Below, piece by piece: positions 1 to 64,000 of a stretch of 64,000 nucleotides of DNA; position 1 is the stretch's first letter, and every line of letters starts with the position of its first letter. The translations under genes were made by a program, and so were the position numbers. The stretch lies in NCBI GenBank assembly GCA_037968875.1, contig JBBKWI010000108.1, positions 2,305-66,304 on the forward strand, given 5' to 3'. The notes beneath the pieces are model-generated. The model was not told where the DNA came from. It saw only the letters and a list, made by a program, of their open reading frames with translations, and ran no database searches. This stretch comes from Candidatus Sericytochromatia bacterium. Lineage in GTDB: Bacteria > Cyanobacteriota > Sericytochromatia > UBA7694.

Positions 1-61
1 CACCGGCAACCAGAATAAATTTCATAGCGCTTGTTTAACTTTCTACTAGCTGTTGTTGATT

Positions 62-3000
62 TTAGCGCCGATTGCTCGGCAGCAAATATTGCCAGACGGC
101 ATGGTGGTGCATCGTGACCTCGACCATTTGGCGACTGCCCGAATGCACGATCAGGGTATTGCCATTTTCCAGGCGATGGGCCGCCGTGGGATTGGTGATT
201 TTTTTATTGCCATCATTGACATTGCCCCCGTATTGCCAGGTCACGCCCCCGGCCGGGTCTACCTCAATGACCCGGTGGTTGCGGGTATCTACGATCAGGG
301 TATTGCTATTGATCAGACGGTGCGCCCGCTCCGGGTACATCAGTTGATAAGGGCCATTGCCTGGATTTTTGAGGGTGCCGTATTGCCAGATAATCTCGCC
401 CTCGCGATTGACTTCGATCACATAGTGATTGCTCCAATCGGTGATCAAGATCGTATTGTCAGGGGTTTGCTCGGCGTAATAAGGGGCGTTCAACGGGTTG
501 ACGCCCGTGTCCCAGCCGCCAAACTCCCAGATCAATTGCTGATGCTGATTGACTTCTAAGATCCGACCGGAGTACTGATCGGTGATCAAAACCGTATTGT
601 TAGAGGTGGTGACTGCTGAGCGGGGGTGTCCGAGCAGGCCCGGCCGAGAGCCCATCACACCGCGTTCGCCGTATTGCCACATAATCTCTTTGGTCGGGCG
701 ATAGATCTTGAGTACCCGATGCTGATCTGTATCCGTGACCAGGACTTCGCTGTCTTCACGCTCAGAGAGCTCGACATGCTGGGGCCGTTCCAGATGCAGT
801 TCATGACGGGGTGATTCTTCGCCTAAGCGCCAGACGATTTGTTTTTCACGATTGACCAGAAAAACTTTATTGTCTTGCTTGTCAATTAAAGGGATCTCAA
901 TATCTGTTAGCTTGGCTTTGGCGGCTGTGTATTTCTTGGCCGCTTGCTTCGCCAATTGGTTGATATGTGAAGCCGAGGGTTTGCTTGAGAGTTCGATAAT
1001 CTTTTCGCTCTCGGCCACCTGTTGGCTATAGCCTTCTGATTTAGGCAAATTGGCGTATTGGTAGAGATACATCGGTCGCAGTAAGCGCGTCACTTCGATC
1101 ACGTAGAGTGGGCTGAATACAACGGTATTGCCGTTGCCCATGCGGATCATACGCACCGGGATAAACGAAAAGGCGCCGTCACTGGCTTTCTCGATGCCTG
1201 TATCAAAATGCCAGGCCACTTCACCATGCGGGTTGACCTCGAGTACGCGCCGGTTTTCGGAATCAGAGATCAGCGTATTGCCATTGGGTAGACGGAAGGC
1301 CTGAGTCGGGGCGTTGATTTGATTGCTTTCGGAGCCATAGCCTGAGCCCAGCTTATTGGCGGCATTGCCATATTGCCAGATAATTTCTTCGTCGCTATTG
1401 ACCTCGATCACCCGGTGATTGTCTGTATCGGTGATCAAAAAGTGGCCGCCTTTGAGGCATTGCATATCGCCGGGGCTATAGAGTCTGCCACGGGTATTGC
1501 CGACCGACGCGGTGATGCCATACTGCCAGACAATTTTGTTTTGGGGGTTGATCTCGATAATGCGGTGATTGCCCTGATCGACAATGATCGTATTGCCATT
1601 AAGCTTGCGCATGGCCTTGACGGGTCGGTGCAGACGAATTTCAGAAGACTTATCTGCCGGCGGAAACTGCCAACGGACCTGACCCGATTTGGAGACTTCG
1701 TAGACGACGTCCTGGCCAGCGTCTGCGAAGAGCGTATTGCCATTGGGCAGGCGAATCGGGTTCTGGGGCTCGAGTAATTCCAGTGGGCCGATGCCATCTT
1801 CGCCACCGATTTGCCAGTGGATCACCCCTTTATTGGTGAATTCAATGATGCGACGTTTATCGACATCATTCACTAAGAAGGTATCGGCAGGCAGATCATC
1901 GCTGCGCAAGACCTCGTCATCAGACTCAAACGAGATTTGGCTGCCTTTGCTGGGTTGAGCCGGCTGAACAGGTTGATCAAGCTCTTTGACCTGTTGCGCC
2001 AATTGCTGGACCTGGGTTTTAGGAGTGGCTTCGATCACTTCAGGTTTGCTGGGGGAGATCGTATTGACCAGTGACATAAATGTCTCTTTGGTGATCACTG
2101 TTTCAAGGGAAAACTGATTAAATAAATCCGGTACCCGCACAATCGTGTATTCAAAATTCATGAGTTCTTTGCGGGCCCGCTCGACCAATGGCTGCAATTT
2201 TTCGATCACGTTTACATCGCCAGAGACATCGATGCCCCAGATTTTTTTGAATTCGTTCAGGCAGTATTCCATCAATTGCTGATTGACTTGTTCAATCGAG
2301 ACTTGCTCCCAATCGATTTCAGGATAGCTTTTTTCGGCCTGTTCAGTTTCGTCTTCATCGTCGTCACTGACCAGTATCGGTGGCAAAGCTGTACTCTGTG
2401 GCGCAGAAATGGCTGGCGGCGTTGCCGGTGTTGCAGGTTGTTTGGCTGCCACCACCTCAGGTTCTGGTTGTTGCACCACCGTCTCGGAGGCTGAGCCTGT
2501 CGAAGCTTCAGGGTATGCGGGCCCAGGGTAGCGTTGCAGATTTTCGACCACGCCTTCAGGGGCAGTGCCCTCGAATTCAGCCCGCTGATCCGGGTTCATA
2601 TGCGAGACAATATTTTTCATGCGGGTCATGATCGTGGTGTAAAACTCACGCATGAAACGCTCAAATTCTTCTTTGCCAAACTCCAAAAAGAAGAGCGGGA
2701 TATCCGGGAAGAGCTTGCTAGCAATGGCTTCGATCTCCGGGCGACTGGGGTTGACAGCCGCGATTCTGAAGATACCGTTGAGATGATTGATTGGCACAAA
2801 TTCAAATTGCCGCAGCAGACTTTCGCGAAACTGAATCAAAATGCTGGGGTCAATTTGATGGGCGTTGAGCACCGGGTAATCTTCTTCGGGATTGCCGCGC
2901 TGCTGTTCGACAGCATCAATCTGGCGAGATTCTTGATTTCCGATCGCAAAAGCCGGGTCATCGGAGCCGGGGTGAGCATCAAAATCTGCCAGAGACAGAC

Positions 3001-4270
3001 TGGGGGCTGTTGATGCGTTGCCGCTGTAGTTATTTAAGGTTTCGTGCAGAGTCCACTCGGCTTCTTCGACATCCTGGAAGCTGATAAAGTCCATTTCTAG
3101 CAGCACATCCAGAATCGACATGTCCACCTTAAAATAGCCTTCGGGCTTGCTGATCGCAAAGGTGATATGACTGGGTTTACTATCGTCGTTGAGCAAAGCA
3201 TAACGATCGATCAATTGATACGACTGCAAATCGACGATATTGATCCAGGGCGTAAACATGGCCGGGGCATCGACATAGGTCATAAAGATCAAAAACTGGT
3301 CCTGGGGATTGACGGCCATCAAATCTGTCGGGTCATCCAGAGTTGAAAAGAGATTGCCGTGCAGGGCCACACTGCTGCGCAAAAGCAAATTCTTGGTGTC
3401 TAGCACGACGATATCCACGGTTTCATCGGGCTTGGTACTTTGCAGATAGAGCCACTGGCCATCATGGGAGAGTTTGATGCTGCCCAAAATACCGTAAGGC
3501 AACGGCTGACGTTTGATCTTGAGGTTACGCAAGCTGACGATCAAGAGCGCTGGGGTGCTATTGTCGGTGATATACAGACGTTGGCCATCGGGGCTGACAG
3601 CCAGATTGAGTGTCTTACGGGAGCCTGTCGGGCGCACCACCACTGAGCCGGTCAGCTTCATTTCTATAGCATCAACAATAAAAATCGTGCCCCGGCCGCG
3701 ATCGGCCAAAAACAAATATTTGTGATCAGGGGAGACAATCAGATCGACCGGCAGGCATTTGAGACTATTCATGGGGATCAGGGGATAAGTGAAGGTGTTG
3801 CCCAGGGCCAGATAGGGGTGCTCATCGAGTTCACCGAAATAATAATGGGTGTGGTCATCAGAAACCGTCAGGCCGCCCTCATTGTCACCGTCCCAGACGA
3901 TTTCACCGATCTCACGGGCATTGGCAGCGTGAAACAAAAACACCGAGCCGCTGCCGGTGGGCAGCCAATCTGTCGAGAGATAACGGGGTTGGTATTTGCG
4001 GGTGGTGGGCAAGGCCAGACTGCGCAGGGTCTTGCCGCTCCAGGGATCCACTTCGCGCAATTGGTAGCTTTTTTGATCCATCACATAGGCCACGGCTTTG
4101 CCCTGGCTCTGTTGGCCTATTTTATAGGAGCGCAAACGGGAAAGAGCTGTAGACAATTGCTCAGGCGAAATTTTCCCTTGTTCTAGCAAATATTCCTGTA
4201 TCAGTTGTTCCTGAAACTCGGGATTGGAGCCCGATCCACCTGCACTATTGCTCATCTGCATTCCCATCAT
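62..4270 (-). CDS. Large multi-beta-propeller protein (YVTN-type propeller plus two NHL/PQQ-like propellers) with MshEN-like, T2SSE_N-like and Hsp70 IIB-like modules
   Basis: ORF 62..4348; real start is likely among the Mets at 4270-4255 (MMGMQMSN). Blades such as LIVSPDHKYLFLAD and LAVSPDGQRLYITD; many C-terminal repeats of type P..A.RL.NGNTLI.D..N.RV.EV...G...WQY. No signal peptide seen. Confidence 0.8.
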   Translation of the reverse strand: MMGMQMSNSAGGSGSNPEFQEQLIQEYLLEQGKISPEQLSTALSRLRSYKIGQQSQGKAVAYVMDQKSYQLREVDPWSGKTLRSLALPTTRKYQPRYLSTDWLPTGSGSVFLFHAANAREIGEIVWDGDNEGGLTVSDDHTHYYFGELDEHPYLALGNTFTYPLIPMNSLKCLPVDLIVSPDHKYLFLADRGRGTIFIVDAIEMKLTGSVVVRPTGSRKTLNLAVSPDGQRLYITDNSTPALLIVSLRNLKIKRQPLPYGILGSIKLSHDGQWLYLQSTKPDETVDIVVLDTKNLLLRSSVALHGNLFSTLDDPTDLMAVNPQDQFLIFMTYVDAPAMFTPWINIVDLQSYQLIDRYALLNDDSKPSHITFAISKPEGYFKVDMSILDVLLEMDFISFQDVEEAEWTLHETLNNYSGNASTAPSLSLADFDAHPGSDDPAFAIGNQESRQIDAVEQQRGNPEEDYPVLNAHQIDPSILIQFRESLLRQFEFVPINHLNGIFRIAAVNPSRPEIEAIASKLFPDIPLFFLEFGKEEFERFMREFYTTIMTRMKNIVSHMNPDQRAEFEGTAPEGVVENLQRYPGPAYPEASTGSASETVVQQPEPEVVAAKQPATPATPPAISAPQSTALPPILVSDDDEDETEQAEKSYPEIDWEQVSIEQVNQQLMEYCLNEFKKIWGIDVSGDVNVIEKLQPLVERARKELMNFEYTIVRVPDLFNQFSLETVITKETFMSLVNTISPSKPEVIEATPKTQVQQLAQQVKELDQPVQPAQPSKGSQISFESDDEVLRSDDLPADTFLVNDVDKRRIIEFTNKGVIHWQIGGEDGIGPLELLEPQNPIRLPNGNTLFADAGQDVVYEVSKSGQVRWQFPPADKSSEIRLHRPVKAMRKLNGNTIIVDQGNHRIIEINPQNKIVWQYGITASVGNTRGRLYSPGDMQCLKGGHFLITDTDNHRVIEVNSDEEIIWQYGNAANKLGSGYGSESNQINAPTQAFRLPNGNTLISDSENRRVLEVNPHGEVAWHFDTGIEKASDGAFSFIPVRMIRMGNGNTVVFSPLYVIEVTRLLRPMYLYQYANLPKSEGYSQQVAESEKIIELSSKPSASHINQLAKQAAKKYTAAKAKLTDIEIPLIDKQDNKVFLVNREKQIVWRLGEESPRHELHLERPQHVELSEREDSEVLVTDTDQHRVLKIYRPTKEIMWQYGERGVMGSRPGLLGHPRSAVTTSNNTVLITDQYSGRILEVNQHQQLIWEFGGWDTGVNPLNAPYYAEQTPDNTILITDWSNHYVIEVNREGEIIWQYGTLKNPGNGPYQLMYPERAHRLINSNTLIVDTRNHRVIEVDPAGGVTWQYGGNVNDGNKKITNPTAAHRLENGNTLIVHSGSRQMVEVTMHHHAVWQYLLPSNRR

Positions 4271-4351
4271 CAATGATTGTGATCTTAATTCTAACGTAAA
4301 GCGCCTTCTTCTGTGGTGAAATCGCGTAAAACAGTCGCTTGATCTCAATGC

Positions 4352-5353
4352 CTATTTTGGCTGCTGCTTGTTCCAGGCCAAAAAGTCGGCTTTGATCTCA
4401 GCGGCGCTGTGTTGATCCAGATAGCCTTCAAAATCGCTGCTGGTATCTAGCTTAAATTGTTTGATTGACTGGCCCAGGGCTTTGCTGGTCAAGCCGTTCC
4501 ACTGAGAGACCAGCTTGCCATTAAATTTTATTTTGCGGGCTTCATGTGCCGCATCAGCATCAGCGTAGTCTTTGAGCTGCCCCAGCAGATCGGCCGCCGG
4601 GAAGGCGTTGTGTATTTTGATCAAATAAGGGGATTTGTCAGCGTAATATTGGTAGGCCTTGTCGGCCAGACGTTGGCTTTGTTCGGGGGCTTGCAACCAC
4701 TCCAAAAAGCAGGTATACGTTTGGCGCTTGCGATTGCGGGTCCGATTGATGCTATTGAGGTTTTCATAAGCATAGATCTGCGGGTTAAAATAACGGCTGT
4801 GGGTCACAAAGTCAAAGATTTCTTCAAGGCTGTCAAAGCCTGACTGCCAGCGGGCATAATCATAATCCAAAAAGGCGTAAATTTCGGCCGGATTTGTCGA
4901 GAGCTGGATTTTTTGGGCCCGGTGGCCGGATTCGGTGCGGATTTGGTAGCTTAGACCATCCCAGCCAAATTTGAGGCCGAGTTTATGGGCGATGCGACCG
5001 ATTAAATTATTGAGATCGTTATAGCCAAAGTAAAACTGCGCACTTTCAAAGAATTGTGGATCGACATAGATCAGATCGACCTGAAAGTCCTGATAACGAA
5101 AACTGGTGATATCTTTGTTATAGACCACATCATCAGCACCCAATTGGGCCAAGAAAACCTCAAAGTCAGCCCGTTCCGGCTGAGGTTTGCAAACCAGAAC
5201 GTCCAGATCGCCAAAGTCAGGCTTCTGGCGATAATAGGTCAGGGCTGCCAGGCGAGGGTAGATCGTCTGTAATTCTGCTAAGACATGCGCTTCAAAGGGC
5301 TTGTACTCAGAGGCACTCAGGCGTTTTAAGTTTTCAAAGGCGTTACCGCCCAT
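4352..5353 (-). CDS. PolX/Pol-beta-superfamily nucleotidyltransferase (catalytic core only)
   Basis: YRQKPDFGDLDVLV (GDxD), third Asp in FQVDLI, thumb-like YFGYNDLNNLIGRIAHKLGLKFGWDGL; GGAG SD-like sequence upstream. Confidence 0.7.
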   Translation of the reverse strand: MGGNAFENLKRLSASEYKPFEAHVLAELQTIYPRLAALTYYRQKPDFGDLDVLVCKPQPERADFEVFLAQLGADDVVYNKDITSFRYQDFQVDLIYVDPQFFESAQFYFGYNDLNNLIGRIAHKLGLKFGWDGLSYQIRTESGHRAQKIQLSTNPAEIYAFLDYDYARWQSGFDSLEEIFDFVTHSRYFNPQIYAYENLNSINRTRNRKRQTYTCFLEWLQAPEQSQRLADKAYQYYADKSPYLIKIHNAFPAADLLGQLKDYADADAAHEARKIKFNGKLVSQWNGLTSKALGQSIKQFKLDTSSDFEGYLDQHSAAEIKADFLAWNKQQPK

Positions 5354-5441
5354 AGCAGTAGTCTCCTGGCACTAGATTGGGGCTCTGGTTTGGGCCCAGC
5401 CCTAACGTTAACATTTTTGAGTCCAGTCGGGTGGCTTTTGC

Positions 5442-6425
5442 TTAGCCTACCTGACGCTCGTTTTTAAGGACTTCGTAATGGTACTCTGTTTCACCTTTGA
5501 GATTCACGAACTCAAAATAAAGGCGGCTGGGTGAGACTTCAAACCAGCTAAAACCAAAGCTATTGTCGGCAAAGAGTGTATTGGGGCCCCGACCGACTTT
5601 GCGCTGGCCCGCGCCGCTACCGGCGATCACCTGATGCATGCCACAGAGCGGCTTAATATGCTGCTTATCGTGCTCATGGCCTGCCAGGTAAAACTGGACG
5701 GTGCCACAGAGGCCATCGATCATTTGCTTAAGGGCTGGGGACTGACTGTTTTTATAGACGGAATTGGTTTGGCGAGGGTGGTGACCAAAGGCAATGGCCC
5801 ACGGGCTCGGGTGGTTTTTTAGATATTGCTGATGGGCTTTTAATTGCACAGTATTGGGCTGGTTGGTGTCGAGGGCGACAAAGGCCACCGGACCGGCCTG
5901 GAACTGGTAGTAGCGGGCGGGCAGATACCATTTTTTGCTGTGCTGGGTATAGTTGATCTGAGCGTCGATACTGCCACGGATATCGTGGTTGCCCAGCACC
6001 ATATGAAAACGGAAGGGCAAATTAGCAAAGGGGGTTTCAAACTTGGTTTGAAACTGGGGGTCACTAACACTGCGCACACCGTCGTTATAGATATTGTCCC
6101 CCAGGGTGACAGCGAAATCACAGCCTTTGGCAGCGCATTTTTTTTGGATCGCCTGGGCCACCTGGTACTGGATCTTGGCGCCGGTGCCAAAATCGCCAAA
6201 GGCCACAAAGCGGATTACGTTTTCAGCCGCTGCGATGCTTAGCTCCTGAGAGCTGCTGATCGTTTTCGCCGGGGTTTCAGGGGCATCATTATCATCGGTG
6301 ATGGCTTGTTGACCTGGAGCACAGGCGCTGAGTAGCAGGCAAAGCCAGAGACTGAGTGTGCTTAATCCCTTTCTCGTATTGGGGCTGGCGACTGGCAATA
6401 AATGGCTGGGCATATTACACTCCAT
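5442..6425 (-). CDS. Purple acid phosphatase-like metallophosphoesterase, lipoprotein
   Basis: GDFG, GDNIY, GNHD, GHH and GHEH motifs; lipobox LLSAC. Start may be 6413. Confidence 0.88.
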   Translation of the reverse strand: MECNMPSHLLPVASPNTRKGLSTLSLWLCLLLSACAPGQQAITDDNDAPETPAKTISSSQELSIAAAENVIRFVAFGDFGTGAKIQYQVAQAIQKKCAAKGCDFAVTLGDNIYNDGVRSVSDPQFQTKFETPFANLPFRFHMVLGNHDIRGSIDAQINYTQHSKKWYLPARYYQFQAGPVAFVALDTNQPNTVQLKAHQQYLKNHPSPWAIAFGHHPRQTNSVYKNSQSPALKQMIDGLCGTVQFYLAGHEHDKQHIKPLCGMHQVIAGSGAGQRKVGRGPNTLFADNSFGFSWFEVSPSRLYFEFVNLKGETEYHYEVLKNERQVG

Positions 6426-6551
6426 TGTTTCGATCCGGCGATCTCTTCTTGGTTGGCTTCATTTGTATTAAAGCGGTTTTGAGTGCCCAAAGGCAAGCAG
6501 ATCGACGCCAGGCGCTATACTGAGAGAAAAGCAGTAACGAAGTGAGTATTT

Positions 6552-8450
6552 ATGGCTTTTGAAGCTTTGCCTCTCAATATTTTATTGGGCCCTTTAAGCC
6601 CCAGTCTGGTGACCGCAGAGCAGTCTATTTGCAATCCCTTGAGCTCCTTGCATTGTCTCGGGGATTATTTTGGCCACCCCCAGATCCAAACTTTTTTTAT
6701 TGGCAGCGAAGCACTGAGCCACTTGTACCCGGCAGGGCAGACGATTCAATCGATCGTGCCTGCTGAGCGTCTGGAGCTGCCACTGCAACCGAGCTACTTA
6801 TTGCAGCCTTTACTCGACAAAATTCAGCCTGAGTTTCAGCCAGATCTGATCCTGTGGTGGGGCTTGCAATATGGTTTTCCTGATGATTTTCAGCAGGTCA
6901 ACTTGCCCAAAATCTTGATTGTTTCGGACTGGAACCCTCATCACGCCCTGCTCTCAGAATTATTTGGGGTCTTCGACTATCTGCTCTGTGATCAAAAGCT
7001 CATTCAGATTTTTGCTGCTCAGGGTCGCCAGAATTGCGCCTACTGGCCAGCGTATGCCTTTGATGCCAGTAGGGTTCCCGCTGAGACCGGTGCTGAACGC
7101 GAAATCGATCTGATCTTTGTTGGTAATCACAACCCCCACAAATACCAGCAGCGCAACCATTATTTGTCACGAATGGCGAGCTTACCTTACCGCACCCTGA
7201 TCCGCTCGGATCTCAAACACGCGGAATATGTTTGGCTTTTGCAACGCAGCAAGATCGCCTTTAATTTTGCCCTGCGTCAAGAAATGAATATGCGCGCTTA
7301 TGAGGCAGCTGCCTGTGGGGCCTTATTATTGATTGAGGCCGAGAACCTTGAAATCCAGCATTATTTGACCCCTGGCCAGGACTGTGTACTCTATACTCCC
7401 GAGAATTTTGAGCAAGTGATCGCCTATTACCTCAGTCATGAAGACCAGCGCCTGGCGATTACCCGGCGGGCCAGGCAGCGGATCGAGACACAGACCTATA
7501 CGCAGCAATTTGCGACACTCTTGCAGCGACTGCCTACAATCCTAAAAGAGATTCAGGCCCAGCCCAAAACCCTGCCCTTGAAACCTGATGTTGAGCTGTC
7601 TCGGCTGGCCCTGAGTGAGCAATTGCAACGGGCAGTTCTGGCTCTGAGCCTGGATATTCCCTTACTGAGAATTAATGCGGCGCTGCGTCTGGAAAAGTGC
7701 TTGTCACAGGTCCAGTCTGCTGAGCAACGCCTCTTGCTCTTGAATGCCCTGCTGGTCTGCCACACAGATCTGCTATTGTCGCCTCCCGAGGGTGTTTTGC
7801 CAGGCTTCGATTGGTCTCTGTCTGCACTCAGGCACGCGCTCGTTCTTTTGTCTGAATCAGAAGGCTGGCAGCCGATTGTGGTCTATAATCTGGCCTGGAG
7901 TGCTTATCTAATCCAGCAGCCCTTGGCCCAGTGGCTAGAGCGTTGGCAGCAGTTTGATTGGAATCAAGAAGCAGCGGCTCCAGCTGATCTGGCGATCTTT
8001 GTGCTGCCTTTGCGTTTTATGGGCTTTTATCAGTATTATCAGGCGGCGCTGATTTCTACTCAGCAGACGGCCCTGACCCGCTATTTGCAAATGGGTATGC
8101 TGTACTTAGCCGGACACGCAGCCGAAGTGACGACCGGTGAAGTCGCTGCCCTGGCTTGCTTTCAGGCGGCCAATGAGATCCTGCCAGTGGCAGAAATCGC
8201 TTTTGAACAAAGCCGCTTATACTTGCAAAGGGGTCAAAAAAAAGCGGCTTTTGTGGCTTTAACGACGGGTCTCAATGGCGGTGTCTTTTATTCGAGGGCC
8301 TGGTGGGCTTTGTTACAGCTAGGGGCAGAACTCTTGCCTCCAGCTGCCCTGCAAGACTTGATTCGGCAGGCGTTGACTTTGTTTCAAGATCAAAAATATG
8401 CCCCTTTTCGCAGTCGGATCCAGCAGCAATTTGGTTCAATCCAGCCCTGA
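6552..8450 (+). CDS. CgeB/Glyco_trans_1_2-type glycosyltransferase with helical (TPR-like) C-terminal half
   Basis: SKIAFNF...NMRAYEAAACGALLL motif; DLIFVG...R; Leu/Ala-rich helical C-terminus. Confidence 0.8.
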   Translation: MAFEALPLNILLGPLSPSLVTAEQSICNPLSSLHCLGDYFGHPQIQTFFIGSEALSHLYPAGQTIQSIVPAERLELPLQPSYLLQPLLDKIQPEFQPDLILWWGLQYGFPDDFQQVNLPKILIVSDWNPHHALLSELFGVFDYLLCDQKLIQIFAAQGRQNCAYWPAYAFDASRVPAETGAEREIDLIFVGNHNPHKYQQRNHYLSRMASLPYRTLIRSDLKHAEYVWLLQRSKIAFNFALRQEMNMRAYEAAACGALLLIEAENLEIQHYLTPGQDCVLYTPENFEQVIAYYLSHEDQRLAITRRARQRIETQTYTQQFATLLQRLPTILKEIQAQPKTLPLKPDVELSRLALSEQLQRAVLALSLDIPLLRINAALRLEKCLSQVQSAEQRLLLLNALLVCHTDLLLSPPEGVLPGFDWSLSALRHALVLLSESEGWQPIVVYNLAWSAYLIQQPLAQWLERWQQFDWNQEAAAPADLAIFVLPLRFMGFYQYYQAALISTQQTALTRYLQMGMLYLAGHAAEVTTGEVAALACFQAANEILPVAEIAFEQSRLYLQRGQKKAAFVALTTGLNGGVFYSRAWWALLQLGAELLPPAALQDLIRQALTLFQDQKYAPFRSRIQQQFGSIQP

Positions 8451-9119
8451 ATCAGGCGGCTTCGCCTGAGGGGAGCGGGTCGGGCCGTTCAGGTTTTTCC
8501 AGAAACCGTAATTGAGTATTAAAAAGCAGCTGTAAAGCCCCATTAAAGCCAGGGCTTCCGGGTGTTGTTGCGGGTGCCGGAAAATCTGAACAATATCGTA
8601 AAAAAGCGCCTGGGGCCGATTAAGCAGATCCCAGCTGTTCCAGCGCGGAATACGCCCCAGATAGATCCCTAGCCCTGTCAGGCACCAGACCCCGATACTT
8701 GTGAGTTTTACAGCCCAGACTGGCCAGCGCCGAGCTAAAAACTGTTCTACAATCCAGAGCGATAAGAAGCCACAATAGAGGCCGCTAAAGGCTGCTGAGA
8801 CTAGCATCAGTGGGTCATACCAGCGTGGCATCGGTGACGGCAAATAGATATGCATCAGATCCGAGACCAGATAAGGCGCATTCGGGAAAAACAAGAGCCA
8901 GAGTGCCAATAGGGGCCAGGCCAGATAACGCCAGTATCTGCTTTCAGGTTTCAAAAGCAAAGGCAGACTCAAGCCCAGCGGAATCAATGCCAAAAAAAGG
9001 TTCCAGTACAAAAATGCATAGTGAATGGTCTGAGTATGGTGCTGGCGGTAAGCAGCCAGAGCACAAGCCAGGAGCAATAAGCCAATTAGATAGAGCAGTG
9101 ATTTCAGTAAGGGGGGCAT
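8436..9119 (-). CDS. DUF1361 family membrane protein
   Basis: WNLFLALIP, WLLFFPNAPYLVSDLMH and GIYLGRIPRWNSWDL motifs; multiple TM segments. Confidence 0.85.
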   Translation of the reverse strand: MPPLLKSLLYLIGLLLLACALAAYRQHHTQTIHYAFLYWNLFLALIPLGLSLPLLLKPESRYWRYLAWPLLALWLLFFPNAPYLVSDLMHIYLPSPMPRWYDPLMLVSAAFSGLYCGFLSLWIVEQFLARRWPVWAVKLTSIGVWCLTGLGIYLGRIPRWNSWDLLNRPQALFYDIVQIFRHPQQHPEALALMGLYSCFLILNYGFWKNLNGPTRSPQAKPPDSGLD

Positions 9120-9186
9120 AGGTCCTCTTTTAGGTTAACTGTATGATATGCCATTATCAGGTTTCGATTTTGCTGGCACTGAGGCC

Positions 9187-9993
9187 TTATTGAGCCTGCG
9201 GATTTGAAGAAGAAGGAGCTAGCTGAATTGATTCCAGACGCTCGGTGCCAAAGAGACTGCGCCGGGTCTGCATCAGGTAAGTTCTACCGGGCACCAATTG
9301 CTGATACTGGCTATAAGTAATCTGTTGCTTGATTTTGCGTCGGGGGCGTCGCCAACCCGCCAGATCAGCCCTGTAGCTAATGGCTCCTTTGCTGCCCCGG
9401 TGGATCTCTGTGCCCAATATACGCACTGAGTAGCTTGGGTGTGAGAGCGTCAGGCTCAGATCGAGTAGGGCACAGCTGCCGACTAAAAACCAGGTCAAGC
9501 AAGCCCAGATACAGACTTTCTCGACCGTTCGGATCCCGGGAGATTCAATGCGCTGGTCGGAGTTTACCAATTCAGAGAAAGCCTGCAGTGGGTTGTGCTT
9601 GCGATTGGCTCGCGGTAAATAGCGCCAGGAATAGCCTACAATAGCCACAAAAAAGAGAATCCCGAGGATCATATTCCACCAGAACAAATAACCCGCCAGC
9701 CCCAGCAGTGCAAATAAAGCCAGGCTCATCCATGTTTTTTGCAAGCTGGGCATCCAGCCGCCCCCATAAAGGGGAGCCAGTACCGGGTAAATCTGTTTTT
9801 CAATCTGACGGCTAAGCCCAAAGGCGACAAGCATCAGCCCCCAAATCAGCCAGTGGGGAACGCTTTCAAACACAAGCTGGAGGCTGCCCCAAAACAAAAA
9901 TATCCCCCCCAGAATAAAGGCCGCAGTCCAGGCTACAGGGCTCAGGGCCGGATAAGTAAACCCCAGGCGAATCCATTTTTTTTCGGTAATCAT
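9187..9993 (-). CDS. Hypothetical multi-pass membrane protein with C-terminal beta domain
   Basis: About five hydrophobic segments followed by a basic beta-rich tail; coding-like composition. Confidence 0.65.
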   Translation of the reverse strand: MITEKKWIRLGFTYPALSPVAWTAAFILGGIFLFWGSLQLVFESVPHWLIWGLMLVAFGLSRQIEKQIYPVLAPLYGGGWMPSLQKTWMSLALFALLGLAGYLFWWNMILGILFFVAIVGYSWRYLPRANRKHNPLQAFSELVNSDQRIESPGIRTVEKVCIWACLTWFLVGSCALLDLSLTLSHPSYSVRILGTEIHRGSKGAISYRADLAGWRRPRRKIKQQITYSQYQQLVPGRTYLMQTRRSLFGTERLESIQLAPSSSNPQAQ

Positions 9994-10103
9994 CAGTCGA
10001 GTTTATACATCTTCTTTTCAATTTTTAAGGGGAACTTAACGTCAGCCTTGTCGATCCCCTGGCGACAAATATCATAATAGAATAACTCAGGCAGGTCAGT
10101 GAT

Positions 10104-10904
10104 TTGAATATTTCGTCTACGTCCGCTAATGTTCCCGTCGATTCAGCTCTCAAACAAGAGAAAATCAAGCCAGACCTGCAGGCAGCCAAAGTCTCTGATA
10201 CGAGCCTAAAATCTACAGCGCAGCCAAAAACGCAGACCAAAGATCAAGCCAAATTAGAAGCACTGGGTAAAACCGGACAGGCCCAGGCGACCCTAAGTTT
10301 GGAACCCGATTATCAACTCAAGCACACAAAAAGTGGCGCGCAAGTCACGGGCTTTCCGCCTGGAAACCCGCCTGCTTTTGAAACGATTCTGCGCGATATA
10401 TTTCCCGATGCCGAATCGATAGAATTGATTCGCACTGATTCACAACGGCCCTATGATAAATCTGTCTTTAATGTCGATGGTCAGTCTGTTGAAGTCAGCT
10501 TTATGTGGGGTGGGTTTTTACCGGGTAATTCTGTTGAAGTCACCGCTTTAGAAGGTCAATTGCCACCGTTTAAAGAAATTCTACAGTCGCCTTCTGACAA
10601 GAAAATTCCTCTGAGCGATCCCGGTAAGCTCTTTCCCAAATCAGAACCGATCTCCTTTGATATCAAAAAATCTGCCAACGGCGGTTTTGGTTTGAGTGGC
10701 TTTCCAGCGGGTAGTCCCCCGCCACTTAAAGCGGTTTTAGCAGAAATTTTCCCTGACGCTAAAGATATTCAGATACTGGGCGAAAGTCATGATCGCCCTT
10801 TTGATATTTATCAATTTCAGGTCGACGGTCAGAACTACGAATACAAATTTTTGTTTGGTGGCATTATTGCCAGTTCACAGGCCAGTATTCAGCCGATTGA
10901 TTAA
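10104..10904 (+). CDS. Hypothetical protein with a duplicated ~65-aa domain
   Basis: TTG start; two copies of the GFP.G.PP....L..IFPDA..I......RP.D...F.VDGQ..E..F..GG unit. Confidence 0.7.
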   Translation: MNISSTSANVPVDSALKQEKIKPDLQAAKVSDTSLKSTAQPKTQTKDQAKLEALGKTGQAQATLSLEPDYQLKHTKSGAQVTGFPPGNPPAFETILRDIFPDAESIELIRTDSQRPYDKSVFNVDGQSVEVSFMWGGFLPGNSVEVTALEGQLPPFKEILQSPSDKKIPLSDPGKLFPKSEPISFDIKKSANGGFGLSGFPAGSPPPLKAVLAEIFPDAKDIQILGESHDRPFDIYQFQVDGQNYEYKFLFGGIIASSQASIQPID

Positions 10905-11812
10905 TACTCCTTGAAAACCCGTTGAGCCAGGCGTCGCATAATAGCGTCAAAAGGTCGCGGGGCAAGATGGCGGGCTTCAATGGCTATTTTTTCAATGGCA
11001 CCCAGGATATGCTCCGTCTTGTGCTCCAGGATCGCCTGCAGTGTTTCACGGGCCACACGCTCTGCTGACATGCCAAAATAACTTTCGGGATTAAAACGGA
11101 TGGCGGGCTTATGGGCCGCCGCCTGCACAATTTCGGTCTGGGTCGAGGTTGGGCAGACCAGCAAGAGTCGTATGCCATAAGACGCTAGCTCCATGCGCAA
11201 GGCATTACTCAGGCCATTCAGAGCATGTTTGCTAGCTGAATAATTGCCGAGCCCCGGTTGGGCAATTTTACCCGCCACCGAAGAGACATTCACAATCAAC
11301 CCCTGGCGGCGGGCTTGCATGCCCGGCAGCACGGCCTGAATGCCATGCACGACGCCCCAGTAATTGACTTCAAAAACCCGGCGCATTTCGCTGAGTTGAT
11401 CCTGCTGGAAATAAGCATAAGAAGCGATACCTGCGTTATTAATCAAAATATCCACCGGGCCGAGTTGGGCTTCGGTGGTACTGATCAAGGCTTTTAAGGC
11501 TTCTGGATCTTGTACATCTGTGGGCAGATAGCTGACCGAAACGGAATACTGGGCCGAGAGGGTTTTTGCTAGTTCGGCCAGCTGATCTTCACGTCGGGCA
11601 GCCAGCATTAAGTGACAGCCCGCTGCGGCCAGTTCCCTGGCCAGGGCAGCACCGATTCCACTTGAAGCCCCGGTGATCACGGCGACCTGCCCTTTGATTT
11701 GCTCACGTCGAGCGGGCATTTGTTGGCGCTTCCAGACTAAGTATAGGCTCTGCAAAGCCCCCCAGCTTACCAGGCCCCAGAGGGCACTCTGTTTGAGTTT
11801 TAGGCTTTTCAT
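10901..11812 (-). CDS. SDR family NAD(P)-dependent oxidoreductase
   Basis: TGASSGIG, NNAG and YSASK motifs. Confidence 0.93.
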   Translation of the reverse strand: MKSLKLKQSALWGLVSWGALQSLYLVWKRQQMPARREQIKGQVAVITGASSGIGAALARELAAAGCHLMLAARREDQLAELAKTLSAQYSVSVSYLPTDVQDPEALKALISTTEAQLGPVDILINNAGIASYAYFQQDQLSEMRRVFEVNYWGVVHGIQAVLPGMQARRQGLIVNVSSVAGKIAQPGLGNYSASKHALNGLSNALRMELASYGIRLLLVCPTSTQTEIVQAAAHKPAIRFNPESYFGMSAERVARETLQAILEHKTEHILGAIEKIAIEARHLAPRPFDAIMRRLAQRVFKEY

Positions 11813-11940
11813 GCAATCGATCCTCGCTGCTTAGTTTTCCTATCGAATTTGCGCTTAATTGAATCGCGCCAGGAGGTGTATATGCTATCATGAGAGCACA
11901 ATTTTAGCCCCCAGGCAGAAGGTCCAGGTCAAGTTTAGCG

Positions 11941-13365
11941 ATGTTTGAGAATCTATCTGAACGTTTTCAAAGTGTCTTCCAGAAAGTATGGGGACACGGC
12001 AAAATCACTGAAGAGAACATCACTGAAGCCCTGCGTGAAGTGCGGCGGGCGCTCTTAGAAGCTGACGTTAACCTCAAGGTTATTAAAGGCCTGATGGCCC
12101 GTATCAAAGAAAAAGCTCTGGGCCAGGAAGTTATCAAAAGCCTGACGCCTGGTCAGCAATTTATTAAAATTGTTAACGATGAGCTAACCGAATTACTCGG
12201 TGGCGCCAACGAGCCTCTGAACTATAACGGCTCGCCAGGTGTGATCATGCTCTGCGGCTTACAAGGTGCTGGTAAAACCACCACCTGTGGCAAATTGGGT
12301 AATTATTTGCGCAAGCAAGGCCGCCGGCCTTTATTGGTTGCCGCCGATATTTATCGTCCGGCAGCGATTCAGCAGTTGATTATTCTGGGTAAGCAGCTCA
12401 GCATCCCCGTTTTTCATAAAGATGGCGCCGACCCGGTCGATATTTGCCGCTCGGCCCTGGTCGAAGCCAAAACCCATGGTTATGACACCCTGGTGCTAGA
12501 TACTGCCGGCCGCCTGCATATTGACGAAGTCTTGATGGAAGAGCTGAAACAGATTAAAGTCCATCTGCAGCCTCAGGAGATCTTGTTGGTCGTCGATGCG
12601 ATGGTCGGTCAAGATGCCGTCAATATGGCCAAATCTTTTAACGAAACCCTCGAAATCAGTGGTATCGTGATGACCAAAATGGACGGCGACACCCGCGGTG
12701 GCGCAGCCTTGTCGGTCAAAGAAGTCACAGGTAAATCGATCAAATTGATTGCCAGTGGCGAAAAAATGGATGCTTTACAGCCTTTCCACCCGGAGCGAAT
12801 CGCCAGCCGGATTCTGGGCATGGGTGATGTGGTCTCTCTGGTTGAGCGGGCCCATGAGGTCGTTGATGAAGACGAAGCGAAAGCCCTCGAAGAAAAATTA
12901 CGCCAGAATAACTTTACCTTAGAAGACTTTCTGAATCAGATGCGTCAGGTCAAAAAAATTGGCTCCCTGGAGCAGATCATTGGCATGATCCCGGGGCTCG
13001 GCGGGCAGCTCGATCGCGAAGCGATTAGCTCCGGCGAAAAACAATTGCAAACGATTGAAGCGATTATTCAGTCGATGACCCCTGAAGAGCGTCAAAAGCC
13101 TGAAGTGATCAACGCCAGTCGCCGCAAGCGCATCGCTAAAGGCTCAGGCAATACAGTGCAAGAAGTCGCTCAGATCCTGAAGCAATTTCAGGAAATGCAA
13201 AAAATGATCAAAAAGCTCTCTGGCGCTGGCCTGTTTGGTGGCGGCGGCAAAAAAGGCAAAAAAGGCCTGGCCAGTATGATGGGCAAAGGGGCTATGAAAG
13301 GCATGTCATCGGCCATGCGCAATAATTTCCCTCAGGGTCCACAAGGCCCGCCACCTCGTCGCTAA
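11941..13365 (+). CDS. ffh: Signal recognition particle protein
   Basis: GLQGAGKTTT, DIYRPAA, DTAGR, TKMD, Met-rich M domain, RRKRIAKGSG. Confidence 0.98.
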   Translation: MFENLSERFQSVFQKVWGHGKITEENITEALREVRRALLEADVNLKVIKGLMARIKEKALGQEVIKSLTPGQQFIKIVNDELTELLGGANEPLNYNGSPGVIMLCGLQGAGKTTTCGKLGNYLRKQGRRPLLVAADIYRPAAIQQLIILGKQLSIPVFHKDGADPVDICRSALVEAKTHGYDTLVLDTAGRLHIDEVLMEELKQIKVHLQPQEILLVVDAMVGQDAVNMAKSFNETLEISGIVMTKMDGDTRGGAALSVKEVTGKSIKLIASGEKMDALQPFHPERIASRILGMGDVVSLVERAHEVVDEDEAKALEEKLRQNNFTLEDFLNQMRQVKKIGSLEQIIGMIPGLGGQLDREAISSGEKQLQTIEAIIQSMTPEERQKPEVINASRRKRIAKGSGNTVQEVAQILKQFQEMQKMIKKLSGAGLFGGGGKKGKKGLASMMGKGAMKGMSSAMRNNFPQGPQGPPPRR

Positions 13366-13467
13366 AGCCTGGCTCGGCTCACTGGCTGAGCTTAGATCAC
13401 CTTTATCTGGCACGACGCATCGGTTAGAATGAAGAGACGCTACTGTAGCGAGCTTATTTACATAGAG

Positions 13468-13500
13468 ACTCTAACGAGTTTCTAACCAGACTCTAACCAG
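13468..13500 (+). repeat. Three tandem 11-bp repeats (ACTCTAACGAG / TTTCTAACCAG / ACTCTAACCAG)
   Basis: Read directly; the array ends 9 nt before the rlmN ATG. Confidence 0.8.
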
Positions 13501-13509
13501 GAAAAAACC

Positions 13510-14553
13510 ATGCATTCTCTTTTTGATTTACCGGCCCTCAAACAGCTCTGGAAAGCGCGTCGCTGGGGGCAACCCGCCTGGCAGACCTTCGAGCGGGGCT
13601 TGTTTATCGATCTCTGGGATTCGTATGCGGCGATGCATGACAGCTTGCCGCCAGGGATTCGTGAGGCTCTGGCCGAAGAAGTCCCCTTTGAACCGCTGAA
13701 ATGTGTGCAGCAAGTGGAATCTAGCGATGGCACCCTCAAGGTTTTGTTTGAAACCGCCGATGGCCTCAAGTTGGAATCGGTGCTGATGAATTATCAGTCA
13801 AGCAATAAGCCAGCCCGTTATAGTGTCTGTGTCTCGTCTCAGATTGGTTGTCCGGCCCGTTGCAGCTTTTGTGCCACCGCCACCATGAACTACTCCCGCA
13901 ATTTACGCGCTGATGAGATCTTAGCTCAGGTGGTCTGGTTTAATCGCCATTTGCTGAAGCAAGGCCGTCGCGTACACAATGTCGTCTTTATGGGCATGGG
14001 TGAACCGCTACTCAATTATGAAGCCGTTAAAGAAGCTATCGAAGGCCTGTTAACCCAGCGTTACTTTCAGATGGGGCCACGCCATATCTCGGTCTCCACT
14101 GTCGGTATTATTCCGGGTATCGAAAAACTACTGGCTGATCAAGTTACCGTCAATTTGGCGGTCTCCCTACACGCTCCCAATGACACCGTACGCAATCAAA
14201 TTGTGCCGATCAATCGTTCGTATCCGATCGCCGATTTGCTCGAAGTGCTGGATCGCTGGTGTGCGACCACCAAAAAAGATATTTTTTATGAGTATGTGAT
14301 GCTGCGAGGTGTCAATGATCAACCCGAGCACGCCCGCGAACTGGGTGAACTCTTAAAAGATCGCCGCTGTCGCTTTAATTTGATCCCCTATAATCCCGGC
14401 CCTGGTCTCAAAGAATTGCAGCCTACCGAGCAAGAGCAGATCTATCTCTTTGCCGATCAATTGCGCGAAGCTGGCCTGCATGTCTTGATTCGCCATACTT
14501 TTGGCCAGGATATCGCCGCCGCCTGTGGCCAATTGGCCGTCAAGTCAGCCTGA
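13510..14553 (+). CDS. rlmN: 23S rRNA (adenine-C2)-methyltransferase, radical SAM
   Basis: CVSSQIGCPARCSFCAT, FMGMGEP, EYVML and AACGQL motifs. Confidence 0.95.
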   Translation: MHSLFDLPALKQLWKARRWGQPAWQTFERGLFIDLWDSYAAMHDSLPPGIREALAEEVPFEPLKCVQQVESSDGTLKVLFETADGLKLESVLMNYQSSNKPARYSVCVSSQIGCPARCSFCATATMNYSRNLRADEILAQVVWFNRHLLKQGRRVHNVVFMGMGEPLLNYEAVKEAIEGLLTQRYFQMGPRHISVSTVGIIPGIEKLLADQVTVNLAVSLHAPNDTVRNQIVPINRSYPIADLLEVLDRWCATTKKDIFYEYVMLRGVNDQPEHARELGELLKDRRCRFNLIPYNPGPGLKELQPTEQEQIYLFADQLREAGLHVLIRHTFGQDIAAACGQLAVKSA

Positions 14554-14566
14554 GCATAAGATCTAA

Positions 14567-14603
14567 AAGCGCCCCCTGAATCTAATCTGTTCAGGGGGCG
14601 CTT
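14567..14603. terminator. Probable bidirectional intrinsic terminator between convergent genes
   Basis: Perfect 14-bp inverted repeat AAGCGCCCCCTGAA / TTCAGGGGGCGCTT with a 9-nt loop and A/T flanks. Confidence 0.8.
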
Positions 14604-14624
14604 CTGTTTAAAATTAAGTCTTAA

Positions 14625-15287
14625 CTAGACGCCTGCGTTGGTATAACGACAGCCTTCGCCTGTTTTTGCAGCACGGTACTCGCCGCCGCCAGAAGTATTC
14701 TGGTAGGTCGCTGTGTAGCGGTTGCATTTTTCAGGACTTGGAGAAGTACGGTGATCGAATTTGAACTCGGTCAAAGAAGCGATTTCGCCCACAAACAGAG
14801 AGGCAAAAGCTTTGCCACCGAGGGTATCCGTAGGAACGTTGAATGCTTCGCTGGTTGAATCATAAACGACAGGGAAGCGTTTTTTGTTGTCCAGGTTGAC
14901 AACTTCCATATAGCCTTTGGCGTTGCGCACGACAACCATGACGCCCACGACGTTATCAGGACCGCCAAAACGTGAACCTGCTGCTGCATTGCCGCTTAAG
15001 TCAGATCCCAGTTCAGCTTTTGCGCCTTCAGGACCAAAAAAGGTATCGCCTGATTTGACGAATTCGCTGAAGACATTATTTGAAGCGCCCAGATTGCCGG
15101 TGCCCGCAGCACCTGTGCTGCTAGAAGCTCCAGTTGAAGTGCCTGTTGAAGCGCTGCTTGAGCTTCCTGTTGAGCTGCCGTTTGAGAGTCCGCTGTCAGC
15201 AGCGTTCGGGGTTTCCATGTCGCCACAGGCAACCAGGCTGGCGCTACAAAGCGCTAATAATGTGAGTTTGCTTAAAATTTTAATCAT
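14625..15287 (-). CDS. Hypothetical lipoprotein with Ser/Gly/Thr-rich linker
   Basis: MIKILSK...LVAC lipobox; GSSTGSSSSASTGTSTG linker; two C-terminal Cys. Confidence 0.75.
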   Translation of the reverse strand: MIKILSKLTLLALCSASLVACGDMETPNAADSGLSNGSSTGSSSSASTGTSTGASSSTGAAGTGNLGASNNVFSEFVKSGDTFFGPEGAKAELGSDLSGNAAAGSRFGGPDNVVGVMVVVRNAKGYMEVVNLDNKKRFPVVYDSTSEAFNVPTDTLGGKAFASLFVGEIASLTEFKFDHRTSPSPEKCNRYTATYQNTSGGGEYRAAKTGEGCRYTNAGV

Positions 15288-15420
15288 AAAAAATAACTTC
15301 CTTAATTCTTGTTACAGGGCTTACTGTCCATGGATAGATACAGCACCCCAACCTGATACAGACGTCTCAAATGAGGGGAAGGTTCCATTTAGCGATCCAG
15401 TGAGGATAAGCTCGTCTTTC

Positions 15421-15439
15421 CATAACCTTTTCATAACCT
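15421..15439 (+). promoter_or_regulatory. Candidate OmpR/PhoB-type site: CATAACCT-TTT-CATAACCT
   Basis: Exact 8-bp direct repeat with 11-bp period, upstream of a TACAAT -10-like hexamer at 15464-15469. Confidence 0.4.
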
Positions 15440-15539
15440 ATTCCCTTCTTCAGCTCTCTGGGGTACAATGATCCGGTGTTATCTTAAGCATCATTCGCTA
15501 AGATAGCCCTTATTTTGTAAGTCGTAAAAGGAATCAACT

Positions 15540-16169
15540 ATGAGTCGTTATCGTGGACCCAAAGAACGACTTTCTCGTGCCCTCGGACTAAACCTCTTTC
15601 TTAAAGGCAAACGCTACGAAGCCGGAAAGAGTGCATTTCACCGCGGACGGAATTTCCGCCCCGGACAGCATGGTAGAGATCGTCACAAAATTTCTGAGTA
15701 CGGACTCCGTCTCAGAGAAAAACAAAAACTGCGTTTTATGTATGGAATGTCTGAAAAGCAATTCCGTAGTTATTATGATGTTGCGTCTAGAAGCGTCGGC
15801 ACAACCGATGAGCGTTTCCTGCAATTGCTAGAAACCCGTCTGGATAACGTCATTTACCGCATGAAATTTGCAACCACCCGTGCCCAGGCGCGTCAATTCG
15901 TTGGACATGGTCATGTATTGATCAATGGTAAAAAAGTAGACATCCCTTCTTATCGCATGAAGCCTGGTGATCAGGTTGAAATCCGTGAGAAAAGCAAAAA
16001 ATTCGTTAGCGATAGCATCGAAGGTTTTGTTGGCGAAGTTATTCCTGAATGGTTAGCTTCTGATACGGTTGATTTAAAAGGATCTGTCACAGATATTCCT
16101 GCTCTTGGGCAAATTGACACTGGCAAATTAATTGAAATCAATCTGATTATCGAGTTCTACTCCAAATAA
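15540..16169 (+). CDS. rpsD: 30S ribosomal protein S4
   Basis: MSRYRGP, PGQHG, SEYGLRLREKQK and LETRLDNVIYR motifs; AAGGA SD. Confidence 0.98.
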   Translation: MSRYRGPKERLSRALGLNLFLKGKRYEAGKSAFHRGRNFRPGQHGRDRHKISEYGLRLREKQKLRFMYGMSEKQFRSYYDVASRSVGTTDERFLQLLETRLDNVIYRMKFATTRAQARQFVGHGHVLINGKKVDIPSYRMKPGDQVEIREKSKKFVSDSIEGFVGEVIPEWLASDTVDLKGSVTDIPALGQIDTGKLIEINLIIEFYSK

Positions 16170-16251
16170 TTCCGCTGCCCGATGCGACTGTTTACTTTTA
16201 AGCAGTGCCAGTGCGCTGATTCAAATCAGAGTCAGGCATCGATTAGCAGAT

Positions 16252-16285
16252 TGGGTCTCCTCTCTCGCAGAGGAGGCCCATTTTT
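16252..16285 (+). terminator. Intrinsic terminator after rpsD
   Basis: TGGGTCTCCTCT / AGAGGAGGCCCA stem (one G-U pair) followed by TTTTT. Confidence 0.75.
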
Positions 16286-16324
16286 GCGTATAATGGTTAA
16301 AACGATAGGAAGCCAGAAGCAAAT

Positions 16325-16747
16325 ATGTTTGACTACCCTTATTTGGAAACCCCTGCCTTACGTGATAGCCAGCATCAGATCTATCAGATGCCTCCGGATC
16401 TGGAAAACTGGGTTCAGATTCAATTGGAAATGCGACGCCAAAAAATTCAGGCGGATTTATCTGAGCCTACAAAAGCAAACAAATCCAGAGCAGAAGCTGA
16501 AGATTCAGAGCAAGAAAATGCTTCTGACTTAGCCGAAAAAACCGTTGAGGTCTATTTGACTGAACGCAGTTTTAACAAGAAACCAGTCTTTGTTTTGGGC
16601 TATCAACAAGAGGCCAAACATTACTTACTGGAATGCTGCTATTTTCATATAGTGGCTCCTGAAAAACAGCGCAAGGGACAAGCCCAGGGCATGGAACTCG
16701 TGCTAGATCGGATTCCGCTGGAGCGCGTTTTTGACAGAAAACCATAG
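16325..16747 (+). CDS. Hypothetical protein
   Basis: 140-aa ORF after a TATAAT-like element; overlaps the start of the kinase ORF; no recognisable motif. Confidence 0.55.
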   Translation: MFDYPYLETPALRDSQHQIYQMPPDLENWVQIQLEMRRQKIQADLSEPTKANKSRAEAEDSEQENASDLAEKTVEVYLTERSFNKKPVFVLGYQQEAKHYLLECCYFHIVAPEKQRKGQAQGMELVLDRIPLERVFDRKP

Positions 16748-18236
16748 GGTGACTCAATCGATATCTGCTATTGCCACAGGGCATTGGCAATTAGAGCTGG
16801 AGAGCCAAGACTTTTGGTTATCGCAGGGTTTGTTTCGATGGTTGGCTCCAAGCACAAAACCACTGTCCTTTGCCGGCTTTCTAGATCAATTGGAGCCAGG
16901 TTCTCGTCAGCAATTAGAGACCCTGCTTCAAAATTCAGATTGGCTCCAGAATGCCTTGAATTTGCGTTTTTTAAGCGCTGACCATCAGTATCATTGCCAA
17001 TTGGAACGCATGTCAGGAGCCCGTCCTTTAATTGCTGCCCGTTTAGAACGCTTGCCAACGACCGAGCTGACTGAACGCATCCCCAAACAGGGGCGACTCC
17101 CCCATAATCTGGATCGGGTCTCGGGGGGGGCTGCTTTTTTTGATGCAGAGCAACAAGTTCTGCTGGCCATTCAATTGCTGGCAGAGCAACTGCAAGTAGA
17201 GCGTATCGAAATGTATCGGCCAGGTCAAGAAATCCTGGCTTATGGGACGCCTTTAGCGTCAGCAACTCAGGCTGAAACCTATCGACAATGGAGTGAACAA
17301 GAGCAGGTTCTCTCTTACCAGATAAACTGGCCTGATGACTGCTTTCCACTAGATCTAGATACAGCAGCTGTCCCCTGTGCGATTTTTCCTGTTAATTTGG
17401 CTTATCAAGCGGATGAGGTTCAGGGGCTATTGGTTCTATATCAGCTTCAAGGGTCTACGATCAATGCCTATCAACTGCAATTTGTCAAAATCACCTTGTC
17501 GTGGCTAGAAGCGATGTTAGAGCAACAAGCTAAACTCGAAGATCTCCTCTCTTTAAACAAAAATACAGAGCAAATCTTAAATATCCTGTCGCATGATTTG
17601 CGTAATTCATTGTCTTCTGTGATCGGGCTTAGTCAGTTATTAAAAAGACGCTCCTGGGTCACTGAACCTGGTCTGGACTTATTGGATCGTATCCAGCAAG
17701 CGGGTAAAAATTCGCATAAATTACTCCAAGAAATGCTCACCGTACAAGAGCTGGAAGCCGACGAAAAAGGGGAGCATTTGTATCGTTTGGAACTCTCAAG
17801 CCTGGTCAAGCAAGTGGTCGAAACCTATACCGCTCAGATCCGTGAGCAAGAAATCAGTCTGGAAACAGATCTGATCCAGGGCAAGGTGCAATTGCCTTTG
17901 CATAAGTCCTGGTTTCGGCGTTTGATCGATAATTTATTGAGCAATGCTCTCAAATTTACATTGCGAGGCGGACAGGTGCTGCTTAAAATTGAAAGGCAAG
18001 ACCAGGAACTCCTGATTTCGGTCAAAGATACAGGCGTGGGCATTCCGCTCGAGCTCCAGCAGCATATCTTTAAGCGTTTTTCTCCGGCCCGTCGGATTGG
18101 CTTGCAAGGAGAACGTTCAACGGGACTGGGCTTATACCTGGTGCACCAAATTGTCGAGCTCCATCAGGGGGAGATTGGTTTTGAAAGCAAAGAAGGTCAG
18201 GGTACCCGCTTTTGGATTCGCCTGCCATTGAAGTAA
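16731..18236 (+). CDS. Cytoplasmic sensor histidine kinase (PAS-like/GAF-like, HisKA, HATPase_c)
   Basis: LSHDLRN H-box, LIDNLLSNALKFT N-box, DTGVGIP and STGLGL; no TM segment. Confidence 0.92.
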   Translation: MTENHRVTQSISAIATGHWQLELESQDFWLSQGLFRWLAPSTKPLSFAGFLDQLEPGSRQQLETLLQNSDWLQNALNLRFLSADHQYHCQLERMSGARPLIAARLERLPTTELTERIPKQGRLPHNLDRVSGGAAFFDAEQQVLLAIQLLAEQLQVERIEMYRPGQEILAYGTPLASATQAETYRQWSEQEQVLSYQINWPDDCFPLDLDTAAVPCAIFPVNLAYQADEVQGLLVLYQLQGSTINAYQLQFVKITLSWLEAMLEQQAKLEDLLSLNKNTEQILNILSHDLRNSLSSVIGLSQLLKRRSWVTEPGLDLLDRIQQAGKNSHKLLQEMLTVQELEADEKGEHLYRLELSSLVKQVVETYTAQIREQEISLETDLIQGKVQLPLHKSWFRRLIDNLLSNALKFTLRGGQVLLKIERQDQELLISVKDTGVGIPLELQQHIFKRFSPARRIGLQGERSTGLGLYLVHQIVELHQGEIGFESKEGQGTRFWIRLPLK

Positions 18237-18296
18237 GCGCAGCTTTCAAACCCGGAGCTGAAAGTGTTATGATAAGGCCAATCTACTTTCAATGAG

Positions 18297-18839
18297 GTGC
18301 TCGTGGCAGCTTTTTTACTAAATATTCTCGGCAAAAATCGAACCGGCATGGTGGCTGATGTTAGCCGTTGCTTGCAAGCGCACGGGGTCAATATTTCAGA
18401 CTCTAGCATGACCAGTTTGCGCTCCGCCTTTACGATGATGATGGTGCTTGAGACACCCCCAGATCTTGATCAACAACGCTTTGAAATCGATTTGCAAAAC
18501 CTGGAGAACAGAGGGCTAAACTTGCATCTGAGCCCCATGAGCACTGAGGAGGCCACGGCCAGCACCCCTTTGCCCAATTACAGTCTCTCAGTGCTTGGGG
18601 CCGACAAAACGGGCATCGTTTACCCTTTTACAGAACTACTCAGCCAATATCAAATCAATCTGACAGACGTCAATACCCGGCTGTTGGGAACATCAGAGTC
18701 TCCAATCTACGCCATGATCATGGAAATGGAACTGCCGTCAGACTGTGACCCAGGGGATTTTAAGCAAGCACTCACGCAATTGGCTCAGGAGCTGACAGTG
18801 GATGCCACTTTACACCCCATCGAAACGGCGACTCTTTAG
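18297..18839 (+). CDS. Tandem ACT-domain protein (GcvR-like)
   Basis: GKNRTGMVADVS...NISDSSM and GADKTGIVYPFT...NLTDV ACT repeats. Confidence 0.85.
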   Translation: MLVAAFLLNILGKNRTGMVADVSRCLQAHGVNISDSSMTSLRSAFTMMMVLETPPDLDQQRFEIDLQNLENRGLNLHLSPMSTEEATASTPLPNYSLSVLGADKTGIVYPFTELLSQYQINLTDVNTRLLGTSESPIYAMIMEMELPSDCDPGDFKQALTQLAQELTVDATLHPIETATL

Positions 18840-19402
18840 TGGCGATTCGCCCGGTTTTAGAATATCCGCATCCCTGTTTACGTCAGCTCAGCCTGCCGGT
18901 GCAGGATCTGGCTGCAGCCCAGCCAGTGGTCGACGATCTCTTAGATACGATGATCGCTGCCGGGCATTCGGTGGGCATCGCTGCTCCCCAGATTGGGGTT
19001 AATTTGCGGATTGTGGTGATGGATTGCTCTGATAAAGTCAAAAATAGCCTGGGGCAACTTGTCCTGATTAATCCAGAACTGATCGCTCTCGAAGGGGAGT
19101 ACAGTATGCGAGAAGGCTGTATGTCATTGCCTGACTATCTGGGCACGGTCTCACGCCCGCGACGGGTTACTGTGCGGGCCTTAACTCGTGACGGGGAAAC
19201 TGTGGAAATTCTGGCGAAAAAATTTGAGGCTATGGTTATTCAGCACGAAATAGACCATTTGGATGGCATTTTATTTATTGATAGGGTCTCTTCTTTGAAA
19301 ACAGATCTGCTCCGCCGCCAGCCACCCCAAGTAAAAGCGGCTGTAGAATCGAGCGATTGCGTTGGAGCGAGCGAACCTTTTCCTGGGGTCCAGCCGGGTT
19401 AA
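18839..19402 (+). CDS. def: Peptide deformylase
   Basis: GIAAPQIG, EGCMS and QHEIDHLDG motifs; GTG start overlaps the upstream stop. Confidence 0.95.
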   Translation: MAIRPVLEYPHPCLRQLSLPVQDLAAAQPVVDDLLDTMIAAGHSVGIAAPQIGVNLRIVVMDCSDKVKNSLGQLVLINPELIALEGEYSMREGCMSLPDYLGTVSRPRRVTVRALTRDGETVEILAKKFEAMVIQHEIDHLDGILFIDRVSSLKTDLLRRQPPQVKAAVESSDCVGASEPFPGVQPG

Positions 19403-19477
19403 GTTTTAAACATTCCACAGCTTTTTTGCGTCTCCCTGTGTCTGTCGTACACTCATTCAGGCTGAAATTTCGTTACA

Positions 19478-20896
19478 ATGGCCGATATGAAAGCCATTTT
19501 TAATTGTCGCCCGGCTCAACTGAATACCTCGCCGATTCCTTTAGCTGACAGTGCCTATTTAACCAAACTCTGCAATAAACCCTTTATTGAATACTGGTTG
19601 GATATGTGTGTCTGGCTGGGTATTCAAGAGATTCGTTGCATTGAGTATGAGTCCAATCCTGCTCTGCGACAGTTTCTGGGTACAGGTCAAGATTGGGGCC
19701 TCCGTATTTCGAGTCTGCAGGGCGATGTTTCTGATGTGATCCCCGATCTCTTTGCCAAAAATCGCGATTTTTTAGATCAAGATCTGATTCTCTTTGATGG
19801 GCTGATCTTCCCATTTTATGATCGGCGCTTGCTAAAGCCTTTTCAACCAGATGCTCAGGCCCAGATATTCTCCCTGGAAACAGGCAATATGCATTTGCAG
19901 GATAGCCTGATGTTGTTTAGCCAACATACTCTGGGTGTCTTATTGCAAGCCCGCGATGAACAGGAGCGCTTTGAGCGTTGGACCACTTTACCCCTGGATT
20001 TCTATCCAGATTTAAGCTTTCAGATTTTGCGCCCCCAGACGCTTTGGGACTATTTCCAACTCAATTTACAGATTTTGGAGCAGCATCAGCGCTTTCACTT
20101 AAAAGGTTTTGAGGTCGCACCGGGTGTCTTTGAAGGGATCAATAATGAAATTAAAGAACGCCCGGCCCTGGGCAGTCCGCTCTTAACAGGGGCAGATTGC
20201 CAGTTGAGTTCAGATCTCAAGCTGAGCTCGGTGGTCTTACATGATCATGTGCGGATTGAGGCTCCGGCGAGCTTAGCGCGTTGTCTGGTTTGGGGGCCTG
20301 TTTATCTTAGTGGCGTGACACTTCAGGACCGCATTATTTATCACCAGAATCTGATTGATCCCCAGGATGGTCGGCAAACAGCACTGGAGCAGCCTTATTT
20401 ACTGAAGCAAATCATGGAAGACTCTCAACGGCGCCAGGCTCAGAATCAGCAAGATGCTCGCCTGGTTCGGCGCTTGCTATTGACACGCTGGCCTTTGTAT
20501 CAACTCTTACGCTGGGCCGTGCCGTTTAGCTTACGCAAATTTTATCTGAATACCCATGGCGAAACCCTCAATTTGCCAGTGTTTGAAAAGCCTGAATCAG
20601 CCAATTTATTCCAGCAATTATTTTTTGATAAAGGCTTGCAATGGGTTCCCTTTTTGTTAGCCGTGCAAGCGCAGCGGGTCTTATTGGTAGGGACACGTTT
20701 AATACCTGCTGAAGCTCAGTATTTGAAGTTGATGCAAAGTTTGCCCGTGTATGCGCCGGGAGTGTTTTCACATACGCAGCATTTGCCTTTGAATTCACAG
20801 GCCCATTGGATGGAGGAATTGCATTATGCCAGTCATGTGACTAAAAGCTGGAATACCCAAATCTGGGAACAAGAGCTCCTGGCTGAAAAGAATTAA
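19478..20896 (+). CDS. Degenerate NDP-sugar synthase-like, LbH and bacterial sugar-transferase-like fusion
   Basis: NKPFIEY and I.YSLQ nucleotidyltransferase-like N-terminus without GxGTR; short beta-helix; C-terminal LVGTR...APGVF...EELHY resembling LVGPRP...KPGITG...LDLYY. Confidence 0.6.
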   Translation: MADMKAIFNCRPAQLNTSPIPLADSAYLTKLCNKPFIEYWLDMCVWLGIQEIRCIEYESNPALRQFLGTGQDWGLRISSLQGDVSDVIPDLFAKNRDFLDQDLILFDGLIFPFYDRRLLKPFQPDAQAQIFSLETGNMHLQDSLMLFSQHTLGVLLQARDEQERFERWTTLPLDFYPDLSFQILRPQTLWDYFQLNLQILEQHQRFHLKGFEVAPGVFEGINNEIKERPALGSPLLTGADCQLSSDLKLSSVVLHDHVRIEAPASLARCLVWGPVYLSGVTLQDRIIYHQNLIDPQDGRQTALEQPYLLKQIMEDSQRRQAQNQQDARLVRRLLLTRWPLYQLLRWAVPFSLRKFYLNTHGETLNLPVFEKPESANLFQQLFFDKGLQWVPFLLAVQAQRVLLVGTRLIPAEAQYLKLMQSLPVYAPGVFSHTQHLPLNSQAHWMEELHYASHVTKSWNTQIWEQELLAEKN

Positions 20897-21339
20897 TAGC
20901 CTCGGCCGACGCTCTGGCCCTGGGCATGGGGATAAATAGGTGCGCCAAAGGCGACGAAATTTTGGCGAGGTACGCTGTAGTTCCTAATCAGGCCCCGTTC
21001 TTCAGGGTAGCGTTGAAACAGCTGAGACAACTCGCCCTGTATGCCATAAGGGCTCCACTGGTACTCAAAATAGCCATTCTTGTTCTGATCAAGCTGACTT
21101 AAGAGTTGCTCGACTTCTGTGGTCGTCACTTCTTGATTGTGATCCGTATCGGCCTGGGAAAACAAGCGCTGCATGGATACCCAAGAAAACGTGACTTGAT
21201 CGTAATGTAGACCGGGCTGTACGGTTTGCTCAAGTCTTTCGGCTTCATAGCCTGGCCCTTGTTTGAGAGATATATTACCATTGCGGTTGGTGTCATATTG
21301 ATAGAACAACTGTTGGGTAATTTCTCGGATAGCAACCAT
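20893..21339 (-). CDS. EF-hand-like calcium-binding protein
   Basis: Loops DTNRNGNIS, DTDHNQEVTTTE and DQNKNGYFE. Confidence 0.7.
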   Translation of the reverse strand: MVAIREITQQLFYQYDTNRNGNISLKQGPGYEAERLEQTVQPGLHYDQVTFSWVSMQRLFSQADTDHNQEVTTTEVEQLLSQLDQNKNGYFEYQWSPYGIQGELSQLFQRYPEERGLIRNYSVPRQNFVAFGAPIYPHAQGQSVGRGY

Positions 21340-21538
21340 AAAACTGACCTTTAACGACCTTTAGATTAAGTAATGATTAAATTATATAGGCTAATTAGGT
21401 TAAGGTCAATAGCCTATAGGTTATATATAGAATTAATTTGTTGTTTTTGTCAAATTTTAGCGTTTAATCTATCGTCTTCAAAACGTTAAGTTCGTCTCAA
21501 ATCCATAAACCGTCTTACTTCTAGCCAGTGAATATGCT

Positions 21539-22483
21539 ATGCTTTCAGCCGAGAAAAAAACAATGAAACTGATAGATAACGAACTTTTTAAAGTCGATAA
21601 AATTTCCCTGCGTGGACCGGGCGTCGTGATACTCACCGGCCCCTCTTCTTGCGGTAAGGGGGAAGTAGCAGCCGCCTTATCGCGAATTATGAGTCTGCCA
21701 GATTTTGCCCATTTATCAATGGGAGAGATTCTGCGCTCAACAATTTCCAGTTCCAAAAATGATCCCGAATATGCCACTCTTTTGGCAGACCATTATCAGA
21801 TTTCTAAATCACTCAATATCTTTGACTGCCTCGATACTTCTCCAGAATTGACCCATAAAGTCAATAAACACCTACCTGCAATGCAGGCTTATTTCAAAAA
21901 AGATGATATGTCCGCTTTTACCTCTCAACTTGAATGGCTAGAATATTGCACCATGAATGGTTTATTGGTCCCTGATCGCTGGACTCAAAACTTTATCGCC
22001 GCTCATATCGAGCACAACACCACTTTTCGCTCCCAGCCTTTTGTCATCGATGGTTATCCGCGTACGGTAGCTGCCGCTGAGCATCTGCTGCAATTTTTGG
22101 CCTCTCAGGAGATTCCTGTGATCAAGGTCATTCATTTGAGCATCAGTAAGCAAGAAATGATCGTGCGCGCCCGCTCTCGGGGACGCGCTGATGATGACAG
22201 CGCTTCGCTGGTTTCTCGCTTTAACTTTTATATCGAAAATGTGCAGCCCAGTGTCGATTATATGAAAACTGAATTGGGCTCAGAAACAATCGCCCTGATT
22301 GATGCCCATCAACCGATCTATGATCTCAATAATGAAGGCCAGAAAAAACTCAATCTGCCCCGCTCGATCGCCAAAGTGGCGGCTTCTGCTCTGCGCACCC
22401 TGGGTATTCCTCGTGTCATCGTGCGTGACCTGATCGAAGAATTGATCCAGGAACGCCTGCAAGCAGCGCAAAAAACGACTTAA
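21539..22483 (+). CDS. Adenylate/NMP kinase family protein with a large insertion
   Basis: GPSSCGKG P-loop, HLSMGEILR, LLVPD, IDGYPRT, short LID RGRADDD. Confidence 0.8.
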   Translation: MLSAEKKTMKLIDNELFKVDKISLRGPGVVILTGPSSCGKGEVAAALSRIMSLPDFAHLSMGEILRSTISSSKNDPEYATLLADHYQISKSLNIFDCLDTSPELTHKVNKHLPAMQAYFKKDDMSAFTSQLEWLEYCTMNGLLVPDRWTQNFIAAHIEHNTTFRSQPFVIDGYPRTVAAAEHLLQFLASQEIPVIKVIHLSISKQEMIVRARSRGRADDDSASLVSRFNFYIENVQPSVDYMKTELGSETIALIDAHQPIYDLNNEGQKKLNLPRSIAKVAASALRTLGIPRVIVRDLIEELIQERLQAAQKTT

Positions 22484-22498
22484 GCAGGCTTTGTTTTG

Positions 22499-23017
22499 TT
22501 AGCCACTGCGCAAGTCTTGTAAGGTCTGCTGAAGTTTATGGCTCAGGCTTCTCAACTCATTTTCTGAATGGCCTTCCCCGAAATGATACACGGCCTGTCC
22601 GGTTTGAATCGGCAGGACGAAAATGATTTGTTTTCCCTTTTGTATGTGCAAAGGCTCCAGAAATTTCAGCTCAGATAGAGGGCCTGCGCGCAAGACTTTT
22701 TGTTTGAATAAAGACTTATTTTCTAAACGATAGCCCTCAGTTGATAATGCGATGGCGACAATCTTGTAGTGGCGACCCAGAACTTGAAACAGACCAAGAG
22801 GGAGCAGCGCCAATAGTGGTAAGGCCCAAAATTCAGGGGTGACTCGGGTCATCATGTGTATGGTAAAGACTCCTATTAAAACAACGAATAACCAGAGCAA
22901 AGACTGGGAATTAAAGATCGGAGACTCTAGCCTTATTTCGGTTTTGTTATCTGTAAAACGCATTTTCCAGAGCGGGCGTTTATTGACGCTCCGGGGCTTC
23001 TGAATCTCAGATGGCAT
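22499..23017 (-). CDS. Hypothetical membrane protein (two TM plus a beta/PH-like tail)
   Basis: Two hydrophobic segments; SD-like GGAG upstream. Confidence 0.6.
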   Translation of the reverse strand: MPSEIQKPRSVNKRPLWKMRFTDNKTEIRLESPIFNSQSLLWLFVVLIGVFTIHMMTRVTPEFWALPLLALLPLGLFQVLGRHYKIVAIALSTEGYRLENKSLFKQKVLRAGPLSELKFLEPLHIQKGKQIIFVLPIQTGQAVYHFGEGHSENELRSLSHKLQQTLQDLRSG

Positions 23018-23221
23018 TTGTGATCTCCTGAATTATCAAGAGCATATTAAATATTCTCCCTGGTTTGATGTTTTTAAAGTTTGCAGGCTCAATTTGAGTC
23101 ATATAGATCAAACATGTTAGGAAGTATACCTATATCGTTTTAAGTGTACGGTTCCTGAGTGTTCTGAAGCCAATTTAGCTGGAACCTATGGCACAATGAA
23201 CAAAAATTATAGGTAGTAAAC

Positions 23222-23788
23222 ATGCAAGACGTCAATCATGATCAAATCTTTGAAAAAGAGGATCACAGTAGCGCTCTGTTTAATCAGCTAGAGTTTTATC
23301 GCTGTCATTTCAAAAAATGTAATTTTAGTTCAGCGATTTTTCGAGATTGCAGTTTTGAAGCCTGTCAGTTTGAAGCCTGTGATTTATCTAATACAGATAT
23401 AGATGGGAGTTCTTTTTTGGGCTCGCATTTTAGTGACTCTAAATTGATCGGCATCCAGTGGCAAAAGGCAGGGCTCTCGCTGGACGTCTCTTTTAGCACT
23501 TGCGTGCTCAGCTATGGCTCTTTTTTTATGCGCAAATTGCAAGGGCTGCAAATGATTGATTGTATCGCTACCGAAGTCGATTTTACAGAAGCCAATCTGC
23601 GCCAGGCCAATTTCTCAGGCAGCCAACTCAGTGGCGCGCGTTTTTTAAAAACCCAATTGCAGGCGGCAGACTTTTCAGAAGCCAGGGATTATTTTATCGA
23701 TCTCAGTGTCAACAAAGCCGACAAAGCTATTTTTTCGCTGCCTGAAGCAGCCTCACTACTCAGAGTCTTTAATATTGTGTTGAAATAA
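23222..23788 (+). CDS. Pentapeptide repeat protein
   Basis: C.F..C.F..A.F repeats, e.g. CNFSSAIFRDCSFEACQFEACDLS and ANLRQANFSGSQLSGARF. Confidence 0.92.
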   Translation: MQDVNHDQIFEKEDHSSALFNQLEFYRCHFKKCNFSSAIFRDCSFEACQFEACDLSNTDIDGSSFLGSHFSDSKLIGIQWQKAGLSLDVSFSTCVLSYGSFFMRKLQGLQMIDCIATEVDFTEANLRQANFSGSQLSGARFLKTQLQAADFSEARDYFIDLSVNKADKAIFSLPEAASLLRVFNIVLK

Positions 23789-23862
23789 GTCTAAACGAGT
23801 GGATCAGCAGCAGGGTTCATGCTGCTGAGAGGCTTGTCTATTGCCCTGACTGTTAAGCCCGG

Positions 23863-24537
23863 TTAAGCCTGAGCTGCCGTCAGCCTGGCTACGACCCACT
23901 CACGGATTGCAACAATCTGACTCTCACAGACCTGATGCTGCATCGGGTACTCTTGCCATTGGAGCTGAAAGCCTGCTGCTTGCAGACTTTTGGCGGAACG
24001 CTGGCCAAGCGGGTATTGCACCACTGGATCCTGAGTGCCATGCTGCATTAAGATCGGCGTCTGCTGATTGGGGTGACCAGCAGCACCTGCTGGATCATGT
24101 AGGGTGTAAGTGGACATTGCCAGACAGCCGCCTACCGTCTGAGGCAGGGTCAAGAAGCTTTCGAGTGCGATGGCACCCCCTTGCGAGAAACCCGCCAGCA
24201 AGAGCTGTTGAGCATTGACTTCTTTCAGGGCCTCTTGCAGTAAGTCAGCCACCATCTTTACACTGATTTTGACTTGCTCTTCATTTACAATCCGTGACTC
24301 GGCCATCGCCAGGATATCGTACCAGGAAGGTACCCGTTCGCCGCCAGCGATTGTCAGGGGGCGCATCGGCGCATGAGGCAAAATCACTTTCAAGTTAAAA
24401 GCGCTCTGGCGCGTGAATTCTGGGATCAAATCGGCAAAATCGTAGCCATTGGCGCCTAAGCCATGTAAAAGCACCATCACGCCATCGACAGGCGCGTCAG
24501 CGCTGCGGGAATATCTAATCAAAGGGGATTCTGTCAT
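23863..24537 (-). CDS. Phospholipase/carboxylesterase (alpha/beta hydrolase, acyl-protein thioesterase-like)
   Basis: LHGLGA, GFSQGG nucleophile, HGTQD and H(Q)V triad motifs. Confidence 0.92.
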   Translation of the reverse strand: MTESPLIRYSRSADAPVDGVMVLLHGLGANGYDFADLIPEFTRQSAFNLKVILPHAPMRPLTIAGGERVPSWYDILAMAESRIVNEEQVKISVKMVADLLQEALKEVNAQQLLLAGFSQGGAIALESFLTLPQTVGGCLAMSTYTLHDPAGAAGHPNQQTPILMQHGTQDPVVQYPLGQRSAKSLQAAGFQLQWQEYPMQHQVCESQIVAIREWVVARLTAAQA

Positions 24538-25577
24538 TAGCTGTCAAAGCTCATATTCTGTAAAAAGTTTTCGCCTTCAGCGGCAGGTAGGATCAATTTG
24601 TTTGTGGTATCACGCACCATCAAAAAATCTGAAGTTAATTTTTTAAAGCCCAGGCTTTTGATGGCGTCCAATTTGGCGCGTTGGGGTTCATAAGCGCCGA
24701 TCAAGACCGGGTTGATACTGACCTTGGCCAATTGTTGTAACGCAAATTTGAGCAGTGGCTCAGCCAGATCACCATAGCCAGGGCTGAGGGTCAACTGGAT
24801 CACATGGGGAAGATTGCGCAATTGGGCATACATATCCAGGTGGGCAGCCAGGCAACCGCGCTGGCTGTCTTCGACTACCCAATGGATCGTTTCTGAACGT
24901 TTGAGTGACTTTTTTAGCCATTCGGTGCCTTGCTGCATCGGCGTCAGGGCAAAGTCAGCCGGGCTGCGATCGTCTACAACCCGGATATAAGGGGGGATCG
25001 TCGATTGGTAGAGTTCCCAGATCGCCTCCGTATCGCTGGCCTTGCGTTCACGCAAGCCCGGATGGACTTCCGGGCTGTCCATTTCACGGTACTGAGCCAG
25101 GGTTCTGGGTGGCATCTTATAATAATAAAGACTCGAGTAGCGTCGAAAGGCCAGCTTCTCATAGAGTTTGATAGCCGGGGCATTGCTGGTGTCCACTTCC
25201 AGAGTGAAACGCATGGCGCCCCGCTTAGAATACCAGGCAAAGGTCTCGTTGAGCAGAGTCTGGGCAATGCCTTTGCCCCTGAAATTAGGGTGCACAGCTA
25301 TATTGTCTACATGCCAACGGGTTTGGCTATGATTGCGTGGCGACATTTGCGCCATGCCCGCGATCTCCCCTTCCGACTCAGCGACATGTACTGTAAATAG
25401 ATGCTGGTATGGATTGGGAAAGAGTGACAGCAGCTTGACGAGTGGATAGACCGACTCAATTTTTTCAATTTTGCGTACGATATCGACTTCGCGCTGCTGA
25501 TACTCTTCGGTAAAGGAGAGCTCAAAGATTTCTTTGATGCCCTCAAAATCCCGCTTGCGGGCCTGGCGTGTCTTCAT
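24537..25577 (-). CDS. Tandem-domain GNAT N-acetyltransferase
   Basis: VHPNFRGKGIA motif A; LEVDTSNAPAIKLY motif B; second degenerate GNAT domain. Confidence 0.88.
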   Translation of the reverse strand: MKTRQARKRDFEGIKEIFELSFTEEYQQREVDIVRKIEKIESVYPLVKLLSLFPNPYQHLFTVHVAESEGEIAGMAQMSPRNHSQTRWHVDNIAVHPNFRGKGIAQTLLNETFAWYSKRGAMRFTLEVDTSNAPAIKLYEKLAFRRYSSLYYYKMPPRTLAQYREMDSPEVHPGLRERKASDTEAIWELYQSTIPPYIRVVDDRSPADFALTPMQQGTEWLKKSLKRSETIHWVVEDSQRGCLAAHLDMYAQLRNLPHVIQLTLSPGYGDLAEPLLKFALQQLAKVSINPVLIGAYEPQRAKLDAIKSLGFKKLTSDFLMVRDTTNKLILPAAEGENFLQNMSFDS

Positions 25578-26779
25578 GCCGGCGACTCAGACTCCACACT
25601 GGCTTCAGCCAGACGCACCACGACGATCGGAGTTTGCTCAGCTGAATTACCCGATGGATTGGAGAGCAAGGCGCTGATCAAGGCTTTAACATCGACTCCT
25701 TTGGTAGCAGCCATAATCGCAGCACGTTTGAGATTATTGACATCGGCAATCGCAGCGTCAAGACCTGTACGGGCTTTGACTTCGTTGACCACCGATTGGG
25801 AATGAGCCGGGCCCATCACAATGTATTTATCAAAGGGAGGCATCGTACCGGTGATGTCGTCAACCAACTCAGAAGGCATACCAGCGATGCGGTAGAGCCA
25901 GCCAGGTTTGCCCAAGACCTTCATGATCGCGCCGACTTTCATGGCAGTTAACATGCGCAGCAGGCCGACTTCATTGATGGCGGTTTGCATGCCATAACGC
26001 GAAGAAAGTGAGCCCATATTGGGGATCATATAGCACAGGCGGCTGGCCCAATAGCCTGGTTTTACATGCTCATCAGGGATCAGGTAACGGCGCTGGGTAA
26101 TTGCTACTACAGACTCAGCCATGACGACAATGTCTCCAGGCTGAGCCACAGGGGTCACATATTTGGCGATTACATCGGCCATATTGTCAGCATCGGTCAA
26201 GATATGGGTCTTGATCGGTTGCAATATGAAATTGCCTTCTTGGATCGCTTCTGGCTGTTGCAGGCTTTCTTGCTGATGGGGGATCAAAATAACTTCTTCG
26301 TAGCGCTGCTTTTTGGCGTCGCGGCTATAGGTTACATAATTGAGCTGAATCACGACAGCATGCAGATCTGCGATCCGTTCGAGATCGCCTTTAAACTCGA
26401 CGGCCAATTCAAATTCCAGCGTGCTCTGGGGTGTTAAAATATAAGCTGGCCAGTAGCCGTCTTCACGGGTTTCTTTATGCCAGGGGCGCACCATTGCTGA
26501 GATCTGCAGATCTTCTGAATTGGGCAGCGTTTTTTTACCGAGTACCCGCACGCTGGCGACGACATCGACGACGGTCGATTCAAATTGGGTTGAGAAATTG
26601 CGAATCGGGATATTGGTGCGGTAAACACGATGCGTGTCGCTGAAGTTATGGGTGCGCCAGGGGTGGCGCTGGGCGGGCAGCATCAAACAGGGCTTGGTTT
26701 CTTTCTGGCGATACCAGGCCTCAAATAGGCCAAAGGCCGTTCCGCCTCCAAGTAAAGCACCCCAAAGTAATTTTTTCAT
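25574..26779 (-). CDS. Membrane-anchored CofE (F420-0:gamma-glutamyl ligase)-like protein
   Basis: N-terminal hydrophobic segment; C-terminal KTHIL...PGDIVVMAESVVAITQ, DDITGT..P.D, AAIADVN and EQTPIVVVR of the F420_ligase fold. Confidence 0.75.
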   Translation of the reverse strand: MKKLLWGALLGGGTAFGLFEAWYRQKETKPCLMLPAQRHPWRTHNFSDTHRVYRTNIPIRNFSTQFESTVVDVVASVRVLGKKTLPNSEDLQISAMVRPWHKETREDGYWPAYILTPQSTLEFELAVEFKGDLERIADLHAVVIQLNYVTYSRDAKKQRYEEVILIPHQQESLQQPEAIQEGNFILQPIKTHILTDADNMADVIAKYVTPVAQPGDIVVMAESVVAITQRRYLIPDEHVKPGYWASRLCYMIPNMGSLSSRYGMQTAINEVGLLRMLTAMKVGAIMKVLGKPGWLYRIAGMPSELVDDITGTMPPFDKYIVMGPAHSQSVVNEVKARTGLDAAIADVNNLKRAAIMAATKGVDVKALISALLSNPSGNSAEQTPIVVVRLAEASVESESPA

Positions 26780-26950
26780 GAATCGTTCCTCTCTGCTGGC
26801 ATAAGCTCTGGTTTATTATAGCGTATTCATGATCCTACAAGTGAAGAGGAAAGCTCTTCAGGCGCTTGCCAGGGCCAGATGCCACTTGACTAGCGTAAGG
26901 GAAGATCAAGCCGTTTGCCTATCATCAAGGCACACAAGGGTAGGATTGGC

Positions 26951-28426
26951 CTACATCAAAGGTGAAAACAAGCGAAACAAGCTATTGCGTAGCTTGACAA
27001 AGACATTGCGCTGCTTCAATTCAGCCCATTGGACCTGGCTACAATGACTTAAATCCTGTTCAAACTGTTCCATAAACTGCCTGGCGATGTCTCGATCATA
27101 AAAAACAGCATTGACCTCGTAATCCAGTTCGAAGGAGCGAATATCCATATTACAAGTGCCGATCGAAGTTATCGTCTGATCGACACAGATCGTTTTGGCA
27201 TGTAAAAACCCGGCCTGATAGCGGTAAATATTGACGCCCGCTTTGAGTAGTGGCTCAAAATAGGTCTCAGCCGCCCAATAAGGCATGCGTTTATCGGCAA
27301 CGCCAGTCATCATCAAATTTATTTCAATCCCAGAAAGAGCAGCCGTCGTTAAGGCCGTCATTATCCCTGAATCTGGGATAAAATAGGGGCTCTGAATATA
27401 GACGCAGTGGTCTGCATTGATGATCAGGTTAAAGAGCAATTGCTTGATCGAGGCCCAGTCGGAGTCGGGTCCACTGCAGGCCAGTTGTATGGGCAAAAAT
27501 GCTTGCTGGCTATTGCTCAATTTGGGTTTAGGGAAATAACGCTCATGCTTGAGCAAAATTTTGCTGCTATTATACCAATCCGTCACAAAGACCGTTTGCA
27601 ATTGTTGTGTCATTTCCCCCTCAAAACGCACACCAGTGTCTCGCCAACTCTCAAAATGCGGGCCGCCATCAATATATTCATCAGCCAGGTTCATGCCCCC
27701 CAGATACGAGATCTGCCCATCAATCACCACAATTTTACGGTGATTGAGATAATTGGCCAGGGGCGCAATCCGCGGTGTAAGAGGGTCTAAAAAGATGTGA
27801 TAATCTATGCCGGCTTCACGCAAGCGGCGCTTATAAGCCCGTGACATTTTCCAGAAGCATCCCACACCGTCAAAAATTAGACGTACTTCAACACCTTCAC
27901 GGGCTTTCTGGCAGAGGATATCGGCCACTTGATTGCCCAGTTGGTCTGATTTCCAGATGAAAAACTCCATATGAATAAAGTCCTGAGCAGCTTGCAAGTC
28001 GATTTTCATCTGATCAAAATAAGCCTGCCCCTGATCAAAGAGCTGCGCCTGGTTATGCAGCGTCACCGTCGTATGACTGCTGGCCGATAAAAGCTTGACC
28101 GCTTTGCGGATATCCGCCTGGGTATCGCGATCGACAAAGCACTCGGGCGAGTCCATAAAGTCTCGTTGCTGCTGGATAACCTCACCTAATTGTTCTCGAA
28201 AGACCTCTTCAGGACGTAATTGCAAGATCTTGTGCTTTTTCCAATTGACACCGGCAAATAGATAGATAAACAAGCCAATAAAGGGTAAAAAATAGACCAT
28301 CAAAAGCCAGGCTAAGCTGGATTGAGGTGGCTTATTGTCGAGAATAATCACGCCGGTCATGGTGGCGGCATAGACCAGATAAATAAGTAGCCAATAGCTT
28401 GTCAGTTCAGCAAAAGTGAGATACAT
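26951..28426 (-). CDS. cls: Cardiolipin synthase
   Basis: Two N-terminal TM segments (AWLL...LPFIG..IYL), HKD motifs NHRKIVVIDG and LHAKTICVD, SPYFIPD. Confidence 0.95.
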   Translation of the reverse strand: MYLTFAELTSYWLLIYLVYAATMTGVIILDNKPPQSSLAWLLMVYFLPFIGLFIYLFAGVNWKKHKILQLRPEEVFREQLGEVIQQQRDFMDSPECFVDRDTQADIRKAVKLLSASSHTTVTLHNQAQLFDQGQAYFDQMKIDLQAAQDFIHMEFFIWKSDQLGNQVADILCQKAREGVEVRLIFDGVGCFWKMSRAYKRRLREAGIDYHIFLDPLTPRIAPLANYLNHRKIVVIDGQISYLGGMNLADEYIDGGPHFESWRDTGVRFEGEMTQQLQTVFVTDWYNSSKILLKHERYFPKPKLSNSQQAFLPIQLACSGPDSDWASIKQLLFNLIINADHCVYIQSPYFIPDSGIMTALTTAALSGIEINLMMTGVADKRMPYWAAETYFEPLLKAGVNIYRYQAGFLHAKTICVDQTITSIGTCNMDIRSFELDYEVNAVFYDRDIARQFMEQFEQDLSHCSQVQWAELKQRNVFVKLRNSLFRLFSPLM

Positions 28427-28429
28427 CGT

Positions 28430-29014
28430 TTATTCTAGCGCCAAATTGCGAGAGACATAGTGTAGATGGTCTTCCCAGATGCCATTAATCTTAAGGTATT
28501 TGGGTGAGCTACCCTCACAGACAAAGCCCAGTTTTTCGACCACTCTAATTGATGGTAAATTGCGCGGCATGATATTGGCTTCAAGGCGATGTAATTTGAG
28601 CTGAGCGAAAGCAAAATTGACTGTGGCCTCAAGGGCTTCGGTTGCATAGCCCTGGCTGGTGTGGCTGGCGTCGATGCTATAACCCAAAAAACAAGAGCGA
28701 AAACCACCCCAGACGATATTCGATAAGGAAATCTGGCCTATTGCAGTTTGGCAGTGGGTATCCGATTTTTGAAAGATCCAGAATTTAAAGAGCCGTTTGT
28801 GAATGATCTGTTCCCGCTCTTGTTGGACTTTCTCTAATTGAAACATTTCTTGATAAAACTCAGCCCGAACCCGCGGGTTCCAGGGTTCCAGAAACAAACG
28901 ATTGCGCAAGAGATAGTCGCAAATGGCTGACAAGAGCGCTTCGTCAGGGACCCGCAAGCGCAAGCGCGGGGTGTCCAGCTGCAAGCTGAGATAATGGCTG
29001 AAATCACTAGGCAT
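28430..29014 (-). CDS. RimJ/RimL-family GNAT acetyltransferase
   Basis: LGYSID...SQGYATEAL, LHRLEANIMPRN..S..V.EKLGF..EG and WEDH motifs. Confidence 0.9.
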   Translation of the reverse strand: MPSDFSHYLSLQLDTPRLRLRVPDEALLSAICDYLLRNRLFLEPWNPRVRAEFYQEMFQLEKVQQEREQIIHKRLFKFWIFQKSDTHCQTAIGQISLSNIVWGGFRSCFLGYSIDASHTSQGYATEALEATVNFAFAQLKLHRLEANIMPRNLPSIRVVEKLGFVCEGSSPKYLKINGIWEDHLHYVSRNLALE

Positions 29015-29181
29015 CTAGACAGTGTAGCGGATGTCTCAAGTCAAGGTGTCACCAAGTTTAGGTTAAATCGCACAAGTCGGGCTTAAATAACGGGGATAAG
29101 TTTAGTATCAAGCAGAAGTCCAAGCCGAAAAGATAGCTGGGGTTTAGACTGCCTGTAAAAGCAAGTCAAAAGAGGGAATAT

Positions 29182-29973
29182 ATGCAATATTATGGGTATC
29201 TGTGGTTAGCGCCTGATTTGTCTGCGGAGCAGGCAGAGCAGCTCTGTCAGCAGCGAGAATCTGAGCTTACAAACTATTTGACAGCTCAGTCAGCCGACTG
29301 GCAAGGTCTATTGGTCGATCGTTCTTTAGAGACAGATCCCGCCCATCGTCCCCATTTGCAGGCCCTCTTAAAACAACTCAAACAAGATGATACGGTGATC
29401 GTTTCTTCTCTGCTGGATCTGGGCCGTCGCTTTCATGATGTCTATGCCCTGCTGGAATGGTTTCGTCAGAGCCCCCAGGGCTGTTTTTTGGCCTTGAGCG
29501 AAGACCTTGCTGTTAGTCGTCACCAACAAAGTGAGCTCTTGCTAACCCTTTCACGCATTCCCCAATTGCAAGCTCAGCCGGGGCCTCACCTGCCAGCAGT
29601 CAACTATGAACGCTCAGAATTATCGCGCCAAAATGGAGGCGCTTGCCCCTTTGGCTATCGCATCAATAAGCACAGTAATCAATACGAATTGATCCCGGCT
29701 GAAGCCCAAATCGTGCGTCAGGTCTTTAAGCAACGGGCCCGCGGTCATTCTTTGCGCCAGATTGTGCGCGATCTCACTCATCAGGGTGTGACCACCAAGC
29801 GTGGCGGGCGCTGGCATGCCAATACGATTAAGTCGATTCTTGAAAACCCCTTTTATACAGGCTGTTATCAGACCCATTACACCAGTTTTGAGCAGCATCA
29901 CCCACCGATTATTAGCAGCGACTTGTACTACCAATTGAATGCCCACTTACTCTGTGATGATATAGCGATGTAG
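29182..29973 (+). CDS. Serine recombinase-family protein with degenerate catalytic domain (Resolvase-like plus Recombinase domain)
   Basis: RPHLQALL, PFGY and SLRQI...L...G..TKRGGRW...TIKSILENPFYTG; GYLWLA replaces GYxRVS. Confidence 0.8.
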   Translation: MQYYGYLWLAPDLSAEQAEQLCQQRESELTNYLTAQSADWQGLLVDRSLETDPAHRPHLQALLKQLKQDDTVIVSSLLDLGRRFHDVYALLEWFRQSPQGCFLALSEDLAVSRHQQSELLLTLSRIPQLQAQPGPHLPAVNYERSELSRQNGGACPFGYRINKHSNQYELIPAEAQIVRQVFKQRARGHSLRQIVRDLTHQGVTTKRGGRWHANTIKSILENPFYTGCYQTHYTSFEQHHPPIISSDLYYQLNAHLLCDDIAM

Positions 29974-30065
29974 CCGCTATATTGCGATGTAGTTCAGCCT
30001 GAAACCTGCTAGGCCCCTTGACAAGCGCATGATATGATACCCAAAGATCGCAAAAGAGAGTCCAT

Positions 30066-33000
30066 ATGACGATACGTTTTAACCGAGAGCAAGTCCAGAG
30101 TTTCTGGAATACCAAAGCAGAGGGCCGTTCTGATAGCCCCCTGAGCAAAGCCTTGCGTGACAACCAGCTCAGCAAAACAGAATTCAATCAACTCAAATCA
30201 GCTTTTGAAAGCGAAAATCCTGGTCAGGATTTTGACAACTGGCTTTCAGATGCTCTCGATGGTCAACTCGATCAGCGTGTCAATTCAGACTTGAAATCAG
30301 CGGTTCAAAAACTCTCTCAAACGGGCTCTGCGGTCTCTTCAATCTCATTGGAGTTAAACGATTCAGGCCAGGGCTTTAGCGCAGCCATCTCGACCAGCTA
30401 TCAAAACGAAGACTGGTTAGCGGCGATGCATGCTGCTGACAGCAATCAAAATGGCCGGATTGAAGCCAGTGAAGCGGGTGCTTTGCGCGGCAAGGTGGAT
30501 TCGGATCTATTAAAGGGCTTAGACAAAGATGCCGTCTTGACCTTTGACACCGAGCAACGCAGCATGCGTTTTTATCCCGCTCGTGAAACTCCGACCTTAC
30601 ATGGCCGTTACCGTGATCTCAAAGTGGATTTACAACTCAATCTCAAAGATGTCGATGGCATTAGTGATACCAGCAAAGGCGACATTTCAGGCAAAGCCAG
30701 TGGCGAAATGCACTTTGACTGGAGCGGCCCCTTAACCCAAAGCATCGAACGGGGTGTGACCGAAAAAAGCCATGGCGTCTTTGATTCTCAAGCCCGTTAT
30801 GTCGCTGCCGACGACAAATCTGGTTATGGCCCCGGTTATGTAATACAGGCCGGTAATTCCTGGGTAGCGACCCGACCGATTGTGCTTAAGACAGATACCC
30901 AGGGGCAATTGTTTATTGAATCACCTGGCTTTGGCGAATGGGCCCGTCTGAAAATGGGTGAATACGGTCTGGCAGAATACGCCTTGCCACAGCTCAAAGC
31001 GATGGGCTTTGAGATGGAAATCGAGAAGCGCGACGATCGCATTTACCTCACTCCCAAAAGCCTGGAAGTTAATCATTTGCCTTTGTCCGCTCAGGGTGAC
31101 GCTCAAGGGCAAATTAAGCTTAATCTCAAGGGGCGGGTGCATTTCTCGGTTGGGCCTGATGGCTTAAAGGCCCGTCTGGATCAAGTCCCGGTTTCAGGGA
31201 GCTCTAATCCTTCTGGAGCGCGCGCAGTCGCCGATCTAAATAGCCAGGGTCAGCTCGTACCGGATGCTCTGGAGACCCATTTGCAAGTGGGACTGAACTA
31301 TAACCCGGATCAAAAACGACTGGATACGCAGGTCGTCGTCAAGGATTCGACCGCCACAATGGATCTGACTCCAGCAGAGCTTGAGCGTATTGCCTATTTA
31401 CCCACGGATCTCAAGCAATTGGCTGGAGATCATTTGCGCCTGCAATTACAAACCCAGGGGGCTTATCGCACGGTCAATGGCCAGTCACATGCAGGACAAA
31501 TGCAAGGCCAGATCACCGCGACTCAACGCAAAGGGGATCAAAGCACCGATGTCTTTAGTCGTTTTAAAGCCACTGGCTTACAAGCGGCCAGCTTAAGCGC
31601 CGTCGATATTCGCCATCAGCGTGCCGGTGAACGCTTTCGGGTTCGTGCTGAGCAAGGACGCGTGACAGTACCGGCTGGCCCGCAAGTCGAGTTGCATCAG
31701 GTACGGGGCCAGATCGACCTTAAAGGTCCTTTATTAGAACGTGTCAAAAGCCATTTGCGTGGCCCTCAGCCAGGGGCTTTGCAATTACAATCGGTCTTGA
31801 AGCAAATGGGTGTGCAGCAAAACGATCTGGAAGTCTTGAGCCAGGGCAGTGACCAGGAAATCTCTGATTTGCTCTCGACTAAGAAATTGGCCGATAAAAT
31901 TGAACAGGCCTTTGTAGGCCTCGATGCTGAGCGAGTGGTGATCAAACAATCCGATCGCCTGAACGTGGACGCACAAGGCGTGAGTGTCTCTGGCCGAGCG
32001 GGCAACAATGATAGCACCCGAATCCAGGGCCAGGGCCAAGTTGAAACCCTCAGTGGTGAGATTGATACCGCCAGTTTAGCCGTCAAAGTCAAAGCGGAGC
32101 AAGCGGATTTGCGGGCTGAAATTGGGCAAACTCAGGGGGCTGCACATACTGAGGGCAAAGCCAGAGTACAGGCTCAGGAACTCAGTCTGGATTATACGCC
32201 TGAGGCATTATCTGTCGCGGCCAAACAAACGGACTTTGATGGGGCCGTTGATTTAACCAGTTCCAGTGGCACTGTCTTTAAAGCTGCCGGTGGTGTTCAT
32301 CAAATCGATGCCCTGGCTGACAGTACACATCTGGAGTTGAGTGCCCAATCAGGTCAGGGGCAGCTTAGCTATACCGCTGCAGGAGGCTCACAAATCGCAA
32401 CGGATCTGACTCTGAATGATTTGCAATTGCAGCAAAATGCTCAGAGTGAATGGACCCTGAATGTTGCCAATCTGGATGCCCAATCTCAGCTGAATCTAGA
32501 TATCAGTGAGCTGCGGCAATTACTGGCCCAAACCGATCGTGAAAAATTAGTGCAATTGGCTCAGCTTGATAGCCCTGAAGGCCTCAAAGCCGGTTTGGCC
32601 TCTGCAGGGCTAGATGACAAAGCCGCAGGTCAGGCCGCGCGCTTGCTCAGACGCCCTGAAATGCATCAATTATTGGCCAGTTCTGAGTTTTTAGCAGCGC
32701 TCGAAGCAGGCAAAAATATCCGTGTAGATCTGCGTTCACAAGGAACACTTAATGCCAGTGATACCCAGGCTGATGGTTTTAGCTTAAATGCAGAAGTGAA
32801 GCATACAGCCCAGGGGCAGCTCGAAAATGCTGAAGGGCAGGCCCTGATACAAGGCGATGCCAAAGCAGATACCACAATCAAAGTCTCTGGCAGCGAAACC
32901 CAGGTTTTAAGTGCTGAATTACAAGCCAATCTAACGGGCTTCCGCAAAGATGGCTCTGAGTTTGGTGCTGTGCAAGCCCGCTTAGCTGATCTCAAAGCAC

Positions 33001-35651
33001 AAATCGGCCCTGCTTTAAGTCTCGACACCGGTGCTGTGCAAGTGGAAGCCCAGGCCAATACGCATCTAGATCCAGAAACCATGGTCCATTTGCAAGACGC
33101 CCTGGGACAGTTTCGCGATGAAATGCTCGCTCATGTCGCTAAATTGGGCCTCAATCGAGAGCAGTTTGAGCAGATATTGCAGGCGTTTGGTAAGCAGCAA
33201 TTAGATAGCTTGATCAAAGCCTTTAAAACCGAGAACCTGGGTGCTTTGTCTTCAGATCTGGGATTGAGTCCAGATCAAGTCAACAAGACCCTGGCACTCT
33301 TAAATGATGCGCCTTTCCAGAAATTGGTGCAGGACTTCTTTGAATACAGTAATCTGTTGAGTGGGTCAGACTTGAATTTACGCCTGCAAGTCGATGCTGA
33401 TAGCAGCCGTTGGTCCAAAGCAGATCAAAATTTGTTGGCTGAAATCAATGGTATTCAGGGCCATTTGTCTGCCCAGAGCGAGAATGAACAGGGGCAAGGA
33501 CGCTTACAAGCCGACCTCTCTCAAGATCAATTGCGCTATACCCGCACGGAGACAACCGAAACCCTCGATTGGCAGCCTCTTGATATCAATGCCAATGGGG
33601 ATTTAGCAGCCAGAGATGGCTCACGTTCGATTGAAGCCAGTGCGCAATTGCGCTCCCAGGCTGGCCAAATTGGCCGAGAGGGTCGTGAAATCAGCTCACG
33701 CTTAGACGGTATTGATATCAAAGCCCAGGGACGCCAGCGTCAGAGCGATGGCTCGGTGACTGAAGGCCAGGGGCGTCTTTCTGTAGCTGAAATTCGTTCG
33801 TCACGCCATCTCGATCAGGGCGACTCTTCCCGGATGCAGATCAAAGACATCAGTCTCGCGGGTCAAGCTGAACTCAGTGATGTCCAGTCTCGTCAGAATG
33901 GAGTCGGCTCTGCCGCTTTAACTATTGAAGAGCTAGAGCTGCGTCCTGACCAAATGGCAGCCCAAAAAACCCGTTTAGAAGCTGAACTGCGCACGCGTCA
34001 ATTGCAAGGCAATCAGGGCTTAAGCGAAGATCAGGCCAAAGCATTGGCATCAGCCCGTATACAAGTCGAAACCGACCAAATGAGTTCTTCGCCGACGGAT
34101 GGTTTCCAGACGCCTGAGCTCAGAGTGGCGGGTAGCCTGGATACGGGCTTGCAAAGCAAGCAGGGAGATGCCGTCACCCGCATGGGTCTTGAAGTACAGT
34201 CAGGCTCTTTCCAAGATCTTAAAGCCCAGTCGGGTCAAGTCTCGGTCAAGAATATCGAGGCCGATATCCTGGGTACAGCCCGCACCCCTTTTGTGCGCGG
34301 GGCCGCCCAGGGGCATTTACAGGTCCAGGGATTTGAATCCAATGAGAGCCAATCTCGTGCAGATGGCTTTAAATTTGATCAGGCCAATGGCAAATTGCAC
34401 TTAGATTCAGATCGTTTGCGTGATTTATTGGCGACCAGTCCGGATGCACTGGCGATCTTGACGACTGTCTCTGAGCGCTTGGTTGAACGCCAAACTGCCG
34501 AAAACAAAGGCACGAATATTTTCTCTAACCCGGAAGTCATCCTCGATATTGATCAGGCCGCTATCACTGGCGACGCCAGTGACGGCAATGCGCTCTCTGG
34601 GGGCGCAAGCTTGACGGCTCATTTGCGTGTACCTGATCTGCAAACCCAGATGGGTTCAGGCGTCGTCGACCTTACCTTGCATGATCTGACGCTGGCTGAA
34701 GGCAATCGTCCAGAAGTCCATGTCAGCGGACAGTTTGACTTTAAACCCAAGCAGCCCGCTTTTGATGTCGGCATGCAGGCTTTGTTTGACGATAGTCTCA
34801 AGAAAGCGGGCATGGATCTGCGGCCTGAAGTCCATTTCAAAAATGGTAAATTCGAAGTTAAAATTGACCGCTGGTACGTCGAAGGCCTGGTCTCGCTGGA
34901 TTTTGAAGGCGATAAAATCACGATGTCTGTCGACAAAGCCAAATTGCTGCACTTCTTAAGTGCCAAAGGCCTGGCGGCCCGCTTTACTGAGAGTCAGCTC
35001 AATAATTATCTGCTCGATATCAATCGCAGTGGCGAGAGCATGAGTTTGTCTCTCAATGAATTCTCTGAGCAATTATTGCACAAAGACAATCTGCAGATTC
35101 AATCGGTTGAAACCAGCCCCAATAATACGATTGGGATTCGTTTTGCTTATACAGATACCCCGACCTATAATGCCGGCTTCAAACAGCGTCAGCAAACTAA
35201 AATCGAAGAGCGCCTGATCCAGGATCCCAAAACTGGGCAAGCCCGTTCTGAAGGCAAGCTAGAAGATTTGGTCGAAGATCTCGATCCGGTGCGCTTGCGT
35301 CGTATTTTTCAACAAGCCAATCCAGGCCAATTGCGTAAAATGCTTGAATCCGTGGGTAAGGACTACGATAATATCTCGCGCTCGGTGCTGGCTGACCGCG
35401 AGCAATGGTCACGCTACCCGGTCGCCAATAAAGCAATCATGTCAGCCTACCTGGCCGATAATTCAGGCTTTTTAGAAAGTGTCAGTAGCGATGAAAAAGA
35501 GCTCGTCAAAGCCCTCTATAATGGCCTGAGCCCCTCAGAAAAGCAAGCCTTTCAACAGGCCCTGCAAAACGAAGAATGGCAAAACGTGCAAAAGATTCTC
35601 AACCCTGAGGCCAGCAGTCGCCGTCAGCCCCGCTGGCGCAACGGGCGCTAA
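30066..35651 (+). CDS. Giant 1861-aa hypothetical beta-rich protein with N-terminal EF-hand
   Basis: Uninterrupted ORF, AGAG SD, DSNQNGRIEASE loop, alternating amphipathic beta-strand blocks and helical inserts. Confidence 0.85.
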   Translation: MTIRFNREQVQSFWNTKAEGRSDSPLSKALRDNQLSKTEFNQLKSAFESENPGQDFDNWLSDALDGQLDQRVNSDLKSAVQKLSQTGSAVSSISLELNDSGQGFSAAISTSYQNEDWLAAMHAADSNQNGRIEASEAGALRGKVDSDLLKGLDKDAVLTFDTEQRSMRFYPARETPTLHGRYRDLKVDLQLNLKDVDGISDTSKGDISGKASGEMHFDWSGPLTQSIERGVTEKSHGVFDSQARYVAADDKSGYGPGYVIQAGNSWVATRPIVLKTDTQGQLFIESPGFGEWARLKMGEYGLAEYALPQLKAMGFEMEIEKRDDRIYLTPKSLEVNHLPLSAQGDAQGQIKLNLKGRVHFSVGPDGLKARLDQVPVSGSSNPSGARAVADLNSQGQLVPDALETHLQVGLNYNPDQKRLDTQVVVKDSTATMDLTPAELERIAYLPTDLKQLAGDHLRLQLQTQGAYRTVNGQSHAGQMQGQITATQRKGDQSTDVFSRFKATGLQAASLSAVDIRHQRAGERFRVRAEQGRVTVPAGPQVELHQVRGQIDLKGPLLERVKSHLRGPQPGALQLQSVLKQMGVQQNDLEVLSQGSDQEISDLLSTKKLADKIEQAFVGLDAERVVIKQSDRLNVDAQGVSVSGRAGNNDSTRIQGQGQVETLSGEIDTASLAVKVKAEQADLRAEIGQTQGAAHTEGKARVQAQELSLDYTPEALSVAAKQTDFDGAVDLTSSSGTVFKAAGGVHQIDALADSTHLELSAQSGQGQLSYTAAGGSQIATDLTLNDLQLQQNAQSEWTLNVANLDAQSQLNLDISELRQLLAQTDREKLVQLAQLDSPEGLKAGLASAGLDDKAAGQAARLLRRPEMHQLLASSEFLAALEAGKNIRVDLRSQGTLNASDTQADGFSLNAEVKHTAQGQLENAEGQALIQGDAKADTTIKVSGSETQVLSAELQANLTGFRKDGSEFGAVQARLADLKAQIGPALSLDTGAVQVEAQANTHLDPETMVHLQDALGQFRDEMLAHVAKLGLNREQFEQILQAFGKQQLDSLIKAFKTENLGALSSDLGLSPDQVNKTLALLNDAPFQKLVQDFFEYSNLLSGSDLNLRLQVDADSSRWSKADQNLLAEINGIQGHLSAQSENEQGQGRLQADLSQDQLRYTRTETTETLDWQPLDINANGDLAARDGSRSIEASAQLRSQAGQIGREGREISSRLDGIDIKAQGRQRQSDGSVTEGQGRLSVAEIRSSRHLDQGDSSRMQIKDISLAGQAELSDVQSRQNGVGSAALTIEELELRPDQMAAQKTRLEAELRTRQLQGNQGLSEDQAKALASARIQVETDQMSSSPTDGFQTPELRVAGSLDTGLQSKQGDAVTRMGLEVQSGSFQDLKAQSGQVSVKNIEADILGTARTPFVRGAAQGHLQVQGFESNESQSRADGFKFDQANGKLHLDSDRLRDLLATSPDALAILTTVSERLVERQTAENKGTNIFSNPEVILDIDQAAITGDASDGNALSGGASLTAHLRVPDLQTQMGSGVVDLTLHDLTLAEGNRPEVHVSGQFDFKPKQPAFDVGMQALFDDSLKKAGMDLRPEVHFKNGKFEVKIDRWYVEGLVSLDFEGDKITMSVDKAKLLHFLSAKGLAARFTESQLNNYLLDINRSGESMSLSLNEFSEQLLHKDNLQIQSVETSPNNTIGIRFAYTDTPTYNAGFKQRQQTKIEERLIQDPKTGQARSEGKLEDLVEDLDPVRLRRIFQQANPGQLRKMLESVGKDYDNISRSVLADREQWSRYPVANKAIMSAYLADNSGFLESVSSDEKELVKALYNGLSPSEKQAFQQALQNEEWQNVQKILNPEASSRRQPRWRNGR

Positions 35652-36003
35652 GCTCAAGAAGCAAGGGCTGAGAAGTTGCCTTGAGCAGGATCCCGAGTAC
35701 GCAGACGCGGCCCGTAGCACATATTTCGTGGACTCCAGGCCTCCCTGGTATCTGATTTGTGATGACTCCATCGTGTGATTGATGAACGTTTTCAGAAGAT
35801 GGGGTCAGAAAAACATACAAATAGATTTGGATAATTAAGTATATTGCTTAATTATCCTTAAATGTTTTGTTTTATATCATCAAAAGAGTATTTTTTAGAA
35901 TGAGCTCAGCCAGTTGGCTAATGCTAAGCGTGTCTTCTGATACTTCTTTAAACTCCTGCAATTATAATATGAGCAAAAAATACGCTCTCATACATTGTTA
36001 ATT

Positions 36004-36033
36004 ATCTATATAGATGATACTCTATATAGATGA
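36004..36033. promoter_or_regulatory. Candidate ArsR autoregulatory operator: two TCTATATAGA palindromes
   Basis: Perfect 10-bp palindromes at 36005-36014 and 36021-36030; the second overlaps the ATG. Confidence 0.6.
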
Positions 36034-36377
36034 ATCAATCATTCGAGCGTTTAAATCAAACATTTGCTGCCTTAGCAGATCCGACCCGCCGCAGTATTAT
36101 TGGCCGCCTGACTCAGGGTGAGGCCACGGTAAACGAACTGGTGCAATGCTTTGACTTGACCCAGCCCACGATTTCGGCCCATTTAAAGGTGCTGGAATCC
36201 TCAGGCCTGATCTCACGGACACGGGTGGCTCAAACCCGACCCTGTCGACTGGAGCCAAACGCTCTAAAAGCGATCGATGCCTGGCTGGATCCTTACCGTC
36301 AGATTTGGCAAGAGAATTATGCCCGTCTGGATACGCTACTGGATGAATTAAAAACAGAACCGGAGAAAAACAAATGA
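36030..36377 (+). CDS. ArsR/SmtB family transcriptional regulator
   Basis: FAALADPTRRSI, TISAHLKVLE..GLISR and RPCRL motifs. Confidence 0.92.
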   Translation: MNQSFERLNQTFAALADPTRRSIIGRLTQGEATVNELVQCFDLTQPTISAHLKVLESSGLISRTRVAQTRPCRLEPNALKAIDAWLDPYRQIWQENYARLDTLLDELKTEPEKNK

Positions 36378-36847
36378 ATCCTTTAACCATGACGACCCCT
36401 TCAGAGAAAGTGGTCTCTGTGACTCGCCAATTTGATGCCCCGTTAGAGCTGGTCTGGCGCGCATTTACAGAGCCTGAGCTGGTTAAACGTTGGCTGACCG
36501 GCCCGCCGGGTCACACGATGCCAGTTTGTGAAATCGACTTGCGCTCCGGTGGTAACTGGAAATATGTCTGGAAAATGCCTGGTGATGTGTTGATGACTGC
36601 TTATGGCAAATACCAGGAAGTCACGTTGCATGAGCGCATTGTGCATACTGAAACTTTTGCAGAATGGCCTGACAATTCATCAATCGTGACCACGCGTTTT
36701 AACGCCCAGCAAGGAGGCACATTGGTGACGACTCTGATGGAATTTGATAACGAAGCCATCCGGGACATGGTTTTGCAAACTGGCATGACCGATGGCATGG
36801 AAATGAGCTATCAGGGCCTTGATCAAATATTAAAAGAACAAGTATAG
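36374..36847 (+). CDS. SRPBCC (AHSA1-like) family protein
   Basis: RQFDAPLELVWRAFTEPELVKRW and CEIDLRSGG; ATGA overlap with the ArsR gene. Confidence 0.92.
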   Translation: MNPLTMTTPSEKVVSVTRQFDAPLELVWRAFTEPELVKRWLTGPPGHTMPVCEIDLRSGGNWKYVWKMPGDVLMTAYGKYQEVTLHERIVHTETFAEWPDNSSIVTTRFNAQQGGTLVTTLMEFDNEAIRDMVLQTGMTDGMEMSYQGLDQILKEQV

Positions 36848-36859
36848 GACAAACATAAA

Positions 36860-37303
36860 ATGAAATTTCAAAAAATAACACCTTATCTATGGTTTGACAA
36901 TCAGGCCCAGGCTGCGGCAAATTTTTACTGTTCAATCTTTGAAAATTCTGAGATAATTTCAGACTCTGGTATCATAGTGGATTTCAAGCTTGAAGGAATG
37001 AATTTTATTGGCTTAAATGGTGGGCCTCAGTATAAATTTAATGAATCCATCTCTTTTTACGTCTTGTGCGAAAGCCAACAAGAGATAGATAAGTTGTGGA
37101 ATGAATTGACCCAAGATGGCGGAAGCGAAGGCCAATGCGGTTGGTGTAAAGATAAATTTGGAGTGTCCTGGCAAATTGTTCCCAGTCGATTTATCAAGTT
37201 GATGAAGGCTGGCAGTCCAGCACAATCGAAGCAAATGATCGAGGCCATGATGAACATGAGCAAAATGATCATTGCGGATTTTGAAAATATTATAAAGAGT
37301 TAA
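36860..37303 (+). CDS. VOC/PhnB-like (3-dmu-9_3-mt) protein
   Basis: KITPYLWFD..A..AANFY and CGWCKDKFGVSWQIVP motifs. Confidence 0.92.
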   Translation: MKFQKITPYLWFDNQAQAAANFYCSIFENSEIISDSGIIVDFKLEGMNFIGLNGGPQYKFNESISFYVLCESQQEIDKLWNELTQDGGSEGQCGWCKDKFGVSWQIVPSRFIKLMKAGSPAQSKQMIEAMMNMSKMIIADFENIIKS

Positions 37304-37372
37304 ATAACAGCTCATTTAACTCTGATTCACGGCTTAGTGGTATAAATAATACTAATAATATAGGAGAAACAG

Positions 37373-37720
37373 ATGGAATTTAGTTACAGCGGTTTTTCTT
37401 GCGAAGCAGATATTTATCGCAATGGAGATGATATCGTCGTCAGGTTTTACAATCAGGAAAGAGAACATACGGATCAGCAAATTGTGGATCTTGTCGTCGT
37501 AGATCCCGGATTCGGTTACATGTGTTTAAAGTTTAAGGGTGAATACGGTGGGCTTTTAAGCGGATTCTTGAACGAGCGCTTCTTTATTTCAGATCAAATG
37601 GTTAAAGCAGCAATTGATTTTGTTGAGAACCTATCTCCTTTGTCAGCAAAGGTTTATCTTCCGCATCAAGTGGTTTGTTTCAAGCCAGTTTCTTACGTTG
37701 AGTATAACGGCGAGTACTGA
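37373..37720 (+). CDS. Hypothetical protein
   Basis: AGGAGA SD; AT-rich ORF; no motif recognised. Confidence 0.65.
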   Translation: MEFSYSGFSCEADIYRNGDDIVVRFYNQEREHTDQQIVDLVVVDPGFGYMCLKFKGEYGGLLSGFLNERFFISDQMVKAAIDFVENLSPLSAKVYLPHQVVCFKPVSYVEYNGEY

Positions 37721-37901
37721 TAAGCAGATTAACTGTGATTGCTTAAGGCTTTAATTATGATTTAAACACTTATAAAGCAAAAATGAGCAAGTAAACTCAA
37801 AGCATTCGCTAAGTCAAGATATATAGAGCGAGATGGATTTACTTTTTTCGTATCATATCGTAATATTTACTGTGACTAGCGACTATTTTAAAGGAAACCT
37901 T

Positions 37902-38498
37902 ATGAGCACAACCCTGGAAAACCAAATAGAAAAATTAGCTGCAGAAGCCGCAAAAATTCAAGACCAAATCCGAGAACTAAAAAAACAAATTCCCGCTGTT
38001 GACGTCGGCAATCCCAGCTTTCAAATCCCCGGGGGGGAGATTCAATTATCAGAACTCTTTGGAGAGCATTCAGAACTCATTTTGATCTTTAATATGGGCG
38101 TTTCTTGTCGCTATTGTACACTTTGGGCTGATGAATATAACGGCGTGCTGCAACATTTGCAAAGCCGAGCGGGTTTTGTGGTCAGTTCCCCTGATGCTCC
38201 CGAAACCCAGTCTGCTTTTGCTAAAAATCGCAATTGGCAGTTTCAAATGGTTCAAAGCAACCCAGACTTTCGCCAAAAATTGGGTTTCGAAAAAGAAGCT
38301 GGTGATTTCTGGCCGGGCTATTCTGTCTTTCAAAAAGATGATTCTGGCCAAATTAAACAGGTCAACAAAGACTTCTTTGGACCGGGTGATCATTATTGTG
38401 GAGTCTGGCATTTCTTGGCACATTTGCCCAGCTATAAAAACGATTGGCAACCCCAATTCAAATATGCTGACGCTGTTCTGGCAAAAGACGAAGTTTAG
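37902..38498 (+). CDS. DUF899 family thioredoxin-fold protein
   Basis: LSELFG...LILIF, CRYCTLWAD (CxxC) and VVSSPD; AAGGA SD before ATG 37902 (ORF track starts at 37833). Confidence 0.85.
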   Translation: MSTTLENQIEKLAAEAAKIQDQIRELKKQIPAVDVGNPSFQIPGGEIQLSELFGEHSELILIFNMGVSCRYCTLWADEYNGVLQHLQSRAGFVVSSPDAPETQSAFAKNRNWQFQMVQSNPDFRQKLGFEKEAGDFWPGYSVFQKDDSGQIKQVNKDFFGPGDHYCGVWHFLAHLPSYKNDWQPQFKYADAVLAKDEV

Positions 38499-38530
38499 TC
38501 AGGAAGCAAAGTGCTTGATGGTCAGTAGAT

Positions 38531-40135
38531 TTATTTACCGACGATGCTGCGCGAAACTGCTTCAGCGATACGAATCCCGTCGACTGCCGCTGAGAGAATC
38601 CCGCCTGCATAGCCAGCGCCTTCGCCCGTCGGGTAGAGTCCACGGGTATTCAGGCTCTCCAGGCTGACGTCATCACGCTTAATGCGAATCGGCGACGAGG
38701 TGCGGGTTTCGACACCAGTCAAAATAGCGTCGGCTCGATCATAGCCTTCGATTTGCTGGGCAAAAGCTGGGATCGCCTCGCGAATCGCGTCGATCACAAA
38801 GTCTGGCATGACCTCACTGAGATCACCCAGTTTGACACCTGGCGTATACGAAGGCAAAACCTCACCCCATTCGCTAGAGGGGCGACCCGCCAAAAAGTCC
38901 CCGACCAATTGGCCCGGTGCACGATAGTCCTGACCCCCAGCATCAAAGGCTCGGGACTCCCAGTAACGTTGCAGGGCCATACCAGCCAGTGGGCCATCGG
39001 GGTAGTCTTCGGGCGTGATGCCGACCACGATGCCACTATTGGCATTGCGTTCTTTGCGCGAGTACTGGCTCATGCCATTGGTGACCACACGACCTGGCTC
39101 TGAAGCGGCTGCGACTACTGTGCCACCCGGGCACATGCAGAAACTATAGACCGAGCGGCCATTGCTGGCATGGTGTACCAGCTTATAGTCCGCGGAGCCC
39201 AGCAATTCATGCCCAGCATTGACACCATAGCGGCTGCGATCGATCATACCTTGCGGGTGCTCGATCCGAAAACCAATTGAGAAGGGCTTAGCTTCGATAT
39301 AGACCCCGCGTTTGTAGATTGTTTCAAAGGTATCTCTGGCGCTGTGACCAATCGCCAGCACCAGATGGTTGGTGCTGATATGCTCGCCGTTAGCCAGAGT
39401 CACGCCCTGTATGGCACCATCGACGATATCAAAGTCATCGACGCGGGTTTCAAAGCGAATCTCGCCGCCCAGCTCGATGATTTTGGCCCGGATTTTTTCA
39501 ACCATACTGACCAGTCGAAAGGTCCCGATATGGGGTTTGCTGACATACAGAATCTCTTCGGGCGCACCTGCTAGCACAAATTCCTCGAGGACTTTGCGGC
39601 CATAATTGTGCGGATCTTGAATGCGGCTATAGAGCTTACCATCCGAAAAAGTACCGGCACCACCTTCGCCAAATTGCACGTTCGATTCTGGATGCAAGAC
39701 CTGTTTACGCCAGAGTTTAAAGGTGTCCTTGGTACGTTCGCGCACGATCTTGCCGCGTTCTAAAATCAGTGGCTTAAAGCCCGCCTGGGCCAATATTAAA
39801 CCGGCAAAAAAACCGGCTGGCCCCATTCCGATCACGACCGGTCTCTGCTTCAAATCTTCGGGGGCGTGAGCCACAAACTGATAGCGGGTATCCGGGCGCA
39901 GGCCAATGTTTTTATCATTTTTAAAGCGCGAGAGCAGCTTTTTCTCACCTTTGACTTTCAGATCGACGGTATAGACAAATAACATCTGATGCTGTTTGCG
40001 CGAATCCACCGCTTGCCGAAAAATCCGGTGCTCCAGCAAGATCTCAGGCTGGATATTTAAGCGTTTCAGAATCGCTTGTTGGAGTTCGTCTGGGCTGTGT
40101 TCAAGGGGGAGTTTCAGTTCGGTCAGTCTTAACAT
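38531..40135 (-). CDS. FAD/NAD(P)-dependent oxidoreductase (uncharacterised COG2509-type)
   Basis: VIGMGPAG, QFGEGGAGTFSDGKL, FCMCPGG, GVETRTSSP and GEGAGYAGGI motifs. Confidence 0.92.
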   Translation of the reverse strand: MLRLTELKLPLEHSPDELQQAILKRLNIQPEILLEHRIFRQAVDSRKQHQMLFVYTVDLKVKGEKKLLSRFKNDKNIGLRPDTRYQFVAHAPEDLKQRPVVIGMGPAGFFAGLILAQAGFKPLILERGKIVRERTKDTFKLWRKQVLHPESNVQFGEGGAGTFSDGKLYSRIQDPHNYGRKVLEEFVLAGAPEEILYVSKPHIGTFRLVSMVEKIRAKIIELGGEIRFETRVDDFDIVDGAIQGVTLANGEHISTNHLVLAIGHSARDTFETIYKRGVYIEAKPFSIGFRIEHPQGMIDRSRYGVNAGHELLGSADYKLVHHASNGRSVYSFCMCPGGTVVAAASEPGRVVTNGMSQYSRKERNANSGIVVGITPEDYPDGPLAGMALQRYWESRAFDAGGQDYRAPGQLVGDFLAGRPSSEWGEVLPSYTPGVKLGDLSEVMPDFVIDAIREAIPAFAQQIEGYDRADAILTGVETRTSSPIRIKRDDVSLESLNTRGLYPTGEGAGYAGGILSAAVDGIRIAEAVSRSIVGK

Positions 40136-40250
40136 AGGATACAGGGGGCTCTTTTTCTATGAATTACCTTCAGTTTAAAGCAAATCGACACGAAGTGGAG
40201 TCGGTTTGCCCACTGATTTTATGTGGTGCTCGATTTGTCAGCGGCGATGT

Positions 40251-40943
40251 TTAGCGATCTTCGTAAGAAACCGTCTCAATCGCCTGCTGGATCCGGGGGA
40301 TCTTGAGCGTCTGCTCTCCCTGAGCAATGATCTGATCACGTTTGGGGTCATATTTATAGCGAGAGATAATTTTTTTACCTGTCAGATAATTGCTGCTTTC
40401 AGTCGTCGATTCGCCAGTGGCTCGATCTCGCTCGCCCATGTCATAGCCGATCAGTATAAACTTACCGGGCTTTGCTTCATAGCGAAAACGATATAAATGA
40501 TCGGCGACATGGCGCGAACCATGATCTTGATTGACGATTAAGATGCCTTTGACGATACTGATTTCTGCTGGCGCTTCCATAACCCCATAAAAAGCGCCGC
40601 CACAAGCTGTGCATTGCAGTAAGCGTTCAGCCAGTGCCGCCCGATGCAGCCCGCCATCTTTGCGTTTAAACAGCAAAAGCAGTGCGCGATACCGATTTTT
40701 GATCTGATCGTCTGGTCCGGCTGGTTTGACCTGAATCAGTTTGACCGCAATATCTGGTAAACGATCGGCATTGAGATCGCCACTAACCTGGGCTTCGATC
40801 TGCCAACCAGAGGGTACAAAATCAGCGACATTTTGCGCATCAATTGGCATCCGTGCCCGATTCAGGGCTGGGCCTTCAGCTTGAGCAAAGACGGGCAGTG
40901 TAAACATGAGTGTGCAGATTGCAAGGACCATTGACTTGAGCAT
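40251..40943 (-). CDS. Hypothetical secreted protein
   Basis: Sec signal peptide (…PVFAQA); GDLNADRLPD calcium-blade-like motif; CxxC. Confidence 0.7.
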   Translation of the reverse strand: MLKSMVLAICTLMFTLPVFAQAEGPALNRARMPIDAQNVADFVPSGWQIEAQVSGDLNADRLPDIAVKLIQVKPAGPDDQIKNRYRALLLLFKRKDGGLHRAALAERLLQCTACGGAFYGVMEAPAEISIVKGILIVNQDHGSRHVADHLYRFRYEAKPGKFILIGYDMGERDRATGESTTESSNYLTGKKIISRYKYDPKRDQIIAQGEQTLKIPRIQQAIETVSYEDR

Positions 40944-41084
40944 GGGTTTCTCCTGAAGACAAGTAAATCTGCTCTAGTATATCCGTCCGAGGGCGAAATC
41001 GACCACTGCTCTCTGTGTAAAACCCTCTAAGATGACCATATACAATTTCTTGATCTAGCAAAGTGAGCGGGGCTTGCTTACACG

Positions 41085-42197
41085 CTAACGGCTGAGCTGC
41101 GTATGTCGGGCTTCAGGCGCTTGGCGCTTCAAGACAAATTGCCAAATCCCTTTCAGATAACCCGAGCCATAAGCGCTGTGCATCAAGACAAAAGCCGCAA
41201 AAATGGGTGCGCTGTGCGCAGCGCCAGCGGGTGCTGTGCCTGAGAAATGCTGCTTGAGCTGATGGGCTTTGTTTTTGGCCTGTCGGGCTGAGATCAGGCC
41301 GAGTAGGGTATAGAGTAGCAAAATAGCTGCGTAAAGCCAGCGAAAGGCCTTCCAAAAGCCGATTAAGACGGCTCCCAGACTCACGAAAGCCACAAAGGCA
41401 GCCGGGACCAATTGACGCAAGCTGGTGATTTGGTGGTGCTTGCAATTGACATAGACTTTCCAATAGCCATACTGAAAATACTGTTTGTACAAGTCACGGT
41501 AGCGGCTCCGTACGCTGTAGTGTAGGGCAGTTTCTGGTGTGTATAAAATTCGGTAGCCCGCCTGGCTTAAACGGAAATGGAATTCGTCATCCTGATTGCG
41601 TACCAGGGCTTGATCGAAGTGACCGACTTGCTCAAAAATTGCCCGACGATAAAGTGGAGCGGTAATCGAGTCGACCTCTTGCTCTTTTTGTAAAGTGCGC
41701 CAATTGCCCAGCCCGACCCCAAAAGGCGACATCATCGCCAGGGCGATTTGCTGACCCGTCTGGGAGCGGTATTCATGGATAGCTTGCCCTCCGACACAGG
41801 CCAATTTGGGATTGGCTTGTAGCTTTTGATAACAAACAGTTAAATAATTGGGATCCAGGATCTGTCGGGCATCGACCCGTTGGATATACTCTCCCTGAGC
41901 AGCCTGAATGCCTAAATTGAGTGCAATTGGGGTGCTGCGTGCAGGATTGTCGATTAAGCGAATCCGTAGCTGCGAATGGGCCTGTCTACTGATAAAGTCC
42001 AGCACGATAGCTTGTGTGCCATCCTGGCTATTGCCATCTATGACAATGATTTCCAGCTCAGGCCAGTGATTGTCGACGATCGCTTGCAAGGTCGCAGAGA
42101 TCGTCTCGACTTCATTGCAGCAGGGCACTATCACTGAAATTAACGGCAAGTCAGAGTGGAAGTGATCTCCGGAATCAGCCGCCGCTTCAGGCCGCAT
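41085..42197 (-). CDS. Glycosyltransferase family 2 (ExoA-like)
   Basis: ISVIVPCCNE, IDGNSQDGT, RVDAR and NQDDEF motifs; C-terminal TM helices. Confidence 0.92.
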   Translation of the reverse strand: MRPEAAADSGDHFHSDLPLISVIVPCCNEVETISATLQAIVDNHWPELEIIVIDGNSQDGTQAIVLDFISRQAHSQLRIRLIDNPARSTPIALNLGIQAAQGEYIQRVDARQILDPNYLTVCYQKLQANPKLACVGGQAIHEYRSQTGQQIALAMMSPFGVGLGNWRTLQKEQEVDSITAPLYRRAIFEQVGHFDQALVRNQDDEFHFRLSQAGYRILYTPETALHYSVRSRYRDLYKQYFQYGYWKVYVNCKHHQITSLRQLVPAAFVAFVSLGAVLIGFWKAFRWLYAAILLLYTLLGLISARQAKNKAHQLKQHFSGTAPAGAAHSAPIFAAFVLMHSAYGSGYLKGIWQFVLKRQAPEARHTQLSR

Positions 42198-43188
42198 TCA
42201 GGCTCAGTTCGGGTTCTTCGACACCGAATTGGGCCACAAAGCGATAGATCGCATCTCGGATCTCTTGATAATCACTCAGCTGACGGAGTTCGGCTTTGAG
42301 ATGCTTCAGATTGCGTACGCCTTTCAAGTAATTGCCGTAATGCTTGCCCATTTCAAGGGCACCTCGGCGTTCACCTTTGAGCTGCAAGGACAGATCGAGA
42401 TGCTCAAGCAAGACTTCCACACGCTCTTCGAGACTGGGTTCTGCTAAAAGCTGACCCGTTTTGAGATAATGCTTGGTTTGTTCAAAAATCCAGGGATTGC
42501 CATAAGTACCCCGGCCAATCATGACTCCATCAACGCCCGAGACTTCCAGCATGCGCTTGGCATCTTGCGGGGTGATCACATCGCCATTGCCAATCACAGG
42601 GATCTTAACGGCCCGTTTGACATCACCGATCATTTCCCAGTTGGCCTGGCCTTTGAATTTTTGGGTGCGGGTCCGTCCATGAATCGTCAGGGTTTGAATG
42701 CCGCAGCGCTCAAGCATCTGAGCAATTTCAATCACATTGAGTTGATCTTCACACCAGCCCAGACGGGTTTTGGCCGTTACAGGCAATTTGACGGCATCGA
42801 TCACGCCTCGCGTAATCGCTTCCATTAGTTCAGGGGTTTTCATCAGGCCGGAGCCAGCGCCTTTACCGGCCACATGTTTGCTCGGGCAACCATAGTTAAT
42901 ATCCAGAAAGTCGGGGCCAGCCGCTTCTGCGATCTTGGCGGCTTCGACCATGCTATCCACACGGTTACCATAGATCTGGATCGCAATCGGACGCTCTTCT
43001 TCGTTAATCCGTATCTTTTGCAAAGCTTGTTTGACATCCCGAATCAGTCCTTCGGAAGAGACGAATTCAGTGTAGACAATATCTGCCCCCCGGCGCTTAC
43101 AGACCAGCCGAAAAGCCAGGTCAGTAACGTCTTCCATTGGGGCTAAGAGCACGGGCGGGTGATCAAACTTGAGGTGAGCGACTTGCAT
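42187..43188 (-). CDS. dusB: tRNA dihydrouridine synthase B
   Basis: LAPMEDVT, DINYGCP, HGRTR and GVMIGRG motifs; Met at 43188 preferred over 43221. Confidence 0.93.
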   Translation of the reverse strand: MQVAHLKFDHPPVLLAPMEDVTDLAFRLVCKRRGADIVYTEFVSSEGLIRDVKQALQKIRINEEERPIAIQIYGNRVDSMVEAAKIAEAAGPDFLDINYGCPSKHVAGKGAGSGLMKTPELMEAITRGVIDAVKLPVTAKTRLGWCEDQLNVIEIAQMLERCGIQTLTIHGRTRTQKFKGQANWEMIGDVKRAVKIPVIGNGDVITPQDAKRMLEVSGVDGVMIGRGTYGNPWIFEQTKHYLKTGQLLAEPSLEERVEVLLEHLDLSLQLKGERRGALEMGKHYGNYLKGVRNLKHLKAELRQLSDYQEIRDAIYRFVAQFGVEEPELSLNAA

Positions 43189-43294
43189 AATGAACAATCC
43201 AGACAATTTTACTTGTTTCATTATTCATTAAAAATGGCTCAGGTTCAAGGGATTAGGGCGATCATTTCGCAATTTAGACCGTTTCGGCAGCGAT

Positions 43295-44383
43295 TCAAGT
43301 TTGCTTGAGCAAAGCCAGTTCTTGCTGGATCAAGGCTTTAAAAGCAAAAGGTTGGTGGCTGGGGAGTGGATTTTGACTTAATTTTTGGATCAAATGCGCA
43401 AGGGGATCCTGGGGGCTTTCTAAAAAGTGAACCCGTTCAAAGCTTTGCAGCATTTCACGACAAATTGGCAAATCTGAAGTGATCAGGGGCATACCAAAAG
43501 AGGCCAATTCACACATCATCACCCCCTGTGCATCCAAGCGAGTCGGCATCAGGGCGGCCCGATAATGGGGCAAGAGATGCAACATTTCTTCGGGATTCAA
43601 AAAGCGATCGTAAGTTCTCAGGTTAGCGGAGGGGGGGTTGTGCTCGAAATACTGTCCCCGCCCAAAAACATCAAAGCGTAAATCAGGGTGCTGACGAGCC
43701 AGTTCAGCTACTTGATCGATGGCGTATTTGGGATTATCGAGTGGGCGGATTGTGACCAGGTCGGCATTGAGCCGGGAGTGTTGCTGCCAGTGCGTCGACA
43801 AAAAGGCGGGATGCACAGCATTTGGGATCACGTGGGCATGCGCTAAAACGAGCTCTCGTTCAAGTTTGAGATTATCAAAAAAGGCTTGCTGCATCCATTC
43901 GCTGACAAAAACCAATTGCAAATGCCCCTGCTGCAGCCAATCTTTAAAACTCCGGTGTAGCAGCCTGAGTTTGACGTGATCATAGAGACGGTCAGCCAAT
44001 CTGAGCAAGGGCTGTTGGTGGCGGCTATAAGTATATGGGGCCGGGTAATAATTTTGCTTATGCAGCACTTCATGTCCATGAAAAAAGAAGATCCAACGTG
44101 GGAAGGATTGACCGTAACGCAGTAAAAAACGCCAGTGATTGCGTAAATTGGGGGCATGGGCAATTAAGTAGCTGTACTTGTTGCGCTGATTTAAATAAGC
44201 GGCTTCAGTCAAGACCTGGACGCCTTCATAATGATAGCAAGCCTGGGCTCCAAAATTGAGCACAGTGACATCTAGCCCGGCCTGCAGATAACCCAGCAGA
44301 CGGGTGTGTACATAGGCCATATTATAGCGATCGCTGAGACTGGGGTAGCCCTGAACCAGCACCAAAACAGAGGGTGTCGACAT
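43295..44383 (-). CDS. Glycosyltransferase (GT-B, family 4-like)
   Basis: FVSEW, VIPNAV and DAQGVMMCELASFGMPLITSDL (E-x7-E-like donor motif region). Confidence 0.8.
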   Translation of the reverse strand: MSTPSVLVLVQGYPSLSDRYNMAYVHTRLLGYLQAGLDVTVLNFGAQACYHYEGVQVLTEAAYLNQRNKYSYLIAHAPNLRNHWRFLLRYGQSFPRWIFFFHGHEVLHKQNYYPAPYTYSRHQQPLLRLADRLYDHVKLRLLHRSFKDWLQQGHLQLVFVSEWMQQAFFDNLKLERELVLAHAHVIPNAVHPAFLSTHWQQHSRLNADLVTIRPLDNPKYAIDQVAELARQHPDLRFDVFGRGQYFEHNPPSANLRTYDRFLNPEEMLHLLPHYRAALMPTRLDAQGVMMCELASFGMPLITSDLPICREMLQSFERVHFLESPQDPLAHLIQKLSQNPLPSHQPFAFKALIQQELALLKQT

Positions 44384-44540
44384 ATGGTTTCAGTTTACCG
44401 GCTTTTTTCGTTTTTGGGATCGCAAGTCGCGCTTGCAGCTGCCGATCAAACTTTTTAGATGCTGTGCTTGAAGCGTGTTAAAATAAGGCTTCAACACTAG
44501 CCATGGGCAGTCTAAACCAATCGAAAGTGGGGCTTGAGCG

Positions 44541-45563
44541 ATTCGCATTTTATATCTGGGAATCTTTAGTGCCAATCCACTTGGGGGTGATCTTTTATTC
44601 AGAAAAGGCTTGCTTGCCAATGGCTGTCAGGTGACTAGCGTTAATTACCGACCGCTTATCCTGAGTTGGGGACCCGCTCGATTTCAACGGCATCTCGCAG
44701 AAATCGTCAAGGGCCACGACCTGCTCTTTATTGGCAAAGGCCTATACCTGACCCCTGAGATCTTACGGAGCGTTAGGCAGCAGGGCATACCGGTATTGCT
44801 GTGGTATGGCGATATTCGTCCCCAGCCTGAGCCCTGGCTGATTGATCTGCTTGCTGAAGTCGATGCTTTTTTTATGTCATCACGTGGCGAGGTGCTTGCA
44901 CATTATTTTAAACAAGGCCGGCCTCAATTGGCCGCCTATTACTTTAACCCCGCCGATCCTGATCTGGCCCTGGTCAACCCTCCGCTTGAACGAGAGTACG
45001 AAGTGAGTTTTACCGCCCGCTTTTCGCGAATAGAAAGCCCCGAACGTCAGGCGGTGATCCAGGCCCTCAAAAACCGCCCAGAAGTCCATTTTTTTGGCGG
45101 TGCGGATCGTTCCTGGGCCTACAATATCGGCTTGCGTGTGCTGCGTCGGCTCAAACCGATGGCTTTGCCCAATGAGGTCGCCGATCAGGCTTATATTGAG
45201 GTGATTCGACGCACTGGCATCGGGATTGGTATCAATGCTTTGCCCGATATCCCGGGCTATAGCAGCGACCGTCTGGTCAATTATCTCAATTTTGGTAGCT
45301 GCTTTTTGAGTGCCTGGTTCCCAGGTGTAGAAACTCTATTTGCTGTTGGTCAGGAGCTGCTTGTGTTTCATAGTTTGGCTGAGATGGATGACCTACTCAA
45401 TTATTACACGCAGAATCCGGCTGCAAGGGATCAGATCGGGCTGGCGGGCCAGGCCCGGGTGCTTAGCGATTATTCAGCCCAGGCCATTACGCGCATGATG
45501 CTGAACACCCTGAAGCAACGTCATACAAAGGATTATGAATGGTCTGAGTGTCTGCGGCTTTGA
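44541..45563 (+). CDS. CgeB/Glyco_trans_1_2-type glycosyltransferase with an anomalous start
   Basis: YSSDRLVNYLNFGSCFLS and LLVFHSLAE..D...YY motifs. The frame stays open upstream of TTG 44610 to an in-frame TGA at 44535, giving IRILYLGIF at 44541. Confidence 0.8.
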   Translation: MRILYLGIFSANPLGGDLLFRKGLLANGCQVTSVNYRPLILSWGPARFQRHLAEIVKGHDLLFIGKGLYLTPEILRSVRQQGIPVLLWYGDIRPQPEPWLIDLLAEVDAFFMSSRGEVLAHYFKQGRPQLAAYYFNPADPDLALVNPPLEREYEVSFTARFSRIESPERQAVIQALKNRPEVHFFGGADRSWAYNIGLRVLRRLKPMALPNEVADQAYIEVIRRTGIGIGINALPDIPGYSSDRLVNYLNFGSCFLSAWFPGVETLFAVGQELLVFHSLAEMDDLLNYYTQNPAARDQIGLAGQARVLSDYSAQAITRMMLNTLKQRHTKDYEWSECLRL

Positions 45564-45636
45564 TTAGAATCTGTTGGCGTCAACTTTAGGCGTTGGCAAA
45601 ACGGATCCGCTTTTAACTTAATAGAGCGACATTTAC

Positions 45637-47568
45637 TCAATGCTGCAAACTGACCAGGGGAATTAAGACACGAAAGCAGGTACCTTGCCCCAGTTCGCTT
45701 TCGAGTTCTATCTGATAACCGAGTAAATGCGCCAGAGAAGCACAAATCGAGAGTCCCAATCCCACACCGGCATAAGCGCCTTGATGTACCTGGACAAAAT
45801 CTTCAAAAACCTTCTTTTGATCGGCTTTACTAATGCCAATACCGGTATCTTTGACTTCCAAAATCACAGGGAATGCCGTCGATGAGCCCTTGCGATAATA
45901 CAGCATGACAGAACCTTTCTCTGTAAATTTGAGAGCGTTATTGACAAGATTGCTAATGATTTGACGTAAACGATCTGAATCAATGACCAGGCTGCGAGGG
46001 GCCTCTGGATCGATCTCCAGTTTGAGTTGGATTTGCTTTGTCAAAGCGGTCATTCTCAGGGGCTCTAACAGATTTTTAAGAAAACTGTCGATCTCCACCG
46101 ATTCAAATTTAAGGTCCAGGGTGCCTGATTCAATTTTGGAAATATCGAGCACATCATTAATCAGAGCCAATAAATTCAAACCATTGTCTTTGACCCGTTG
46201 TAAAAAATGCGTTTGCTTGGGGTTGATTTCTCCGGTGCTGCCATTGAGGATTAGATTTGTAAAGCCCAGTATGGCGCTTAACGGTGTGCGCAGTTCGTGG
46301 CTAATACTGCCCAGAAACCGGCTCTTGATCTGAGACAATTCGGCGGCATGGTGCTCAGCATGAATGCGTTCATTGATTTCTTGTTGAAGCGAACTGAAGT
46401 GCTCCTGATAATCGTTTTGAAGCATATACAAACTTTCGTAGACTTCCTGAAACGGGCTATCGAGTTCACTATCAGGTACCTGGTGAACGTCATCTAAGTG
46501 TTTATGCAGCAGAATATCTCCAATTAAGTGATCCGTTTCCTGAAAGAAACGCTCTCGCTCCTGTTTCAATTTTTCAATTTCGGCTGCTTGTACTGCAATG
46601 ATTTTTTTAGACTGAAGCCAGCGCAGCGGCAATATCCAGAAGGGTTCTTTCTTTTCTTTCGGTGTCAAGAGCGCTTGGGGGCTGATTCTAACACAGTCCA
46701 GGGCATTTTCTAAGCTACCTACAATGCTTAATCTGAAGCTGAGATTGGGCAGTAAAGCCAAAACGAGTTTGCCGACGGCTTTATTCCAGCGAGGGGTAAT
46801 GATCACCAGGTGATCGTCAGTTTGCATTGTCGCTTCTCCCAGATCACTTCGTAAGATGCGATATGCTTCAAGGGTGCAATGGCGACCTTTGCGGGAGTCT
46901 ATGATTAGCATCCCTTGGCCAAAATCTCGGCGTTGGATTGAGAGGTAGCGTAGATTAACCTCGATCATATGCTGCATCATTTCAGCGTTGGTGACCCCGT
47001 TGTTTTCACAACACAAGACCTGAGGGCTGGACTGAAAATAACGCAGAGAACCCTGTTCTGTTGTGATCGATTCGTGTTTTAGCTCTGTGCCTCGGGGGTC
47101 TTGTGATTCTACTTGCAAGCCCATCTCTAGCTGGAACAGAGCTTCTGTCTGGTTCGCATGAAAAAATAATATGTCGCGTAGGCGAGGGTTGAAACGCCGC
47201 AAAAAACGGATAAATCGCCGATAGAGTGGCTGGTTGATCACGCAGTGTATTTCGATCAGCCCTACCGGCAGTTCGTTGCGGGCAGTTCGTAAAAAAACAG
47301 CCCGCTGTGCTTTGAGCGTGATACCTTCCAGTTGAAGGGTGTCAAAAAGTAGGTATGCTTTCTGGTCATGCTCACTGAGCTGAAGCATGACCTTATCGAT
47401 TAGGGCCAGAAAAGGATGAATCAATTGAATATCAAGCAGGCCTGAGAAAGTAAAAGAAATGACGCCCGTTTGAATATGTTCGACTTGACAAAAGCCAGCA
47501 TTTCCTGAGATCGTCTGAGGTGTAATTTGATCTATCCAATTTGAGTGGGCCATTTGTAAATCATGCAT
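45637..47568 (-). CDS. Cytoplasmic histidine kinase with two N-terminal STAS/SEC14-like domains
   Basis: ISHELRTPL, NLVNNALKFT, DTGIGIS and GVGLGL motifs; two alpha/beta sensor repeats; no receiver domain. Confidence 0.88.
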   Translation of the reverse strand: MHDLQMAHSNWIDQITPQTISGNAGFCQVEHIQTGVISFTFSGLLDIQLIHPFLALIDKVMLQLSEHDQKAYLLFDTLQLEGITLKAQRAVFLRTARNELPVGLIEIHCVINQPLYRRFIRFLRRFNPRLRDILFFHANQTEALFQLEMGLQVESQDPRGTELKHESITTEQGSLRYFQSSPQVLCCENNGVTNAEMMQHMIEVNLRYLSIQRRDFGQGMLIIDSRKGRHCTLEAYRILRSDLGEATMQTDDHLVIITPRWNKAVGKLVLALLPNLSFRLSIVGSLENALDCVRISPQALLTPKEKKEPFWILPLRWLQSKKIIAVQAAEIEKLKQERERFFQETDHLIGDILLHKHLDDVHQVPDSELDSPFQEVYESLYMLQNDYQEHFSSLQQEINERIHAEHHAAELSQIKSRFLGSISHELRTPLSAILGFTNLILNGSTGEINPKQTHFLQRVKDNGLNLLALINDVLDISKIESGTLDLKFESVEIDSFLKNLLEPLRMTALTKQIQLKLEIDPEAPRSLVIDSDRLRQIISNLVNNALKFTEKGSVMLYYRKGSSTAFPVILEVKDTGIGISKADQKKVFEDFVQVHQGAYAGVGLGLSICASLAHLLGYQIELESELGQGTCFRVLIPLVSLQH

Positions 47569-47818
47569 AAAAATTCACCGTGTCATTATTCTAACAAGGA
47601 TTACGGTTTTGTGTCTGTTGATTAACATAAATAAAGAGTCCTGGACCGGGGGCACGCAGCTCAACGGGATAAAATAGGCACCAGGCCAGCTGCGAATTTA
47701 AAAAACACCCAGCCGGAGAAAGCGACTGGCTGACTTTCAAAAACTTGCGAAAAGGGTACACTATCGAAAGCTCTTGTCTCACAAGTGAAGCCACTCCAAA
47801 TAAAGGACTAAAAACGCC

Positions 47819-49894
47819 ATGCTTTTACTGGTCGGAATTTTATTTTTAATTCTGGAATTTTTACACGGCGTTTTTTCCAGTGGCTTTATGCCGATCTTGC
47901 ATACCACCTTGCAGTCCCAGGGCACCCTGGCGATGGCCATTTATTATCTGGGCCTGGCTGTCGGACAATTGGCGATCTACAGATTTGCCCCTTTTAGCCG
48001 CAGCAAATATAATTATCCGGTCTTCGAAATGGCTTTTGGGGGCAGCTTGATTCTGATGGCCCTTTTTCCGACGCCTACGGGTCTGATTCTGGGGCGCCTC
48101 CTAGAAGGTATTGCCCTGGGACTGACGATACCGCTGATCTTTGCCAGCTTACTCAAAATTGATGCGCTGGGATCCATCCCGCGTCGGGTCGCGATGTTTA
48201 ATTCCAGTCTGGCGCTGGGGTACGTGATGGGGCCGCTGCTGGTGGCTTACCCGATGCAGTGGTGGTCTACCAGCTATTTACTGGGTGTTGCGGGTCTGTT
48301 TTTCATGGCGATGCCGATCTTGCTGTTTTTCCTACCGGTTCCTTCTCCTCACAGCGAGCTTACAGAGCAGCAACTCAAGCTGAAAGTGCTTTTTGGACAA
48401 GACTGGTTTCAGACCTTTTATCCACTTTTTTTATTCAAATTGTTGATGGGATTTGTGATGTCATTTGCCACGGGCTATATCACTCACTATATTACAGCGA
48501 TTCCCCTGACACAGATTTTGTTTGCTTTTTCGGTCATTTTTATTCTTGGGCAAATCTCAGGAGAACTGATTTTAAGGCGGCTTCCGATCGCTCATTTAGA
48601 AACCTATCTCCCGTTGCTGCTGGTCAGTTGCCTGATTTTGTTTTTTGTGAGCAGTCATCCTGTTTGGCTGGCCTTGCTCACTTTTGGCTTATCTATGATG
48701 GCATTGGTCGGTTATGTACGTTTCGGTTTTAAAGCCACCTCAGCCCGTGAGTTTGCTTTGTTCAATAGTTTATCTGACCCTGCCATGGCTCTGGGAGCTG
48801 CTCTGGCGATCTTTGGCATCAAAGGCGCCTGGGGGCTGATCCCTTTGTATTTTGTACCTTTCATTCAGGCCTGTAGACGTTCCCCTTCAGCAACACGCTC
48901 AGAGTTCTACTTCCCCTTTGTCGGCCCGTTACTGATGCGCAAAACCTACCAAAAGCATAAGAATCCTGTCCTGCACCCATTGGCTGACAGCCATCTGCAG
49001 GGCCTGACTTATGCCTATCAATCTGATCCTGGTCAGACTTCAGGGCTTTCACTCATTTTCACGGGCGATCTCTCGCCAACAGACAAGCCCTTAAAGATCT
49101 CGGACACCCTTGCAGCGAAACTAAAACAAGCTGATTTACGTTTTATTAATCTCGAAGGACCTTTCGCTGATAACGGCTCTCAGGGCTTTCGTTTTGGCAT
49201 GCAACCTGAGCCCACCGCTGCACTGCTGCAATCTGGTTTTAATGTGGTAAATCTGGTCAATAATCATATCTTAGATCAGGGGGCCCAGGCTATTGCCTAC
49301 ACCCAACAATCCCTGGCAGATTTGGGCTGTGAAAGTATCAGCTCTGACTTGAATAAGATCAAATGTCAGGGGCTTACCATTGGGGTTTTTGGCCTTACTT
49401 TTGGTAGCAATTTAGTCTGGAATCATGATCCCTGTATTGTGGGACTGAAACCCGAGCGGCTCATGGCTGACACGAAGTTACAAGCTCTGTGGCAAGAAAA
49501 AATTCAGCAATATAAGTCTGAAGTCGATTTGTTAATTCTGTCTTATCACTGGGGCTATGAAGCCGAAGCTTTTCCGCATACGCTTCAAAAAGAGTGTTTT
49601 GATTTTCTAAGTAGTGCCGGTATCGATATCCTCTATGGACACCATGCCCATATTGTTCAGCCTTTTGAAGTCAAAGATAATACTCTGGTGATGTATTCTT
49701 GTGGAAATTTCAGTTCAAAAATGCCACTGCCGATCTATCAGCAAGGGGTCTTTTTTGAAGTCACTTATAATTCAGAGTTGGAATTAGTCGCTGTCTCGAG
49801 CCACTTTATTGAGCAGACTGAAACGGGCATCGAGTCCCAGAATAAAAAAGATTCATTGGCTTATCAATACTGGCATGCGCTGTCTCGTGCTTAG
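47819..49894 (+). CDS. MFS transporter fused to a CapA/PGA_cap metallophosphoesterase domain
   Basis: Twelve hydrophobic segments with GRLLEG and G...GP MFS motifs, then TGD, NLEG, NNHILD, HWGYE, GHHAH and YSCGNF. Confidence 0.85.
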   Translation: MLLLVGILFLILEFLHGVFSSGFMPILHTTLQSQGTLAMAIYYLGLAVGQLAIYRFAPFSRSKYNYPVFEMAFGGSLILMALFPTPTGLILGRLLEGIALGLTIPLIFASLLKIDALGSIPRRVAMFNSSLALGYVMGPLLVAYPMQWWSTSYLLGVAGLFFMAMPILLFFLPVPSPHSELTEQQLKLKVLFGQDWFQTFYPLFLFKLLMGFVMSFATGYITHYITAIPLTQILFAFSVIFILGQISGELILRRLPIAHLETYLPLLLVSCLILFFVSSHPVWLALLTFGLSMMALVGYVRFGFKATSAREFALFNSLSDPAMALGAALAIFGIKGAWGLIPLYFVPFIQACRRSPSATRSEFYFPFVGPLLMRKTYQKHKNPVLHPLADSHLQGLTYAYQSDPGQTSGLSLIFTGDLSPTDKPLKISDTLAAKLKQADLRFINLEGPFADNGSQGFRFGMQPEPTAALLQSGFNVVNLVNNHILDQGAQAIAYTQQSLADLGCESISSDLNKIKCQGLTIGVFGLTFGSNLVWNHDPCIVGLKPERLMADTKLQALWQEKIQQYKSEVDLLILSYHWGYEAEAFPHTLQKECFDFLSSAGIDILYGHHAHIVQPFEVKDNTLVMYSCGNFSSKMPLPIYQQGVFFEVTYNSELELVAVSSHFIEQTETGIESQNKKDSLAYQYWHALSRA

Positions 49895-50204
49895 GGCTAT
49901 GCGGGAAGGCATCGGAGCCAAATCATAGTCTGGATAGGGTATTCGTATAACTAGACAACTGGACTCACTTTTTCTTGAGACAAACTGGCTTCAAAAAGCT
50001 TTAGAATATCTCTCCAACTCAAAATCCCGACGGGCGATCCCATTTTATATTCATTAAGTTGAGGCCTGGCATGAGCACAGGATCATATCGTTGATTCTGT
50101 ATAATGCCTTAAGTATTTTTCGTCGGGCAGTATTTGATTGCTTTTAGCAAGTGTGGAAATCTGTTCAGATCCAATAAGATAAAGCCCGCAGCAGGAGCGC
50201 TTCA

Positions 50205-50843
50205 ATGAAAATCATTGATAAAAAGACTTGGAAAAGAAGAGAACATTTCGAATTTTTTTCTCAGATGGCCAGCCCCTATTTTGGCATTGTGACTGAAGTC
50301 GATTGCACCGAAACCTATCTCAAGGCAAAGCAGGCTGGATACTCATTTTTTGCTGCTTATTTGCACCAATCGATGATCGCCGTCAACAGAACTCCGGAAT
50401 TATGCCTGCGTCTTTTAGGCGAAGATATTATTGAATACAGTCCAGTTCACGCAGGTACAACCATTGGCAGAGATGATGGTACGTTTGGTTTTTCCTATGT
50501 GCACTTTTCAGAAGACTTTAACACCTTTAATGCCGAGTTGCAACAAGAAATCAAGGCGGTTAAAAACAGCACGGGGCTGAGATTAAACAATGAAACACTC
50601 AAATTAGACCTCATTCGTCACTCCAGCTTGCCCTGGGTGACTTTCAGCGGTTTATTACACCCAAGTGCATTGGACCCTCAGGAATCAGTCCCTAAGATCA
50701 CCTTTGGCAAAGCTTTTGTACGCAATAACAGACGCTTCTTGCCCGTGTCTATAGAAGCACATCACGGCCTGGCTGATGGATTACATTTGGCTAATTATTT
50801 GAATGAATTTCAAACGCTCTTAAACTCAGAACAAAAGGACTAG
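50205..50843 (+). CDS. Type A chloramphenicol acetyltransferase-like protein
   Basis: WKRREHFEFF, SSLPW..F, PKITFGK and HHGLADGLH (catalytic His/Asp); AGGAG SD. Confidence 0.88.
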   Translation: MKIIDKKTWKRREHFEFFSQMASPYFGIVTEVDCTETYLKAKQAGYSFFAAYLHQSMIAVNRTPELCLRLLGEDIIEYSPVHAGTTIGRDDGTFGFSYVHFSEDFNTFNAELQQEIKAVKNSTGLRLNNETLKLDLIRHSSLPWVTFSGLLHPSALDPQESVPKITFGKAFVRNNRRFLPVSIEAHHGLADGLHLANYLNEFQTLLNSEQKD

Positions 50844-50850
50844 TTAGAGT

Positions 50851-52164
50851 TTGTACCTGAAGACACTCCCTAAACAGTTAGGCTGGCTCTATGATCTAGT
50901 CGGTGTGCTAGGCCTTCTGCAAATCGTTCCTGAGCAAAGAACAGGGCAGGTTGCTGAAATCATCGTGATCTTAGCCGGTCAACCGGAGCAGATCGTTTCT
51001 GGCAGCAGTTGGCAAGAAAACACCCGGCCGCTTGCTCTGCGGAATCTTCTGCAGAGCAATCCATTAGACTGCGCCGTTCGCGTCACGGGTCAAGCTGGAG
51101 TCGAGTACTGGCTTTGCTCAATTAATTGGGCCAGCGCCGATCCCATCGCTAGCGAGACCTTTGCCGCACTGCAAAACGGCTATCAGATCCTGGCTGACCC
51201 TGAGGGGTATTTATCGGCTCTTGTGTATCAATTTGGCAAGCAAGCTGGCACACTTTTAAAACCCCGTATCGAGATCTCGACTAAGCTGGCACAGGGACTG
51301 ATCTCAGCTCAGTTTCCAGCATGGAAAGATCTGCCTTTGCAAGCAGTGGACCTGGCGGGTTGGTGCAATGGTGCCTTTCGCCTGGGCAGCGATTTACTCG
51401 TTAAAATACCCAGAGCCCAGCGCTATGAACGCAGCCACCTGATCGAAAACCAGTGGCTCGGCAAACTGAACTCACAATTGAGCTATCAAGTTCCCGAGCC
51501 GGTAGCGCTGGGGGAGCCTGATGCAAGTTACCCCTGGCACTGGACTGTCTACAAGTGGATCCCAGGAGAGACAAGACTTGATTTATCCTTGCCAGATAAA
51601 CGCCGCTTTGCACAGGACTTGGGGCTATTTTTGAAATGCCTCTGGTCATTGCCTGCTCAGGATGGGCCTGCTTTTTTTGAACAGACTTTTTTCAGAGGGG
51701 CTCCCCTGCGTGTTTACGATCGGGAGACGCGTGAAGCCCTGAGCCAGCTCACTGATTTGATCGATACCCAGGCTGCTCAGGAGGTCTGGAACCAGGCCCT
51801 GGGCTCTCGTTGGAGTCGCTCAGCTGTCTGGGTACATGGTGATTTGTTTCCAGGCAATATTTTGATCCAAGACAATCAACTCGCAGCTGTGATTGACTTT
51901 GGCAGTATGTGTGTTGGCGATCCGGCCTGTGATCTAGCGATGGCCTGGACCTTTTTTGAAGCAGAGAGTCGCGCAGTCTTCAAAGCAAGCCTTGCGCTGG
52001 ATGCTTTGACCTGGCAAAGGGCCAGGGGCTGGGTCCTTTGGAAAGCCCTGATTACACTGACTGGTCTGGAAACGCACGATTCCGAAACTGCTCTCAAAAA
52101 TAGACGCTTGATTGAAGTTTTAATCCACGAAGATCAAGACGATCACGCGCTTCTTTTCGATTAA
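50851..52164 (+). CDS. Aminoglycoside phosphotransferase-family kinase with an N-terminal degenerate ANT(6)-like domain
   Basis: HGDLFPGNILI, IDFG, GDPACDLA and RARGW motifs; ~140-aa N-terminal extension. Confidence 0.82.
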   Translation: MYLKTLPKQLGWLYDLVGVLGLLQIVPEQRTGQVAEIIVILAGQPEQIVSGSSWQENTRPLALRNLLQSNPLDCAVRVTGQAGVEYWLCSINWASADPIASETFAALQNGYQILADPEGYLSALVYQFGKQAGTLLKPRIEISTKLAQGLISAQFPAWKDLPLQAVDLAGWCNGAFRLGSDLLVKIPRAQRYERSHLIENQWLGKLNSQLSYQVPEPVALGEPDASYPWHWTVYKWIPGETRLDLSLPDKRRFAQDLGLFLKCLWSLPAQDGPAFFEQTFFRGAPLRVYDRETREALSQLTDLIDTQAAQEVWNQALGSRWSRSAVWVHGDLFPGNILIQDNQLAAVIDFGSMCVGDPACDLAMAWTFFEAESRAVFKASLALDALTWQRARGWVLWKALITLTGLETHDSETALKNRRLIEVLIHEDQDDHALLFD

Positions 52165-52268
52165 GATAAGGCAATCCAGGGACGTGCATCCCTACTAAAA
52201 AGGTGGGCAGGATATACTGGCTTTAGAAGTTTGATCTATTGAATATCACCACAGTTCGGAAACACCTT

Positions 52269-53540
52269 ATGTCATTAATGCCATTGTCTGACGTCATCGC
52301 CAAGATTCCACCCCAGAGCACCGTCTTTATTCAGGGAGCTGCAGCCACCCCCAATGCCCTGATTGCTGAATTGGTTAGGCAAAAAGAGCGCCTGGAACAT
52401 ACCGAAATTGTGCACCTGCATACGGATGGCAATGCGCCTTATGTCCAGCCACCGCATCAGAATTATTTTCATGTTAATACCCTCTTCACAGCAGCCAATC
52501 TCCGAGAGGCTGTCGCCGAAGGCTTTGCCGACTATATCCCGGTTTTTTTATCCGAAGTTCCTTTGCTCTTTCGGCGCAAAATCATCCCTTTAGATGTTGC
52601 CTTGATCCATGTTTCGCCACCGGACATTCACGGTTTTTGCTCGCTGGGCACTTCAGTGGATGTGGTGCTGGCGGCCTTAGATAGCGCCCGGATTGTGCTG
52701 GCCCAAATTAATCCCCAAATGCCCCGCACCCACGGTGATGGATTTATTCATCTAACACAAATCACGGCCTGGACAGAAGTCGACGAGGCCTTGCCAGAGC
52801 ATCCGATTGCGACACTTAGTCTGGCGCAACAACAGATTGGTAACCATTGCGCCGGCCTGATTGAAAATGGCTCTACTTTGCAAATGGGAATCGGGGGTAT
52901 TCCCGATGGTGTGCTGGCAGCCCTGGGCAACCATCAAGATCTCGGTATTCATACAGAAATGTTTTCAGATGGCATCATAGATTTGGTCCAAAAAGGCGTC
53001 ATCAATGGCAGCCAGAAGAAAATTCATCCCCATAAGATTGTGGCTGGTTTTGCGATGGGCACGCGCCGTCTCTACGACTTTATCCACGATAATCCGCTGA
53101 TCGCTATGCTAGATATCGCCTATGTCAATCGCACGGACGTGATTTGTCGCAACCCCAAAGTGGTGGCGATCAATAGTGCGCTGGAAGTCGATTTGATGGG
53201 GCAGGTCTGTGCTGACAGCATTGGTACCTATCAATTTTCGGGCGTGGGAGGGCAGATGGATTTTATTCGCGGGGCCAGTTTGTCTGAAGGCGGGCGTCCG
53301 ATTATTGCACTGCCATCAACAACGCGCAAAGGAGAAAGCCGGATCGCCGCCCAATTGAAGCCCGGTGCTGATGTTGTCACGACCCGTGCCCATGTGCATT
53401 ATATTGTGACAGAATATGGCGTGGCCCAGTTATACGGCAAAAATTTGCGTCAGCGTGCCAAAGCCCTGATCGCGATTGCCCACCCCGATCACCAGGCCGA
53501 CTTAGAAGCCCAGGCTTACGCCCGCTATAAAGTCCTATAG
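52269..53540 (+). CDS. Acetyl-CoA hydrolase/4-hydroxybutyrate CoA-transferase family protein
   Basis: TLQMGIGGIP, LGIHTEMFSDG and GVGGQMDFIRGA motifs (ORF track starts at TTG 52239). Confidence 0.94.
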   Translation: MSLMPLSDVIAKIPPQSTVFIQGAAATPNALIAELVRQKERLEHTEIVHLHTDGNAPYVQPPHQNYFHVNTLFTAANLREAVAEGFADYIPVFLSEVPLLFRRKIIPLDVALIHVSPPDIHGFCSLGTSVDVVLAALDSARIVLAQINPQMPRTHGDGFIHLTQITAWTEVDEALPEHPIATLSLAQQQIGNHCAGLIENGSTLQMGIGGIPDGVLAALGNHQDLGIHTEMFSDGIIDLVQKGVINGSQKKIHPHKIVAGFAMGTRRLYDFIHDNPLIAMLDIAYVNRTDVICRNPKVVAINSALEVDLMGQVCADSIGTYQFSGVGGQMDFIRGASLSEGGRPIIALPSTTRKGESRIAAQLKPGADVVTTRAHVHYIVTEYGVAQLYGKNLRQRAKALIAIAHPDHQADLEAQAYARYKVL

Positions 53541-53597
53541 ACTAGAATCAAAGGGAAATCGGCAGCTTAAAAGCGATTTTGCTAAAAGGAGTATTGA

Positions 53598-54092
53598 ATG
53601 GAAATTCGTTTGGCCTGCCTGGCCGATCTGAGCGAGATGACCGAGATCTACAACCAGGCGATTCGGGCTGGCGGGCAAACGGCTGAAACCACAGAAGTCA
53701 GCCTGTCGGAGCGTCAGTTGTGGCTGGAGAAACACCCCCCAGACAGGCGACCGGTGTTTGTGGCTTTGCTTCAGGATCAAGTGGCCGGCTATCTGACTCT
53801 GAGCGACTATCGCCCCGGACGGCAAGCGGTGGCTCAGACTGCTGAGATCTCCTATTATGTGCACCCGAACTTTTTTCGGCAAGGGGTGGCCTCGGCCTTG
53901 CTAGCCCATACTCTGAAACAAGCGCCTGGTCTGGGCCTACAAACGCTCTTTGGGATTGTGATCGCCAGCAATCAAGCCAGTATAGCCCTGTTACAAAAAC
54001 AGGGCTTTGCAATCTGGGGGCGTTTGCCCCGTGTGGTGCATGTGCAAGGGCAACGACTGGATCATCTTTATCTGGGGCGTGAATTGGAATGA
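53598..54092 (+). CDS. GNAT acetyltransferase (phosphinothricin/YncA-like)
   Basis: IYNQAI, SYYVHP...QGVAS.LL and N.ASI.L..K.GF..WG motifs; AAGGAG SD. Confidence 0.9.
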   Translation: MEIRLACLADLSEMTEIYNQAIRAGGQTAETTEVSLSERQLWLEKHPPDRRPVFVALLQDQVAGYLTLSDYRPGRQAVAQTAEISYYVHPNFFRQGVASALLAHTLKQAPGLGLQTLFGIVIASNQASIALLQKQGFAIWGRLPRVVHVQGQRLDHLYLGRELE

Positions 54093-54176
54093 ACTTGTAG
54101 CAATGTTAAACTTAACGCAGCTGATGACTTGTCAGTTGTTTTTTGTCTGAAATCACCTTGGAAGGCCCGACGCTCT

Positions 54177-54893
54177 ATGTCAGATCAGTTTCATATTTAT
54201 AAGTACCATGCAGACAAATACCACGCGCTGGTCAGCAGTGAAGATCGAGAACATAATTTAAATGCGCTTTTGCTCAAACATATTGATTTTACGAATAAAA
54301 ATGTGATTGAAGCAGGCCTGGGAACGGGACGTCTAACCGAGATGTACCTTCACTCTGCAGCAAAAATATGGGGTTTTGATCAGTCACAGCATATGCTCGA
54401 TTTTGCGTCTCAATTCCTGGGTTCTCCTTCCCATTTAGAATTAAGTCAAGAACCTCATGAAGCGATTCTCGATTTACCCATACAAGCAGATATTTTTATT
54501 GAAGGCTGGGCTTTTGGACATTGGTTTTTGTCTTTGTACCCTGATTATGAAGGGGTCTTAAATGATTATTTTAATCGACTTTACTCTTTTTTGAATCCCA
54601 CGGCAACAATCATCTTGATCGAGACCCTGGGCACCTTTCGTGAACAGGCCTTCCAAAATACAGATCTAAATATCTTTTATGATTTTTTAGAAAAGCAACA
54701 TCAGTTTCAGCGTTTTGAAATCAGAACAGATTACCAGTTTGAATCACTTGAAAAAGCGACCGATATTATGACCTTCTTCTTTGGTGAATCATTGGGCCAA
54801 CAGGTTAAATCTGAAGGGAGCACACGGATTCCCGAAGTGACCGGTGTTTGGATTAAACGAACGGGGACATCAGCGAAAACCCTGGAAGAATGA
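54177..54893 (+). CDS. Class I SAM-dependent methyltransferase
   Basis: VIEAGLGTGRL, GFDQS..ML and IILIETLG motifs; Met at 54177 preferred. Confidence 0.85.
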   Translation: MSDQFHIYKYHADKYHALVSSEDREHNLNALLLKHIDFTNKNVIEAGLGTGRLTEMYLHSAAKIWGFDQSQHMLDFASQFLGSPSHLELSQEPHEAILDLPIQADIFIEGWAFGHWFLSLYPDYEGVLNDYFNRLYSFLNPTATIILIETLGTFREQAFQNTDLNIFYDFLEKQHQFQRFEIRTDYQFESLEKATDIMTFFFGESLGQQVKSEGSTRIPEVTGVWIKRTGTSAKTLEE

Positions 54894-55138
54894 ATTTAAC
54901 ATAGTGTGGAAAAGAAAGGTCGGAACCGTGAAAACCCTACCCCCTGGCTTGGAAGTATACAAACGCATTCCTGAATTTAACATTTTCTGAGACGGTTGAT
55001 TGCAGGGGGCAAACGATCCTTGATTTTGGCTGTGGTACGGGTCACTATATTAGAATAACTCGAAGCTTTGAGATGCGTTGGTCATCGGCATCCGTTGATC
55101 CCTGGGGGTCATGATCTATTTTTGAAAGGTTAATTATT

Positions 55139-56515
55139 ATGGAAAATAATCTGCCCCTACCCACAGGCTATTTTAGCAATCTTCAGACTGAACATGGTTT
55201 TGAGGCTGTTGAAGTTACGGGAGACTTACCGCCCTGTTTACAAAATGGAACGCTCTATCGCAATGGCGTGGGATACTTTGAGCAGTTTGGTAAACCCTAC
55301 CAACACGCTTTTGAGGGTGATGGGGCCATTACGGCCCTTCGGTTCCACAAGAATAAAGCGTTTGTGAGTTCTCAATTGGTTCAAAGTAAAGGGCTCCTGA
55401 CCGAAAAGAAAGCCGGTAAACACCTGGGCGGTTCAGCAGCCCCCTGGCCGACGCGCCTCAGGGCGAATCTTAAGGGGGAATTTAAAAACACGGCAAACAC
55501 AAATATCGTAAGTATTAAAGGCCAACTCTTTGCTTTAATGGAAGGCGGCAAGCCCACCGAAATCAATGCAGCGGATTTGTCCACTCTTGGAGAGTCTGAT
55601 TTCAAGGGGCTCATTCCAGGGACGTTTTCAGCGCACCCACACTATAATCAGGCCCGTCAAACGCAGTATAACTTTGGCCTGACTTATGGCAAAGTCTCTG
55701 AAGTTAATCTCTTTGCATTTCCCGACGAGGGATCTCCTATCAGCTTAGGATCATTCCCAATTGCCGCACCGGTTATGCTGCATGACTTCATTGTCACAGC
55801 CAACCATTTGATATTTTTCATCTGTCCGGCCCAGGTCAGTATTTTTAAAATGCTGCTGGCAGTCGGCAAAAGTTTTGTGGACTACCTCAAATGGAATCCC
55901 GCTGCAGGCACAGAAATTGTTGTGATTCCGATCGATCAGCCGAGCCAAATCACGCGCTTTAAAACGTCTGCCTTTTTCACCACCCATTTTGGTGGAGCCT
56001 ATGAAGAAGATCAGAAAATCATCGTTGACTATATCGCTTATGACAACATCGATTTTTTGTATACACTGGGCAATGGCTCGCATTTGACCTGGGACAATCA
56101 ACAGGACCATCCACACGGTACGCTGTATCGTGCTGTGATTGATAGTAAGAAGCAAATATTTGAAGCCCATAAGCGTCGGGACTATTGTGAGTTTCCCAGG
56201 ATTTTGTCGACGGAGTCAGGTCTGAAGTACCACTCTCTCTGGATGCAAACAGAAAAATATATTGAGGGTGTGTTAAGAAGTGGCACCTGTCGACTGGATC
56301 AGAATGATCAGGTGACTGAGTTTTTTGCTGAGCCAGGCCAATTATGTTCAGAGCCGATCCCGGTTGAAAACTCGGTTTTGGTACTGGTCTTTGATTGTCA
56401 AAGTAACAAGAGTCATATTCTCGTTTTGGATAGCCTGAACTTACATGAGCAGGCTCGGATTCAATTGCCCCAGGCGGTGCCGCTGACTTTTCATGGCAAT
56501 TGGGTGGCCGACTAA
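55139..56515 (+). CDS. Carotenoid oxygenase/RPE65-family dioxygenase
   Basis: GTLYRNG, FEGDG; four Fe-ligand His in FSAHP, MLHDF, THF and FHGNW. Confidence 0.92.
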   Translation: MENNLPLPTGYFSNLQTEHGFEAVEVTGDLPPCLQNGTLYRNGVGYFEQFGKPYQHAFEGDGAITALRFHKNKAFVSSQLVQSKGLLTEKKAGKHLGGSAAPWPTRLRANLKGEFKNTANTNIVSIKGQLFALMEGGKPTEINAADLSTLGESDFKGLIPGTFSAHPHYNQARQTQYNFGLTYGKVSEVNLFAFPDEGSPISLGSFPIAAPVMLHDFIVTANHLIFFICPAQVSIFKMLLAVGKSFVDYLKWNPAAGTEIVVIPIDQPSQITRFKTSAFFTTHFGGAYEEDQKIIVDYIAYDNIDFLYTLGNGSHLTWDNQQDHPHGTLYRAVIDSKKQIFEAHKRRDYCEFPRILSTESGLKYHSLWMQTEKYIEGVLRSGTCRLDQNDQVTEFFAEPGQLCSEPIPVENSVLVLVFDCQSNKSHILVLDSLNLHEQARIQLPQAVPLTFHGNWVAD

Positions 56516-56535
56516 GTAGACCTTGCTTTAAGATC

Positions 56536-56874
56536 TCAGGCTAGCCATTGTTTCCAGGTTTCAGGAGCATAGCCTACGGTTGCCCGTTGCCCCAGCCTGA
56601 CCACCGGGGTTTTGAGCAAGAGCGGGTGCGCCAGTAATTGGGTCTCGATATCATGCACCATATACTGCAAATTGCGTTTTTTGTATTCGGCACCTTCTGT
56701 ATTGATCAACTCTTGCAGCGAAACCGATTGACGAATGCTGGTTAATTCACCTTTGCTGAGGGGCTTCGTTTTAAGATCGATCAATTGAAATTTGAGTCCC
56801 AGGCTCTTTAAAAACCGTTCTGCCTTGCGGGTTTCCGAACATTTGCGGGTGCCAAAAATTTGCCAGTTGCTCAT
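56536..56874 (-). CDS. ArsC/Spx/MgsR family protein
   Basis: IFGTRKCSETRKAERF and LLKTPVVR motifs; Met at 56874. Confidence 0.88.
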   Translation of the reverse strand: MSNWQIFGTRKCSETRKAERFLKSLGLKFQLIDLKTKPLSKGELTSIRQSVSLQELINTEGAEYKKRNLQYMVHDIETQLLAHPLLLKTPVVRLGQRATVGYAPETWKQWLA

Positions 56875-57209
56875 CGTATTTACCTTTTGTACTGCTTGAG
56901 AATATCGAGAGTTCAGCATACCTGATTTGGAAGCATCTGGTCAGTCATGATTGATCTGGCTGAGGGCTTTGCTTAATGCTCTGGGTAACTGAAATCTGCT
57001 GTATTGTTTCATGGAAAATGAGAAAGACCCCGTTGGAGCGCTTTCGTTTCAGTGGCGAGAGATTTCAAAAAGGGTCGCGGCAGAAGGCTTGTTAAAGTCG
57101 TTCAAAAGTGATTTGCTTGAGTCATGAAATATGTTTCTGTTTTTGTGTTTCTATGACTGAAAATCATACCTTAAACGGTCACGAATGACTAACAACGACT
57201 AAGTGAGTA

Positions 57210-57809
57210 ATGAACATGAATGACAAGCTGCCAATACCTTTACAGAATGCTCAGGAAGAAGGTGTTGAGATTTTCGTTGTTCAGAATTCAGATTGGGAAT
57301 GGAAACTGAAGATAGAAGGTAGTGACGCCAGAATTGAGGCACTCGTGGGGAGTCCTGTCTGTGTATTCGCAAATAATGGATATGGTGACCTGTTATTTCT
57401 GACGTTGGACGAGGAAACAAGCGCTTATGGAAAGCGCGTCCACGAGTATCTTCATGAAGGCCCTGAAATAAATGGTATTGATGAAGATCTGAATTCAATG
57501 CTGGGCCTCAAGGAGAGATCTCGATCTACTGATGACTATCCGATGGCAAGGTATGATACTGGTAAGCCTGTCAAGCTCGGAGATACTGTCAATTTTAAGA
57601 CGTGGATTGAATTCTGGAAGGGTTGGCAAAATGGTGTTGTAAAATATGTACCTGGCTTGTCTCCGCTGAATCCAAGACACGAGCGCGATGGGCTGAAATG
57701 GGTTGTAATAGAAAGTGGGGGTGGACTTGAAGTGGGTCCATTGGTTGATCCCAAAACCGGTATGTTAAAAAAAATTAAGTTTGTAAGTCGAGCAAATAGA
57801 CTTGGGTAG
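57210..57809 (+). CDS. Hypothetical protein with SMI1/KNR4 (SUKH)-like N-terminus and SH3-like C-terminus
   Basis: FANNGYGDLLFL...VHEYLHE; C-terminal PVKLGDTV...WQNGVVKYV. Confidence 0.55.
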   Translation: MNMNDKLPIPLQNAQEEGVEIFVVQNSDWEWKLKIEGSDARIEALVGSPVCVFANNGYGDLLFLTLDEETSAYGKRVHEYLHEGPEINGIDEDLNSMLGLKERSRSTDDYPMARYDTGKPVKLGDTVNFKTWIEFWKGWQNGVVKYVPGLSPLNPRHERDGLKWVVIESGGGLEVGPLVDPKTGMLKKIKFVSRANRLG

Positions 57810-57831
57810 GCAGCAAAATCCAGATTGATGA

Positions 57832-58884
57832 TTAAGATACGCGTTGCCAGCGAAAGAAGCCTGCACCCAGACCCAGGAAAATCACTGTCATCAGAGCCAT
57901 CACGCTCAGATGCATACTGACCTGGCCCAGTCCAGCACCATCATTCATGACGGCCCGTAAGCCCCGAATCAAATGGGTTAATGGCAGTGCCAGTGCGACT
58001 TGCTGTACCCAATCAGGAGCGCCTTCAAGCGAAAACCAGACTTCTGAAAGCAGCATCATGGGCCAGGTCATTAGATTGAGCAGGCCACCGGCCAATTCTT
58101 CACTCTCGGTACGAGCGGCGACGAGGGTGCCCATGGCAATCAAAGCCGAAGATCCCAGGCTGGTCAGCAAAATTACAGCGAGCCAGGAGCCCCGTACTTC
58201 AAAGCCAAACATTAAGATCGAGCCGCCAAAGAGGATCACACAGGACATCAGGATCAAGAACAGGCGTGAAGCCAATTGCGCAGATAGAAACTCAAAGGCT
58301 GTCAGGGGGGTGGTTGCCAGACGCTTGAGCACGCCGTTTTTACGATAACGCACCACCACATAGCCCACGCCCCAGACCGCCATGAACATGATATTCATAC
58401 CCAGTAAACCCGGGAAAAACCATTCCACGTAAGGAATCTCAGTGCCCGTGAGGGTCTGGCGTGTATAGTGTGCCGCTACTGGGGGGCGCTCGCCCTGGCT
58501 TAAGACATCAATCGCCAGGCGTTCGGCCAGATAGCCCTTGGGCGAAGTTTCTGAGACCCAATACTCAGGTGGATTCTGGTTGGTATCTAGCAGCAGATCG
58601 AGCTTATGGTGGGCAATTTTGTCGCGGGCGCTCTCCAGATCGCTTTGCAAGACGGCCTCAACCTGGGGCAGGGCAGCCACCCGTTGCTGATAAACAGTGC
58701 TCTGGGGACCAAAAATACCGACTTTAACGGCGGCCTGGTTATTGGCATTGCCAAAGATAAAATAAAAGCCGATCAGCATCAAAAATGGGAAAGCAAAACT
58801 CCAGCCCAGATTGGCCTTATCACGTAAAAATTCCCAGTTGCGGGCCACAAAAATATGCCAAAAACGGCGAAAAGAAAAATTCAT
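57832..58884 (-). CDS. ABC-2 type transporter permease
   Basis: YVEWFFPGLLGM, GVLKRL..TPL and PLTHL..GLR motifs. Confidence 0.93.
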   Translation of the reverse strand: MNFSFRRFWHIFVARNWEFLRDKANLGWSFAFPFLMLIGFYFIFGNANNQAAVKVGIFGPQSTVYQQRVAALPQVEAVLQSDLESARDKIAHHKLDLLLDTNQNPPEYWVSETSPKGYLAERLAIDVLSQGERPPVAAHYTRQTLTGTEIPYVEWFFPGLLGMNIMFMAVWGVGYVVVRYRKNGVLKRLATTPLTAFEFLSAQLASRLFLILMSCVILFGGSILMFGFEVRGSWLAVILLTSLGSSALIAMGTLVAARTESEELAGGLLNLMTWPMMLLSEVWFSLEGAPDWVQQVALALPLTHLIRGLRAVMNDGAGLGQVSMHLSVMALMTVIFLGLGAGFFRWQRVS

Positions 58885-59765
58885 TCGCGTAGACTCCTGC
58901 CGGTGAGCTTTAAGAAGACATCTTCTAGACTGGGCGAATGAATCGCCAATTCAGATAAATCCACCTGGCGGGCCAGCAAGGCATTCAGGCAAGCAGGGAT
59001 GTCGTCGGTTTGAATACGCCAATGCTTGCCCTGGGCCTCGATCGGCCAGCCCAGATCGGTCAGCGACTCTGCTGTCAGAGTCTGGGGTAATTCGAGAGTA
59101 TGGCCGGGGCAATAGCGCTGAATCAGACCGCGCGGGCTGTCTTCGGTCAGGATCTGGCCTTGATCCATAATTGCGATGCGATCACAGAGCAATTGTGCTT
59201 CGTCCATATAGTGGGTCGTGAGCACGACGGTCTTGCCAGCGGCTTTGATCTTGAGCACGATCTCCCAGAGATTGCGCCGGGCCTGAGGGTCCATACCTGT
59301 GGTCGGTTCATCCAAAAAAATCAGGGTGGGATCATTGAGGAGTGCCAGTGCGAGCAAGAGACGTTGTTTTTGGCCGCCTGAAATTTTGCGATTGTCACGC
59401 TTGAGAATATCTTCCAATTGGCAGGTCGCGATCACCTCCGCCAGTGGGGTAGGCTGGCTATAGAGCCCATGAAAAGTACGCAGGGTCTCTTCGACAGTCA
59501 AATATTGTAAGAGCTCGGTATTTTGAAACTGGATCCCGACGCGATCTCTAAAGCGGGCATCCCGAGGCTGCCCTTCATAAAAGACCTGGCCACTGCTGAT
59601 ACTGAGGGTATTCTCAATCATTTCCAGGGTCGTGGTTTTGCCCGCACCATTGGGGCCAAGCAGACCAAAGCACTCGCCCGCCTGCACAGCAAAACTGACC
59701 CCATCCACAGCCCGGTGTTGGCCATAGTCTTTGACGAGGTCGCGTACTTCTAAGACAGGGTTCAT
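58881..59765 (-). CDS. ABC transporter ATP-binding protein (export type)
   Basis: GPNGAGKTT, ISGGQKQR, LDEPTTG and TTH motifs; ATGA overlap with the permease. Confidence 0.95.
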   Translation of the reverse strand: MNPVLEVRDLVKDYGQHRAVDGVSFAVQAGECFGLLGPNGAGKTTTLEMIENTLSISSGQVFYEGQPRDARFRDRVGIQFQNTELLQYLTVEETLRTFHGLYSQPTPLAEVIATCQLEDILKRDNRKISGGQKQRLLLALALLNDPTLIFLDEPTTGMDPQARRNLWEIVLKIKAAGKTVVLTTHYMDEAQLLCDRIAIMDQGQILTEDSPRGLIQRYCPGHTLELPQTLTAESLTDLGWPIEAQGKHWRIQTDDIPACLNALLARQVDLSELAIHSPSLEDVFLKLTGRSLRE

Positions 59766-59817
59766 GGGTTCAGTATAGCGAAGTTAATAGGGTTCTGAGT
59801 CATTCGCTAACTGAGTT

Positions 59818-60249
59818 TTAGAGAAAGCGGGCCTGGGTGGCAGGCGTTGGCATCATACAAGTGTCAGATTTGCCAAAGAGCGCGTAGCGATTGCTTGCAA
59901 CGCGGCGATAAAGCCAATTTCGGACAAAGCGTGGAAAGATTTTGCCAATGCCAAGTAGTTTCCAGGGCAGCGGAAATTGCGAAATTATCTGTAGAAAGGC
60001 GTCCCCTTGATCATAAGCTCGCTGGCCTTCGACATAAACCATGGTGTCGAAATCATCTGTGCGATAGCCAAAGTGGCGCAGCAGTTCTTGACCGGGCTCT
60101 GACTGCACGCTGCAGAGCTTAAACAATTGCTCTGTATCGTATTTGATCACAAATTGGGTCCAGGCAGCACATAGATTACAGACCCCGTCAAATAAGATTA
60201 CTTTGTCTGTGGGCCCGATTTGAGGTGGTAAGCTGTTGCTTGTTTTCAT
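59818..60249 (-). CDS. DCC family thiol-disulfide oxidoreductase (YuxK-like)
   Basis: LFDGVCNLC, Y..VASNRY..FG and C.MP motifs. Confidence 0.92.
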   Translation of the reverse strand: MKTSNSLPPQIGPTDKVILFDGVCNLCAAWTQFVIKYDTEQLFKLCSVQSEPGQELLRHFGYRTDDFDTMVYVEGQRAYDQGDAFLQIISQFPLPWKLLGIGKIFPRFVRNWLYRRVASNRYALFGKSDTCMMPTPATQARFL

Positions 60250-60584
60250 GATTTACTTCCTTGCTTAAATATAGCATTGACCCAGATCGATCATTTTAAC
60301 TTAGATCATTTGCGCAGCAATTAAATTTTGAAATGAAGCTTCTATTGCTGCTTGCCGGGGGCGATAGACCCCAACTACTTGCTGGGTTTTTCGATAGTCT
60401 GTATCCCTCACAAATCATTTTTATGTCCTGCGCAATAATCCATGAAAACTGGATGCACTTATCTCTGAGAATGCAATTTGATCTTGGCTAATAGATCCTA
60501 ATACGCTAAGGTTTAGGGGTCCCATGGTCAAAATAATTGCTGGGTCATCGACGAGCAAATCTAGAATTAAATTGAGCTTTATTT

Positions 60585-61640
<1,056 letters not shown>

Positions 61641-61900
61641 ATCAGTCGCTTTCAAAACAGGCCGGGTACGACAGATTTTGGGCGGCCCACACAGCCTTGA
61701 AAACCTGAATCCGGTCTTGATAGCCACTGTATTTGATTGCTAGTAAAATAATTTTCCCGACTTTTACTTGGGGAGCTAAATGCGCTTATTTGTTTGGTGT
61801 GAATTGAGCCTGGGCTGTTGTGGCTTCGGACCCCAGTGGGCTTTTAACGAGGGGCTTTCTGACTTGTATAATGTACTTAGCTATTTGTAAAAGGCAAATC

Positions 61901-62701
61901 ATGAATTCTTATTTATCCCTTTCTCTCTCTCAGGTGTCTTTGGCAGCCCTGCTCTTATTTTTGCAATTGCTAATCTCACTCTTGCTCGACCTGGGCCTGG
62001 TGCGCTCTTTGCTCTGGGCCAGTCTGCGTATGGTGCTGCAACTCAGTCTGGTGGGCTGGGTCTTAACCTGGGTTTTTGCTTTGCAATCCTTACCGTTAAT
62101 TCTAATTGTGATCGGCGTGATGACTCTGGCCGCTGGTCAGGCTGCGATCTCACGGGTTTCGACACGTTACCAGGGCATGTATTGGCGCAGTCTGCTTTCG
62201 ATTTTTGCTTCTAGCTGGTTAACGACCCTCTATTTTATGCTGGTGATAGGTCAGCCTGAGCCCTGGTATCGCCCGGAGTATTTGATTCCCTTGCTGGGCA
62301 TGGTGCTGGGCAATGGTATTTCGGGGGTGGCTCTGGGGCTAGAGCGCTTCTTGGATCAGGCCCAGCAGCAGCGGTTGCAAATCGAAACCTGGTTAGCTCT
62401 GGGAGCAACCCGCTGGGAAGCTGCGCGCGATCTGGTGCGTGACGCTGTGCGCACGGGTTTGATCCCTCTGATTAATTCGATGTTGGCGACGGGACTAGTC
62501 AGCTTACCGGGTATGATGACCGGGCAGATTCTGGGTGGGGTGTCGCCACAACAGGCGGTCAATTACCAGATCGTGATTATGTTCATGATCTCTACCAGTA
62601 CGGCCTGTGGCACGGTGGGGGTGGTCTTGCTGAGTTATTTTAAGCTGTTCTCACGGGATCATCGCCTGCAAAGTGATCGCTTACAGAAAGTCACGCCATG
62701 A
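61901..62701 (+). CDS. UPF0014/FetB-type ABC transporter permease
   Basis: RMVLQLSLVG, YLIPLLGMVLGN and VSLPGMMTGQILGG motifs; Met at 61901. Confidence 0.92.
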   Translation: MNSYLSLSLSQVSLAALLLFLQLLISLLLDLGLVRSLLWASLRMVLQLSLVGWVLTWVFALQSLPLILIVIGVMTLAAGQAAISRVSTRYQGMYWRSLLSIFASSWLTTLYFMLVIGQPEPWYRPEYLIPLLGMVLGNGISGVALGLERFLDQAQQQRLQIETWLALGATRWEAARDLVRDAVRTGLIPLINSMLATGLVSLPGMMTGQILGGVSPQQAVNYQIVIMFMISTSTACGTVGVVLLSYFKLFSRDHRLQSDRLQKVTP

Positions 62702-63330
62702 ATCAAGCCTTACTCGACGTTATCGACCTGAATTTGGTTTTGTCAGGCAAAACTATTTTTTCAGATCTCAGTTTGGAGCTTTACCCTGGTGAATGCCTGG
62801 GCATAGTCGGCCCATCTGGAGCAGGTAAATCGATGTTGTTACGTTCGTTGGCAGCCCTCGAAAGTTGTCGCGGGGAGATCTGCTTCCAAGGGCTTTCCTT
62901 AAGCGACTGGGAGATCCCTGTTTATCGCAGTCAGGTGATTTATCTGGCCCAACAAGCGGTTTTTCGTCCGGGTACAGTCCAGGCCAATTTGGATCTGCCA
63001 TTGGGTTGGGGTTTGCATCGCCAGCGCAGCCAGCCCAGCGTGGATTTTGGCGAACTGGGTTTAGCCGCTGATTTCGGTTCGCGGCAAATCGACATGCTTT
63101 CAGGGGGCGAACGCCAAAAAATAGCGCTTTTGAGAGCCTTGCGACTGCAGCCTCAGATATTATTACTGGATGAACCCACAGCAGCCATGGATCCAGACAG
63201 TGTTTTGCAAGTGGAGAGACTATTATTGAACTGGCTAGCACAAGGCCAACGTGGCTTGATTTGGGTGTCACATCAAGCCCAGCAATTGGAGCGGGTCAGC
63301 CAGCGCCAGTTTACGTTGGCAAAAGTTTAA
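62698..63330 (+). CDS. FetA-type ABC ATP-binding protein
   Basis: GPSGAGKS, LSGGERQ, LLLDEPT and WVSH motifs; ATGA overlap. Confidence 0.92.
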   Translation: MNQALLDVIDLNLVLSGKTIFSDLSLELYPGECLGIVGPSGAGKSMLLRSLAALESCRGEICFQGLSLSDWEIPVYRSQVIYLAQQAVFRPGTVQANLDLPLGWGLHRQRSQPSVDFGELGLAADFGSRQIDMLSGGERQKIALLRALRLQPQILLLDEPTAAMDPDSVLQVERLLLNWLAQGQRGLIWVSHQAQQLERVSQRQFTLAKV

Positions 63331-63356
63331 AGTCGCTGGCTGAACGCTTAAAAGAG

Positions 63357-64000
63357 CTACGGACAGTCCTTGATCAAAAATCCACCTGAGCGCTCGTCTT
63401 TCTCGAGCACCACAATTCCTTCAGCCTCTGCTTCGGTTAGTAATTGGCCAAAACTGCGAAAGCCGTAATAGGTTTCGTTGAAGCCTGGTTTGCGGCGTTT
63501 GAGAGTTTGCTTGAGCATCGAGCCCCAGATTTTATGTTCTTCGCCACGTTCCTCAACCAGATCATCAAAGGTTTCTACCAGCAGATCCCAGGCTTCTTCT
63601 TTGCGTTCTTTGTGGGCAGCTGTTTCGGCAGAAACAGGCTTGCTTTTAGGGGCGGCTGGCTTCTTTTTCTTTTGTTCCTGGCGGCGCTGGCTTTCTTTTT
63701 TCTGCTGGCGGGCCAGATCATCATAGAAAATAAACTCATCACAATTGGCGGTGAGCAAATCCGAAGTGGCATTTTTAACGCCAATCCCGATCACTTCTTT
63801 GTTGTTTTCACGTAATTTACTGACCAGTGGCGAAAAGTCAGAATCACCACTTAAGATCACAAAGGTATCGACATGCTCTTTGGTATAGCAGAGATCGAGG
63901 GCATCCACCACCAGTCGGATATCCGCTGAGTTTTTGCCAGATTGGCGCACATGCGGGATATCGATCAGCTCAAAAGAGGCTTCGTGCATCACCGCTTTAA
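63357..64000 (-). CDS. NYN (LabA/DUF88) domain protein with C-terminal OST-HTH/LOTUS domain, 5'-truncated by the window edge
   Basis: GKNSADIRLVVDA, SGDSDFSPL and PGFNETYYGFRSF..LL motifs; the frame remains open to position 64000. Confidence 0.9.
   Translation of the reverse strand, partial: KAVMHEASFELIDIPHVRQSGKNSADIRLVVDALDLCYTKEHVDTFVILSGDSDFSPLVSKLRENNKEVIGIGVKNATSDLLTANCDEFIFYDDLARQQKKESQRRQEQKKKKPAAPKSKPVSAETAAHKERKEEAWDLLVETFDDLVEERGEEHKIWGSMLKQTLKRRKPGFNETYYGFRSFGQLLTEAEAEGIVVLEKDERSGGFLIKDCP

Follow-up and report, generated by a model that had tools for sequence, protein, structure and literature searches.

The window, by which we mean the whole 64-kb stretch of DNA that was analyzed, contains a gene from the Sericytochromatia, which are non-photosynthetic relatives of the cyanobacteria. 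The open reading frame extends over 62..4348 on the minus strand, with the ATG at 4270 or the one at 4255 as the likely start, and the encoded protein is matched at 100% by a database protein of 1397 aa (P0001). The architecture was derived from Pfam/NCBIfam scans, AlphaFold models, Foldseek, and PDB profile and phmmer searches. The AlphaFold model and sequence conservation indicate four folded units, which are separated by linkers of low conservation and low pLDDT (model 1 of the protein had a pTM of only 0.50). The following features were discerned:

62..4270, minus strand: whole gene, encoding a soluble multidomain protein of 1402 aa (158 kDa, pI 5.1); stop codon 62-64, alternative start ATG 4255
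4103..4225, minus strand (aa 16-56): hairpin A, the counterpart of motif I in the four-helix subdomain MshEN_N (NF053729, alignment to PilF GSPII-A via relative P0033, model helices)
3143..4102, minus strand (aa 57-376): 7-bladed YVTN-type beta-propeller, in place of the 5-residue spacer of MshEN (Foldseek, DSSP)
3020..3121, minus strand (aa 384-417): hairpin B, the counterpart of motif II of MshEN_N (PilF, PilB and NfrB alignments via P0033, colinearity, model helices)
2939..3019, minus strand (aa 418-444): acidic disordered loop, poorly conserved (pLDDT <50; majority fraction 0.32; gap in P0033)
2522..2938, minus strand (aa 445-583): MshEN_C / T2SSE_N alpha-beta subdomain with trailing helices (PF05157, Foldseek)
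2321..2521, minus strand (aa 584-650): Pro/Ala/Glu-rich disordered linker (net charge -10)
2051..2320, minus strand (aa 651-740): orphan Hsp70 subdomain IIB, with two helices, a beta-hairpin and a helix (PDB and profile matches, model topology)
1886..2050, minus strand (aa 741-795): disordered linker (model)
1061..1885, minus strand (aa 796-1070): NHL-type propeller A, predicted to be 6-bladed (Pfam NHL, PQQ_2 and Arylsulfotran_2; six D-x-x-N-H-R...W-Q-Y-G blades)
896..1060, minus strand (aa 1071-1125): inter-propeller linker, conserved and mildly basic (conservation)
65..895, minus strand (aa 1126-1402): NHL-type propeller B, predicted to be 6-bladed (PDB profile, ScyF NHL model at 63 bits, blades)

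Neither a signal peptide nor a membrane segment was found in the 1402-aa protein (maximum KD-19 of 1.4 overall and -0.12 over the first 60 aa), and the same holds for the Walker A motif [AG]xxxxGK[ST] in a pattern search and for the T2SSE ATPase domain (PF00437) in a Pfam scan. Considering these absences and the fact that the MshEN and Hsp70 modules belong to cytoplasmic families, the protein looks cytoplasmic and non-ATPase, as had been proposed in an initial sequence-only reading of the locus that saw no Walker A motif and no signal peptide. That reading had also named the MshEN/T2SSE_N, YVTN and two NHL modules correctly, but overlooked the Hsp70 subdomain IIB at aa 651-740. The three peptides it quoted lie where it had placed them: LIQEYLLEQGKISPEQLSTAL at aa 23-43 (nt 4142-4204), ILDVLLEMDFISFQDVEEA at aa 386-404 (nt 3059-3115) and QIDPSIL...EFERFMREFY at aa 472-544 (nt 2639-2857).

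The MshEN-like N-terminal part

The MshEN/GSPII domain (PF05157; Wang et al. 2016) consists of a four-helix bundle, formed by two 24-residue motifs with a spacer of ~5 residues, and an alpha-beta subdomain with a three-stranded sheet and helices, MshEN_C. The corresponding window segment alone scored 24.4 bits against PF05157 (cut-off 23.1), and each of the 14 proteins of the family that were scanned matched (best E 2.7e-10). An AlphaFold model of aa 375-585 (pLDDT 77.7) recovered PilF GSPII-B/A, MshE (5htl), XpsE (2d27/2d28), PilB-PilZ (7lko) and PilB (3jc8) as its 21 best PDB matches in Foldseek, with GspE (4pht) at ranks 23-27, so that the T2SSE_N/MshEN call made from the sequence was borne out by the fold. 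The rmsd was 1.7-3.0 A over 61-79 columns in short, single-subdomain alignments and ~16 A in the long ones.

Only the first half (positions 2-31) of the 53-position MshEN_N model NF053729 could be aligned, and only to the N-terminal hairpin, in six of eight distant relatives and in the window protein. In the latter the match to hairpin A (modelled as helices 17-30 and 36-55) was limited to model positions 4-25 (17.3 bits), and in the relative P0033 it reached 37.0 bits, against a cut-off of 38 bits. At the P0033 equivalent of hairpin B, just after the propeller, alignments begin to PilF GSPII-A (39-150), PilB (TIGR02538, 31-133) and NfrB (511-620). More explicitly, residues 16-41 of P0033 match residues 9-34 of PilF GSPII-A and residues 369-482 match residues 39-150. 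The window protein is colinear with P0033 over aa 19-561 (E 3e-41), and via this relative the frameworks of motif I (aa 22-47) and motif II (aa 385-410) map colinearly to the two motifs of PilF GSPII-A. The helices of hairpin B comprise residues 386-392 and 398-417 in the model; its glycine turn is a D in the window protein and a G in most orthologues, and the acidic loop that follows (aa 418-444) is missing from the P0033 clade. The sequence-only reading had described two degenerate MshEN-type helix motifs flanking a propeller, which holds, but had taken them for separate copies; judged from the colinearity, they appear to be the two parts of one MshEN_N subdomain that has been split. By the same alignments, a single MshEN/GSPII domain, known as the regulatory and docking N-domain of the PilB/GspE/MshE ATPases, takes up the first ~580 residues, and its four-helix subdomain is interrupted by a 7-bladed YVTN propeller, making the spacer between the motifs ~340 aa long instead of the canonical 5.

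The inserted propeller resembles the archaeal protein 1l0q most (Foldseek 4.5e-15; PDB profile 1.6e-10), as expected from its initial assignment as YVTN-type, and further Foldseek matches included hydrazine synthase beta and YncE. DSSP assigned 27 strands to the model, a pattern that fits seven blades. The TIGR02276 score of the relative P0028 was 27.8 bits, just below the cut-off of 27.85, and new database matches carry the name 'YVTN family beta-propeller protein'. Most bacterial YVTN and NHL proteins are secreted or located at the cell surface, and the window protein could be thought of as such a surface protein, given that an archaeal S-layer protein is the YVTN protein to which it is most similar and that the propeller has PKD, LPXTG or PGF-anchored proteins as its new database neighbours. 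We consider this extremely unlikely: a signal peptide or anchor occurs in no member, the MshEN and Hsp70 modules are cytoplasmic, and the protein is strongly acidic with long disordered linkers.

The c-di-GMP binding motif of MshEN occurs twice in the receptor domain, either in its strict form, RLGxx(L/V/I)(L/V/I)xxG(L/V/I)(L/V/I)xxxxLxxxLxxQ, or in a relaxed one, [RKPN]hGxxhhxx[GAS]hhxxxxhxxxhxx[QNKRYWST] (PMC5013675). None of the 30 family members matched either form. Motif I of the window protein has L instead of R at position 1, Q instead of G at position 3 and L instead of Q at position 24, and motif II has S at position 1 and L at position 3. Within the family as a whole, the polar residues that contact c-di-GMP are replaced in both 24-residue motifs of all members and the hydrophobic framework is retained; the Arg at position 1 and the Gln at position 24 are gone from both motifs in every member, and the Gly at position 3 is also gone in the window clade. 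The absence of RLG noted in the initial reading was thus found again, as the sole RLG of the window protein lies within an NHL blade. The MshEN part would, given these replacements, no longer be a c-di-GMP sensor. Alternatively, the split bundle might bind c-di-GMP or another dinucleotide in a non-canonical way, with the propeller coupling binding to a conformational output. The conserved hydrophobic framework is in favor of such a receptor, as ligand contacts in MshEN are mostly hydrophobic, and so is the P0033/P0123 clade, which retains hLG at both motif starts (LLG and DLG/DVG) and in which P0033 comes within one bit of the cut-off of NF053729 as a model of the c-di-GMP motif. Nevertheless, we hold it to be quite unlikely in view of the lost Arg, Gln and Gly residues and the lack of even a relaxed match, the more so as XpsE and PilF GSPII-A have lost c-di-GMP binding with smaller deviations from the motif.

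The Hsp70 subdomain IIB and the NHL propellers

The segment downstream of MshEN_C matched Hsp70 proteins in the PDB (Ssb1 2.5e-7, DnaK 2.3e-5) at Hsp70 residues ~230-312, and a family profile of the region did so at 8e-10. In a library of 1.84 billion proteins genuine HSP70s matched the IIB profile (best 1.8e-12), and the topology of the model agrees with subdomain IIB. No other part of Hsp70 was found in the window protein, as the matches were confined to Hsp70 positions ~227-328. The lobe is one that is contacted by exchange factors. A link to chaperones, in which it would bind an exchange factor (GrpE) or pair with DnaK and thereby tie client handling to the propellers, could be supported by the significance of this homology and by the Hsp70 helix 'ERAKRTLS', the counterpart of which is conserved in the family as 'ERAR-x-EL'. 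We regard it as very unlikely, since the P0123/P0143/P0033 clade lacks the module and P0031 has it in degenerate form, so that it is not core to the family, and a clustering of 17 loci yielded no chaperone gene as a conserved neighbour. The linkers that connect IIB to MshEN and to the first NHL propeller are disordered and acidic, and distant relatives have a CxxC...CxxC zinc ribbon at the position of the second (aa 741-795).

The C-terminal half matched PF01436 and, in PDB profile searches, the NHL domains of TRIM2, TRIM3, TRIM71, Thin and Brat (E 1e-14 to 1e-11), with a repeat pattern that points to two times six blades, in agreement with the two NHL-like propellers seen initially. These propellers are the most conserved part of the protein, with 103 of 275 positions invariant in A and 102 of 277 in B (37%). 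A catalytic or small-molecule site would be compatible with such conservation too, and matches to PF14269 Arylsulfotran_2 (1.4e-10) and PQQ_2 (1.1e-11), with PF05935 ASST in relatives, may suggest an enzyme with its active site in one or both NHL propellers and N-terminal modules for regulation or localization. However, the ASST/PQQ_2 matches span generic blade repeats only (profile positions 220-299 of 301), the non-enzymatic TRIM-NHL domains come out as the best relatives of solved structure, the invariant residues mostly represent the structural NHL consensus, and no catalytic motif was identified. An enzyme thus appears unlikely.

Family, gene neighbourhood and possible function

Members of the family were found in no group other than the Sericytochromatia, where all relatives are hypothetical proteins of metagenome-assembled genomes. 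No characterized protein with the same architecture turned up, as the sequence-only reading had anticipated, and a full-text literature search for MshEN plus propeller returned nothing relevant. Among 21 sequences down to 45% identity 350 of the 1402 positions were invariant, and to judge from this pattern strong purifying selection acts on all folded parts. Distant relatives keep the hairpin-YVTN-hairpin arrangement and the NHL propellers, and exchange MshEN_C, IIB, the zinc ribbon and a CheA-P2-like domain. The latter, of a type that binds response regulators, forms the C-terminus of P0136.

The most specific proposal of the sequence-only reading was an adaptor that docks propeller hubs via MshEN/T2SSE_N at a type IV pilus/T2SS platform (PilM, PilC, GspL or PilZ). 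The nearest solved relatives of the alpha-beta subdomain are compatible with this, as all belong to PilF, MshE, XpsE, PilB or GspE and two of these were captured bound to PilZ or GspL, and so is the CheA-P2-like end of P0136, considering that chemotaxis-like systems govern pilus motility in cyanobacteria. A T2SSE-family ATPase is moreover present in the lineage, but this single case (locus L005) is unlinked, ~9 kb away and on the opposite strand. Apart from it, pilus or T2SS genes were found neither in the 64-kb window nor, for the six relatives with a listing of called genes, at a distance of up to 8-10 kb, and ORF clustering of 17 loci revealed no neighbour gene common to the whole family. 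Furthermore, MshEN_C is wholly missing in P0035 and P0136, and the presence of MshEN does not imply pili, because the domain is also fused to REC, HD-GYP, CheA, CheX, cyclase, Ser/Thr kinase and glycosyltransferase domains (PMC5013675). Nothing beyond domain ancestry ties the window protein to pili; a pilus/T2SS partner is thus unsupported and the proposed adaptor improbable.

The reading we prefer, to which we assign somewhat less than an even chance, is that of a protein of 158 kDa, soluble and cytoplasmic, that is built like 'beads on a string' and works as a multivalent scaffold or adaptor, in which the degenerate MshEN domain docks a protein and senses no c-di-GMP. By analogy with the N1 domain of XpsE/GspE, which docks GspL, or PilB, which docks PilZ, the MshEN part may serve as a protein-docking module. 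Each of the three propellers would add a further binding surface, as would the IIB lobe, so that several cytoplasmic partners could be gathered, with a pilus or T2SS component as one option among several. This scaffold reading is weakened by the fact that it comes with no partner or conserved neighbour, and that 'scaffold' is what a multi-propeller protein is called by default, a label that predicts little of a specific kind. There is also a small chance that the propeller within the MshEN spacer turns the domain into an allosteric switch, in which closure of the bundle (hairpins A and B), perhaps by a non-canonical nucleotide, is mechanically coupled to a YVTN ligand and gates the docking surface of MshEN_C, IIB and the NHL propellers. 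If so, the protein would be a lineage-specific signaling hub of the Sericytochromatia without counterpart in studied bacteria.

Comparison with known systems

The closest known systems are the MshE, PilB, PilF, GspE and XpsE ATPases, with which the window protein shares MshEN_C by sequence (PF05157) and fold (Foldseek). The family also has both helix-turn-helix motifs of 24 residues in common with them, alike in hydrophobic framework, glycine turn and order relative to MshEN_C. Unlike these ATPases, the window protein has a ~340-residue 7-bladed propeller for the 5-residue spacer, the Arg, Gly and Gln that contact c-di-GMP have given way to other residues, MshEN is not followed by a T2SSE ATPase domain, and the gene is not surrounded by a pilus or secretion operon. 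The N-domain of Xanthomonas XpsE and the GSPII-A domain of Thermus PilF, which is the solved domain with alignments to either half of the interrupted one, likewise have degenerate motifs and have lost c-di-GMP binding with retention of the fold and protein-protein contacts, but these are contiguous and N-terminal to a working ATPase. Re-use of MshEN outside the secretion ATPases is also known from fusions to REC, HD-GYP, CheA/CheX, cyclases, Ser/Thr kinases and the glycosyltransferase NfrB, of which the MshEN region aligns to the post-propeller part. The described fusions bind c-di-GMP and regulate an enzymatic or signaling output, whereas the window protein carries three propellers and an Hsp70 fragment without a recognizable output enzyme.

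With Hsp70/DnaK the protein shares ~85 aligned residues of the same helix-helix-hairpin-helix topology; it lacks the IA, IB and IIA subdomains and the substrate-binding domain, and is therefore no ATPase chaperone. The repeat consensus and the blade numbers (7 and 6) are those of the YVTN (archaeal S-layer 1l0q, YncE) and NHL (TRIM2, TRIM71, Brat, ScyF) proteins, from which it differs in being apparently cytoplasmic instead of secreted and in having three propellers per chain, one of them nested in another domain. What emerges is the regulatory N-domain of a pilus/secretion motor that, without the motor, has been cut by a propeller and joined to a piece of Hsp70 and two further propellers.

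The gene and its product

The open reading frame spans positions 62..4348 of the window on the minus strand and is likely to start at the ATG at 4270, or at the ATG at 4255 as in the database copy of the protein (P0001). The product has 1402 amino acids, a mass of 158 kDa, a pI of 5.1 and a net charge of -56. Promoter and terminator scans gave no departure from the shuffled expectation, and the gene looks monocistronic. All peptides quoted in the sequence-only reading were recovered in their places, the first helix motif at nt 4142-4204, the second at nt 3059-3115 and the T2SSE_N-like stretch at nt 2639-2857. A sequence scan bore out the lack of a Walker A motif, and the protein has no hydrophobic segment able to act as a signal peptide, in agreement with the same reading, or as a membrane helix; that it would be secreted is highly improbable. 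The analysis shows a predicted cytoplasmic, non-ATPase chain with four folded units.

The MshEN domain and the first propeller

The T2SSE_N/MshEN assignment made earlier for the middle of the protein was corroborated by profile and fold comparisons. The Pfam MshEN model (PF05157) scored 21.3 bits against the full window protein, just below the cut-off of 23.1, and 24.4 bits against the isolated segment, and it matched all 14 orthologue segments scanned (best E-value 2.7e-10). An AlphaFold model of residues 375-585 (pLDDT 77.7) was compared with the PDB using Foldseek, and the best 21 matches were without exception MshEN/GSPII/T2SSE_N domains. These included GSPII-B and GSPII-A of Thermus PilF, Vibrio MshE (5htl), Xanthomonas XpsE (2d27, 2d28), the Xanthomonas PilB-PilZ complex (7lko) and a Myxococcus PilB model (3jc8), while GspE (4pht) occupied ranks 23-27. 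The alpha-beta subdomain (MshEN_C) superimposed on the PDB matches at 1.7-3.0 A over 61-79 columns. A sequence profile of the mid-region recovered nothing from the PDB at E <= 10, and the link to solved MshEN domains needed the fold search and a more canonical relative, P0033.

The canonical MshEN_N subdomain is a four-helix bundle of two 24-residue motifs connected by a five-residue joint (PMC5013675). Only the first half (positions 2-31) of the 53-position MshEN_N model NF053729 could be aligned, and to the N-terminal hairpin alone, in the window protein and in 6 of 8 distant relatives; the top score was 37.0 bits, in P0033, at a cut-off of 38. For the PilB model the alignment (positions 31-133), and for NfrB that of its MshEN region (511-620), starts directly after the propeller. 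P0033, compared with the PDB by phmmer, aligned with Thermus PilF GSPII-A in two colinear segments, residues 16-41 aligning with PilF 9-34 (motif I) and residues 369-482 with PilF 39-150 (motif II plus MshEN_C). The window protein is in turn colinear with P0033 over aa 19-561 (E-value 3e-41), with corresponding hairpins and propellers, which puts the YVTN propeller where the five-residue spacer belongs. As judged from these alignments, the region is probably one MshEN domain, split by a propeller. The two helix motifs proposed earlier are present and correctly positioned, but by the P0033/PilF alignments they would be halves of one domain and not separate copies.

The YVTN propeller itself had been recognized correctly. 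It consists of 27 strands between aa 60 and 374 in the AlphaFold model covering residues 1-800 (pLDDT 69.8, pTM 0.50), and the fold search ranked the archaeal YVTN propeller 1l0q first (4.5e-15). Should the split hold in three dimensions, this MshEN/GSPII domain would be the first, as far as our searches show, with a whole domain between its nucleotide-binding half-sites. Motif II and MshEN_C are connected in the window clade by an additional acidic, weakly conserved loop of ~49 residues (window 2939-3019 (-), aa 418-444 and neighbours), which the P0033 clade lacks.

Of 30 family members compared, not one carries the c-di-GMP motif of Wang et al. (PMC5013675) in its strict or relaxed form. Motif I of the window protein has L, Q and L in place of the ligand-contacting R, G and Q, and its motif II has S at position 1 and L at position 3. 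As noted before, the RLG residues are missing from the MshEN motifs, and the sole RLG of the protein lies within an NHL blade. Considering that XpsE and PilF GSPII-A have already lost c-di-GMP binding with lesser deviations, canonical binding by the family is unlikely. The hydrophobic framework and the turn of the motifs are retained in the window protein, and hLG is kept in both motifs of the P0033/P0123 clade; that the domain would serve as a receptor for a nucleotide bound in a non-canonical way is nevertheless improbable in our estimation.

The Hsp70 IIB lobe and the NHL propellers

One further module went unmentioned in the sequence-only reading:

Window 2051-2320, minus strand (aa 651-740): an orphan subdomain IIB of Hsp70, which follows the MshEN domain and precedes the first NHL propeller.

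The segment alone matched yeast Ssb1 (2.5e-7) and DnaK (2.3e-5), aligning with Hsp70 positions ~230-312, and the family profile reached 8e-10 in the PDB. Most of the 150 matches listed from an exhaustive search of 1.84 billion representatives lie on the IIB part of the profile (best 1.8e-12), and those checked among them were ordinary HSP70s. The predicted helix-helix-hairpin-helix topology in the AlphaFold model agrees with Hsp70, and the conserved pattern reads C-x-x-E-F-K-K-I-W-G-I-D ... E-R-A-R-x-E-L ... Y-T-I-I-R-V. Nothing of the remainder of the Hsp70 ATPase was found in the window protein, which would be a rare case of a lone surviving IIB lobe. The module is missing from the P0123/P0143/P0033 clade. 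That the lobe would connect the protein to the chaperone network has little probability.

The C-terminal half matched the NHL domains of TRIM2, TRIM3, TRIM71 and Brat in a PDB profile search (E-values 1e-14 to 1e-11) and contains two sets of six blades of the type D-x-x-N-H-R...W-Q-Y-G. Two NHL propellers, as proposed in the sequence-only reading, are predicted from its sequence, with six blades each. Every folded part is under strong purifying selection; 350 of the 1402 positions are invariant (37% in the NHL propellers). An enzyme residing in these propellers would be an unlikely explanation of the protein. Nucleic-acid binding, YncE-like or TRIM-NHL-like, was ranked low because the folded domains are acidic to near-neutral (pI 4.4-6.3) and the net charge is strongly negative. 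The linker between the two NHL propellers is conserved and mildly basic, and acidic linkers of low conservation and low model confidence flank the IIB lobe on both sides. P0021, P0022, P0026, P0027, P0035 and P0136 carry a CxxC-x(9-12)-CxxC zinc-ribbon motif between IIB and the first NHL propeller; in the window clade a disordered linker (window 1886-2050) replaces the zinc ribbon of these more distant relatives.

Family distribution, gene neighbourhood and possible function

A first homologue search recovered 21 full-length or near-full-length orthologues (43-89% identity), the named ones stemming from Sericytochromatia, Blackallbacteria or 'Obscuribacterales' MAGs and annotated as hypothetical, PQQ-propeller or YncE. 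An exhaustive profile search added the divergent relatives P0026, P0027, P0029, P0031, P0123 and P0143, of 1137-1386 aa and with the same architecture, in which MshEN scored 21-44 bits and, in all six but one, exceeded the cut-off; the named members that it recovered came once more from Sericytochromatia, apart from a fragment binned as Oscillatoriaceae. Searches with the mid-region alignment and the N-terminal 420 aa contributed one fragment, six generic YVTN proteins and no new architecture. When the 185,579 species of GTDB were scanned for a sequence pattern, with one genome each, ten loci came up, and every one belonged to Sericytochromatia, Blackallbacteria or UBA7694. Among the large genes specific to Sericytochromatia, which form the sister class of the photosynthetic cyanobacteria, the gene ranks with the most conserved, and its function would inform the cell biology of this uncultured group.

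The constant core of the family consists of hairpin-YVTN-hairpin plus NHL, and the variable modules are MshEN_C, IIB, the CxxC...CxxC zinc ribbon and a P2 domain. P0035 (910 aa, low-GC) shows which modules can be dispensed with, having hairpin-YVTN-hairpin, IIB, the zinc ribbon and a single NHL propeller, without MshEN_C. P0136 (1386 aa) also lacks MshEN_C, and its residues 1298-1376 form a CheA P2-like response-regulator-binding domain (PF07194, E-value 4.6e-15), which hints that at least one variant communicates with a CheY-like protein. This architecture was taken directly from its sequence; a match of P0136 to the linker region (E-value 1.5e-4) is probably partly low-complexity and was set aside as evidence of homology.

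The sequence-only reading had the protein docking at a type IV pilus/T2SS platform. Its MshEN domain belongs to a fold typical of such systems, yet the 64-kb window contains no pilus or T2SS gene; we regard a pilus or T2SS adaptor as improbable. A literature search on type IV pili in Sericytochromatia brought up nothing of relevance. Closest to the gene lie ORFs for a 333-aa protein, a metallophosphoesterase, a glycosyltransferase-like protein and DUF1361, and the called neighbours in six relative loci bear no relation to one another. All-against-all BLASTP clustering of the ORFs of 17 loci (the window, six reached via proteins and ten from GTDB genomes) left the gene as the sole member common to all; recurring neighbours were confined to a closely related Blackallbacteria subgroup, and the clustering offered no clue to function. 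The 333-aa ORF (window 4352-5353 (-)) shares the strand of the gene and lies 82 nt upstream of it, has no Pfam match and is not kept as a neighbour in other genomes. In a 632-aa protein (window 6552-8450 (+)) Glyco_trans_1_2 is limited to residues 201-324 and the C-terminal ~300 residues match no family, while an 1861-aa ORF (window 30066-35651 (+)) matches none of the Pfam families at E <= 0.001. On the 5.18-Mb contig that carries the distant relative P0027, a T2SSE-family ATPase of 728 aa whose N-terminus has CbiA/AAA_31-like matches (locus L005, positions 1-826 (-)) lies ~9 kb from the P0027 gene on its upstream side; being on the opposite strand and seen at this locus only, it is probably unlinked.

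The reading we favour, tentatively and at somewhat under even chances, is a multivalent scaffold. The degenerate MshEN domain would act as a docking module, by analogy with XpsE/GspE and GspL and with PilB and PilZ, and the propellers and the IIB lobe would supply additional binding faces.

It is well established that MshEN domains also occur apart from ATPases, in fusions to REC, HD-GYP, CheA/CheX, cyclases, kinases and glycosyltransferases (PMC5013675), so the missing ATPase is not new in itself. A literature search on MshEN plus propeller gave nothing relevant, and for three features we found no description: the propeller nested between the half-sites, the three-propeller combination and the free-standing Hsp70 IIB lobe. 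The protein is a well-defined curiosity of an uncultured lineage, in which the split MshEN domain, if real in three dimensions, and the lone IIB lobe would represent useful natural experiments on the folding and binding of these modules.

Follow-up and report, generated by a model that had tools for sequence, protein, structure and literature searches.

An isolated Hsp70 subdomain IIB module in a multi-propeller protein of the Sericytochromatia

The multi-propeller protein and its locus

We analyzed a 64,000-nucleotide stretch of contig JBBKWI010000108.1 (hereafter, the window) from a Candidatus Sericytochromatia bacterium, a member of a group of non-photosynthetic relatives of cyanobacteria. 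Near one end, a long open reading frame (ORF) encodes a protein of several β-propellers between which lies a module resembling subdomain IIB of the Hsp70 nucleotide-binding domain (NBD; Table 1). The real start of the protein is likely Met32 (ATG at nt 4255-4253), giving a product of 1397 aa and leaving GGGAATGCAGATG upstream; a database protein of 1397 aa (P0001) is 100% identical to the Met32-started product. Because the N terminus is hydrophilic and the protein contains no transmembrane-like segment (Kyte-Doolittle maximum of 1.41 as a 19-residue mean), we predict a cytoplasmic location.

Table 1. Features of the multi-propeller protein gene in the window
Feature	Residues	Coordinates (nt)	Strand	Basis or remark
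Whole ORF, 1428 codons		62..4348	minus	opens at upstream TTG
N-terminal YncE-like β-propeller region	~100-400	3149..4051	minus	weak 7_blade_YncE match; names of database relatives
MshEN/T2SSE_N-like α/β domain	~494-590	2579..2869	minus	Pfam PF05157, below cut-off in the window protein
Linker 1	596-683	2300..2563	minus	Pro/Ala/Glu-rich, little conserved
Hsp70 subdomain IIB-like module	~685-765	2054..2296	minus	sequence homology and AF2/Foldseek fold
Linker 2	766-822	1883..2053	minus	Gln/Pro/Ser/Asp/Glu-rich
Two C-terminal NHL/PQQ_2/ASST-like β-propellers	~825-1095 and ~1150-1428	65..1876	minus	Pfam and NCBIfam

The domain preceding the module resembles the MshEN/GspE-N1 family (T2SSE_N, PF05157); the score of the window protein, 21.3 bits, falls short of the 23.1-bit cut-off, which relatives exceed (29.9 bits in P0035). 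In type II secretion, domains of the GspE-N1-like class bind proteins with an actin fold, for example GspL. Unlike in MshEN/GspE-N1 proteins, no ATPase domain follows here. In MshEN domains, c-di-GMP is bound by a tandem 24-residue motif, RLGxx(L/V/I)(L/V/I)xxG(L/V/I)(L/V/I)xxxxLxxxLxxQ (PMC5013675). We rejected control by c-di-GMP through this domain, since none of the 22 family members matched the motif in its strict or its published relaxed form. With the window protein as query, NCBIfam returned weak partial matches only and the PADLOC defense-system search returned zero matches.

We found the family in only 10 of 185,579 species-representative genomes, all assigned to Sericytochromatia, to Blackallbacteria, or to one "Cyanobacteria bacterium UBA" metagenome-assembled genome. 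More distant members (P0032, P0035, and P0038) share the architecture; P0038, possibly a truncated gene call, retains the IIB module with a single C-terminal propeller and without the MshEN-like domain. Upstream in the window lie genes for a 333-aa protein with weak Pol-β likeness, a metallophosphoesterase, and a glycosyltransferase-like protein. These were not neighbors of the family gene in two other genomes (loci L001 and L002/L003), and we found no conserved operon. We found neither DnaK nor GrpE of the host in the window or in the relatives' loci examined.

Conservation along the protein follows its domain structure. The mean majority fraction among the 22 members was 0.76 for the IIB module and 0.76 to 0.88 for the propellers, with the C-terminal pair conserved best of all (0.88 and 0.82), compared to 0.37 for linker 1 and 0.53 for linker 2. 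The linkers range from 56 to 153 and from 48 to 64 residues, respectively. About 80 positions of the module include 19 that are invariant and 15 that are nearly so across sequences with 43 to 100% overall identity; in ORF numbering, the invariant residues are C696, E699, F700, K702, I703, W704, G705, D707, A725, E728, L729, Y734, T735, I736, S747, L748, E749, T750, and T753. This alignment shows the module to be under purifying selection equal to that on the other folded domains of the protein, while the linkers drift in sequence and length. An earlier reading of the DNA made from its letters alone (the sequence-only reading) had described both flanks as Pro/Ala/Glu-rich. This description holds for the upstream linker (14 Pro, 12 Ala, and 12 Glu in 88 residues) and not for the downstream one, which is rich in Gln, Pro, Ser, Asp, and Glu instead. 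Also in linker 2 are VQQLAQQVKE, a short, conserved stretch of helix-like character, and the acidic motif FESDDEVLRSDDLP, immediately before the second propeller.

Homology and predicted fold of the module

The peptide that the sequence-only reading had placed at nt 2060-2300 and likened to Hsp70 subdomain IIB is present at aa 690-761 (nt 2066-2281), on the minus strand, which that reading had left unsaid. A phmmer search of the PDB with aa 664-793 retrieved the yeast Hsp70 SSB1 (3GL1, chain residues 240-328; E = 9e-8), Geobacillus kaustophilus DnaK (E = 3.7e-5), and Escherichia coli DnaK (E of about 5e-4). A profile built from the 22 homologs gave 121 PDB matches; all 60 of the matches listed were Hsp70s, and the best (E = 7e-11) was free of gaps over Hsp70 residues 228-312. 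When the module was excised, HSP70 (PF00012) was the sole Pfam family matched in 22 of 22 members, with a best E value of 2.8e-8 among them and a score of 23.6 bits for the window's segment against a gathering cut-off of 20.6. Together, these searches bear out the proposed similarity and demonstrate that the module is a true homolog of Hsp70 NBD subdomain IIB residing in a non-chaperone multi-propeller protein. The alignment was said to run residue for residue, which is correct for eukaryotic-type Hsp70s; against DnaK, a 4-residue gap in the β-hairpin is needed.

We did not detect any other part of Hsp70 in this protein, which confirms the claim that the remainder of the ATPase is missing. In the whole ORF, PF00012 matched a single stretch, at profile positions 225-305 of 599 (18 bits, E = 9e-4), and the NCBIfam DnaK model matched only at positions 222-302, scoring 17.6 bits where the cut-off is 648. 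In a tblastn search of the window with full-length E. coli DnaK, the only match was DnaK residues 230-284, at nt 2293-2129. By these three methods, the window protein lacks a complete actin-like NBD (IA, IB, IIA, and IIB), and no match past profile position 305 was found for a substrate-binding domain (β-sandwich and lid). Downstream of the module come a linker and then β-propellers.

An AF2 model of the module, computed from a shallow alignment of 22 sequences, had a pLDDT of 86.2 and a helix-helix-hairpin-helix topology (helices at model residues 14-33, 41-58, and 83-93; strands at 63-71 and 75-82). Foldseek superposed this model on solved IIB structures, in agreement with the structural match expected for an Hsp70 IIB: the best 50 PDB matches were all Hsp70 NBDs aligned over IIB, with TM (query) scores of 0.64 to 0.76 (about 0.7) and rmsd values of 1.6 to 2.9 Å over 75 to 90 columns. 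We therefore predict with confidence, from this model, that the module folds alone into the IIB fold.

The module is closest to the IIB subdomains of Ssb1 (3GL1), HSPA1A/HSPA6, BiP, and E. coli DnaK (residues 227-313), with about 28 to 32% identity, the same topology, and the shared motifs EFKK..G.D and ERA[KR].L. It differs from Hsp70s in having its own invariants (C696, W704, YTI, and SLET), and from DnaK in a hairpin that is 4 residues shorter and without GPKH, the short form seen in Hsc70 and common to 134 of the best 150 library matches. No lone IIB structure was present among the PDB matches, whose shortest Hsp70 chains were lobe II fragments of about 180 to 210 residues. Two such fragments, of DnaK (5OOW) and of Hsp70 with HspBP1 (1XQS), were among the sequence matches of the module, with 5OOW also among its fold matches, and they illustrate that an IIB-bearing part of the NBD can exist folded. 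Those constructs are artificial and include IIA, whereas the module is natural, about 80 residues long, and IIB only. The best-scoring named relatives of the module were eukaryotic-type Hsp70s; we did not accept a eukaryotic donor on this basis, since the region spans about 85 residues and the DnaK indel is penalized by the profile.

The GrpE- and ClpB-contacting surface in two IIB architectures

All known nucleotide exchange factors contact Hsp70 at IIB (PMC2940730). In the complex of GrpE with E. coli DnaK (1DKG), the IIB residues lying within 4 Å of GrpE are L257, Q260, R261, E264, N282, P284, and Y285, and 13 of the 20 GrpE-contact residues of DnaK belong to IA/IB (PMC2940730, Table S1 for the IIB contacts). 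In Mycobacterium tuberculosis DnaK, mutagenesis showed that GrpE binding requires E236 and Y257, which correspond to E264 and Y285 of E. coli (PMC10803776). Mutation of M229 or Y257, equivalent to L257 and Y285, abolished cooperation with ClpB, whose M-domain possibly contacts IIB as its sole subdomain (PMC8209680). We converted M. tuberculosis to E. coli numbering by a constant offset of +28, inferred from its landing on three of the listed 1DKG contacts.

Only one of the seven IIB contacts, P284, is kept in the family, in 15 of 22 members. The L257 position is N713 in the window protein and a variable polar residue (E, S, K, N, and others) among relatives; Q260 is replaced by E or D, and the R261 position holds K, R, or T. 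Three replacements are near invariant: P720 at the E264 position (Pro in 19 of 22 members), R738 at N282 (Arg in 21), and D741 at Y285 (Asp in 21 by hmmalign and a gap by MAFFT, the hairpin indel making the structural equivalent ambiguous). Two conserved aromatic residues, F743 and F746, lie near this ambiguous position. The site on IIB for the ClpB M-domain is likewise neither hydrophobic nor aromatic, consisting of the variable N713 and of D741 or a gap. Furthermore, IA and IB, which provide about two-thirds of the GrpE interface, are missing from the window protein. Conservation of the GrpE contacts, on which the sequence-only reading had made its proposal depend, thus fails, and because these residues are not conserved, its proposal of a GrpE-binding decoy or tether is unsupported, with the absence of IA/IB and the short hairpin pointing the same way.

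A search for other proteins with an isolated IIB, which the sequence-only reading had suggested, did reveal a second, independent architecture. Proteins of 326 to 395 aa (P0039, P0184, and P0185) combine a TIR domain with IIB modules of near-canonical DnaK type, one or two per protein, and lack the rest of the Hsp70 NBD. P0184 is encoded on the complete chromosome of a Desulfobacter sp. (CP054837.1) and bears the name "Hsp70 family protein" despite having no ATPase. In contrast to the propeller-associated module, these modules, of independent origin, are 50 to 69% identical to E. coli DnaK IIB, align to it without gaps, have the hairpin in its long DnaK form, and retain the GrpE/ClpB contacts (M or F at position 257, R261, mostly E264, P284, and F at 285). 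Judged by these residues, a decoy role appears more plausible for the TIR-IIB proteins than for the scaffold IIB. Among other candidates, we rejected P0030, P0031, P0036, P0045, P0054, and P0128, which are full or tandem Hsp70s, and P0125, a low-complexity repeat artifact.

Possible roles of a lone IIB

We favor, at a probability of roughly 0.55, a model where the module folds autonomously and has been exapted for interaction through a surface that is new and specific to the lineage. In this model, IIB would have been excised from an Hsp70 gene and fixed, in the ancestor of the Sericytochromatia, as an autonomous domain of about 80 residues in a large cytoplasmic multi-propeller protein. There, on its flexible tethers, it may serve as an adaptor for protein-protein interaction, its binding surface having acquired a new specificity. 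The invariant residues of this candidate surface fall in three places: a Trp at the helix 8 tip (KIWGID), the β-hairpin in its entirety (YTI...SLET), and the ERAR of helix 9. These residues probably sit where nucleotide exchange factors touch Hsp70, with a chemistry unlike that of DnaK, which makes GrpE or ClpB, engaged by DnaK mimicry, an improbable partner. A protein specific to the lineage is more likely, as is a further domain within the scaffold itself, although the module may use another surface to bind a member of the chaperone network. That IIB is portable is supported by the existence of the independent TIR-IIB proteins.

If the partner were internal, the tethered IIB could serve as an intramolecular latch that docks against a propeller face or the MshEN-like domain within its own chain and governs access to it, so that the invariant surface would be an internal one. 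The constant placement of the module between long flexible linkers and alongside the same propellers, together with the extreme conservation of the co-occurring propellers, would fit such a latch. P0038, which keeps IIB despite lacking the MshEN-like domain and one propeller, speaks against it, with the caveat noted above on its gene call, and we consider the latch unlikely. The module could also be a structural spacer or a relic, a folded bead left between linkers by a gene-fusion accident and devoid of specific binding. Consistent with this, neither a partner nor a ligand nor a conserved gene neighborhood emerged from the loci of three genomes or from PADLOC and NCBIfam. However, the density of invariant and near-invariant positions in homologs with as little as 43% identity, next to freely drifting linkers, exceeds what maintenance of a fold usually needs, and alignment to Hsc70 places invariants in both strands of the hairpin and, with Trp704, in the loop that follows helix 8. 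This explanation, too, is unlikely.

A broader proposal, to which we give a small chance, is that IIB is a naturally portable "handle" domain lifted from Hsp70 at least two times. The scaffold copy would then plug into the chaperone network; it could do so through a lineage-specific exchange factor or ClpB variant, or by completing in trans an actin-fold partner without its own IIB. As part of the same proposal, the near-canonical IIB of the TIR-IIB proteins would be a decoy or sensor coupled to the TIR effector.

Smaller again is the chance that the scaffold IIB offers the DnaK docking face and sequesters GrpE or the ClpB M-domain or recruits either to the scaffold. The general use of IIB by exchange factors, the possibly exclusive contact of the ClpB M-domain with IIB, the predicted cytoplasmic location, and the retention of the helix-9 equivalents of E267 and K270 as E/D and R would all suit this role. 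Against it stand the replaced contacts, including those whose mutation in M. tuberculosis blocks GrpE binding or ClpB cooperation, the 13 contacts lost with IA/IB, the shortened hairpin, and the TIR-IIB proteins, which retain these residues and show how a mimic would look.

In Hsp70, adenosine lies sandwiched between IIB and IIA. That the module is a residual adenine-nucleotide sensor, binding adenosine through the retained helix-9 E-R-A-R/K as IIB does in Hsp70, is very improbable: the helix-9 positions that bind nucleotide in Hsp70 (E268, K271, and S275 in Hsc70; PMC2940730) are in part preserved (E/D at the E267 position in 19 of 22 members, R at K270 in 21, and K/R at Hsc70 R272 in 21), but S274/S275 is replaced by Met, Leu, or Ile in 20 of 22, and the phosphate- and Mg-binding elements of IA, IB, and IIA are all missing.

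Every class of nucleotide exchange factor, as well as ClpB/Hsp104, controls Hsp70 through IIB, its "adjustable handle." To our knowledge, IIB has been studied only as part of the ATPase, and our literature search on isolated IIB or on this architecture found nothing relevant. The occurrence of isolated IIB in two unrelated architectures suggests a small, unrecognized class of "IIB-only" domains, which databases label merely as weak Hsp70 matches or as "Hsp70 family protein," an annotation hazard that the naming of P0184 flags. A natural, conserved lone IIB, predicted to fold alone, would mark this subdomain as an evolutionarily separable unit of folding and interaction and offer a minimal scaffold of natural origin on which the recognition of IIB by its partners could be studied or engineered.

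A homolog of Hsp70 subdomain IIB between two linkers

Four independent tests identified the module as a real homolog of subdomain IIB of the Hsp70 nucleotide-binding domain (NBD), bearing out the sequence-only reading. A single-sequence phmmer search of residues 664-793 against all PDB chains returned 115 matches, the 60 listed all being Hsp70s, with yeast Ssb1 as the top match (3GL1, chain residues 240-328; E=9e-8) and scores of 3.7e-5 and ~5e-4 for Geobacillus kaustophilus and Escherichia coli DnaK. When we searched PDB with a module profile cut from an alignment of 22 full-length homologs, all 60 listed of 121 matches were likewise Hsp70s, with a best E of 7e-11 and a gap-free alignment to Hsp70 residues 228-312. 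Scanned alone, the modules of all 22 members matched Pfam HSP70 (PF00012) and no other family; the window's excised module scored 23.6 bits (gathering cut-off, 20.6), and the whole ORF scored 18 bits at profile positions 225-305 of 599. Finally, an AlphaFold2 model of the module (mean pLDDT, 86.2; helix-helix-hairpin-helix topology) retrieved only Hsp70 NBDs among the top 50 Foldseek matches in PDB, superposed over IIB with a TM(query) of about 0.7 and an rmsd of 1.6-2.9 Å.

The peptide originally quoted is encoded where proposed, on a strand that had been left unstated and is the minus strand. The 1,428 codons of the ORF are counted from an upstream TTG, and the database copy P0001 (1,397 amino acids, 100% identity) starts at Met32. 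The highest 19-residue hydropathy mean was 1.41, indicating no transmembrane-like segment. The MshEN/T2SSE_N-like domain lacked the published 24-residue c-di-GMP-binding motif in 22/22 family members. The N-terminal stretch QLIQEYLLEQGKISPEQLSTALSRL resembles one degenerate copy of the c-di-GMP helix-turn-helix motif, without RLG and Q.

Features of the window protein and neighboring genes
Feature	Residues	Window position (strand)	Remarks
ORF of window protein	1-1428	62-4348 (-)
QLIQEYLLEQGKISPEQLSTALSRL	N-terminus	~4051-4231 (-)
YncE-like propeller	near N-terminus		Pfam, NCBIfam
MshEN/T2SSE_N-like α/β domain	~494-590	2579-2869 (-)	upstream of module; weak here, above cut-off in relatives
Linker 1	596-683		P/A/E-rich
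IIB module	~685-765	2054-2296 (-)
Peptide first quoted	690-761	2066-2281 (-)
Linker 2	766-822	~1883-2053	Q/P/S/D/E-rich
Two NHL/PQQ-like β-propellers	downstream of module		Pfam, NCBIfam
333-aa ORF		4352-5353 (-)
Calcineurin-like metallophosphoesterase		5442-6425 (-)
632-aa protein		6552-8450 (+)	Glyco_trans_1_2 domain

The rest of the ATPase is missing and the linkers have the composition described from sequence. Pfam and NCBIfam each placed one Hsp70/DnaK-matching stretch in the protein, and tblastn of complete E. coli DnaK (from NC_000913) against the window matched only DnaK residues 230-284 (nucleotides 2293-2129). Across the family, linker 1 spans 56-153 residues and linker 2 spans 48-64, with conservation of 0.37 and 0.53, respectively, versus 0.76 for the module and 0.76-0.88 for the propellers. 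The module retains 19 invariant positions among aligned sequences down to about 45% overall identity.

Co-chaperone and nucleotide contacts

The isolated IIB had been proposed to act as a decoy or tether for the exchange factor GrpE. Seven IIB residues of E. coli DnaK lie within 4 Å of GrpE in 1DKG, which has 13 more GrpE contacts in subdomains IA and IB (PMC2940730, Table S1).

GrpE-contacting IIB residues of E. coli DnaK and their equivalents in the module
DnaK	Window protein	Family
L257	N713	variable (E/S/K/N/...)
Q260	E716	E/D in 18/22
R261	K717	K/R/T
E264	P720	Pro in 19/22
N282	R738	Arg in 21/22
P284	P740	Pro in 15/22
Y285	D741	Asp in 21/22; gap in MAFFT alignment

In Mycobacterium tuberculosis DnaK, E236A/Y257A blocked GrpE binding and function (PMC10803776), and M229A or Y257A abolished cooperation with ClpB (PMC8209680). 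By a constant offset of +28, E236, Y257, and M229 correspond to E. coli E264, Y285, and L257, exactly the positions that are Pro, Asp, and variable-polar in the module. The module hairpin lacks four residues present in DnaK (…TGPKH…), an indel that leaves residue equivalence inside the hairpin uncertain, with the conserved aromatics F743 and F746 close by; this short form was found in 134 of the 150 best library matches. With that uncertainty, the replaced contacts and short hairpin argue that the module would not mimic the co-chaperone face of DnaK, and the missing IA and IB account for two-thirds of the GrpE interface. A GrpE or ClpB decoy is thus not supported for the window protein as judged from its sequence, P284 being the one contact mostly kept.

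A nucleotide sensor is also unlikely because all phosphate-binding elements are absent, although helix 9 retains the Hsp70 nucleotide-contact motif ERAK as E-R-A-R (E/D in 19/22 at E267; R in 21/22 at K270); the S274 position is M/L/I in 20/22. Residues that are invariant in the family, unlike in Hsp70s, include C696, W704 (within KIWGID, where helix 8 ends), and the two strands of the hairpin (YTI…SLET), a pattern that fits a putatively re-specified binding surface.

Where named, the Hsp70s scoring best against the module profile (P0034, P0044, P0057, and P0060; Meloidogyne, Reticulomyxa, Nyctotherus, and "heat shock protein 1/8") were eukaryotic-type, with a hairpin as short as that of the module and the same LF (in DSLF). 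This likeness may reflect either origin or just an indel penalty against DnaK.

Distribution and a second isolated-IIB architecture

Full-length homologs occurred in Candidatus Sericytochromatia, Blackallbacteria, and Obscuribacterales-labelled metagenome-assembled genomes. When a pattern scan was run across 185,579 species, each represented by one genome, only Sericytochromatia, Blackallbacteria, and "Cyanobacteria bacterium UBA7694" yielded confirmed loci, 10 in total. HMMER was also run exhaustively against 1.84 billion representative proteins and returned 514 matches at E≤1e-3; among the best 150, the non-Hsp70 carriers that have propellers (P0006, P0022, P0032, P0035, and P0038) were all of the same architecture. 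Directly downstream of the module, distant members P0021, P0022, and P0038 and fragment P0050 carry a CxxC...CxxC zinc-ribbon-like motif (for example, CQECKTLLLPNGRCPKCD and CIKCGKNVSKGIELCSDC), where the window protein instead carries VQQLAQQVKE, a short stretch that is conserved and helix-like.

No conserved gene neighborhood was found between the window and two other genomes. The same-strand 333-aa ORF ends 3 nt before the TTG-extended ORF and ~96 nt before the likely Met32 start; it weakly matches a Pfam DNA-polymerase-β-palm/nucleotidyltransferase-like model (18.8 bits; cut-off, 25) and no NCBIfam model, and it does not neighbor the family gene in those two genomes. Neither the metallophosphoesterase, whose hydrophobic N-terminus resembles a signal or lipoprotein sequence, nor the Glyco_trans_1_2 protein has an evident connection to the module.

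Screening the 150 best library matches for proteins with IIB as their only DnaK-like part revealed an independent capture of IIB. In P0039 (326 aa; locus L016, 6746-7726), a TIR_2 domain at the N-terminus (84 bits) precedes two IIB modules in tandem (PF00012, 133.6 bits in two stretches, the best at profile positions 213-303). Homolog searches added P0184 (343 aa; TIR and two IIB modules; locus L015, 8001-9032), encoded on the 6.04-Mb Desulfobacter sp. chromosome record CP054837.1 and annotated "Hsp70 family protein", and P0185 (395 aa; TIR, one IIB module, and a hydrophobic tail). None of the three has another Hsp70 part. Their modules align gap-free to E. coli DnaK IIB at 50-69% identity with the long hairpin and keep the GrpE/ClpB contact residues (M/F at 257, R261, mostly E264, P284, and F at 285). 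By sequence, they resemble what would be expected of a DnaK mimic, which sets the window's module apart all the more clearly. The TIR part alone matched defense-system models, and the neighborhoods examined were not obvious defense islands. These proteins could possibly couple a chaperone-mimicking sensor or decoy to a TIR effector.

Likely role of the module

Homologous to IIB, isolated, conserved, and stripped of DnaK-type contacts, the module is most likely an exapted interaction module of a cytoplasmic multi-propeller scaffold. Having been recruited from Hsp70, it would fold autonomously, as AlphaFold2 predicts, be tethered within the scaffold by flexible linkers, and bind protein with lineage-specific specificity; its adaptor function and a partner are what we infer. 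Besides the decoy and the nucleotide sensor, an intramolecular latch and an inert spacer are less likely rival readings.

The searchable literature yielded no account of IIB as a stand-alone domain, and the module was unmatched as a domain of its own in any library searched, its only matches being to Pfam's full-length HSP70 model and a weak one to the DnaK model of NCBIfam. The window protein matched no PADLOC model. The fold and origin of IIB are already known, and the novelty lies in its occurrence outside chaperone architectures as a separate, conserved domain. We regard this observation as solid and as somewhat surprising to an Hsp70 specialist, with the function of the module inferred.
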